Below, piece by piece: positions 1 to 64,000 of a DNA stretch of 64,000 nt. Within the stretch, counting starts at the first letter, position 1. Each line of letters starts with the position of its first letter. The position numbers were made by a program, and so were the translations under genes. The stretch covers positions 458,074 to 522,073 of the forward strand of contig MU053934.1 of assembly GCA_013239625.1 (NCBI GenBank), written 5' to 3'. This DNA comes from Lama guanicoe. Its lineage: Eukaryota. A model generated the notes under the pieces. That model ran no database searches. It saw nothing but the letters and a program-made list of their open reading frames with translations, and had not been told where the DNA came from.

Positions 1-50
1 GGGGGAGGGGCTAGGAGGGGAGGGGTGGAGAGGGAGGGGGATGGAGGGGA
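1..50 (+). repeat. G-rich purine low-complexity tract
   Basis: Multiple G3-G5 runs separated by 1-6 nt. Confidence 0.75.
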
Positions 51-489
51 ATGTAGCTGCAGCAAGAGAGGAAGAAGGGCAGAAACTGAGACTCTGAGAG
101 CAGGCTAGATTGATCCTTCCAAAGGTTTCTAATCTCTGTGTTACAATACTTTGCTACAGCCAGTCTCAATCCAAATTCTTTACTCTTTCATTTAAATGAA
201 ACAGAAGTCTGAGGAATGCTCTGGAAACCAGGAATGGGATTGATCATCTTACTGTAGCAAAGTGAGGTAAGTTGCCCACAGTGGGCTAATCCATATGGTG
301 CTATTCAGAAAAAAAATCCGTGTTGCCTGGAGCCAAATGATTTGAGCAGAAATGCCTGAGACCAGACAGAGAGAAAAGAGCACAGGGTAGGGGAAAGCAT
401 GCAGAAATGCGGGTTTTAAATAAAAGTTGCTTCTTCCAGATTTCACAAACTAAAGATGAGAGCCCACGCCTGCTGCATATTTAGCGGTG

Positions 490-610
490 TGCCACTTTAC
501 AGACGAGGAAATTGAAGTCCAGGGAAGTAGAGTAACTTGTCCCATCACCCAACCAGTAGAAGCTAATGCCAAGATTCAACCCCAGGTAGTTCGGCTCTAG
601 AGAGCTTTAA
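490..610 (-). mobile_element. MIR SINE fragment
   Basis: Core motif CCACTTTACAGACGAGGAAATTGAAG...AGTAACTTGTCCC...AAGATTCAACCCCAGG. Confidence 0.65.
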
Positions 611-1036
611 TTACCCCCACTACCCTATTCAACAGCCTTGTGGGGTGAGGAGCAAGATGGTGGATGCTACCTTGGTAATGAAGCCAAGGAACCTGGATGC
701 CAGGCCTAATGGGCATGAATGGCCTTGGACCAGCAAGGATGCCAGCCTCAGTCAGAGAAATGGCCCTTTCCTGGGCATCCAAGCAGTCTTGAGGCAGGCA
801 GCATCAGATGGTTCATGGGACTGGAGGCCTTTAAGGGGAGTGTTCACTGATGCCAGGGACCCACCGGCTATGAGGCACAGCAGAATGACAGTCCAACCAC
901 TGGGCAACTAGGTGAGCTGCATATTCCACTCCATCATCAATGGAAAGACATCAGGAAATCTCAACTTGGCTCCAAGTGTGATCAAGACACAAGAGAACAG
1001 GTGGAAACCAAGAGCGGTTAGAGTCACAGCAATTGA

Positions 1037-1315
1037 GAAAGAGAGGGATTGAGAGATGAGAGAGGGATGGAAGGATGGAGGGAGAAGAGAATGGAGAGAG
1101 GAATGGAGGGAAGGAGGGAGAGGAGGAGGGAGAGAGGGAGAGATGGAGAGAGGGATGGAGAGATGGAAAGAGGGATGGAAGGATGGAGAGAGAGGAAAAT
1201 GAAGAGAGGAGGGGAAAGAGGGATGGGAAGAGGAAGGGAGATTGAGAGAGGGATGGAGAGATGGAGAGAGGAATGGAAGGATGGAGAGAGGAATGGAGAG
1301 AGGAGGGAAGGAGCG
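1037..1315 (+). repeat. GA-rich polypurine degenerate repeat (GGAGAGAGG/GATGGA units)
   Basis: About 280 bp of almost pure A/G with recurring ATGGAGAGAGG. It explains the overlapping Ser/Pro/Leu- and Arg/Glu/Gly-rich ORFs. Confidence 0.9.
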
Positions 1316-3999
1316 ACGAAATGTGTGTGTGTGTACACATGTGAGTATCATATAACCAACCAAGACCAGCAACAAAAGCTAGTAACATATTAGTCTTTAA
1401 AACAAAAAAAGGAAGTAGAGGCAAAAACAGGGGGACGAAGAGCCACTACCCTGGGCCTCCAACACTCCTGAATAGAGTCAAGTTAAAATTCTGTTCCTCG
1501 GGCACAGAGTCTAGTGCCTTTAGGAATTTGCCTTGCATGGCAGTTGTACTCACAGAAGGTCTGTCATAAATATTTGCTGATGGTGACAATGACAGCTACA
1601 CATTTACAGCCACCTAAGCTGCCTATCCCCACGGCTAATTTGTTTTGTGTTTGTCCTCAAAAATCTTCCCTTTATGAACCTCTCCATCTTGCGAGCAAAA
1701 TCCCTTCACTCGAGGGCTGAGATTTGCTAAGAAGCTTGGAGCTTCATTTCATATCAATTTTCTTACAATTAATCAGTTTTATTTAAAAAGGAGGCGGGGG
1801 ATAGATATATCTACAGACCAGGGAGAATGGATGCAGCTTAGAGAACAATTATATGTAATGGTCCCAGAAGGGTTAGCTGTTCAGCTGATCATTAAAGAAA
1901 TGGATGGAGTTGGCTTTAAAAAAGGCTCCAGCTCCCTCTGCCTCCCCCGAGTCAGAGGGAAAAAACAAAAAACGGAGAGGACTCTCTCTGCTTCCTTCTG
2001 CAACCACATTAAAATGTGTCCCCAAACAGCCTTTCACTAAGAACCTCCCACCTTGGCTGTGCCTCTAGCATACAAATGCAGGGCACCACCTCTGGCTTTT
2101 GGAAGCGCAATTGCAGTTTGGAGATTACTCATTACCGTAAGTATCGTTGGTTTATTTTCCAACACACCAGCCGGCATACCCATGGCTGGACACAGCAAAT
2201 CAGGTTAACATTCTATTTAATCTGACAGTTCCTTACTTGTCTAGCTGGTGGTTTTGTTCTAGGCTTTTTTCCCCCTAGGTATAAAAATCTATTTATCTGT
2301 TTACTCTTCCTCTTTGACCATCAGCATTAAAAATCAACGCCCACCAGTCAATAATGATGAACTGGACCATCTTGTAAACTGGTCCAGGCAACTGGAGACT
2401 GGCTCCTACCTTCCTACTAACTTGGCTGTGACATGTGGAAGTTCCTACATCCTACTGCTATTGTGACGGACAGGCCAGAAATGGTCTCCCGACACTAACA
2501 TGGGATCACAAGCTCCAAAGACAATGAAAAAGTTGATCTGTGTCTGGAAAAATTCAAGTGTCATCTCTGGAGTCAGACCAAATATTCAGATCTTGGCTTC
2601 TTGGCCTGTGCACCCTTGGAGATGCCCCTTCCCTCACTAAGCCTGTGGCCTCATCTGTAAACTGGTGAAAGAATTATACCTACTTCATAGGATCAAATGG
2701 GCAATGTCAAAATGGAGAGAAAAGACACCACACAATACACTGGAGAGACAGCCAAGCAACAGCTGATCTGATCCTGTAAACGCTCAGTTAGGAACTGTAA
2801 CACAAACGGACCTGAGTAATAAACCAACGGCAGACGAGGAAAACAAAAGAAACTGGAAAAACAGTCTGCCATGTCCAGGTAAAATGAACCATGATGTCAT
2901 CTCAACCTGTCCTCACTCAGGACCGTCGCTGGAGCCTCCCAGACCAGCCAACCACACGCAGGTCTCTGACCCACTTGAACCTCACTCTGGCCTCCTGGGT
3001 CCCCTGAATTCCAATGGAAGCCACCCCAGACTATGGAAGGATGCAGAATGGTACCTCACGTGGACCATCATCAGCCTCTGAAGAGGCAGAGGTGGCATGA
3101 GTGGGACGATCCTATCAGGAGTGGCAGGGGAGGCGGGAGGGAGGAGGGAATTAGTCTCTCAGTACCTTATCTTATTCCGTCACCATGCCTGCCTGAGTCT
3201 GAGCTTGTTAGCCCTTTTCTCAGATGAACAAAGTGAGGCTGAGCAGGTTAATCTGCTCATCCGGCATCACCTTGTCTGCTGTCCAGTTTAGAAATGTTAA
3301 CTCAGCTCAGAAGTCCTCCAAGGGCCCCCTGTCTCACTCCAGGCCATCCTCCAGAATTCAAGTCACAGGTGGTCCCCTCTCTGACATCCTTAGGAGCTCG
3401 CTACAAGTCAAGGAGAGAAAGGAGGGGGACAACGACGTGGAGAGGAACGAGCCCAGATGGGAGGCAGGGGGACCTGAGAGTCACGCTCAGCTGGTGGGAA
3501 GCCCCACCTTCCACTCTCCTGTCTTCTGCATGAGAAGCTTGGGCTAGAAAGAATCAGAGGTAGGCTGTTCCCTCTGACATCCTCATTTTACACAAACAGA
3601 AACAGGTCTGTAGAGAAGTAAGCAATGGACCAGCAAGTTCCTGGCCAGGTCAGGACTAGGACCCTGGGTACCCACCTATCACCCAGGATTTTTCCCGTAT
3701 CTTCACATCCACATGCAACATTTCACCATCCACTGAGCCCTCCCCACTACTCCTTGGAGGCACAACAGATTCCTTGCCATCCTGCTTCTCTGAGTTAATG
3801 CTCCCTTCCAAGAGCAGGTTAGTAGGTGGATATTGGGATTAAGACCTGGGTGATTCCCTAGACTTCGAGTAATCTCTCCAGGCCAGCTGTGCTCACACTG
3901 CAGATGCCCCAGCTTCTGAAATGCAAAGCAAACATTCTGCCACCGACTAGAAGAGCAGCTCCCAGCGTACGCAGGCATGGCAGTCACCTTGAGGACTGG

Positions 4000-4097
4000 C
4001 TGGAATGTAAGAACCTGCAGGCCCCATACCCTCGAGGCACCTGCTGCAGCAGGTCCTGAGAGGAGTCCAGGAATTTGCATTTCAAACGAGTTCCAGG
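4000..4097. mobile_element. MER5-like hAT-Charlie fragment
   Basis: CAGGTCCTGAG...CCAGGAATTTGCATTTCAAACGAGTTCCAGG resembles a MER5 arm. Confidence 0.5.
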
Positions 4098-4580
4098 TTC
4101 AGAAATTGTCCCAAACTCCCCCAGCCAGTGACATGTGGCAATGATCACAAATCAGATCGCAAATCAGACCCCCATCTGCAACCCTAGTGGCAGGAGACAC
4201 GCCAGGCTAAAGTAGCTGTCCTTTCAGACACAACTCTCCTGTGATCACAGGCAGATGTCACCAAGCAAAGGCCTCCCCACTGACATGCTGCGGGTCCCAG
4301 CTGGCAGTGGGCTTTCTTTTCACTGCTCTGAAATCAACACCAAGAAATCTCTCTAAGGAGTTACAAACCATCCACAGTTTATTTAATTTTGAGTTAATTC
4401 TCCATCACTAACGGCTAATTCCAATTGCATGTTTCCCTCTAGGTAAGTTGTTCCAACTCTTTGCACAATCTATGCTCAAATTTCCACTTCATCCCATATG
4501 CTTAAGAATGACTGAAACAGGTAGCCCTCACTTTGTGAAAGGGAAGCAAATCTGTTTTGACAAAGTCACTCCTATGCCCT

Positions 4581-4771
4581 CAGGTTGCCAGATTTAGGAA
4601 ATAAAAATACAGTTATACCCAGTTGGGGTTGAATTTCAGATGAACTAAAATATATTTTCAGTATAAGTATGTTCCATGCAACATTTGGGATATACTTAAT
4701 ACTAAAAATTGTTACATGTGTATCTGAAATTCAAATGTAACAAAGAGCCTTGTATTTTATCTGGTGACGTT
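4581..4771. mobile_element. MER53 palindromic hAT DNA transposon
   Basis: GGTTGCCAGAT...TTGAATTTCAGAT...AGTATAAGTATGTTCCA/TGGGATATACTTAATACT...ATCTGAAATTCAA...ATCTGGTGAC, an internally self-complementary element matching the recalled MER53 consensus. Confidence 0.85.
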
Positions 4772-4899
4772 CACTCAAAAAATATATACTGAGCCTCTAC
4801 TCTGTGTTACTTACCACGATTACAAGACATATAGGCAGGGTAGGTGGTAAATGTTTCCAAAGTGGCTGTTGGGGAGGAGATAATTTTTAGTATTGCTGA

Positions 4900-5119
4900 G
4901 GCTTGGAGTTCCTGCAACCATTCTGCAAAAATATGAGGAGACCAAAGGACCAGTAGGGAAGCCCACCCAGAGCACCGAGGGTACTGAGCCAGGCAACCAG
5001 CGCTAACAACCACCTCCCCTCGAGAGATGGCAGAGCAAGATAAATACACTCTTATTTGTTTAACCCACTGTTGGTTGGTTTTTCTGCTACTGGAACCCAA
5101 ATGATTCCCAGCTGATACA
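4900..5119 (+). mobile_element. Old ERVL/MaLR LTR 3' part (MLT1/LTR16-like)
   Basis: GAGCAAGATAAATAC...TGTTTAACCCACTGTTGGTTGGTTTTTCTG...CTGATACA terminus. Confidence 0.55.
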
Positions 5120-5249
5120 CGAAAGATAGTCCCCTTAACTATGTATGTTACCTTTGGCCTCTCCAAGTAGAACAAAAGTGGTTTTTGTCTAGGAATCATA
5201 TTGGTGAACCTCTCCCTTTCTTTCCTTCCTTTCCTTTCATTTACTTATT

Positions 5250-5300
5250 CATCCTTCCATCCACCCATCCACCCACCCATCCATCCATCCATCCACCCAC
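5250..5300 (+). repeat. (CCAT/CCAC)n tetranucleotide repeat
   Basis: CCATCCACCCATCCACCCACCCATCCATCCATCC. Confidence 0.85.
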
Positions 5301-7499
5301 CTATACCTACACACTATACCATTTGTTTTTTTATTCTATTATAACATCCAATGATGCAACACTCTAAAGATCCGAGGAGACATCCGGATTAGTGCCTCAG
5401 ACTGACTCTCTCAGAGTCAATCACCAACATTTTTTTTTATCAGGGGCCTCTTTTGAGGAGTGTTTTGTAAACCTCTTCCCAGCTGCTAACACAGAGTAAG
5501 GGCTTTTTCCTTCCAGTATTGCTAAGGCCCCTGACTCTCTCCTGACCCAGTACACTTCCTAGGGATCAGATTACAACCCTATAGAAATGCAAAAAAGCCA
5601 CAGAGGTGCCCTTGGGGATCAATACATCCACTCCAGGACACCAAGGACCCACGGTGGGGCAGGAGTGCTCTCAGCCACAGGTGATCTGAGAAGACTGCTG
5701 ATCCAAACAGACAGATGCTTCTTGGGTGAACAGTCCCAGGTACTAATGACTGTAATTAAGAAGCCAACTGCCACTTACTTCTCTCTCTGGTGCAAACAAG
5801 TGGAAAAGGAAACTTAGTGCACGAAGAAGGAAGGCTACTGAAACCAAACATGGAACCACTTAGCTAACTGGGTCCTAAAATTTCATTTCAAACATCTGCC
5901 TCCAAAGTCACTTGGTCCCAAAGAGTCAGGCCATCCATCCCTATTCCAGCCCTGCTGTGCTGGGCTCCCCCACTCTATTCAGCATTCATCTCCACCTCTG
6001 AGACATCCTTTTATTTGTCATGACTCTGCTTTTGTTCCTTCCATCTCAACCCAAAAGCTTTTCTCTTTCTCATCCCCCAGTTCCTGCAATACTTTGTAAT
6101 ATAAGCCATTTAAACAGAGTTTCCATCACAATACTGCAGTGTAGACGAACTTTATCGTCTCCTTGCAGACAATTCTAGGTACTATCTATACTTCTCCTTC
6201 AATCAAGCCAAATGGACCACTATTTATTATCAGTTCACTGCCCCTTATTAGCACACTGACTGTGTCTAGATAGCAAATGCCCAAGGATGTCAATATCCTG
6301 AGGTATCGATCCAAGAGGCAGACCTTAACAAACACTCATCTTCCTGCTCGGAGGATTCTTGGCAAAGCGTGGCGCATCAGAACCCAGCTGGCTCACCAGA
6401 AGACCACGTCGTGCAGAGCCAAACCAGATGCCAGGGAGACACCTAAGACAGTGACCAATTTACGAGGGGGAACGAGGTGGACAAGTTAGAAGACACAGAA
6501 TGAGGCTAAGAAAATAAACAGACAGGAGGCTTTTTAGAGAAAATCTGTTCATGCTTAAGATAATCAATTAATTGTTGACTGGACTCCCAGCAGCAATCAT
6601 GGAAGCTACAGCCATGATTATTCTAATAGACTCAGGTTCTTACTGGGCGGAAATAACAGAAGCCAACAAAGAGCTGACTGGCCACATGGTGAATGGACTG
6701 AGCTTTTCCCTTCCCAATCCATGACTATTTTACCGAGAATGAAGTGGCCACCCAACTCCAGCTCCAAGTTACCATCATTTCTAGCTTCACAATGGAACTG
6801 CACCCTTTAGAGGAAAACACCTTATTTCCAAATGTCCTCAACAGGTCTAGTATTGTCTGTGTGTCCCACCCTGCCTCTGCCCTCCCCACTACTCCAGCCA
6901 AGGAGTCCTAATCCAAGATGGCGACTGGGAGCTTCAACCAGCAGTGCTAAGCCAACCATATTTATTCTCACGGAAATTTTAAAGAAGGCACATACACACA
7001 AAGACAAGTTCTCACCGGTGATAGGTGCCTAAGCTCACAGGCATATAGAGTTGGGGCTCGAAGACCATATTGGGTGGTGCAAAAGAAGAAAGAACAGAGC
7101 AAGCTGGACAGGTGGAGGGGGGAAAGAACACAGCTGATGAATGACGAGACACGGAGGAGAGGGTGGGGGAAGCAGAAAGAGAGAAAGAGAGCCAGAGGAG
7201 GAAGATGGAGAGCTAGAAACGAGGAGATAGAACTAGACACAGCCTATGACCCCCCTAGCCTAGAAGAAAAAGCCTTGATTCCAAAATTTTCAAGTAAAAA
7301 TTGAGCTATACTTTTTGCTCTTGGGTTTTTAGGCAGTACCCAAGTCTCATAAATAACACAACCAGCCCCCTCTTCGAACCTGAGCAGATCTGTATGTCTT
7401 GCAACTAAAACACGCAGGATCAGAACTTGCATCAACACGAAACACACTTCTTGAGCAAAGTACAAAGGTTACTGTCCTTTTCAAGTCAAAACACGCCTC

Positions 7500-7780
7500 C
7501 ACCCAACAAACATTTGCTGAACATCTTCTATGTCTTTGACCTTGTACTTAGCGCTGGGTTAGAGAGATGAATCAAAACACAGCTGGTACCCACCCACAGA
7601 GTGCAGCAAACAGAAGGGAGATGTCCAAGCACACACAATGATGAGACAGTCTGGTGAGTGCTATTTATAACCAGTGTTAGCAAGGGGGCAAGTGAAAACA
7701 CAGAGCTTCTGCCAGGCAGGGGACAGGTGGGCGCTGGTAGAGAAAATCATTCTGGAAGAAGCAACATCTGAACTGAATCT
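7500..7780 (-). mobile_element. L2 LINE 3' fragment (continues at about 8530-8595)
   Basis: CAACAAACATTTGCTGAACATCTTCTATGT... is a typical reversed L2 3' end and is interrupted by an L1 piece. Confidence 0.6.
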
Positions 7781-8518
7781 CGGGTCTTTTGTGATTTCAT
7801 ATAAATTGTAGGATTATTTGTTCTAGTTCTGTGAAATATTTCCTGGGTAATTTGATAGGGATCACATTAAATATGTAGATTGCTTTGGGTAGTATGGCCA
7901 TTTTAACAATATTAATTCTTCCAATCCAAGAGCATGGGATATGTTTCCATTTCTTTAAATCATCTTTAATTCCTTTAATCAATATTTTATAGTTCTCTGC
8001 ATATAAGTCTTTCACCTCATTGGTCAGGTTTATCCCTAAGTATTTTATTATTTTTGATGTGATTTTAAAAGGGATTTTTTTTTTTTACTTTCCTTTTCTG
8101 ATATTTCATTGTTGGTGTAAAGAAATGCAACAGATTTCTGTATGTTACTCTTGTATCTTGCTACATTGCTGAATTTGTGTATCAACTCTCATAGTTTTTG
8201 TGTGGAGTCTTTAGAGTTTTCTATATATAGTATCATGTCATCCACATATCCCCTTATATTTCTTTTTCTTGTCTGATTGCTATGGCTAGGACTTTCAGTA
8301 TTATGTTGCATAGAAGTGGTGAGAGTGAGCATCCTTGTCTTGTTCCAGATTTTAGCAGAAAGGTTTTCAACTTTTCACTATTAAGTATTATGTTCACTGT
8401 AGGTTTGTCCTAAATAGCTTGTATTATGTTGAGATATGTTCCCTCTATACCCACTGTTTTAAGAGTTTTTATCAGAAATGGGTGTTGAATTTTATCAAAT
8501 GATTTTTCTGCAACTATC
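7781..8518 (-). mobile_element. L1 ORF2 internal fragment (RT region)
   Basis: ORF 7797-8015 [46 protein letters not shown] is classical mammalian L1 ORF2p. Confidence 0.93.
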
Positions 8519-8596
8519 GAACTTAATTCCAACCACCAAGGATCAGCTAGGCGAAGAGAGGAGAGGAGGGCATTCCAGGAGGCTTGGCACTGCCAG

Positions 8597-8716
8597 GGTG
8601 CTGGAGCTGGCTCCTACTGGTGGGAGAATTTACACCACAGAAATGGGCCAATGCTACATCTCAGGGCTTTTAAAGATTCTTTCTTTTCTGAGAGTTGGTA
8701 TACCAGTGCACACCTG
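8597..8716. mobile_element. MER63-like hAT-Blackjack element (internally deleted)
   Basis: GTGCTGGAGCTGGCTC...ATTTACACCACAGAAATGGGCCAATGCTACATCTCAGGGC...TACCAG. Confidence 0.6.
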
Positions 8717-10226
8717 GATGTCGAAGGCTGGAAAAGACAACGTGTGGTTATACAAGGTTGGAAAGTAGACTGTCAGAGAAGGAAATGGCCAGAGGTGCAA
8801 GGCGGACGGGGGCCATCTGAACACATCCTTGCAGGCACGAGAAGTTTACACTGTCCTACGCCACTGTATGGAGGGGGTGGGGGCAGGGAGGTTAAGTAAG
8901 AGAGTGAAATGGTTGGTTGGAGTGATTTGGTTGCAGAGCAGAAGATGGGCACTCATGAAATCTGAGGCAACTGAAGCTAGAGGGCTGCTGGAAGGAGAGG
9001 CTCGACCCCCGGACTTCCGCCCCCACGCAGAGCGCTCACTCAGCTCCGGGAGGGCAATTCCTGAGTCCCTCCCAAGTGCCTCTGGGATTCGCGAGGGACT
9101 GACACCAGAAATTCAGAGCATCAAAGGCCAATCAAACATTAATGGAAAACAAAAGCAAAACAGAGGCAGAAGGGAGTAGGATTCAGCAGTGTGGTGTCAA
9201 CTAAACAACTTTAACTTAACTTGTATGATTAAGTGAGCTTTTTCAGCACAAGTGACTTTTGCAATCAGGTGTTAGGAAGGGGAAAGAGTTCTGAACTTTG
9301 AGCTGCTGGCTTTAGATTGAAATCTTGGCTTTCCAGCTGTGTGATCTTGGGCAAGTCACTGAATCATAGCAAAGCATGAATTTCAACTGCTTCATTCATA
9401 GAATGTGGGCCAAAATACCTGTTTTTCTAATGTTTATTATGAAGACGACGTGAGAACTGGAAGATGCAAGTGTCTTATAGGTATAATTCTTGACAATGAT
9501 GGGGGGCTGTTTGTTGTCATAAACTAAGAAATTCCCCACATTACTTAAAGGTCTGGATGAAGTGGGGCAAAGAATGTGGAAGGCTACAAAGCCATGAGGA
9601 CAAAAAAGAAATGCATTCATGAACATTTTCACGAACTGTCCAGAAGGGATGTCTTTAAGTCAAACCTGAGCTCCCAATTGAAGAGCATCGTACAAATTTG
9701 GCAGAAGAAAGACCAAGACAGTCACAGAATAAATATGAGTGGTGCTCCTTTTAAGCTTAGTGGTCAGTGCAGGCTACAGGCCAGATAGAAAAACTCTAAC
9801 TGGTGTCAGGATAAATGAACTTCTCTAGACTTCACATCCCCTGTGCACACAGAATGGCTGATTTGGTCTGAGCAATATCTTCCTCGATGCTAAATGGGAA
9901 CCAGAAAAGACTTGTATGCAACACTGACTCCGTTCTGTATTGTTTATCTTTGTCTTTGACACATTAGTTTATACATGGTGGTAAGAAGTATAACAGAGTG
10001 CCTGGATAAGAAATTACTTTGTCACTTCTAAGTTACTATGAAGATATTCATGATGATGATGAAAATAACAATGAGAACAAACATGTGACAAAGACGATAT
10101 TAAAAATTCTTCAATGATACGCAAATAAGCTGAGACCTATGACTTGTGTGGCACTAAGCTGGACGTTACGAAGGTGCACTGTTCCTGCCCTTGGAATTGA
10201 GTGGACAGACAGAAGCACACAATAAG

Positions 10227-10346
10227 AGGGGGATGTATAGCTCAAGTGGTAGAGTGCCTGCATAGCATGCCTGAGGTCCTGGGCTCAATGCCCAGTGCCT
10301 CCTCTAAGAATAAATAAGTAAACCGAATTACCACCCAGCCAAAAAA
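10227..10346 (+). mobile_element. tRNA-derived SINE (Vic-1-like, camelid)
   Basis: A box TAGCTCAAGTGG, B-box-like GGCTCAATGCC, AATAAA-rich tail. Degenerate TSD AAGCACACAATAAG/AAGCACGCAACAGG. Confidence 0.88.
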
Positions 10347-11580
10347 GCACGCAACAGGGTCACAGCAGAAGGCATGCTGTAACAACTCCCACAATGGATG
10401 GAGGTATAATGGCAATATTGTGGAGGTAGAAAGTAATTTGGACTAGATGGAACACGGCACAGTATTGGCAGAGGAAAGAGTTAAGATGGACTCTATAGAG
10501 AGGGTGGGGTTGGCCCAGGGAGGAGGTCCCTGCATGAGTAACAGCGCAGAGACAGAAGAGGGACACATGCATTTGGGGACCCCACTCTAATGGCTGAAGT
10601 TAGGATAGGTTAAGGGGTGGGGTTGTGAGTGGAAGTTGAGCTTGGTGGTTGCTTTGACAGAGTTGGAAAGAGAAGTTAGAGAAAAGATCCCAGAGGACAC
10701 TAAATGTGAAACTGGCCCAACTCTCTTGTTCTCCAGGCAAGAAGGAGGCATGGAAGGCTTGTGAGCAAGAAGAAACCATAAATGTATTTCTAATTATCAC
10801 GCAGGTGAGCAGACTGACAGGTAGAGTGCAACAGATAGGCAGACAAATTGAGATAAAAATGAGGAAATCAAGAAATAGGGAAAAGATGAGGGAACGGACC
10901 AAAAGTATCCCTAAGCCAAGCTCTGCCAAGAATTGGCACGTGGCCCTGGGACTCCCCCTCCTCACTCTAAAGCAGTGCCCACCACTGTGAAGTTTCAGGA
11001 GACACAGAAAATCACTCACTTCCAGCTTTCACATTTTGGGGGTTAATTCTTCTCTGGAGCAGAAACATTAGCTTTGTTTTAAATATAATCTGGTGGCAAC
11101 ATTCGTCACAGAAATCCTGACTTCCTTTCCCTTTGCCCAGAGAAGAGGAGTACCAAATGTCTTACTAGATACTGGCCCCTCCCTCCTTCCTTCCAAAAAA
11201 CATGTGTTGACATCTCCCCTGGGCCAAGCATGAGGCCAGGACTGGGGATGTTCTAACACAAGATCCAAGAGGTTCCTTTTACCCTGGTCCATCTGTGAAG
11301 AGTTCATTACCTGCCGAGGCCCAAGGTGGGCAATTCCCCCAGTGCCACAGATTGGGGTACCACATTGGGAGCAGGATGCGGGAGAGGGGGCAGAATCCCC
11401 CCTCACCTGCCTCTGCCCATATTTACCTCTCTGCTCAATAAACCCTGATGCTCATCTTAATACAAATCAATACCTACTTAATGGCAGAGGAACAAGAGAT
11501 TAAGGCAATACAAGTGAGGGAAAGAGAGAGGTTTCGAGATGAGATGTGAGTGGATTTGGAAAAGCAAACGTAGGGAGAAT

Positions 11581-12166
11581 TGTTACCAGGGCTGCTGCCC
11601 CAGAATCATACCCCTGCCTCTCCCTCGAATAGAAACCAATCACTCTTATCTAGGTTTCAGGAGGCAGCTGCAAAGAGAAAAAACAAGAACCAGTTAGAAC
11701 CAACTAGGCCCAAGATGGCAGAGGACTGGACCTTGAGCCCCATTGTAAGCTCACTGTATGCATTAGCATGTGAAGTGACACACCCACCAGCGTCAGGACA
11801 GTTGATGGTCAGTCACCATGACAACAACCGGAAAAGGCCATACAAGGACTGCAAAGTGTGTTGTATCAGTTGCAGGTCCAAAGCACACCCCTGGCCTCAC
11901 GGATATTCCTCCTATTCTTTCTAATCCCCTCCCTCTCACCTCCACCCTCCTATATATTCCATGTCTCCATCTGCATTGGGTTCAGAAGCTGATTAGTGAA
12001 TAGGTTCCTGCTTCTCCATTCTTTGGCCAGTGAGTAAAGCCGGTGCTGTTCCAGCTTCAGTATCCATTCCGTTATTGCCTGCTCGAATTTGATCAGAAAA
12101 AGAACTTCCCTGGCCAGGACAGGGTGGGGTCTCAGCCTGGGCTAGGACCTGACCAATCTGGTAACA
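11581..12166 (+). mobile_element. ERV1-class solo LTR
   Basis: TGTTACCAG...CTGGTAACA perfect 9-bp terminal inverted ends and 4-bp TSD GAAT. CAAGATGGC (YY1-like), TATA-like CCTATATA at about 11950 and AGTAAA at about 12033. Confidence 0.85.
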
Positions 12167-12849
12167 GAATCAGTTTGCCACGGGTGAGGACGAAATGCTG
12201 CCAGCAGAACCAAGGCTTCCTGAAGGTCACAGTGACACAGGCCAAGGTAACATAGGTCAGGGTGGCTCAGGGAAACTCCACAGGATGAACAGGAAGAGGG
12301 CTTCCCGAGCCAGAGTACCCCAAACTGGCCCCCAAAGAGAAATGCCTTCTACTTCTCAAGACAGCTCTGTTAAGTGGCTGTTATCAGGAACCCAGGGATG
12401 TCAGGCCGCTCTAAAACACCAAACACTGCAGCCCGAGCTGATTTAAGTCATGTAAGCAGTACCCACTCAGGGCTGAGCACTGACCGTGGCCTTATCCATT
12501 CAACCTGATTCAGTCTTCATAGTAAAGCAGGTGGCAGGAAGTTCCTCCATATGTACTGCAGTGAGGAAAACAAGGCCCTCATTCGGAAGTGAAGCATTTC
12601 CAAAACCCAGGGAAGTGAAAGGCCAGTGTTCAGATCTGGGTGTGTTAGTGCCCTGTTCTGCCACCACGCTGTGGCACATCGGACGGAGCTGGACCACAGA
12701 CCATGAAAAGAAATGTACATTTTGGGCCCCGTGGCTTCAAACTCCAGCATGAATGCTGTCTCATGGGAATGAGATCAAGGCCAAGTTCATTTGTTTGAGG
12801 AAGGAGACAGATACGTGTCTATCTTCCTTGCCTGGAAAGTATTATCATC

Positions 12850-12950
12850 AAGCCCATTTTACAGAGGAAGAAAGTAAGACACAGAGGTACCATGACATGA
12901 CTAAGATCACAGATCCTCTGGGCAAGAAGGCTGGGACCTCAAACTGGGTC
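12850..12950 (-). mobile_element. MIR fragment
   Basis: CCCATTTTACAGAGGAAGAAAGTAAGACACAGAGG...AAGATCACA. Confidence 0.65.
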
Positions 12951-13153
12951 CTTTCTTTAAATGACTAACACTGGAAACAAAGGCAGAGAAGCTCAGAAAA
13001 GGAGAGAAATGGGGAATTCCTGTGGCCTGGCAAGGGCAGAGAAAGCTTCCCAGGGGAGGTGGGATTTGAGCTGAGCCTTGAAGGCCTGGTAGGAGCAGGG
13101 CCAGCACCGAAAACATCAGAGGGGTGAGGAGCAGGACCAAAGGACTGGGGACA

Positions 13154-13240
13154 TCATATTCTTTTTCATTATAGGTATTACAAGGTATTGAATATAGTTC
13201 CCTGTGCTGTAGCCTATAATGAAAAAGAATATGAAAAGGA

Positions 13241-13271
<31 letters not shown>

Positions 13272-13346
13272 ACTGAGTCACTGTGCTGTTCAGCAGAAAC
13301 TAACACAGGATTGTAAATTGACTATACTTCAATTAAAAAAAAAAAA
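13154..13346 (+). mobile_element. 5'-truncated, 5'-inverted L1 3' end
   Basis: 13154-13210 is reverse-oriented L1 3'UTR and 13211-13346 is forward 3'UTR with poly(A). TSD approximately AAAGGACTGGGGACA/AAAGACTGGGACA. Confidence 0.88.
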
Positions 13347-14545
13347 AAAGACTGGGACAAAGGCCAGGCAGATGGGCCTGGACCACACAAGGCCTGACAG
13401 GAGACACCAACTGTCCCAACAAATTGAAGTAAAATCCAAGTCTGACTCAGAAATGCCCTCCACTGACTATACCACACGGTTCACATGATCTGACCCTTTC
13501 TGACCTTATCAGCCCAGCTCCATGGGTTATTTTCTGAATTTGTCCATCAACTCTTTTACACACTTGTAGGTGGCTCCTCCAGCCTTGAGACTCCAGCCTG
13601 CAAATTAAAACATCCCCAGGGGATTTATCTCAGGCACACTGTCGATGGGAAGTTGTCCCGGACCGTCAAGGACAGACCCACTCCCGGGTCCTCCCACCCC
13701 AGGAGGCCACGCCTCGGCTTACCACGTGGACTGTTCCAGACTTGCTTGTTCTGCCGGGCCTCCCCACCAGCTACACAAGGCAGGACTCGCAGCTCTACCA
13801 GTGGGTGCTCGAGTGTGGGGGACCAAGCTTAAACACCAAGTCCGCAAAAGAAGAAGAAAGGAAAGGGGAACACACAGGTTTGCTTGCGATCGGAAAGCAG
13901 TGTTATTCAGAAACCGTTTGTAAGCTGCAATGCCCTAAAGAGAAGAAGCAGTTCCCTAAGGACACGTCCTGCTCAGGGATGCACAAAAGGCACGGAGCTG
14001 AGGAACACCTTCTCACAGACAGTGCAAAGCTGATGCTGGGGGGCCGAGTGTCATTCCTGGAGAAGGAGCTGGCGGGGCACCCCCCTTGCTGCTGGGGGTG
14101 CCTAGTGCCTCTGTAAGGGTTCACAGCAAAACAAACATGGAATGCACTATTTTCGCTTTTTGCCTTTTTTTGTAGAAGTGCATATCCTCTTGGGATTTTG
14201 TTCAGTTAGTGAACACAGATTCTGTTGTAGGTCTTCGGGAAAAGAGCACTGGCATAAAGTGAACATTCAAAATGCGGGGAGAGGGGTCCCTGTACAGACT
14301 TTGGCAAATGAGTCTTTGGCCTGTCACTGGCCTCAGTTTTCTCAACTCTGTGAACAAAATAATACCCAGGTTTCTCTGCTTGTCTGGTACGTGGGTAAGA
14401 GATACAGAAGCTCAGGGGTATTCATTGTTTTCAAAAAGAAGTAATTTTGGGAATCAGCCTTTTATTTCAGAAATGGAACCCATTTTATGCGGTGTCATCA
14501 TAAAACGATGTATACGAATGATTAACTGATCAAGGCAGTAAACAG

Positions 14546-15276
14546 AGAGTCCTTAAAACACTAAAAGTAGAGTTAGTGTATGATCCAGCAATCCCACTCC
14601 TGGGCATGTACCCAGAGAAAACTCTAATTTGGAAAGATACATGCACCCCAGTGTTCATAGCAGCACTATTTATAATAGTCAAGACATGGAAGCAACCTAA
14701 ATGTCCATGGACAGATGACTGGATAAAGAAGTTGTGGACATATATGTATCTATCTATATCTATATATATATACATACACATATGGTACATATATGTACAT
14801 ATATACACATACACACATACATATACATACAATGGACTATTACTCAGCCACAAAAAGAATAAAATAATGCCATTTAGAGCAACATGGGTGGACCTGGAGA
14901 TTGTCATTCTAAGTGAAGTAAGCCAGAAAGAAAACTATCATATGATATCATGTATACGTGGAATCTGAAAAAAATGATACAAATGAACATACAAAACAGA
15001 AAGAGACTCACACACATAGAAAATAAACTTCTGGTTATCAAAGAGGAAAGGGGTAGGGGGAGGGATAAGTTAGGAGTGTTGGATTAGCAGGTACAAACTA
15101 CTATATATAAAATAAACAACAAGGTCCTACTGTATAGCACAGGGAACTACATTCAATATCTTATAATAACCTCTAATGAAAAATTATATATGTGTGTGTG
15201 TAACTGAATCATTATGCTGTTCACAAGAAACTAAATACAACATGGCAAATCAACTGAACTTCAACTAAAAAAATAA
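14546..15276 (+). mobile_element. L1 3' portion (ORF2 C-terminus + 3'UTR)
   Basis: ORF 14576 YDPAIPLLGMYPEK...TPVFIAALFIIVKTWKQPKCP is the L1 ORF2p C-terminus. Embedded (TA/CA) microsatellite and A-rich tail. Confidence 0.93.
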
Positions 15277-16025
15277 TTCTCAATTTATAATTTAAAACTG
15301 GCTTCCCGCACCTCTCCCAAAGGAGCTGCCATACAATTAAATGATATATACGCAGGACTCCCAGTGCAGATTAGGCAAAAGGAGATATATAATGGCGTAA
15401 GGGGTTGGAAAGGGGATGATCACATCAAGTCCCAGCAGAGGATGGTGATGCACTCAGCCGTCACATTGAAAGGCACTTGGGGCAGGAAGGGCAAAGGGCT
15501 GAGCTGAGGGTCTCTCTGATGAGACAGGAGGAACAACGAACAATGCCGTGGGGAAGGGGTCAAGTGCCAGCTTTCAGGGGACAGACACTTCCAGCAACAC
15601 ATCGTAGGAGATGGGGAAGCAAAGAGATCTTTATGCTCAGAAGCATAGGAGAGCAGTGTGCTCAGAACATGACCAATCAGACTGTCATCCACCAGGCATC
15701 CCGCACCCAGTGGCTTCTGTCCCCTTAAAGCAGCATCTTAGGGACTTTTCATTTACTCCAGCTAAAAATGCCACCATTGACCCAAAAGGTGGGGGTGTCC
15801 CTGGTTTAGATTTGACTTCACAGCTCATTCCCAAGCAAGAGATGATGTTGAGGACCATGATGAAGGTCAACAGACAGAACACAGGATGAACACGGCCCCG
15901 GCCCCAGCCCCAAGCCTCGGCTCCTACACATCAAATGTCATTTTCCCGGCTTCCTGAGGAGGGCTGTTAGGAGAAACAAATGAGTCACAGTACATTAGGA
16001 CCTACACAAACACAGAACACAGTCC

Positions 16026-16666
16026 TTTCTTTTTTTTTGAATTAAAATTTTTATTTTTATTACTATAGAACTTTTTTTTAATTGAAGTATATTCAGTTTA
16101 TAATGTTGTGTTGATTTCTGGTGTATAGCACAGTGATTCAATTACACATATACATATTCCTCTGCATACTTCTTTTCATTACAGGCCATTGCGAGGTACT
16201 GGATTTAGTTCCCTGTGCTCTACAGTAGGACCTTGCTGTTTAACTATTTTATATATAGTAGTCAGTATCGGCAAATCCTGAATTCCCAGTTTATCCCACC
16301 ACATCTCCCCCCGCTTTCCCTCCTGGTAACCATAAGTTTGTTTTCTATGTCTGTGAATCTGTTCCTGTTTTGGAAAGAAGTTCATTTGTCTCATTTTTTT
16401 TTTAGATTCTACATATAAATGATGTCATATGATTATTTGTCTTTGTCTGACTTCACTTAGTATGACAACTCCCAGGTCCTTCTATTTTACTGCAAATGGC
16501 AATATTTCATTCTTTTTCACGGCCGAGTAGTATTCCATTGTGCATATATACCACAACTTCTTTATCCAGTCATCTGCCAATGGACATTTAGGTTGCTTCC
16601 ATGTCTTGGCTATTGTAAACAGTGATGCTGTGAACATTGGGGTACGTGTGTCTTTTCGAATTAGAG
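16026..16666 (-). mobile_element. L1 3' portion
   Basis: Poly(T) start followed by the reverse complement of the same L1 region (TTAGGTTGCTTCCATGTCTTGGCTATTG). Confidence 0.93.
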
Positions 16667-17079
16667 CTCAAACAGTCTTCAGTGCTTAACTCTCTGGTCC
16701 CATCCAACACGTAACAACAGAGACCTAGAACCCACCAGGTACAAGTGTCAGTGCCGGAGCACAGCAACACTCAGCAGAGAGAAACACCCCTGGTCCCACG
16801 AAGGTTCCATCCACGTGTTTGTGTGTGTGTGCACCCGTATGCATGCGTGTTGGGGGGAGATACAGACCCAAGGATAGTAACTAGCTGCACTCTACAGCGT
16901 ATTAGAAAGTGGCAAGTACGAAGGAGAAAAATTAAGTCGAAACTAAAGGTAGGAAATGGGAGATGGGTTTGCGTTTTTAAGCAGAGCAGTTGGAAGGAAC
17001 TTACGGAGAGGGTTGTACTTGAGCAAAATTTGGGTATCTAAGGGGAAAAAAATATTCCAGGGAAGGGAATAGCTCATTG

Positions 17080-17440
17080 GACTCCTGGCAGGAAGAAGAT
17101 GGCATCCTCCAATTGGAATTTGAGGAGAGACTGGAATAAAAGTCGGGTTGAGGGCAACTACAAGTCCTGCAGAAGCCCAGGGTTAGTAAGAGGAGGGACT
17201 GGGTCACCTCTAGACAGGATGTGGTCCTGGGGATGTGACAGAAGTGCACAGGGAGGGCTGCCCGCAGGAGCCATAGCCCTCCTGGCTTCATTCCTGTGCC
17301 CTCAGAAAGGACGCACAGGGAAGAAATGACCCCAGCCTCACTCTCTTCCCTCTCACTGATCTCCTGCCAGGGTCCTCCCAACAGGAAACTAGGGGCAAGC
17401 ATGCCTGTGGGTGTGCTCCATACAGGTCAGGCTGAGGGGC
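17080..17440 (-). mobile_element. ERVL LTR (LTR33-like) inserted in an L2 remnant
   Basis: CAGGAAGAAGATGGCATCCTCCAATTGGAATTTGAGGAGAG and CCCAGCCTCACTCTC...TGATCTCCTGCCAG, with L2-like flanks (16980-17072, 17495-17580). Confidence 0.55.
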
Positions 17441-18706
17441 ACCAAGGTGGAGAAGGGCGAGTAGAGAGGGAAGGGCCACAGAAAAAATCCAGTATCCAGT
17501 GCAAAGGTCCTGAGGCAGAAGTTTGCTGGAGGAGTAGCAAGGAGGAAGTGGCTAGCATTTCTGGAGAGAAATGAACAGGCTGAGGGAGCAGCACAGAACG
17601 GGGGGAGTGGCACAGACCAGGAGGTCTCCTCCAGACAGAAGCTCTGTAAGGCTTGACTGATTCACTGCCAGGTGCCCAGTGCATGGCATCAGCTTGACAA
17701 AAAGGAGTGCGGAAGAGTATGCATCCTGTCAATGGATGAACAGGTGAGTGGGCAAGTAAGTGAAAAGTAAGCAAATCTCTGGCAAATGAGAAAAAAAAAT
17801 AATGAATGTGACTGAATTTCTAAGAAGTCCCCTGGAACCTCTGTATCCAAACAATTGCAGTCACTTCCAAACTACCCACAATCAGAGGCCACATCATTTA
17901 TTCTCATGCTGCTGCTACTGCTGGCTGTCACCGTGGCCCCTTTCTCAGGGACCTGCCCAGTGGGCTTGCACAGGCCTCAGTGCCTTTGCATGTGCTTTCA
18001 GTGTCCGGAACACCACCCACCCCCTCACCCGTGACCAGACAAATCACCGCCTGTGACAAGCCTCTCCTGACAACCACCTTAAGAGACTGGGTACGTATAA
18101 GTACTGAGTATTATGCCCCAGCACCCTGCACTAACTCCTACCATACCACTTAATTATGTACCCAAATTTTGCTTCATTCATTTTGCATACTTCCAGACTA
18201 TAAGCTCCTTAAGAGAAATACCTCATTGCTTTTACTTCTGTACCTCTAATATTCAACAGAGTTCTTGGCAGAAAGTTGGCACTCAAATTTTAGCTGAATG
18301 CCTGAGTGGATGGAAAAATAAAATCCACACAGCATTAAGCGGCAGACAGAGTTGTTTAATTTCTGGTCTAGGATTCTTGGTATAAAGCAACTCTTCTATT
18401 TTTAATACACCCCACATTCCTGAAGATGACAGTACTGCAGAATCACAGAAACGCGATGAACAGTTTACAACCTGCGACACGCTCGGCAACTCAAAATGAC
18501 AACATTAATTTAATGAACTTAAACACTGCTGAACTCTTTTGACACAGCCGAAGTTATTTACGCTGGGAAGTACGTGCCAAAGAGAGACTCAAACAAAGAT
18601 GACATGTGTATCTTTCAAATGTTAATTTGTACTTTAAACTTTGATACAGAGAACTTGGCTTTTCTCTTTTGGAGTCAGGGAATCAAGAGACTGGCTGACT
18701 TTTTGA

Positions 18707-18780
18707 TGCATCCATCTACCCATCCATCTATTTACCCACCCACCCATTTACCCACCCATCCATTTATTCATACATCCTTC
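18707..18780 (+). repeat. (CCAT/CCAC)-type simple repeat
   Basis: CATCCATCTACCCATCCATC...CCACCCACCC. Confidence 0.7.
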
Positions 18781-18978
18781 CTTCCTGTATGACATGTACA
18801 CCATTAGGCCGTAGGAATTCAGTTACCATCCCTACCATCACAATCTATTTAGAGAGACAAACAGAAGTAAACACAATGTAATAAGCATAAGAATCAAATG
18901 AAAAAGTGCTAGAAGACTCAAGAAGTGAATGGTTTGGTGGAGAAAAGCAGAAAGTCCATCGTATTCAGGAAGACGGTG

Positions 18979-19395
18979 GGCATCAGTTTCCTCTGGCTGC
19001 CATAACAAAGTGCCACAAACTGGGTGGCTTGAACAACAGACATGCCTTGTCTCAGAGTTCTGGAGGCCAGAACTCCAAGATCAAGATAACAGCAGAGTTG
19101 GCTTCTACTGAGAGCCATGGGTGAGAACCTGTCCTACACCTCTCTCCTAGCTTCTGGTGGCTTCCGGCATTCCTTGGCTTGTGTATGGCATGCTCCCTGT
19201 GTGTCCACTTCGTTCATGTCTCTGGGTCCAAATTTCCCCTATTCACCAGGATGCCAGTCATCTTGGATTAGGTCCCTCCCTAATGACCTCGTCTTGACCA
19301 GATCCTCATTTCCAGACAAGGTCACCGTCACAGACATTAGGTGGTTAGAACCTCAATCAGCATCGTTGGAGAGGGACCCAGTTCAACCCATAACA
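18979..19395 (-). mobile_element. MaLR LTR (MLT1B/C-like)
   Basis: TTTCCTCTGGCTGCCATAACAAAGTGCCACAAACTGGGTGGCTT...AGTTCTGGAGGCCAGAACTCCAAGATCAAG...TTCAACCCATAACA. Confidence 0.85.
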
Positions 19396-20142
19396 TGACA
19401 AGCTGGCTCTAGAGAGACAAACACGAGCTCACCAACAGGACAGCAGAGAAGAGAGCTGGCACAGTCAAGGGAATGGAGGTCTGGGGGACGGTGTGACTGT
19501 TTGACAAGCAGGCCAGTGACACAGCTCAGGGTGTGGAACACGGGACCAGGTCACCCGAGGCTTTGACAATGGCTGTCGTCCTACTAGTGATGAGAAACCA
19601 CAGAAAGGTTCTAAGCAAAGGATTAAAACAGTGTGGTGCTTTGGGAAGACTCTTTTGGCCACATGAAGATACTTTTAATTTTGTCCTTTGGTTCCTCTTT
19701 GTCCCAAGAACTGGCAGGGAAGGCCCACTGAACCCTCACATTTCTACTTGTCGGGGGGCAGGTGGGGTTCATATTTCTCTTTCCTAACAACCCTGGCCTC
19801 CGCACTGGCACAGAACTGATCTGCACATCAAGTGGTCAGTCATCACGACGACCTTCTCCCACTTCTGTTTAGACTGGGAGGCTGGCGGCCACACCCCTTT
19901 CACAGCCAGGGAGTCAGGGGCAGAGGGAAAAAGAAACACCTCCACACTTCCTCTCACTGCCGTGAGATTCCTCACCTTCGTTTCCTAGAGCGAGAGGATA
20001 CCCAAGCCAGAGGGCCACAGAGGTGCTGCAAAGTGTGCCCCCCAGAACTGTGAGGGCATCTCGGGGAACACCCTGTGGGGTGAGGTCCAGAATAAACAAG
20101 GAATCCGAGCCTCCTGGTCCTGTCTTACCTTGAGCAGCTCCA

Positions 20143-21295
20143 TTTTTATCTGTTTTTTTTTAATAACACCTTTATTGAGATACAATTCACATACCATAAA
20201 ATTTACTCTTTCAAAGTACACAATTCAGTGGCTTTTAATATATTCCCAGAGTTGGGCAACCATCACCACTATCTAATTCCTGAATGATTTCATAACCCTA
20301 AAAGAAACAGGGGACCCACTCCCAGTCACTCCCTATTTACCCCCACCCCACCCCAACCCCTGGAAACCACTAATCAACTCGCTTGTCTCTACGGTCTATT
20401 TTGACATTTCATATGAGTGGAATCATAAATATGCTCTTTTGTGGCTGGCTTCTTTACTTAATATTTCCAAGTTTCAATCGTACTGTGGCATGTATCAATT
20501 CTTCGTTTCTTTTTAGTTCTGAATAAGAGCCCACTGTGTGGTTAGATCACATTTTGTTTTATCCCTTCATCAATTCACAGGCATTTGGGTAGCTTCCACC
20601 TTTTGATTACTATGAATAAGCTGCTATGAACATAAGTCCTGGAGTATCTGTTTGCAATTCCCTCGGGCATATACCTAGGACTAGCATTGCTGGGTGATCG
20701 TGTAACTTTGAGGAACGGCCAAACCGCTTTCCAAAGTGGCGGAGCCATTTTGCATTCCCCCCAGTAAGGTACGGGGGTTCTGATTTCCCCACAACCTCTC
20801 CAACACTTGTTACTCTCTATCTTTTTGATAATCACCACCCTAGGGGGTGTGAGGGGTATCCCGCTGTGACTGTGATTTGCATTCCCCAGTGACCAACCAC
20901 GTTGAGCATCTTTTTACGTGCAATTGGCTGTTTGTATACCTTCTTTGGAGAGGGGTCTATTCAAGTCCTTGGTCCATTTTCTTCAGGGGCTTATCTGCCT
21001 TGTCTTTGTTGAGCTATAAATGTTCTTCATCTCTTCTGGATACAAGTCCCTTGTCAGTCATATGACTGCAAATATTTTCTATGTTTTGGGCTGTCTTTTC
21101 ACTTTCTGAATGGTTTCCTTTGACACACAATAGACATCAATTCTGAAAGTCTAATTTTTTTTTTTGGCTTGTGCTTTTGGAATTGTATCTAAGAAATCAT
21201 TGCCTAATCCAAAGTCACTAAGGTTTATTCTATGTTTCCTTCTAAGAGTCTTACATTTATTTGAGGTCTAGGATCCATTTTGAGTTGACTTTCAT
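20143..21295 (-). mobile_element. Older L1 (L1MB/MA-like) 3' portion
   Basis: TTTATTGAGATACAATTCACATACCATAAAATT terminus. ORF 20575-20838 NKCWRGCGE...ECKMAPPLWKAVW is the ORF2p Cys-rich domain. Confidence 0.9.
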
Positions 21296-23179
21296 TGTTT
21301 CCCTTTGGAGGAGATGGTAATCCACATAAAATTTGTTTCACTGTCCCAACACCCAGCCAGATTCTAGAAAGGAGGCGCACCTTAACACTAGAGCCACACC
21401 TCCCCACACGCACCAAGTCTCCACGTGGCACAGGTCAGAGGGAGCCTCTTCCCCTCTTCCCAGAGGCTGTGCCCCCGCCCCAACCATGGAAACACTCACA
21501 TTCAGATCTGCAGCAGCCTGAAATGACCCTGGGTGCTTGGAACAGACTTGCCCACGTCTGTCATCTGCTACTTATCTGTCCAGAACCCTTTTTAATTAAT
21601 CTCAGGTCTTGTGCCCCACTCCCCGACACACACTGCCCCGCAGGTATTCAGGGGACTGAAGTATCTTTATCAAAACCTCACCTCCCACGGGGACTTATCT
21701 TACTCGCTCAATTAAATTCATTGAACACTTATACCGCGTACCTTGTATTTGGCCCCAGGGATACCAAACCGAACAAGGTGACGAGGCCCTGCCCTAGAGG
21801 AACTGTCACTATAGTGGGGGAGACGCACACTGAGTACTGACACGGTCATGTCCCCAGTATTTAATAGTCACACATGTAATTGCTGACTTTCACTGCTGTG
21901 TGCCTGGTTCCGCACGTTGTGTTCCACGTGGATTACTTAACGCCTTAACGACTTGATGCGGCAGCGATGTCACTGCTCCACTTACAGCACATGTTAAGCA
22001 CCAGTTCTGCACTCAGACAGAGGGACAAGCAAGCACCAGTGCCAAACAGTGAGCTGGGGACCGGTTCAAGTACAAGGGGCCTTGAGGTTGAGCTTACACA
22101 GTGAAAAGGCAGAGAATGGGGCAAAAATAAAGGCAGAAAAAATATCTGTCAAGTTAGATGCATGATGCTTCTAGACGGTTGGGAGATGAGGACGTGGGAA
22201 GGGAGAGAGGGTGGCCTCTGTCAGAATTCACATGCAAGGACCACAGCCTGGAAAGTCGGCAAATTGCAAGGGGAAAAAGCCACATACAAACTCGCCTTGT
22301 GCTGATACATAGTATTACTATATACTCTGTGCCTTTGAGATAATCTGCCCTCCCCCACGCCCGAAGTGCTGCCAGAGTGAAGGAAAATGGCATTAATAGA
22401 ATCCGGCGTGAGGATACGATTTAGGCACAGGGAGGCAGAGACGAGGCTGTCTGACTCCTTACAATAAATACTCGTATTTCAGGTAATCGAGCTTGGTTCT
22501 TAGTGCTAATGTCATTTTCTGCTAATTTAACGTCCCGAGAATCCCTCTGAGTAGGAAGATTGCTGGTGGAAGGCAAGCAGAGCCCATTCTGGGAAAAAGA
22601 ACCATTTCCCCAACCCAGGTGTGCTCAAAGGCTGAAAGAGAAAGAAACAAAACAAAACAAAACATAAACACCAATCCATCCCACCGAGGACAGGGAGTTA
22701 GATAGATCCTCGGAGGTGGTCTGGGCATGAAGGCTGCGTGCTGAGCAGGAGGGGCAGTGGTTATTTGAGATCCTTCCTTTGGAAGCAAACTGATCAGGCC
22801 CTCCCGCACCAGGCACGAGGCAGGCCAGCTGGGCTCCCAGGGGCCTGGGCTGACTTCTGGAGGGAGGGGAGATGGAAGGGAGCTGGGGGTGAGGCGAGCA
22901 TGCATCTCACCATCCCTTCTTCTAAAAGAAGCATGAAAGCATCTCTCTACCTCAGTTGGAGTGGAAGCTTCTCAGTTGCCCTGGACCAATCCCCGTTCGT
23001 GCCTGCTGTCCCAGCCTAATTATTATAGCATCCTCTCATCCTTTAAAGCATTCCAGTCTGGATGATCAATTGTACAGCTTTCCCAGGTACAGCGGGCAGA
23101 ACGTGACGGGAGGAGACAAGAAACCGAGCATAGAATCTGGTTTCCTCTCTGCTCACCAGGCCACCTGGATAAAGGCACT

Positions 23180-23340
23180 TTAACTCCCAGGCCTCAGTGT
23201 CCTCGTCTGAAAAAGGGACCAACCACACACATCTGGCAACTATGTCTGTGAGGCTTCAATGAATCAACGTACGTAATTTACTTGTGTCAGCACAGTGCCC
23301 GGCACAGAAGAGAATCTCAATGTGTAATGAGCTATTACTG
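23180..23340 (+). mobile_element. MIR fragment
   Basis: GCCTCAGTGTCCTCGTCTGAAAAAGGG...GTGAGG...CAGCACAGTGCCCGGCACA. Confidence 0.6.
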
Positions 23341-25507
23341 GTAGTCGGTTCCCACAAGCAGGAAGAGCCCAGGATGCTGAGCTTTGGGAAAAAGCTCCTT
23401 TTCATCCTAATTCTGAGCGATCCCCCAGCCTCCCTTCAGCCTCTGTCCCCTGGCATCCAGCATCCTCAGCTCACAGCTAATCACAGAAACGGAGCGTTAA
23501 AAAGGCACCCAGGTGCTGGCGTACTGCTCCGAGGGCTGAATAGGATTTCAGAAACCAGAAGGCCTGCCGCTTCCAGCTGTGGCTCTGCCCTGTTCTAATT
23601 TCCCCAGCAGCAGTGAGGACAATGAAGCTGGGAGTTTCCATCCGAGGGGACATTTCCCCCCCTCCCTTCATCTCCTGACCGTGGTCTTCAATGATAGAGT
23701 GCGATGCTCAGACGCAGGGAGGCTGAGGGAGGGAGGCAGAGAAGTGACCCCTGGAAACGCATCTGCAGAAGCAGATTACAGAGCTTCCCACAGACTGGAG
23801 CAGCCCCTGAGCTCCTGGCAGAAGGGGAGGGAAGAGTAGGAAAAAACTGCAGCTCCTCCTGGGGCCTGATGAAGATTAATATCTCCTCCCTGATGAGATG
23901 AGGTGGCTTAATCGCTTCTATTAATACAGAATCACTGAGGGCCAAAGATGGGGGCGTGGAGGGAGGTGGGGGAGGGGACAAGACTGCCTCACCAATACCG
24001 TGCAGAAGCAGAAAGGAACACCCTGAATGTATGAAGGTAATATTTTTTCAAGGCTCAAAAGTTCTAACAGAAACCTGCTGGCCAAGGCACTGCACGAGAC
24101 CTTGCAGTTTCAGATCTACGTTGTGCTTTTCCTCCTAAGACCACTGGACCAACCTGGTTAAACATGCTGGTCTCAAAGACCACATCTGCTATCACTGGGT
24201 GGTCTCAGCAGAGAGACGGTCACCTCCTTGCAATCTCAAGATTCCAACCAATGACAGCTCAGGTGGCCTTCCAACTCCACTCTCCATGGACCACTCTAAG
24301 CCATGCTTCCAGACTCAGCCTAAGAGGCATCTCCTTCATGAAGCTCTCCTCGATGTCCCCAAATAGTTCAGAGTCCTTTGTTCTGGATGCCCAAGGACAG
24401 ATGTATATGCTTCTGTTACAGTAATCACTGTGGATTCCTACTGGGAGCCATCCCCCAAAAAGACTGCTCCTCTTGGACTTAAATGCTTCCTTCCTACCAT
24501 TCTGTAACTTCCATAACAGCATCTCCATCACTTCATCTCCTGCTTTCCTCTAAGGACCCACTACCCTCAGGGAAGGAACACATGGAGCAAAGTCATTGTC
24601 CCCCAAGACCAATAAGGAAACAAGTTTCCCTGAGGGCCGGGACCATGAGTAAAGCTTATCTGTGTCTTTCTCAGACTCTGGGCCAGTATCAAGTACACCC
24701 TGGGTCCTTAATAAACCTATGTCCCATCATCTGACAGGAAAACATGGGGGTGGAACAAAGAGGCACTGAAAAATCAGCCAGCTGCAAAGACGAAACCTCA
24801 CATCACAAAGAAATGTACAAAGGCATGGGGGGCAGCAGGTCTCTCCTGTTCAGAGTATGGGCATCCTTCTCAAAGGTGGTCACTAAAAAAAGGGCAGCAA
24901 AGGGAAGACTCCTCTCTCTCCCCTCCCTACTCACCCTCACTCAAACTCAGGTGAATTTTCATCTCAGATGAGCTCAGGATTCCTGACTCCCCAAATCCCA
25001 CACCATCTGACAACTGGGCGTACGGGTCTGGGAAATGCGGAATCAGAAAGGGAGAATCCTGGAAGTGCAGGCCTTGTGCAAAACAAGCTTGACCCCCGTG
25101 CTTTACAGAGCGAACTGGAACCACTTTGTCAAGGGCACGAAAAACATCAGCTGTGAGGGGGTGCTGGTTGGGGGTTCACGCAAGAGGACAAGCCATCAGC
25201 AAAGTGTCTGATGAACACATGCGCGTGCTGAGCGTGTAATAACCAGCTCTCGGGGACACAAAGCACACGCATACAGAATAAATGCGGCAGCCTTACAAGC
25301 GCTGGGGCTTCGCTGCCCCAGCTTTTAATTACAGGCGCACCTTGGAGAGAGTGCGCGCCAGGTTCCAGACCACCACCACAGTAAAGCAAATATCACGATA
25401 AAGTGAGTCACACGGAGTTTTTGGTTTCTCAGTGCATATGAAAGTTATGGCCACACTATACTGTAATCTATTAAGTGTGCAACAGCATCGTCTAAAAAAA
25501 CCATGTG

Positions 25508-25665
25508 TCACACAGGGAACTATATTCAGTACCTCCTAACGGTCTAGAGTGGAAAAGAATATGAAAAGGAATATATATATATGTGTATAAATGAATCACT
25601 ATGCTGTACACCAGAAATTAACACATTATAAGTCAACTATCCTTCAATAAGACAAAATAAAAATT
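25508..25665 (+). mobile_element. Short L1 3' end inserted in Tigger1
   Basis: CACAGGGAACTATATTCAG...TCACTATGCTGTACACCAGAAATTAACAC...A tail. TSD AAAAAACCATGTG/AAAAAACAATGTG. Confidence 0.85.
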
Positions 25666-25965
25666 AAAAAACAATGTGCATACCATAATTAAAAAATACT
25701 TTATTGTTAAAAAGTGCTAACCATCATCTGAGCCTTCAGCGAGTCGTAATCTTTTTGTTGGAATTTTGCCTCAATGTGATGGTCACGGACTAACTCACCA
25801 GGGTGGTGGTTGCTGAAGGCTGGGCTTAATTAAAATTAAGAAATTTTAATTTCTTGAAATAAGACAACAAAGAAGTTTGCTGCATCAACTGACTCTTCCT
25901 TTCATGAACGATTTCTCTATAGCAGGGGATGCTGTCTGGTAGCATTTTACCCATGACAGGGCCTC

Positions 25966-26061
25966 TTTTTTTTTTTTTTTTTTTAATGGAGGTACTGGGG
26001 ATTGAACCCAGGGCCCCCTGCAGGCTAAGCCTGCGCTCTTCCACGGAGCTAGACCCACCCC
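25966..26061 (-). mobile_element. Vic-1-like SINE inserted in Tigger1
   Basis: Poly(T) plus GGAGGTACTGGGGATTGAACCCAGGG...GAGCTA. TSD AGGGCCTCT/AGGGACTCT. Confidence 0.88.
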
Positions 26062-26463
26062 TAGGGACTCTGTAAAAATTGGAGTCAATCCTGCTGCTGC
26101 CTTAGCGACTAAGTTTATGTAATATTCTAAATCCTTTGTTGTCATTCCAAAAATTCAGTTCACCATCTCATATGGGTGGGTTCGTGGAGCCCCAAAACAA
26201 TTACCATAATAAAGATCAATGATCACAGAGCACCATAACAAATATAAAGTCTGAAATGTTGCAAGAATTACCAAAATGTGACACACAGACACAAAGTGAG
26301 AAAATGCTGTTGGAAAACAGTGCCCAAGTGAGATAAAGCCACATGCAATAAAATGAGGTATGCCTGTAGACTGGAGTCTTAACAACACAATAGCTTACCT
26401 ATCCTCTAAAAAAAAAAAAGTTGATAAATCATGCAACAACACGAACCCCTCAGGTAGGTTAAA

Positions 26464-26880
26464 TATTCTAAGTGAAGTTATCCAGAAAGAGAAAGAAAAA
26501 TACCATATGATGTCATTTATTTGTGGAATCTAAAAAAAAAAAAACCTGAGCCAAATGAACTTAAGTACAAAACAGAAACAGATCCACAGACATAGAAAAC
26601 AGACCTGTGGTTACCAGGGGAGAAGGGGAGGGGAGGGATAAATTGAGAGTTCAGGATTTGCAGATACTAACTACTACATATAAAACAGATAAACAACAAA
26701 GTCCTGCTGTCGAGCACAGGGAACAAGGTATTCAATACCTGTAACAGCCTATAATGAAAAATAATATGCAAAGGAACATATATACGTATAACTGAATCAC
26801 TATGCTGTACACCACAAACTAACACAACATTGTACATCAACTATACTTCAACTTGAAAAGAAAAAAGACAAATTAAAAAA
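26464..26880 (+). mobile_element. L1 3'UTR
   Basis: CTAAGTGAAGT...AAAATACCATATGA...CAAAACAGAAACAGA...TCACTATGCTGTACAC...A-rich tail. Confidence 0.9.
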
Positions 26881-27732
26881 GTGGTTGATACAGGACCATC
26901 CCCCACTACTGTACCACTCCCACTGTGTACAAAGCACAGAAGGGGATTTCAAGAGACCCAAAGCCAGTTTGAACCTTAAAGGCACTTCCAGGCCGATAGG
27001 AATGTAAATATTCTACAGAAAAACCAGAGGCTAAAGATGGAACGGTCATCACCAGGGGCTGGCTGCAAGCATCTCTAGTGGACTCGAGACATCCCTAAAT
27101 GCATACGTGGGCTTGAGCCGAGGGCAGAAACGCTGAGGCAGCAGTCACACGCAGCGCCAGCCTGGCTGCGAGTGCTTAGGGCAGGATTCTGGCTGAAGCA
27201 CCAACATGCCCCTCCCCCCCATCCAGGACAGTAATTCCTCACTAAGCCCCAGGCAGGGGTGTGGGAGGGGCTGCAGAGGAACAGGATGTTGAGACAGTCC
27301 AATCAGAGCACCTGGAACGGAAGCTGGGCGGGAGAAACAGGGCAGCAACCCTGCAACAAAAAAATCCACCCTTTCCAAGACCCAGGCCAGGAGGAGGGTG
27401 CGAGCAGAGGGAAGAGCATCCGAGCCTGGATCTACGCCGCCCCTGCAGCTGGAGCCTCTGCTCGGAACCAGGAACAACCCCTCAACTCAGAGCCCCAGCA
27501 GAACCAGCTTCAGCTTTAAATACAAAGACACAGACCCGCTGTGTCTTTGTATTTAATTTCTCGGCGGCTCAGTCTTCTCTGTTAGATAGAGATCACATGC
27601 TCCTCTCCACGTGCTGAGCACCGTCCTTGGAGCCAGATGGCAGGGTCCTGAGTCTGAGTGACCCTGGGTAAGTAATTTAACCTTCTCTGGACATCACTTT
27701 TGTCACCTGTAAGTGAGGGGTAATAATAGGGC

Positions 27733-28283
27733 TGCGGCAGGAAAATGGGGCACCAGAGGGTGGCCAGGTCCCAGGTCTCGGGCGAGTCTCTGGGACACGC
27801 CTTATCAAGTGAGGGTCTTTGGCTTCTCAGGGGAAAGAATTGAAGAATGAGCCACAGTGAAGTGAAAGCAGATGTATTCAGGGAGATACACACTCCATAG
27901 AGAGAGCGTGGGCCGTATGCAAAGGCAAGACACAGTGAGTGACCTCGAGGTGCAGGGTGGTTAGTGTTCAAGGGCTCAGTAATTTCACATGCTAACGAGT
28001 GGGAGGATTATTCCAACTACTTTGAGGAAGGGGTGGGGATTCCCAGGAACTGGGCCACCGCCCACTTCTGACCTTTCACGCTCAGCCTCCGAACTGTCGT
28101 GGCGCCTGTGGGAATGCCATTTACCATGTCAGTATATTACAGTGACCGTCTATGAAGCTCAAGGTCTACTGGGAGTTGAAGCTCCCACAATCTTGGGCCC
28201 AGTCAGGTTTTAACTAGCTTTTGCCCTGTCTTCCATTTCTGTATCATTCCTTTAATGGCTGTGCCCTGCCCTCTTCCCTCTCA
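27733..28283 (-). mobile_element. ERV1 (MER4-group/MER41-like) solo LTR inserted in a MIR
   Basis: TG...CA ends with 4-bp TSD GGGC. Minus-strand U5-like CTGCTTTCACTTCACTGTGGCTCATTCTTCAATTCTTTCC. MIR halves on both sides (27640-27730, 28288-28390). Confidence 0.85.
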
Positions 28284-28899
28284 GGGCAAAATTCACACGG
28301 TGGTTGTGAGGACTTAGTGAATGAATCTGTGTAAATCACAGAACAGGGTCCAGCGTGTAGTAAGTTCAATAAATTAGTGGTTATTCTTGTTGCTGATATG
28401 ACGTCCTTACCCATCCCTTATCCCTTAAAGGAGGCTAACGCTTGAACACCCCCTGCACACCTAGCACCACCCACGCAAGGCTCCTGCCACGTATTATAGC
28501 TCATTTAATTGTGGAAATCGCTCCTTAAAGAGTGAGAAGGAGATGAGGGTCAGAAAGATCAAGGGCGGCAGCAAGGCCACGCAGCTGGTGAGCGGCAGAA
28601 TCAACTCGAATCCATGCATGCAACTCCCCCCATCCCAAGCACACCATGAGAGCAGGCCTGATAAAGCCAAGGCCGGCACTCCGGCTTTATTTCTACCACA
28701 CTTTCACGATAAAAGTTACACTACAGTATCTACTCTGGAAATGAAAAAAGCACCCCAATCTTGTTTTCCATACTGCGTCTTTTTTTTTTTTTCCTGGAAA
28801 GATTGTCGACACTGGCCTCCTAGCTCACCTCCCTGCTGGACGTCACTGGTTCGAGGGTTCTCGCACCCAGATGTGAGCAGGCTGGGGGCGCTGACTGTG

Positions 28900-29270
28900 A
28901 GATCTTTACTCCACACTCTCTCTCTTTCCCCAAGCCAGTCACTGATCTCCTGTCCCACACCTGCTCTTCCTCCAGGCTTCCCCACCTGGCATCTACATGC
29001 TCCCATCAACGCCTGGGAGTCACCTCTGGTCCTTTCGGCCGCATCTCACCTTCACAGCCCAAACACCACCAAGACCTGGAGGCTTTACCTCCAAACTCTA
29101 TCTCCAGAGGCCACTTCTGCCTCATCTCCACCACCACCGCCTGCGATCAGGTCACCTCACTGCTCACCTAGATGGCCACATTAGCCACCTAGCTGAAGGC
29201 CTGGCCTAAATTCTTATGCCTCTCAGATCATTCTCAATATAGACACCAGATTGTTTGGAAATGTAAACCT
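28900..29270 (+). mobile_element. L2 fragment (continues at 29760-30210 after the MLT1D insertion)
   Basis: Pyrimidine-rich L2 3' region motifs, ending TGAGTGAGTGAATAA near 30205. Confidence 0.55.
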
Positions 29271-29274
29271 GGTA

Positions 29275-29748
29275 TGTCTGGCTGAATTTGGCCCTTAAAG
29301 TTGTCCACCTCCTCGTTCCCGAGCCAGTGACCATGTTGCCTTAAAGGATTTTGCAGATGTTATTAAATGAAGGCCCTTGAGACGCAAAGATTATCCTAAT
29401 TATCCAGGTGGGCATAATATAATCACAAAGGTCCTCATAAGAGGAGGGTCAAAGTCAGAGAGATGCAATGATGGAGACAGAGGCTGGAATGATGTGACTG
29501 CTGGCTTTGAAGGTGGAGGAAGGGGCCAACGCCAAGGAATGAGAGGAGCTTCTCGAACCTGGAAGGGGTAGGAAGACACACGGCTCCCTAGAGCTGCCGG
29601 AGGGAATCAGCCCTGCCGGCGCCTTGACTCCAGTCCAGGGAGACAGATTTTAGACTCCCGACCTCCAAAACTTTAAGAATAAATCTGTGTTGTGTCAAGT
29701 CACAATGGTTATGATCACCTGTGACAGCAGCCACAGGAAGCTAACACA
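29275..29748 (+). mobile_element. MaLR LTR (MLT1D-like)
   Basis: TTTGCAGATGTTATTAA...GATTATCCTAATTATCCAGGTGGGC...GCTGGCTTTGAAGGTGGAGGAAGGGGCC...AATAAATCTGTGTTG...CTAACACA. Confidence 0.87.
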
Positions 29749-31209
29749 CCCGGCCATGCGGTCCCCGGACTTAGGCAGACAGCCCAAGGACTTTAGAAGT
29801 ATCCACACTCCTCTCAGTGGCCTGTTCACAGGGTACCTGCCTCCGTCTCCAGCTTCATTTCAGACCACGTGCCCTCTTGTTCATCCACCCCTGCCTTGTT
29901 GGCCTCCAGACACATCTAGTCCTTCCCAGCCTCTGCACTATTATGCTTGTTCTCTTTACTGGGGTGTCATCCCCACACAGCTTGCTCATAATTATACTTC
30001 AGGTCTGAGCTCAAATGTCACTTCTGAGCATCAAAGTCCTTCCAGACCACGATATCCAAAATGGCGCACGCAGGTTGCTCTCGGCAGCATCATTCTCTTG
30101 TTTATTTATTAACTCATAAGCTCCATGATGACCAAAGTATTTCTAGAGAACCCAAAACTGTGCCTTGGACATGGCAGACCCTCATGAGCTTTTTCTGAGT
30201 GAGTGAATAAGTAGATGAGGCAGTAGGAAAGCAAAACAAGACTGCAGACCCTGGTTCTAAACGCCTGGCCCACGTGGATGGACTGCACGGGAAAGAGGGA
30301 TGACTGCGAAGAAAAAGGCTCTGGGGAGGGCGGTGCACCTTGCTGCTGGACGTGGAAGTCTGGGCAGGAGCTGGGAGCGCAAAGCGGTGAGTTCAGAGGC
30401 TGCCCTCTGAACAGTGCAATGAGGAAGAAGATAAATTCCGAATTTCTCCCCCAGGGCTAAGTGCCTCCACCTTCTACTCTGCAGACCTCAGTTATATTCA
30501 GAGGGAGGAAGCATTTCATCTTTTGACTTCTCTTCTACATCCTTACGTGGACTGAAAATAGCGTCTTGCTTCCAAATGTTTTCCATATTTCTAGAAAACG
30601 GAAATGAACTCAACAGGGGAGCCCTGGAAAATTATGAGCTGGAAGTGAAATTCTGCATGTCCTTCGTCAGGCCAGCTCACTTTTATGTACTTCCTAGTTT
30701 TCTTCCTCACGGGCTGTTCCCCATGATCCACGATCACTCTTACAGGAGGTCAGGGCAGACAGCATCATTCCCATCCTACAGATGAGGAAACAGAGTCCTT
30801 GACGGGCCACGGGCCTATTTGGTGATGAAGTCCATCCTAGGTGCCAATGGCTGGAATGACTTGGGCAAGAAATCCCGCTTCTCTGGGGCCTCATTTTCTC
30901 TACGAGGAATACAGTGCTGTCCTGGCTTGACTCAAAGTTGTTGCAGATCCAACGAGAAAGTGGGCCCTGCCCCGTACGAGCTGAGTGAGCCTGAGCCATC
31001 ACTTAACCGCTCTGTTCTCCTTTTGTGCTTTTTCCATCATGTGGCCACAAGGCCAGTCCAACTGCATGCAAATGAAGCCTCGGCTTTATATTTACTGGGC
31101 AACGACTATGTGCCAAGGGATTTCTTTATGCTATATTTTATTTGCAATTACAGATCTGAAGTTTATCGATAAATGACCTCATCAAAAACAAATGCCATAA
31201 AATAAGTAG

Positions 31210-31420
31210 CTGCGATTTACTGAGAGCCCAGTATGTTATCAGTTGCCTACATTAATCATCACATGTAGACCTTCAAATAAATCCTTATGGAAGGCATCCT
31301 CGTTCCCTTTTATCCATAAGAAATCTGAGGCTTAGAAAAGGTGAGAGAGATGTGCCTGTGGTCACAGAGCCGCTACGTGACACAGACTGGCCTCAAACCT
31401 AGGGCTTTCTGGCTGCTGCA
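31210..31420 (-). mobile_element. MIR fragment
   Basis: ATTTACTGAG...AGAAATCTGAGGCTTAGAAAAGGT...GGTCACAGAGC...CTCAAACCTAGG. Confidence 0.6.
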
Positions 31421-33009
31421 AAGCCATGTCCCTCCCACTCTGACCCACTGTCCTCACTCCGAGGAGGTGGACGCGCCTCTTGAATAAGCAATGGGGGATG
31501 TCTTCTAGTTTTCCTCTTGCCCAGGCTGTTTCATTCATCTCCCCTCAAATGGCAAAATGCTCTCTCAAGGGCCCTTTCAAAATAGCCCTGGGATCACCAT
31601 GTCTGTGAACCCCTTTCTGACCTCTGGCCCATGCAGGGCCCCATCGTGCTTTGTGTACCGTGTCCTCAGAGCACCGGCAACACAACGTGACCTCTGTGTT
31701 CATCTGTGTTCCCACGCCCAGGAAAACCTCTCGCTCACTCAGTTCCCGGGTGACTGGTACAGTGCTCGGCACAGAGGCAGATGCTACAGATGTGCTATTG
31801 ATCAGGAGGGAAAGAAGGCGGGGAGGGAGGCAAGAGCCACTCATCTGCGGTTAAGAGCATGGGCTCCGAGTCAGATGACCTGGGTGTGCACGCACTGGCG
31901 CTGGGACCTAGGGCAGCTTCTTAGCATCCTGCACCTGATCTATAAAAGGGGGAAGATGGGAGGTCCTACCTGAGAGCAGGTGGGTTAGAACAGTCCACAG
32001 AGCAAATGCCGGCCAGTGCTAACTTCCTTTCATTATCACATCCTATCCTAACTTCCACTATACTATCCTATCCTATCCATAAGGACAGAAGGAAGGAATT
32101 CCTCACAGCCAAACAGAGATCAGGAATTTCACCTGGGAACAGAACAAGTGAAGAAGCAGAGAAAATAAGCAGTTCAAGGGTCTCTTTCTGATTACTACTT
32201 GTCACTGAAGCAAAGCAGAGACAGCTTGTGGCAGAGGGGCGGACCAAGGGGTGGACCGAAGGGAAAAGCAGACTCCTTTTTGCTCCGAGAGCCATCTGAG
32301 CAGGACTCCCTATGAACAGAGGCTGGTGAACACAAAACAAATATTTCACAAATACTTGCACTCAGAGATCCTTACTGGTCCGCCCCTTCATATCAATCAT
32401 CTCAGAGTGTTTATCCAAAACATGAAATTAAGCCGTGGGGGAGATGTTCCTCTCTCCTCCGACCTGTCCCCCTCACTGCCACCCCAGAACGGGCCCCGTG
32501 TGAGCCCTGCCTCTCTGGGCCAACAAGGTGTGCCTCTGTTCATTCCTGGACTGCTGACTGGAAGAATTCTGGAACCCAAATTGCCCCGGAACAAGCCAGG
32601 CACAGCATCCCGGGAAGCATAAAACACAGGTACAGCTTCTGGGAAGAGAAGGTGACCGCCCAGTTCCCTCCACTGCTCAGAACACCTGTCTGTCCCTGAA
32701 GTCTAGGTCCAACCATCAACAGGTGCAGAGGCAACCGGCAGCTAAGCCCAGGAGACAAGCAAGGAAAACTGACTTGGAAAGTAAGGTTAACACAACTGAA
32801 CCCACTTGGCCTGGGAAAGAAGTTTGGAACTAGGACATTTTCCAAGTATATGTCAAGGGTTATTCATACACAGGAAATGGCCCACTTTTCCTTATCTCCA
32901 TGGAGAACAGAGCAGGAGGAAGGAACCTTACCAGGAAAGAGGAAGCTCTATGACGTCAATTGAAGAGGTAAATGGAACCTTGGAGATCCTGGTGAATGTG
33001 ACCGCCCGG

Positions 33010-33190
33010 GTTAGATTTTACCTCTACCACTTACTAGCTTGGAACCTTGAGCTAATTACTGAACTCTCCTGTGCCTCGTTTTTCTCATCTGTAAAATGGG
33101 ACTATCCGTACCTACCTTATAGGGCAGTTCTGAGGAATAAATGAGTCAATACAAGTCAAAGATTAAAATGCCCCGTAAATGGTAGCTAAC
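33010..33190 (+). mobile_element. MIR fragment
   Basis: CTCTACCACTTACTAGCT...GCCTCGTTTTTCTCATCTGTAAAATGGG...GAGGAATAAATGAG. Confidence 0.75.
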
Positions 33191-33679
33191 ATCAGCCTGC
33201 TTTCTGGCACACCAACGCCTATTACTCATCTACGTTATTTCAGGTATTGTGCCAAAGGCTTAAGGATTTGAAGAAGATTACAGAAAGGTGAGGCCTCACC
33301 ACCCGAAGGGTGCAGAAATCTGAGTAAATAGTAATAATAACAATTTATCCAGCCCTCATTACGGGCCAGGCGCTCAGTAACACACACCACTACGCCTGCA
33401 CTACACGTCTGAAGAGGAGGTAGGCTATGTGAGGTGCAACTCAACACAAGTGATTAACAGAAGGACAAACAATACAGTGGCTGAGGATAATAATATCGCC
33501 CTCAGGACTAAGATTTAAATGTCAAAGGCAACAGGGAATTAAGCCAGCTGCTCTGTTAGACAAACAGCAGGCACTCCATCAGTGCTGTCATCACCAAGCT
33601 GATGGTTATGAAATCCAAGACCAGGCGCTGAGAAGGGGAGCTGAGATCAGCCCCCCAGAGACTTCATGTTATCCAGGTC

Positions 33680-33815
33680 AAACTTCCCAAACTGGCCCCA
33701 AGATCAGGATCACCAGAGGCACTTGTTGAAAATGAAAACACTTGGGCACCTCCCCTGCAAAATCCCATTTAGCAGACCCGGGCCAGGGCCCCGGAACTAT
33801 TTTTCTCAAGTGTTG
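33680..33815. mobile_element. MER5-like fragment
   Basis: TTCCCAAACTGGC...ATCAGGATCACCAGAGGCACTTGTTGAAAATG. Confidence 0.5.
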
Positions 33816-35492
33816 TCCCAGGGTGGGCCGAGCCTCTGCCACTTCAACTGATGCCCAGGTGGCCCTCATCCTCTGGCAATTCTGGAACCAGAGAGCCTGG
33901 TGACCTCCTTCCTGGCAGGAGGAAGAAATACTCTCTGAGGTTCCTCTTTGGTTAGCAGCCCAAGGTAAGTCCAGACTGCAAGGAGCCAGCTTCCCAAGAA
34001 GGAGACTGGATGAGGGAAAGGCAAGTCAGAGCACAGATTCCAAGACCCCTTGCCAGGCCTGCGAGGTGGGCCCCTGCTACGTTCCCTGGCTGCGTCCACC
34101 ATGAGCCCTCCTCTCCTCTCCCTCTGGCCGCCCTGATTTCTCCTTGCTCTTCTGCAAAGGCATCAAAGCACTCTCTATTCCCTCTGCCTGAAATGCTTTT
34201 CCCCCATCTCTGCCTGGCTCGGCTTCAACGTCACCAATCAGAGAGCCCTGCCGAGACCACGATAGCAAAAGCACTTCCCACTCCCCTGCTCCTCCCCCAG
34301 CCCCTCCACTGCCCCGTGCACCGTCAGCTCTCCTGCTTGAGTCTTTTTTGTAGCCTGTATCACCACTCAGCAGAGTGTGAATCTGTTAATCATCCTCTTC
34401 CTGCACTGGGGAGTGAGCTCCTTGAGAAGAGGGGACACACTCCTGAAATTCACAGCCCTGTCCCCAGTGTCCCAGAACAGTGCCTGACTGTGTTTGTCGA
34501 AGGAATGAACCACCTTGAGCAACCCACCTAAGGGCTGTGAAATGGAATACCCTCCCCCTCCCTGATGGGGCAGTGGGAGGATAATTTAAATGTACATGGG
34601 AAAGCTCGAGGTCAACAACGTCATGCTACCTAACCCTCATCACCACCTACTGGCACAAAGGAGGACGTGCCTTCTAAGATGTCACTGCAAGCTTCAGCAC
34701 CCAACGCTGGCTCTGCGCCAACAAGAGCGTTCATGATGGGCAGGAGAGGAGAATGGAGTGCCCTCTGCTGGGGCAAAAGTGACCAAGATCTACTCTCTGA
34801 AGGTCCCACTCTAAAAAGAGAAGGAACCCTGCATCTTCCCAACCATGCCATCCGAAACAGGGCTCTGTTGACTCCTTAAGCAATTCCTTGCTTCAAAGAG
34901 CATAGCTGAACACACAATGACTGTCAATAGATTGACATCATGAACTCCACTGCATCTACACAAAAACCCTGTTAAATAGGAAGCAGCACCCCCACCTTTG
35001 GAGGAGACAACTTGGGCTCAGAGAGGCTGAGTGACTCGGCTGAGGACACACAGCACTTAAGGGGAGGTTTGGGAACTTGAACCAGCTGTGTGGACTCAGC
35101 TACAGCCCCACCAGACAAGCCTTCAGATCTAGAAGTGATTCTACATTGTGTCAGAGGTCAGTCCTTTTCTCTTTGTGACTCCTGAACGTCCTCACAACCG
35201 GTCATCTGAGTGAAATCATTTTTTCCAAACATGGCCGCTGGGGCCACAATTAGCAGCTGCAGGTGCATTTATGACCACAGTTACCGTATGTCTCAGCGTC
35301 TCCCTGCCCTCTCCCCACCTACCCACCCTGCTTTCCAACTGCTAGAGTCTGGAAATACAGAGAGCCATGAACAAATGGGACATCTGTCTTTTGTCTCGAC
35401 TAAAGCTGACAATGAAGATGGCGACGACCAGCGGTGAATCAGGTGGTGACACAGACCACTTGGGTGATGTTCCAATTAAAAAACTGGCTGAG

Positions 35493-35645
35493 TGAGGAGG
35501 GTAGAGCTCAGCGGAAGGGCACATGCTTAACATGCACGAGGCCCTGGGTTCCCCAGTACCTCCATTAAAACAAATAAATAATTAAACAAACAAGCTTAAT
35601 TACCCCTCCCCCCAAAAAAACTTAAAAAAAAAAAGAATTTAAAAA
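35493..35645 (+). mobile_element. Vic-1-like SINE
   Basis: tRNA-like head GAGGGTAGAGCTCAGCGG and long A tail. Perfect 15-bp TSD AAAAAACTGGCTGAG (35478-35492, 35646-35660) at a TT/AAAA site. Confidence 0.92.
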
Positions 35646-36349
35646 AAAAAACTGGCTGAGGCTGTGATTATGAGCTTAGTTCATTCAGCCACATTCTCTA
35701 GACCTTGTGTGCCTCCGGGGCCTTACTTAGCCCCGGTGGGTGATCTTTCTTCATCTCTCCCAGGACGACCTGCCAACATCCTGGGAATGTGTTAGAGGGG
35801 AAGAAACAAACCCTGCTGATCTGTAACACGTACTCTGTTCAGCCTGTTAACATGGGTATGTATGAGCTAGAGCGTACATCCCCCTTCTCATGGCGGAGAC
35901 ACCCGCCGGCAGAGACGTTAGGCAGCTCCTGTATTGTCACTCTGTGATTTCAACAGTGTCCCCTGTCACTGAGGGACACATGCACCCCACCGTCAGGCCC
36001 TGCCTTGTATAATGTCCTTGTGTAGATTTCAAAGGCTTTATCTGCTTAGGTTGTAAGCCTGCCGAGATGAGTCTACCATCCATTCCTGCCCTTAATTGTA
36101 TGGGTCTATGGCAGAAACAAAATGCAAAATTGCATTAAAGGCCTAATCGAATTTTCTGCTTGTATTGGCTTAGAATAATCCTGCCAGCCACAGAACATGG
36201 TTTGCCTTCTCGTCCGAGATGGCCCCTTTTCCCTTGTCTCAGGGTTCGTCTTGTCCTTAAACCTGAGCATGTTGACGTCAGATGTCACCTACCAGTTGTT
36301 GGCAGACAGCGGTGTGCAGGGTCTCTTCTAGCAAGATTGGGTTCTAGGG

Positions 36350-36500
36350 TCGGCTCCCTTACTTACTGGCTGGGTGACCTTGGCCAGAGAAAGCTGAACA
36401 TCCCTGAGCCCATTTCCTCATCTACAAAATGGGACAAGTGTGGAGCTGACTGGGGGAATAAATGAGACTGAATGTGTAAAACCCCTAGGCCAGCACATGG
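36350..36500 (+). mobile_element. MIR fragment
   Basis: ACTTACTGGCTGGGTGACCTTGG...CTGAGCCCATTTCCTCATCTACAAAATGGG. Confidence 0.7.
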
Positions 36501-37514
36501 GCCCAGACGGTAAGCCAAAGGGTCCAAACTCAAAGTTAACCCACGCCAGACAGGGATCAGCAAGTCACATGACCAAATGCCAGCGGCCCTTTCTTCTCAG
36601 TTCCGTTTCGGGCGTGGGGTGGCACAGGACGACCAGGGAGGGTGGGCACCGGGACAGACCAGAACATTCCCTCACTGTGCAAAGGAACAGCTACTACACC
36701 ACCCCGGCCAGTGGATGCCATCACAACATGAGGTCCTGGTTTGCTGGATCCTTCCATTTCACTAAGGAAAGCCAGAAGTCATTATTTTTATGTGCACGCT
36801 CCCAATTTTTAACTGTTAAACAGCACATTCAAAGCCGCTAACGGCAGTTGGCAGGTTGAACCCATCATAACTGCAGGTCATTTGCAGCCAATTTCTGCTT
36901 AACAAGCGACAGGCGGACACTATTGTTCTGGCTTCCACTGTGGTTACGGTTTCAATAGCACATCACCTTTCCGTGCTTTCCCATCTCCTACAAGAAAATA
37001 AAAGTTTTCCTTCTTTTCCAGGCACAAGGGCTTTATGAGGATGTAGGTGTATGGTGACTAATGCCGATGGGAACATTTATCCAAGGTGGTTTGGTGACCA
37101 TGTTAAGAAATATTATCGTTTGAATTATTCATTGGAGCTATGTCATTGCCAGAGTTCTGGTAGGAATACTGGTCTTGTTTCAAAGGGATGAAAACACTTT
37201 TTCAGAATGAGGGTTTTCTGAGCAAATTTCAGATCTTGAAGTCACAGCTGTGATCAGACCCTCACAGGGGGAATACATGTCCAAATGGTGAGGTCTGCCA
37301 GGAAGGAAAAAAAGGACGTGTGGCTACATCCAAGTGTTAAACATCCACCCCCAAAGAAAAGTTTCATGCTTAAAAAGCATCTGAATTTCAAAGCGAAACA
37401 GTGACATAGCTTCGTAAATCCCGAAGGTTAATAAAATTCCTCTCATCTGAAAAGAATGCAAAACCCACAGAATCTCTTCAGATTCAGATACTTAAACGAT
37501 CGAGATCCACCAAG

Positions 37515-37985
37515 ATTTTTAAAAAATAAACACGTACAGAAAAGCAAGCAAATCATAAATGAAAAACTGAATTGTCACAACATGAACACACCTGTACAAT
37601 CACACCGGTTAAAGTGACAGTTACCAGCACCCTGAAGTCTTCCTTTTGTCCTGTTCCAGTCTCATCTGTACCCCTAGATAAATGTTTGCCTACATATTTG
37701 AGACCATATGGTATATATTCTTTCGTGTCTGTTTTCTTCCACTCAACGCTACCTGTGAGTAGATTTTCATTGGTCTGTTGTGCTTTGCGATATAAATATG
37801 CCACTCTTTATGTGTTTATGTCTACTGTGGACAGACATGTCCCACATGCTGATGTGAAGTTCTCTTGCATGTCTTTTGTGCGAACGTACACACATCTCTC
37901 TTTGGTCTATGACTGGGGACAGAACAGAGAGGTTAGGTTTAGGTGATAACACCAGAGTATTCTAAGTGGTTCTACAAATGGCTAT
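37515..37985 (-). mobile_element. Old L1 (L1ME-like) 3' fragment
   Basis: ACATGAACACACCTGTACAATCAC...TTACCAGCACCCTGAAG...TATATTCTTTCGTGTCTG...TACTGTGGACAGACAT. Confidence 0.7.
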
Positions 37986-38426
37986 CATTTACTTAAAATT
38001 AACAGACCTACTCAACCATCAACAGATCTCTCTGAATGAAATCCCCCTCCCCTCCTTTTGTTAAGTTGATATTTGAAACAAAAATAAATGAAATCACTTT
38101 GAAAGCAGAACCTGCAAAGAGCAGAAGTTCTCGGCCTTTTCAGAAAACCCTAACCTATTATTGGTTACGGATTAAGCACCTATTATAGACAAAGTATTAT
38201 GGTCTAAAATTGTTTGAACAGGCAAATGCATCTGAATACAATGCCTTTTTCAGGACTGGTAAATCCTGCTAGATATTTATGTATCAAATTAAAATTATAG
38301 AAGCCAAAACTCCTGGAGCAGGATAACAGGTCCGTACGAGAAAGCCAATGGTACAACACTCCTTTGCTTTGTCTCTAAAGAACAGTAACAGGACGGAGGG
38401 AGTGCAGAAGCGGACGGGGATGGGCA

Positions 38427-38920
38427 CGGAGGACCAAATAATGGTTCCCCAAAGATGTCCACGTCCCAATCCCCACAACCTGTGAATATGTTACTTTACA
38501 TGGCAGAAGGGACTTGGAGGATGTGATTAAATTAAGGATTTTGAGATGGAACAATTATCCTGGATTTAGGGCCCCAAATAATCACAAGGGTCCTTATAAG
38601 AGGGAGGCAGGAGGGTCACCACTGGACAAGGAGATGTGACCACAGAAGCAGAGGTCACAGTCAGAAAGAGCAATCTGAAGATGCTGCATTTCTGACCTTC
38701 GAGGTGGAGGAAGGAGCCATGAGCCGAGGAAAGCAGGTAGCTTCTGGAAGGTGAAAAAGGTCAGGAGATGGCTTCTTCCCTGGGGCCTCCAGAAGGAACC
38801 AGCCCTGGCAACATCTTGGCTTATAAGCCCAGTGGGACTGATTTTAGATTTCTGACCTCTGAAACTGTCAGATAATAAATTTGTGGTCATTTGCTGCGGC
38901 AGCCGTAGGCAGCCCATACA
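38427..38920 (+). mobile_element. MaLR LTR (MLT1D-like)
   Basis: AATAATGGTTCCCCAAAGATGTCCACGTCCCAATCCCCACAACCTGTGAATATGTTACTTTACATGGC...ATAATAAATTTGTG...ATACA. Confidence 0.9.
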
Positions 38921-52392: not shown

Positions 52393-54094
52393 ATATATTC
52401 CCTCCAATAATACATCCATTTCTCTCTAGTTTTCCTGCCACTTTATGAATCGAAGCCTCATCATCTCACATGTGTCCCTACTACAGCAGCCGGCCCTCTC
52501 AGATCACACCTGAAATCATTCAACGTTTTCCCCCAGCACTCAAATCCTAAGCTCTTTGCCATGCCTCCAAGGACCTGCTTGGTTTGACTTTTAACTCTCT
52601 AGGGCTGCATCTCTGGCCACTCTCCCTTTAATTCTCCTCTATACCAGCCACATTCACTTCTGGTATGTACCCCAGGGCCTTTGCACGCGTGCTCCCTCTG
52701 CCTGGAATGCTTCTCGCTCTGCTCTTTGCTGGACTGAGTCCTTCTCACTCTTCAATTCTAGGTTTTAAAAGCTGTCAACTCAGAGAGGTCTTCTCAGACA
52801 CTCCCCTGCCTAAACACTGCCCCCCCACACCTCTTCATTTGATCTATTACCACACCCTGGGTGTTTTTTTTACAGAACTCATCCAGTTTTGGAATTACAC
52901 AATTATCTGACTACTCATTTAATGGCTGCCTCACCCACTAGATTTTAATCTCCACTTGGGCAAAATCCATGACTGCTTTACATTCAGACACAGAGGAGGC
53001 TTCCCTTGAATGGATGGATGAACAAATCAATGGATGAAGGTAATGGGAGAACCTCAGTGAGCAGGCGCCTTGCTGTCGCTCTAGTGTTCTTCCAGAAGCC
53101 CTTTGAAACAGGAGCCTGCCAACCAGCTGTCTGACTGGGCACCACATGTAAAATGAGAACCAGAATCCGCACAGCATCTCAAGTAGGTCCCTGAAGCAAC
53201 AGTGTGTCCCTTAGAGACCCTTCGTGAGGTTTGAGGTCTCTGCTGCAAGGCTGACTTTGGCAACTTTCTCTCCTTTCTCTGCCCCAGGAGGAAGAGAACA
53301 CATGAGGCATCGGGCCTCTCCCTCTGGGCCTGGAGCATCCCTCCTGAAGGCCTGTCCTGCAGTCACTTCCTCCCTTCATCTCCTATCTGCACATCAGGCC
53401 CCAAAGCATCATCCCTATTGGTCTGTCCAACTTGCTCTCCCCATCTCCTTCTTCATCTGGATAATGGCACCTGGCCTCAGAGGCAGTGTTTAAAAATTGA
53501 TCATGTGAACTACAGGAGTAAGAACCACATGCAATGTGCTTTGAAACAAACACTGACAACGTGGAGATCACATTGTTTTGAGGACTTGAAGGGTCCCTCC
53601 CAGACAACTTACTTTGTCTTGATCCCACTGTGAGCTCCAATTCTCCTGCTATAGGGAAACATGTCCTTTTGCCCTCAGAACCACTGTGATGCCCCAGATT
53701 AAGGACAGAGGCCTCCCTAGGGTCTCAAACCCAGTCTTCAACCACCCATTTTCCCAAAACTCCGCAGTCAAGACACACCTAAGACTTCAGCCCATTTTAT
53801 TTCTAATTATGTTAAAAAAACAAACCCCCAGGCACAGCCGGCATTGCATGCGGGCTTCACAGCATTTACAGAGGACAGGGAGCTCTGCACGTTGGCTCCC
53901 ATCTCTTTTCACAAGGATCAGGGAAGAGCAAATGAAACCCAAAATATGATTACACAGCAAGGTGAGATGCTACAGTAGTATTAATAACATTAAAATGAAT
54001 TAGTTGAATGTTAACTGCTTGACGGATCAAATTCTAAGGACAGCAGACGCTACTACCTCCTTGCTACGACATTCACAAAGCATGGAGAAGGGTA

Positions 54095-54462
54095 TGTCTT
54101 AGTCCACTGGGGTTCCTCTAGCAAACATACCATAGAATGGGTGGCTCAGACCACAAACAATTATTTCTCATAGTTCTGGAGGCTGGGAAGCCCTAGATCA
54201 AGGCGCTGGTAGATTCCAAGTCTGGTGAGGCCCCTGCTTCCTGGTTCATAGAAAGCCACCTTCTCCTTGTGTCCTCACGTGGCAGAGAAGTTGGGGGAGC
54301 TCTGCGAGGTTTCTTCCATAAGGGCACTAATCCCATTCACAGGGGTCCCACCCTCATGACCTAATCACCTCCCAGAGGCCCCACCTCCTCATACCATCAC
54401 ACTGGGGGTCAGGAGTCAACATACAGATTTTAGAGGGGCACAGACATTCAGCCCACACAACA
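54095..54462 (-). mobile_element. MaLR LTR (MLT1A-like)
   Basis: TGTCTTAGTCC...ATTTCTCATAGTTCTGGAGGCTGGGAAG...CCCTCATGACCTAATCACCTCCCAGAGGCCCCACCTCC...CATTCAG. Confidence 0.9.
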
Positions 54463-54784
54463 GGGGAGAAGGAACTAACTATTACGTGCCATGGTGCTGC
54501 CTCAAAGTGGTGCAAATCGGTGAAGGAAGTACTGCAAAAAGGAAAGAATATTCTAACATCTACCAGCGGGAAAAACTAAACTGGGCTGAGCACATCTCTC
54601 AAGACGTTACTGCTCTTTATAAAGGGATGGCCTCTGTTCTTTAAAAAAGGGATTGCCCCACCAAACAAATTATATTTCAACACTCAGCACCAGGACATGA
54701 TTCTCCCATGAAGAATCAATATGCTTCCCTACATAAGACCATAGCCACTCTTACAAAACTCCTCCTGTTTTCTACAGCTACCTT

Positions 54785-55010
54785 TAAAAAGGTAAAAAGA
54801 AATAGAAATTCATTTTAAGAATATGTTTTATTTAACTTAGCATGTCTAAAATCTGAGCATTTGAACACGTACGTACCCAACACAAAATATTAATGAGATA
54901 TTTTACACTCTTTCTCATTCTAAGCCTTCAAAATCCAGTGCACCATATATTAGTAATATATATTCATTGGAACTAGCCACACTTCAAGTGGGCAAGAGCC
55001 ATGGTGTCAG
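54785..55010. mobile_element. MER33/MER3-like hAT-Charlie fragment
   Basis: AAAAGGTAAAAAGAAA...TTTTATTTAAC...ATTAATGAGATATTTTACA...CTTCAAAATCCAGTG...CTAGCCACACTTCAAGTG. Confidence 0.72.
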
Positions 55011-55595
55011 GTGGTTCAAGTTTAAATATCTTGTTTAGGGAAGTAAGTTTGGTTATGGACTTGAGAATGGACTGGAGGCAGACAGCCCACGGGGCTTTGT
55101 AGGAAGACAGGCTGGACACACAGCAGCCCCAGCTGGCGGCAGCAGAACTAGAGAGGATGCGGGCGCGCTCAGGAAAGAGGGAGACGTTCCCTAGGCAACT
55201 ATGATGTCGATACCAGCCACCATACTTACGCTTCCATGTGGCCGTAAAAAGTCAGTCTTCATAACCAACCTGGGAAAAGTCCACTTCACAGATGAGGGCG
55301 CCCGGGCTCAAAAGGTTAGGTAACTCAGGGGACACAGCTGGGAAGAGGTGCACTGGATTAACCCCAAGACCTCTGACTTCAGATCCAATGTGCTCTCCTC
55401 AGCATGGCAGTTAAGGCCCCCGAGATCTGAGTCCTGCCAACCTAGTCCCTCCAGTCCCACCCAAGTCCAATCTCTCAGGGCGGGACCACCGCATGAATGA
55501 GGGGTGCCATGTCCTTCACACTTCCCTGCCTTTCCGCCTGCTGCCTCCTCTTCCTACCGGACTAACTCCTGATGATCTACACAGTAAGCCTAGAA

Positions 55596-55812
55596 CAGAG
55601 GCTCTCTACTGGGGATGATTTTGCCCCTTGCCCAGAGACATTTGGCAATGTCTAGAGCCATTTTTGATGGTTGAGACTGGAGACAATGGGGGTACTACTA
55701 GCGTCTAGTGGGTAAAGGTCAGGGACGCTGCTAAACAGCTTACCAGGCACAGGACATCCCCCAGACAAGTATCAAGCCCAAATGACAACAGGGCTGAGGC
55801 TGAGAAACTGTA
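55596..55812. mobile_element. MER20 hAT-Charlie element
   Basis: GATTTTGCCCC...GACATTTGGCAATGTCTAGAG...CTAGTGGGTAAAGGTCAGGGACGCTGCTAAACA...GCTGAGGCTGAGAAAC. Confidence 0.88.
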
Positions 55813-57186
55813 GTCTAAGGCACCACCTCTCCAGGGGGGACCCATCCCTCATTGAAGACCTCAGAGCATCCTTCCATGGGACACACAACCATGGAAGAAT
55901 TACAGATTCACCACAGTCGTCTCCTCCTTCGAAGGCATCTCCCTTGGCCAGGCGAAGCGGAGTGCGCTCAGCTGCCTCCCAGGTACTTTTCCTCATCTCC
56001 ACCCCTTCCATTACACCATGCACCCTGGATTCTGCTTTTTAAGGGCAAGGACTCACGTTTAATGGGGACATCAGTAGGCGGGCAGTGTAAATATCACTTC
56101 TAGCACAGAGCGCTCTCTGGGGTGACACAGGTGGAGGAGCAAAAAGGGGAAAAAGAATCGCAAAGCAATCAAAAATTTCCACTTACAACATTAACCTCTT
56201 TGAACAATGCATTGCCAAACCGATCTTTAATGCAAATCAGTCTTTCCAGAGGATACACACTTTTCCTGGGGTCAGACTGCCGCTCCGGGAAGGCTGATTT
56301 TTGTGTTTTTCTTCTGAATGTTAAATCAGCACTTAATCACATCCACGAGGCTACCCGTGATGCCACCCATCGGACTGTGTTGGTCCGACTGGTGGGGGAT
56401 TACGTGTCTAACTTGCAGAGTCTGTTTTTCCCTCGCGTACAGAGGCCTATGGAGATTTTATGCAAATATCTCTTGTGGCAAATGAAAATGAAGGCAGTGA
56501 TTTCTTTACCTTTTCTCTACTCTTCCCCACTCATCGATTCCACGCAGGCCGCGTTCACTGGGCGTACACGCTCTATTCCAGGCCTGGGGCGTGGGGAGAG
56601 GGATACAGAGGTGGAGATGACAGGGCCCCCACCCTTGAGAAGCCCTATGAGAATGCAGAGGAAAGACACAGAGCCCATGAATGTGAACGCAAGACAGGAC
56701 CAGGGGAGGCAGGGTTCCCAGGAGAAAAAAAATCGGATCTCAGCCAAAGAGGATGCTGTGATGTCAAAAGGCTGGCGAGGAAAGAGCCGTCATCCCTGGC
56801 AGAGGGGACCACCAGGAAAAGGGAAAGGGCACGTCTGAAACGGGGATGGCAGCCAACCACTCCTTCCAGAGGACGGTGCCCAGAGCCATCACATGACAAG
56901 GCTGATGGGTGGAGGGAACGGGACTTGGATGGCCTTGGATACTAAGTGAAGAACGCAAACTTCATCCTACAGCTCCCGGGGAGCTACTGAAGATTCCTGA
57001 GCAGGAATGACAGCATCTGTACTTAAGGAAACCAACAACTCCACAAACAGTGTGAGGACCAGGTTGGTGGAGGAGAAGGTGCTGCCCAGAGGTCAAGTGG
57101 ATGCCTGGGAGCCACGGCAATACACAAGTTCTTAATTTGGGGACATTTCCGTTAATGAATTGCTGATCTGGTCCATATATGGGTCC

Positions 57187-57311
57187 AGTGAACTGAATGG
57201 ATCCCCCAAAATTCATATAATGAAACCCTAACCCCTAATATGATGAGATTAGGAGGTGGGGGTCTTTGGGAGTAGTCAGGTCATGAGGGTGGAGACCCTA
57301 TGAATGGGTTT
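57187..57311 (+). mobile_element. MaLR LTR 5' half (MLT1A-like)
   Basis: ACTGAATG...CCCCCAAAATTCATAT...AAACCCTAACCCCTAAT...GGTCATGAGGGTGGAG. Confidence 0.75.
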
Positions 57312-57314
57312 ATA

Positions 57315-57508
57315 TGTCGGCTCCAAATTTTTCCTTTTAAAAGGTTACCAGTCAGACTGAATTAGAACCCACTCTAATCCAGTGATCACATCCTAACTAA
57401 TGACATTTGCAATGACCCTATTTCCTGATAAGAATATATTCTGAGGTCCTGGGGGCTGAAATTTCAGCGTATGAATTTTTTCAGGGGACACAATCCATCC
57501 CCTAACAG
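57315..57508 (-). mobile_element. MaLR LTR 5' half (MLT1B/C-like), opposite orientation
   Basis: CCAAATTT...ACCAGTCA...ACATTTGCAATGACCCTATTTCC...TTCTGAGGT...TATGAATTTT...GGGGACACAAT...TAACA. Confidence 0.75.
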
Positions 57509-58191
57509 TTACCTTCACCATCACACAAAACTCAAGAAAAGAAACCACCACGAGGCAGAGTCAGGAAGAGGTATTTTAGTTCAACAGGGTCAGAGATACC
57601 CCATTCTCAGAGGCCACGGGTCAAAGAGCGCAGAACTGTCTCCAGGCAACCGGAGGATGGACAGGCTGGCCTGAACTCTACTAGAGGTCTCAACACCCTA
57701 AATGGTGTGAGACAAAGAGCCTGAAACCAAGCTGCAGAACATCTCATTCCGGCAATGTACTCCGGGACCCACCTGAACACTCACTCTGTCTGGGCCTCGG
57801 GAGCCAGCGAAAATAATGACAGGCTCCGTGACTGATCTCTGACACCCAGAACACGGCATCCGCCTATCAGTCCCGAAATCCATCGGGGATTTAATTCCCT
57901 CTTCTGCGGGGCTGCAGGACCATTCATGGCGTCTAACAATCTCTCCCTTGTCTAGCTCCAGGTAAGAACTTTCAGCTAACGTTCCTGCCACCTTCAAATG
58001 AAGTCAGATTCAATCGCAGGCATCCAGGCATCTATAAAAAAAAAAATCCAATTGCTCCAATATATCTCACTCACACAACGCGTTCGACAGATGCAGCACG
58101 TAAAGTAAACAGCCTAGTTAAGAAGTGCTAGTTCATTAGTTGTGGGGCTGTCAGGAGAGCCCAATAGCTGTGATAACACACAAAGCTGTCC

Positions 58192-58401
58192 CCGTCTTAG
58201 AAGGCAAGCTACATGCTTTCCATTTTTATCACCCAATTCATAACCTTGCTGTCTGGCTTTAAGAATCAATAGCCTGGTGGTTTTGGTATCCGATACATTT
58301 GTCTTAGTTTGGACGTATTTCATTTCCCTCGCCACTTGAAGGGAGCGGGGTAAGGCGAATTGTTCCTCTCGTGGCATTTGTTTTTCCAAATCTATAATTT
58401 C
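58192..58401 (-). mobile_element. Ancient non-mammalian-type L1-clade ORF2 fossil (putative)
   Basis: Translation EIIDLEKQ...QTK.....T.......LKARQQGYELGDKNGKHVACLLRR matches the recalled LKxRQxxYExGDKxGKxxAxxLR motif of fish/amphibian/reptile L1 ORF2p. Confidence 0.6.
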
Positions 58402-59979
58402 ACACTGACGTGTTCCACAAACCAGTGAAGGCAAAGAGGGAAAGAGAGCAGATATCAGAGGCCCCATCCCAGGATCAACGAAGCCTCCAACTGGGGTCAT
58501 GTGGGATGACTCATTTAACAAGTTTGCACGGGCAAAAGACAACTGGTCTACCCAGGGTGACCCATCATTGCCTTAGCAAAGAATTTTTATCTAGTACTTA
58601 CTACGCGCAAACCCTCTGCTAAATAATTTATGTGAATTGTCTCATCTGTTCTAAGAAGTACCTGAAAAAAATGCTACTATTTTATACACACACACACACA
58701 ATTAGATATATATATTTAGTTATTTTTATATTTATTAGAGCACTGACATTGAAAAAAAAGAAGACAATTCCAGCTTTATGGATAAGAGAAAGAAACTTAA
58801 AGAATAAGCATATTTAAGGCAAATCAACATATACATGCACGGACTCAAAATAACTGGGTGTAAGCCTAAAAGAGAAGTTGGGGAAGGAGCAGGGAGCAGT
58901 TCTTGAATCCAATACAAATTATCTGAATAAGGAAAGTGGGGCTCAGACAAGGGAATGACACATCCACAGTCATCCAGAGAGCAAAGGACAGAATTACGTC
59001 TAGATTCTGAATTCTCGTCCTCCTGATCTGCTGTTTCAGTTTTATCATCATCATCACCATCGTCATCATCAAGTCCACACGTAATTTTTTAAAATGTTTA
59101 AAGGACCAAAATATAGAAAGACTTGTGATTTGGAGGCATCCAAGATGGAAGAGAGAGAAAAATCCTTCAAGAACCTCCCAGTCCAAATCCACAGAAACAG
59201 AAAGTGTTTTCCCGTGTCCTCAAGATCATATAAGGAGTCCAATGCCTGTCTTCTCAGTCGCCTATCAGAGCACTCGGCAAAATCTATTTTAGTTAGTTGG
59301 GTCTGGATTTCCCTCATCAGAGAGTGAGTCCTTTTGAACAGGGACTATGCTTTTTTCAGGAAAAGAACAATTTTGGAAGAGACATTTGAGATTTACCAGA
59401 AGGCAGACTGGAGCCGGGGGATGGGAAAAGAGAAAGAAGGCTGAGAAATGAGAGTTTCCATGAAAGGCAGAAGAGCTGACTGCTACTCTGTACTCCAGGC
59501 AGAAGAGTTGTAACTGTCTGTTAATTTAATCAGACAAATATCCACCGCAGCCTACTGTGTGTGACAGATCTAGCTGGCAGGAGGGAACACGATCTTAAAA
59601 CAAGACGAGCAACGTTAGTGCCACTGCATGATTCTGACAATCTTGTGTACAGGAGGCTCGAAAGTGCCAGGTGGCATGAGTAAAACCAATCAGCGCTGAG
59701 CCACTAAGACCACCTTTCACTTTCTTCCTCCCTTCTTCTCCTTTTGTGCATGACGAGTCAGGACAACCTCCAACCCATCCTTTGGGGACCACCTCTTTAG
59801 TGACGCTGACCCAGACTCCTTTGAAAGACCCCCCCAAAAAAAACCCTCTTTAATTAGAATGCTTTTTCTCTTTTGTTTAACAATTGCAACCACTGTTTTT
59901 ATTGCTAATGAATAAAGCAATAATGTTACTAATAATGTTACTAATAGAAAATGGTTAGTACCATTTTCTATCAAATCCT

Positions 59980-60180
59980 GAGCAGCCTCTTTGTACCAAG
60001 CACTGTATTTTAAATGCTGTCCATACGGTGTCTTACGGAAATCCAACCCAGTAGATTAGGTGGTACAATCCCCATCTTATGGAAGAGAAAACCGAGCAAT
60101 TTGCCCAACATCGCACAACCGGTGAGCGATGCAACAAGAATGGAAACTCAGCCATCAGACTCCAGAACATCTGTGTTCCA
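59980..60180 (-). mobile_element. MIR fragment
   Basis: TGTACCAAGCACTGT...ATCCCCATCTTATGGAAGAGAAAAC...AATTTGCCCAACATCGCACA. Confidence 0.6.
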
Positions 60181-62984
60181 CCACACGTCCTGCTTGTAGA
60201 GCGGGACCCCGGGCGGTTAACTAAAGCATTTCTGAATGCTCCTCCTAATTTGTGGGAACAGAAGTTGAAGGTAAAGATCTCTCATGTCCTAATTTGCTTT
60301 TCAAACCACTGCAGAGTTTAGGAACGCCAATACAAAATTATACAATGTGCTGAAAAGTTACAATGAAAGTGACTTTCTAAACCTCAAAGAGGTCTGTCTG
60401 CTTTCAGGAGATAGTTGCAGGTAATAATAAGACAAAGTGAATATAATATTTACATGTAGATATAAATTAAAAAATACATACACACAGAATCAGGCACACA
60501 GGTGCATATATAGTTTATATTCACACATATAGTAACATATATACTATATACAGTATCCAACATATAAACATGATGTATATACATGCATATACATCATTTT
60601 ACTTAACTTTACTATCCATTTTCTGAACTACGAAATTGAGTTCCATAGGTAATAAAGTCACTTGATGAGTAACTGGTCAAACCAGATCTCACACACTTTC
60701 TAGCATTCTTTCTAGCACACCTCACCCATTAATTCTGGAAGGGCTGCTGTGTTCACGGTCCACCAGGCTGACAATGAACACAACGGAAGGAACTAAAACA
60801 TGAAGAAAATCCAGTGTGTTTCTATAAACCTCTGAGAAGTTTAAAAAGGAAAAAAAAAAAGTCTCTAAAACCCACACATTTCGTTCATGCAGCCAGTTGA
60901 GGAAGAAAAAAAAAATACACACCCCAATTTGTTCTTGTTTACAAATACTTTTAAGCTGTTTGTCAAACAAAATGAGTTTTTCTGCCAGACGAGATTCCAA
61001 TTTTCTAAGTTCATTAGTGGCTGATGAACAGAAAGGGTCACCCTGATGATCTGATAATTTGGCCCTGACTCTTGTCAAAGCGATTAAGAAAAAAAAAAAT
61101 CCAAGCTGTCAGGAGGAAAAGGAAATGCTATTTGATCCAATTTGTGCACTACTTCTGTACAAACAAGGAGGAGATATTTACAGGCATGCTGTATTAACTC
61201 TCCACCAGGGCAGGATGGCAAAAGAAATAAAAGGAAAGAGGCAGAGAATGTTTAAAATGCTCCGAGTTGGAAGCCACAGGCAGCCCTAAATTGCCTGGAG
61301 GCCAACTCTTCCTCTTTTTTTTTTTTTTAAATCCTTTAGGTAGAAAAAACATGCTTTCGAATGATATAACTCAGGATCACTAGGAAATGAGGAATTCCTT
61401 AAGAAGCCTGCCATTTCTGGCGTTAAGTGGCGTGTGCTATGCAGACTCTGGGAAGATGAAGAAGGTGGCTTTCCAAATTCTTACCAAGTTCTAATACGGC
61501 CCTTGGTAGGAAGGATAACTCTATTTTTTAACTATTACTTTCATTGCATCATGTAAAGGAACACCAAGGTTCTTATTCAACTGGAATAATAAAGTACTCT
61601 CCCAATCACCCCATCATGAGTTATCAAGGTAAGATTCAATATTGCTACTCCACAGCCAAAGGGCACTTCTCTTTTGAGGAGCAAGTCACATTCAGTCGCA
61701 GTTACAGCCCTTGGAATTTCACTTCAGACTTTGCAGAGCTGGGAGAGGTCACCTAGGAAAAGATGGATTCTTTTTTTTCCAGGAACTGGGAAATGGTAGG
61801 AAATATTCTGACCTTATACAAAGGCACCAGGGAGGGAGGCCGGAGCCCCAGCTCGCTCCTGACTCCCTCCCAAGGGTCTCAGAGCATCCTCTTCCTTCCA
61901 GATTCTCCTCTCCTTTACCCCTTAAACTCCCCGCTGGTCGCAATTCCATAAGCTCAGGGAATACCACTCCTTTCTCACATTTACCATCTTTACAAAATAC
62001 ACTTACTTGCAAGGTCATTTTATTTCTTTACTGTCTTCCCCTCTAGAGTGTAAGTTCCATGGGGCTTGGTTCTTTCTAAGTAAAGTAAATAACACACTTT
62101 ACTTTCAAATAATGGCTGATAATATTTTTCACCCAGTTTTAAACAGGAACTACAGAACACCTTAGAAACACCTTGACTTACCGCTTAACCAGAACCTCTG
62201 TGAAAGCACTGGTGAGGCCAGCTTCAGTGCATGAGGACCATGAGGCATTCTGGTGACTTAAATCCAAGAGGTGATGTTATCATCCTTAGCAGGAAGTAAG
62301 GGCAGGTGGAAATTGATCAGGATATCTTTTTTTTCCCCCCTGTGATCATCTTAAAAACAGGTCTTCATGGTGAAGTCTCAATACTCTTTCGAAATTTCTT
62401 TTAATTTCTAGAATTTCAGATTTCCCCACTTGACACCAGATGTAAAATAATGGACATTTCAAAACCAAATACAATCAATTTTATGACTGGCCTTTGGAAT
62501 ATCCTTCCTCCAAATTATCCATCAGGTGTCAACTCCTAACCCTCATGGGACTTCCAGACCCTGACTCAGTTGTCACCTCCTTGATGAAGCCTTCCCCATC
62601 AGGCCGACCTCAGTTCCAGCAGAGTGAGAAAATCAAGCACTCAATTCAGGTTTTGAAAATCTGTGCATTTTAGTTCAAAAGGACTTGGTGAGAAGGTTTC
62701 TTCCTCCCTTTTCAACTCTCAGTATGGCGCTAGTATTTCCTTATTGCCCTCCAACTCTCAACAAGGGGAACTGAGAATTCACACCACATGCTTCTGGCTG
62801 GCAGCAGCACCTGGCCAGACTGTAACGCAGAGAGGATGGCTGGTCTGGTCATCTGCTACTCAGGGAGAGTGGTATCCGTTTCTTAAATCACCATAAATGT
62901 ATTTACATAAACAATGAGGTTTTCAGAAGACGTGGCCAAACACTGAACAGGAAGACGGGAATGAGAGTTTACAAAGCCCTGCCC

Positions 62985-63100
62985 CACTGTAAACTTCTTG
63001 AGGGCAGGGATGGAGGGTCCAGCTGGTTCTCAGCCGTGTCCATGTACTTGACCGAGCACTCGGAACAAAGGAACCACTCAATAACTATTTGTGGAGGGAA
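62985..63100 (+). mobile_element. L2 3' end
   Basis: ACTGTAAACTTCTTGAGGGCAGGGA...GAGCACTCGGAACA...CACTCAATAACTATTTGT. Confidence 0.65.
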
Positions 63101-64000
63101 CCTGAGACTCAGGGACACACGCTGAATCGTGCTAGAGACAGCAGGAATGTAAACCACGTCTTCTTACTCCGAGCCCAAAATGTTTTTCAGCTTTGGAACT
63201 CTCTACCAAACGGCTTCAAAAGCCAATAAATATTTGTTAAGTGAATAAAGAGAAAACTAAGTAGTTCTTAACCTTGAGGCATTCATAACTCATCAGAAAT
63301 ACTTAGAACTCATACCACCCGGGGACTGCCATTTATCTTTCTGCCTTCAAAGAGACGATGAAAGACCAGGCTGTACCTCTGTGCAAGGTGACCAAAGTTG
63401 AGGTTTACCTTGACCGTCACAAAGACTGAGAAAGCCCACATGCACAGGATGCACCAGTCTGACATGCCACCTAAATTTAGCAAAATAGAAGATAAAATTG
63501 ATGGGTATTCCCAAAAGCTGGTTTGCATCTTTTTTCCACAGCAATACCTATCCAGAATATTTATTTAGATGACTTCTGAAGTTTCAATCCTTTTTTTTTT
63601 TTTTTTGCTCCAAAATGCCCGCAGGCACATGTCCCTTCAAGGTGAACATCAAGTTACAAATTCTACCAAAAACAACCGCAATAACTTTTCTTTTTATACG
63701 CCATAAACACAATTTCCTTAAGAGAGCATAAGAAGCTCTGTTCGGTAACTTGCATTAGCCATGACGACAAGACGTTTAAGTGAAGAAAGAACCCGCTTTC
63801 CTAGAAGTCAGTACGGAAAGCTCAGGAACGGATGAGATAAATTAAGAAGTCCATGTGCTCTATGCTGAAAAAGTATAGCCATCTTCAAACTTTCACCAAG
63901 CAATTTTGATGTGAGGAGGATAGTCTGACAGCAGAGCTAAAGAAAAAAACAGTAAAAGGCAGTCCAGCAGGCGGGTGTGGGGCCACTTCCGATAGGGGCG

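What the first reader, a model, noticed from the sequence alone, without database searches (positions are those of the whole stretch)
58192..58401. Stop-free fossil of a pre-mammalian L1-clade retrotransposon in the LARGE1 5' intron (possible exaptation)
Seen: 70 uninterrupted minus-strand codons read EIIDLEKQ...REMKYVQTKTNVSDTKTTRLLILKARQQGYELGDKNGKHVACLLRR. Known: the EN-RT linker of fish/amphibian/reptile L1 ORF2p carries a motif of the form LKxRQxFYExGDKxGKLLAxxLR, preceded by a helical 'EIxxLE' segment, whereas mammalian L1 has WFFEKINKID at the equivalent position. From memory the match over the last ~45 residues needs no gaps. Inference: this is a relic of an L1 lineage distinct from the mammalian L1s in the window. 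Being recognisable and frame-intact at such an age suggests purifying selection, as for the conserved ancient X-LINE-type repeats. It could act as an enhancer or exon.
Basis: partly seen in the sequence, partly recalled or inferred. Interest (0 to 1): 0.72.

Follow-up and report, generated by a model that had tools for sequence, protein, structure and literature searches.

The report
Ancient non-mammalian L1 fossil in LARGE1
This is likely a dead scrap of an old jumping gene of a non-mammalian L1 type, lying in an intron of what is likely the LARGE1 gene and shared with other, likely mammalian, species; its reading frame appears broken in some of them, so it likely makes no protein, and a regulatory role is untested.

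Summary
The 70 open codons are there, but openness alone is common: 6.7% of random 70-codon stretches in this window. The L1 origin is likely right. A non-mammalian-type L1 (L012) aligns without gaps over 47 codons (14/47 identical, window-wide E 0.052); mammalian and Tx1-type linkers score at background. Weaker similarity continues downstream, through stops and frameshifts, to the window's only PDG[FL] motif, giving a decayed fossil of about 460 nt. Large database searches found no intact ORF2p. Eight orthologue-like ORF clusters (61-95% identical pairwise) show it is old, but two break inside the 70 codons, one just after, and replacements are radical (mean BLOSUM -1.2), so the frame is not selected. 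DNA-level constraint is unsettled: slightly slower than its flank (p 0.04-0.32) and CpG-rich (2nd of 121 tiles). A pre-mammalian age is not shown. Such fossils are a known class (137 pre-amniote L1 fossils in human, PMC9004415). Verdict: new member of a known kind, low to modest interest.

The parts
58195..58335 (-). Core of the fossil: 47 codons homologous to the end of the L1 ORF2p EN-RT linker ('Cryptic' region), about residues 335-381 of human ORF2p, with a G-D-K word where mammalian L1 has I-N-K
   Evidence: tblastn with L012 ORF: only hit, 30% identity, ungapped, E 0.052; top score in 256 kb of real and reversed sequence, 57 against 45; register to human ORF2p through P0017
58336..58401 (-).
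58114..58194 (-). Continuation of the linker; likely holds a short out-of-frame stretch (I-x-x-I word one base out of frame) and ends in a TAG stop at 58116-58114
   Evidence: in-frame score of codons 16-41 after the motif E: P 0.007 against 1500 random places; with one shifted stretch P 0.018; stop
57876..58113 (-). Decayed pre-RT pieces spread over three frames with stops, ending in the window's only PDG[FL] word (57887-57876)
   Evidence: 355 nt after the motif E against 312-333 nt in 3 Tx1-type comparators; none of these pieces is significant alone (scores 26-31)
58402..58757 (-). Upstream flank, not L1-like, shared with P0002, P0004 and P0007; supports orthology rather than paralogy
   Evidence: tblastn of the orthologue-like ORFs against the window
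44390..44577 (-). Context: internal exon with the ATG (44495) of the likely host gene LARGE1, same strand, 13.3 kb downstream of the fossil's end
   Evidence: gene name from recall

Best explanation
The stretch is likely a dead, non-coding fragment of ORF2 from a non-mammalian-type L1 retrotransposon that likely inserted once, in the sense direction of the host gene, before several mammal lineages split, and has likely been decaying since; the 70 open codons are likely just its best-preserved part. Shown: the open frame, the in-register similarity to L012, the downstream stops and frame changes in the window, the orthologue-like ORFs and their replacements. Inferred: insertion by target-primed reverse transcription (general L1 biology; no tail or target-site duplication is left), orthology, age, and absence of protein function. 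Any constraint on the DNA is at most weak on present evidence.
For: Homology: L012 linker hits only this place (E 0.052), is top of 256 kb; 9 of 9 peptides (window plus 8 orthologues) score p<=0.0015 against L012, 0 of 9 below 0.05 against mammalian L029, 1 of 27 below 0.05 against Tx1-type linkers; three orthologues score above the window copy (60, 61, 60 against 57), as expected if the ancestor was nearer to L1; orthologue profile finds the L012 linker first among 270 frames, E 5e-4. Independent of the selected motif: downstream codons P 0.007 and the single PDG[FL] at a near-expected distance. Not mammalian type: 14/47 identity and BLOSUM 57 with L012 against 9/47 and 8 with L029 and 9/47 and about 23 with human ORF2p (hand count); L012 falls outside the 100/99 mammalian L1 clade. 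No protein selection: P0005 changes frame after codon 59, P0004 ends after codon 65 in 4 of 4 members, P0009 changes frame right after codon 70 in 3 of 3 members; 51 distinct replacements have mean BLOSUM -1.16, 69% negative, below all 600 protein-constrained simulations.
Against: No intact ORF2p was hit in 1.84 billion representatives (E<=0.001), three word-seeded searches (E<=10), Pfam or solved structures. Only one non-mammalian L1 linker was on hand, and the mammalian comparators L029 and L033 are themselves decayed. E 0.052 is weak: another place (plus 56583-56726) scored 59 with another query in the same scan and also gave shuffle p 0.001, so shuffle p-values after selection overstate. 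6 of 8 clusters are open over the part of the 70 codons they cover up to codon 70 (biased: only called ORFs can be found). The fossil is somewhat more conserved than its upstream flank and is CpG-rich, which passive decay does not predict. The replacements are also more radical than my neutral model (below all 600 runs), so that null is imperfect. No orthologous DNA was seen; stops and shifts in orthologues are inferred from protein ends.
Confidence: 0.6

Rival explanations
1. Same L1 origin, but the DNA was co-opted as a constrained non-exonic regulatory element (intronic enhancer of LARGE1 or a neighbour); slow evolution kept it recognisable and the frame is a by-product.
For: Identity to orthologues is higher in the fossil than in the upstream flank: P0002 80/95 against 28/41 (p 0.04), P0007 64/94 against 23/39 (p 0.32), invariant columns 60/94 against 19/39 (p 0.12). 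CpG o/e 0.64 against 0.31 for the window, 2nd of 121 tiles, close to L012's 0.61. Ancient L1 fossils of this kind are usually conserved (PMC9004415).
Against: Two of three flank tests are not significant, they are not independent, and the orthologues were found with the core as query. Pairwise identities of 61-95% map to roughly 3-27% DNA change by my simulation, which is compatible with neutral distances because the species are unknown. Several columns alternate R/Q/W/H/C or T/M, which suggests free CpG decay (inferred, no DNA seen). No chromatin or expression data.
Confidence: 0.27
2. Chance resemblance: ordinary intronic DNA that happens to read like an L1 linker.
For: Window-wide E only 0.052; among 35 query pieces about 2 such hits are expected; no database ORF2p hit; a probable chance place scored as high.
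Against: The hit is in the predicted register with the predicted comparator; two downstream signals not used for selection agree (P 0.007; roughly 0.004 for the PDG[FL] position, hand estimate); orthologues score as well or better than the window copy.
Confidence: 0.07
3. A non-mammalian-type L1 that entered or persisted in an early placental ancestor (horizontal transfer or late survival of a second lineage), so the copy is younger than the marsupial split.
For: High CpG retention and clear recognisability fit a younger age; no non-placental orthologue was seen; L1 transfer has been proposed (PMC6036668, passages).
Against: No second copy in the window and all database hits look orthologous; vertical inheritance of such fossils is documented (PMC9004415); the same paper as cited for transfer found no strong evidence for ongoing L1 transfer in mammals.
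Confidence: 0.04
4. A selected coding exon or upstream ORF of the host gene.
For: Sense orientation; frame open over about 140 codons in the window, P0002 and P0007.
Against: Frame breaks in 3 of 8 clusters in or right after the 70 codons; radical replacements; start codons differ among orthologues; my simple scan of 58620-57850 found 1 acceptor-like site, downstream of the frame, and no consensus donor inside it.
Confidence: 0.02

Closest known systems
[quoted passage not shown]
   Same: Short (100-500 bp) decayed ORF2 fragment that matches non-mammalian L1 proteins, single copy at its locus, in a large intron, non-coding
   Different: Those were dated by alignment to reptile, frog or fish genomes and are described as strongly conserved; neither age nor strong conservation is shown here. 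Whether this locus is in that author's online track could not be checked; LARGE1 is not in tables 3-4 or the supplement text.
Non-mammalian vertebrate L1 lineages (many concurrent families in fish, amphibians, reptiles; PMC5381506), represented here by L012/P0017
   Same: E-x-G-D-K word, basic-hydrophobic helix before it, K-x-L-A-x-x-L-R after it, in register without gaps
   Different: Only 30% identical, so a different family; no EN, RT core, ORF1 or tail left
Mammalian L1 (L1M/L1P; human ORF2p Cryptic region 240-380, PMC13103738; young L1 piece at window minus 7797-8530)
   Same: Homologous position in ORF2p; 9/47 residues shared
   Different: I-N-K word and W-F-F replaced by G-D-K and Q-G-Y; scores at background
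X9_LINE (L1) and MARE6 (Tx1), ancient human repeats in Repbase (PMC5753468)
   Same: Ancient L1-clade relics in mammals

Membership tests
L1 clade ORF2 (fossil) | Protein-level homology to an L1-clade ORF2p | tested here: met
   (modest strength, one good comparator); large database searches blank
L1 clade ORF2 (fossil) | Colinear order linker then pre-RT KxPGPDGF-type word | tested here: met
   355 nt against 312-333 nt; 22-43 nt longer than comparators
L1 clade ORF2 (fossil) | APE endonuclease and RT core placing it in the L1 clade by phylogeny | tested here: inconclusive
   no EN or RT core survives at the locus, so it cannot be put on the RT tree
L1 clade ORF2 (fossil) | Poly(A) tail and target-site duplication | tested here: inconclusive
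   no shared 8-mer between the two flanks examined; expected to be eroded in an old, truncated piece
Mammalian L1M/L1P | WFFE-K/R-INKID word and best match to mammalian ORF2p | tested here: not met
Tx1 clade | Best match to Tx1-type linkers (aromatic-rich R-x-F-F word after GEK/GES) | tested here: not met
   1 of 27 comparisons below p 0.05; 6-8 of 47 identities; Tx1 label of L007, L019, L023 is my reading
Pre-amniote / pre-mammalian exapted TE fossil | Present at the orthologous site in marsupial or non-mammal genomes | not testable with these tools
   no vertebrate genome alignments held; species of P0002-P0016 not shown
Pre-amniote / pre-mammalian exapted TE fossil | Strong DNA-level constraint (about 0.3 of neutral rate, PMC3428314) | tested here: inconclusive
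   flank comparison p 0.04, 0.12, 0.17, 0.32; CpG excess
Domesticated coding exon | Conserved frame and conservative replacements | tested here: not met
X9_LINE / MARE6 | DNA match to the family consensus | not testable with these tools
   no Dfam or Repbase library

The most novel reading that the evidence does not exclude
A second, non-mammalian-type L1 lineage was still inserting (by late survival or horizontal transfer) in the early placental ancestor, and this CpG-retaining copy was then co-opted as a regulatory element in the 5' intron of LARGE1.
Probability: 0.06. Interest if true: 0.65.

Novelty: new member of a known kind. Interest (0 to 1): 0.27.

Why it matters
As it stands it adds one more locus to a known set of ancient L1 fossils, which bear on whether mammalian ancestors carried several L1 lineages by descent (PMC9004415) or acquired L1 by transfer (PMC6036668). 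If it proved constrained and active it would be a candidate regulatory element of a dystroglycanopathy gene (role of LARGE1 recalled). If it proved absent from marsupials yet of non-mammalian type it would challenge the single-lineage picture of mammalian L1.

Tried and rejected
No ORF2p hit: Pfam, solved structures, phmmer on 1.84 billion representatives (4 hits, 3 orthologue-like, 1 repeat protein P0006 dropped), word-seeded searches (1 of 32, 2 of 7007, 7 of 198 candidates, all orthologue-like). ESM Atlas: nearest named cluster a chordate RVT_1 set at 0.79, a lead only; nothing for P0007. Metagenome scan gave one 20-residue match, L001, dropped as chance and as selected by the motif. Viral scans for the fossil, a linker pattern and the young L1 were blank; plasmids blank for P0017. 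No whole genome is held for the window. No read- or contig-level comparison with other species was obtained, so DNA divergence, dN/dS and transcription stay open. No self-repeat, tandem repeat or Rfam family lies at the locus. Further non-mammalian L1 linkers were sought in 5 handle genomes and none beyond L012 was found. Rejected: 'stop-free means selected'; mammalian L1M origin; Tx1 origin; insertion private to this lineage. Paper searches showed no paper on this element; none of the 35 rows listed holds the word LARGE1. Earlier findings: nothing that bears on it. No structure prediction was run.

Full report
Observation. The minus strand of 58192-58401 gives the 70 residues quoted, without a stop, within a 152-codon stop-to-stop frame. 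That is not rare: the window has 289 such frames of 70 codons or more, and 6.7% of random 70-codon stretches are stop-free. An exon whose peptide I recall as the LARGE1 N-terminus lies on the same strand at 44577-44390, with an AG acceptor before it and a GT donor after it; the fossil is therefore in an intron upstream of the ATG exon. The gene name is recalled (one search found no solved structure for this peptide) and the species was not tested.

Direct database tests were blank for ORF2p. Pfam, solved structures including human ORF2p, phmmer on 1.84 billion representatives and three word-seeded searches returned no intact LINE protein. As a positive control, the young L1 piece at minus 7800-8084 hit human ORF2p at E 6e-38.

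Real comparators came from host-derived contigs in prokaryote assemblies, found with an RT pattern (24 loci; 3 viral loci). L012 encodes an L1 ORF2 piece (P0017) that aligns to human ORF2p 172-427 at E 5e-25, its E-I-G-D-K word lying on human E-R-I-N-K; on an RT tree it falls outside the 100/99 mammalian clade. Its host is not shown by the tools. L029 and L033 give decayed mammalian linkers; L007, L019 and L023 give linkers that I read as Tx1-type.

Homology test. Of 35 query pieces, the L012 linker frame had one hit in the window at E<=0.5: 58335-58195, 47 residues, ungapped, 30%, E 0.052, and none in the reversed window. In a frameshift-aware scan of 256 kb of real and reversed sequence the fossil was that query's top place (57 against 45), while the mammalian (21) and Tx1-type (29-31) linkers scored at background there. 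In register: 14/47 identities with L012, 9 and 5 with L029 and L033, 6-8 with the three Tx1 types, and 9/47 with human ORF2p (hand count). Nine of nine peptides gave shuffle p<=0.0015 against L012, none of nine against L029, one of 27 against Tx1 types. These p-values follow selection and overstate: a probably unrelated place at plus 56583-56726 scored 59 with another query and gave p 0.001 as well. Two signals outside the selected motif carry more weight. Codons 16-41 after the motif E score at P 0.007 against 1500 random places, and the only PDG[FL] word in six frames of the window lies 355 nt downstream, against 312-333 nt in three comparators (rough chance 0.004 by hand). I put the L1 origin at about 0.9. 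The fossil then spans about 58335-57876, with stops and frame changes in its 3' part; an I-x-x-I word sits one base out of frame at the expected codon, so even the long open frame is probably not all in the L1 frame. The first 22 codons are not shown to be L1-derived.

Orthologues. The protein searches gave 8 clusters of ORFs called on unnamed contigs (P0002-P0005, P0007-P0010), 61-95% identical pairwise over up to 61 codons, apart from the 29-residue P0005 piece at 78-100%. Three also match the upstream non-L1 flank, which supports orthology; no second copy lies in the window. By my simulation 80% and 70% identity mean about 10-12% and 20% DNA change, so the insertion predates the split of several lineages. 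Which lineages is unknown, so 'pre-mammalian' is an inference from the L1 type, not a result.

The frame is not selected. Two clusters (P0002, P0007) span all 70 codons; four begin at the Met of codon 9; P0005 changes frame after codon 59; P0004 ends after codon 65 in 4 of 4 members; P0009 changes frame directly after codon 70 in 3 of 3 members. These breaks are inferred from protein ends, and the sample is biased towards open frames. The 51 distinct replacements average BLOSUM -1.16 with 69% negative, against +0.5 in a protein-constrained model (0 of 600 as low) and -0.26 in a neutral model (also 0 of 600, so the null is imperfect); 7 of 7 testable orthologues reject the constrained model, though they share the window's own changes. 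A simple splice scan found no consensus donor in the frame.

DNA-level constraint is open. The fossil is more conserved than the 39-41 flank codons upstream, but only one of four tests reaches p<0.05 (0.04, 0.12, 0.17, 0.32). CpG o/e is 0.64 against 0.31, second of 121 tiles, which would fit slow evolution or low germ-line methylation; on the other side several columns vary in the way CpG decay would produce (inferred). No orthologous DNA, chromatin or expression data could be examined.

Comparison with what is known. Frith 2022 (PMC9004415; parts 1-5 of 8 read, supplement text searched) reports 137 L1 and 12 L1-Tx1 fossils older than the mammal-reptile split in human, mostly missed by RepeatMasker and described as conserved; LARGE1 is not in its printed tables, and its online track was not seen. 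Kojima 2018 (PMC5753468, passages) lists X9_LINE under L1 and MARE6 under Tx1. Boissinot and Sookdeo 2016 (PMC5381506, abstract and passages) describe one active L1 lineage in mammals and many in other vertebrates. PMC13103738 (passages) defines the Cryptic region as residues 240-380. Lowe and Haussler 2012 (PMC3428314, passages) give 0.30 of the neutral rate for exapted elements. Ivancevic 2018 (PMC6036668, passages) proposes transfer of L1 into therians. The element works like one of these fossils; membership of the dated, exapted set is untested.

Verdict. Observation confirmed, interpretation partly supported: likely a real fossil of a non-mammalian-type L1, not a selected reading frame, with exaptation unproven (about 0.27). 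New member of a known kind; interest 0.27.

Noticed in passing
window 56583-56726 (+): A stretch that scores 47-59 against the pre-RT region of L002-L004 (12 of 31 identical by eye, ungapped; window-wide E 0.058); either chance or a second old LINE scrap on the other strand, 1.1 kb from the fossil.
   Followed up: partly
window 57800-58400: Local CpG excess, o/e 0.64-0.68 against 0.31; tile 57861 ranks second of 121, after tile 25249.
   Followed up: partly
L002, L003, L004 (around locus positions 2600-4050): Three 186-211 kb contigs of the viral collection carry an L1-type RT frame of 489-501 codons that lacks the linker motif stretch; they form their own clade, 98/97.
   Followed up: partly
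L005-L028 and genomes G001, G006, G007: Many prokaryote assemblies hold eukaryotic LINE contigs (mammalian L1, Tx1-type, RTE-like and others), i.e. likely host or environmental contamination.
   Followed up: no
window 7750-8530 (-): Young mammalian L1 ORF2 piece (RT to thumb), broken by stops and frameshifts; 77% identical to L018 over 66 columns.
   Followed up: partly
window 10231-10303, 35497-35564, 46820-46891, 51544-51616; 4655-4707: Four tRNA-like heads that belong to one ~100-nt repeat family (likely SINEs) and one mir-1302 match.
   Followed up: no
window 14550-15276, 16072-16666, 25511-25671, 26465-26880, 51446-52391, 13151-13348: Several copies of L1 3'-end sequence, 72-88% alike.
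   Followed up: no
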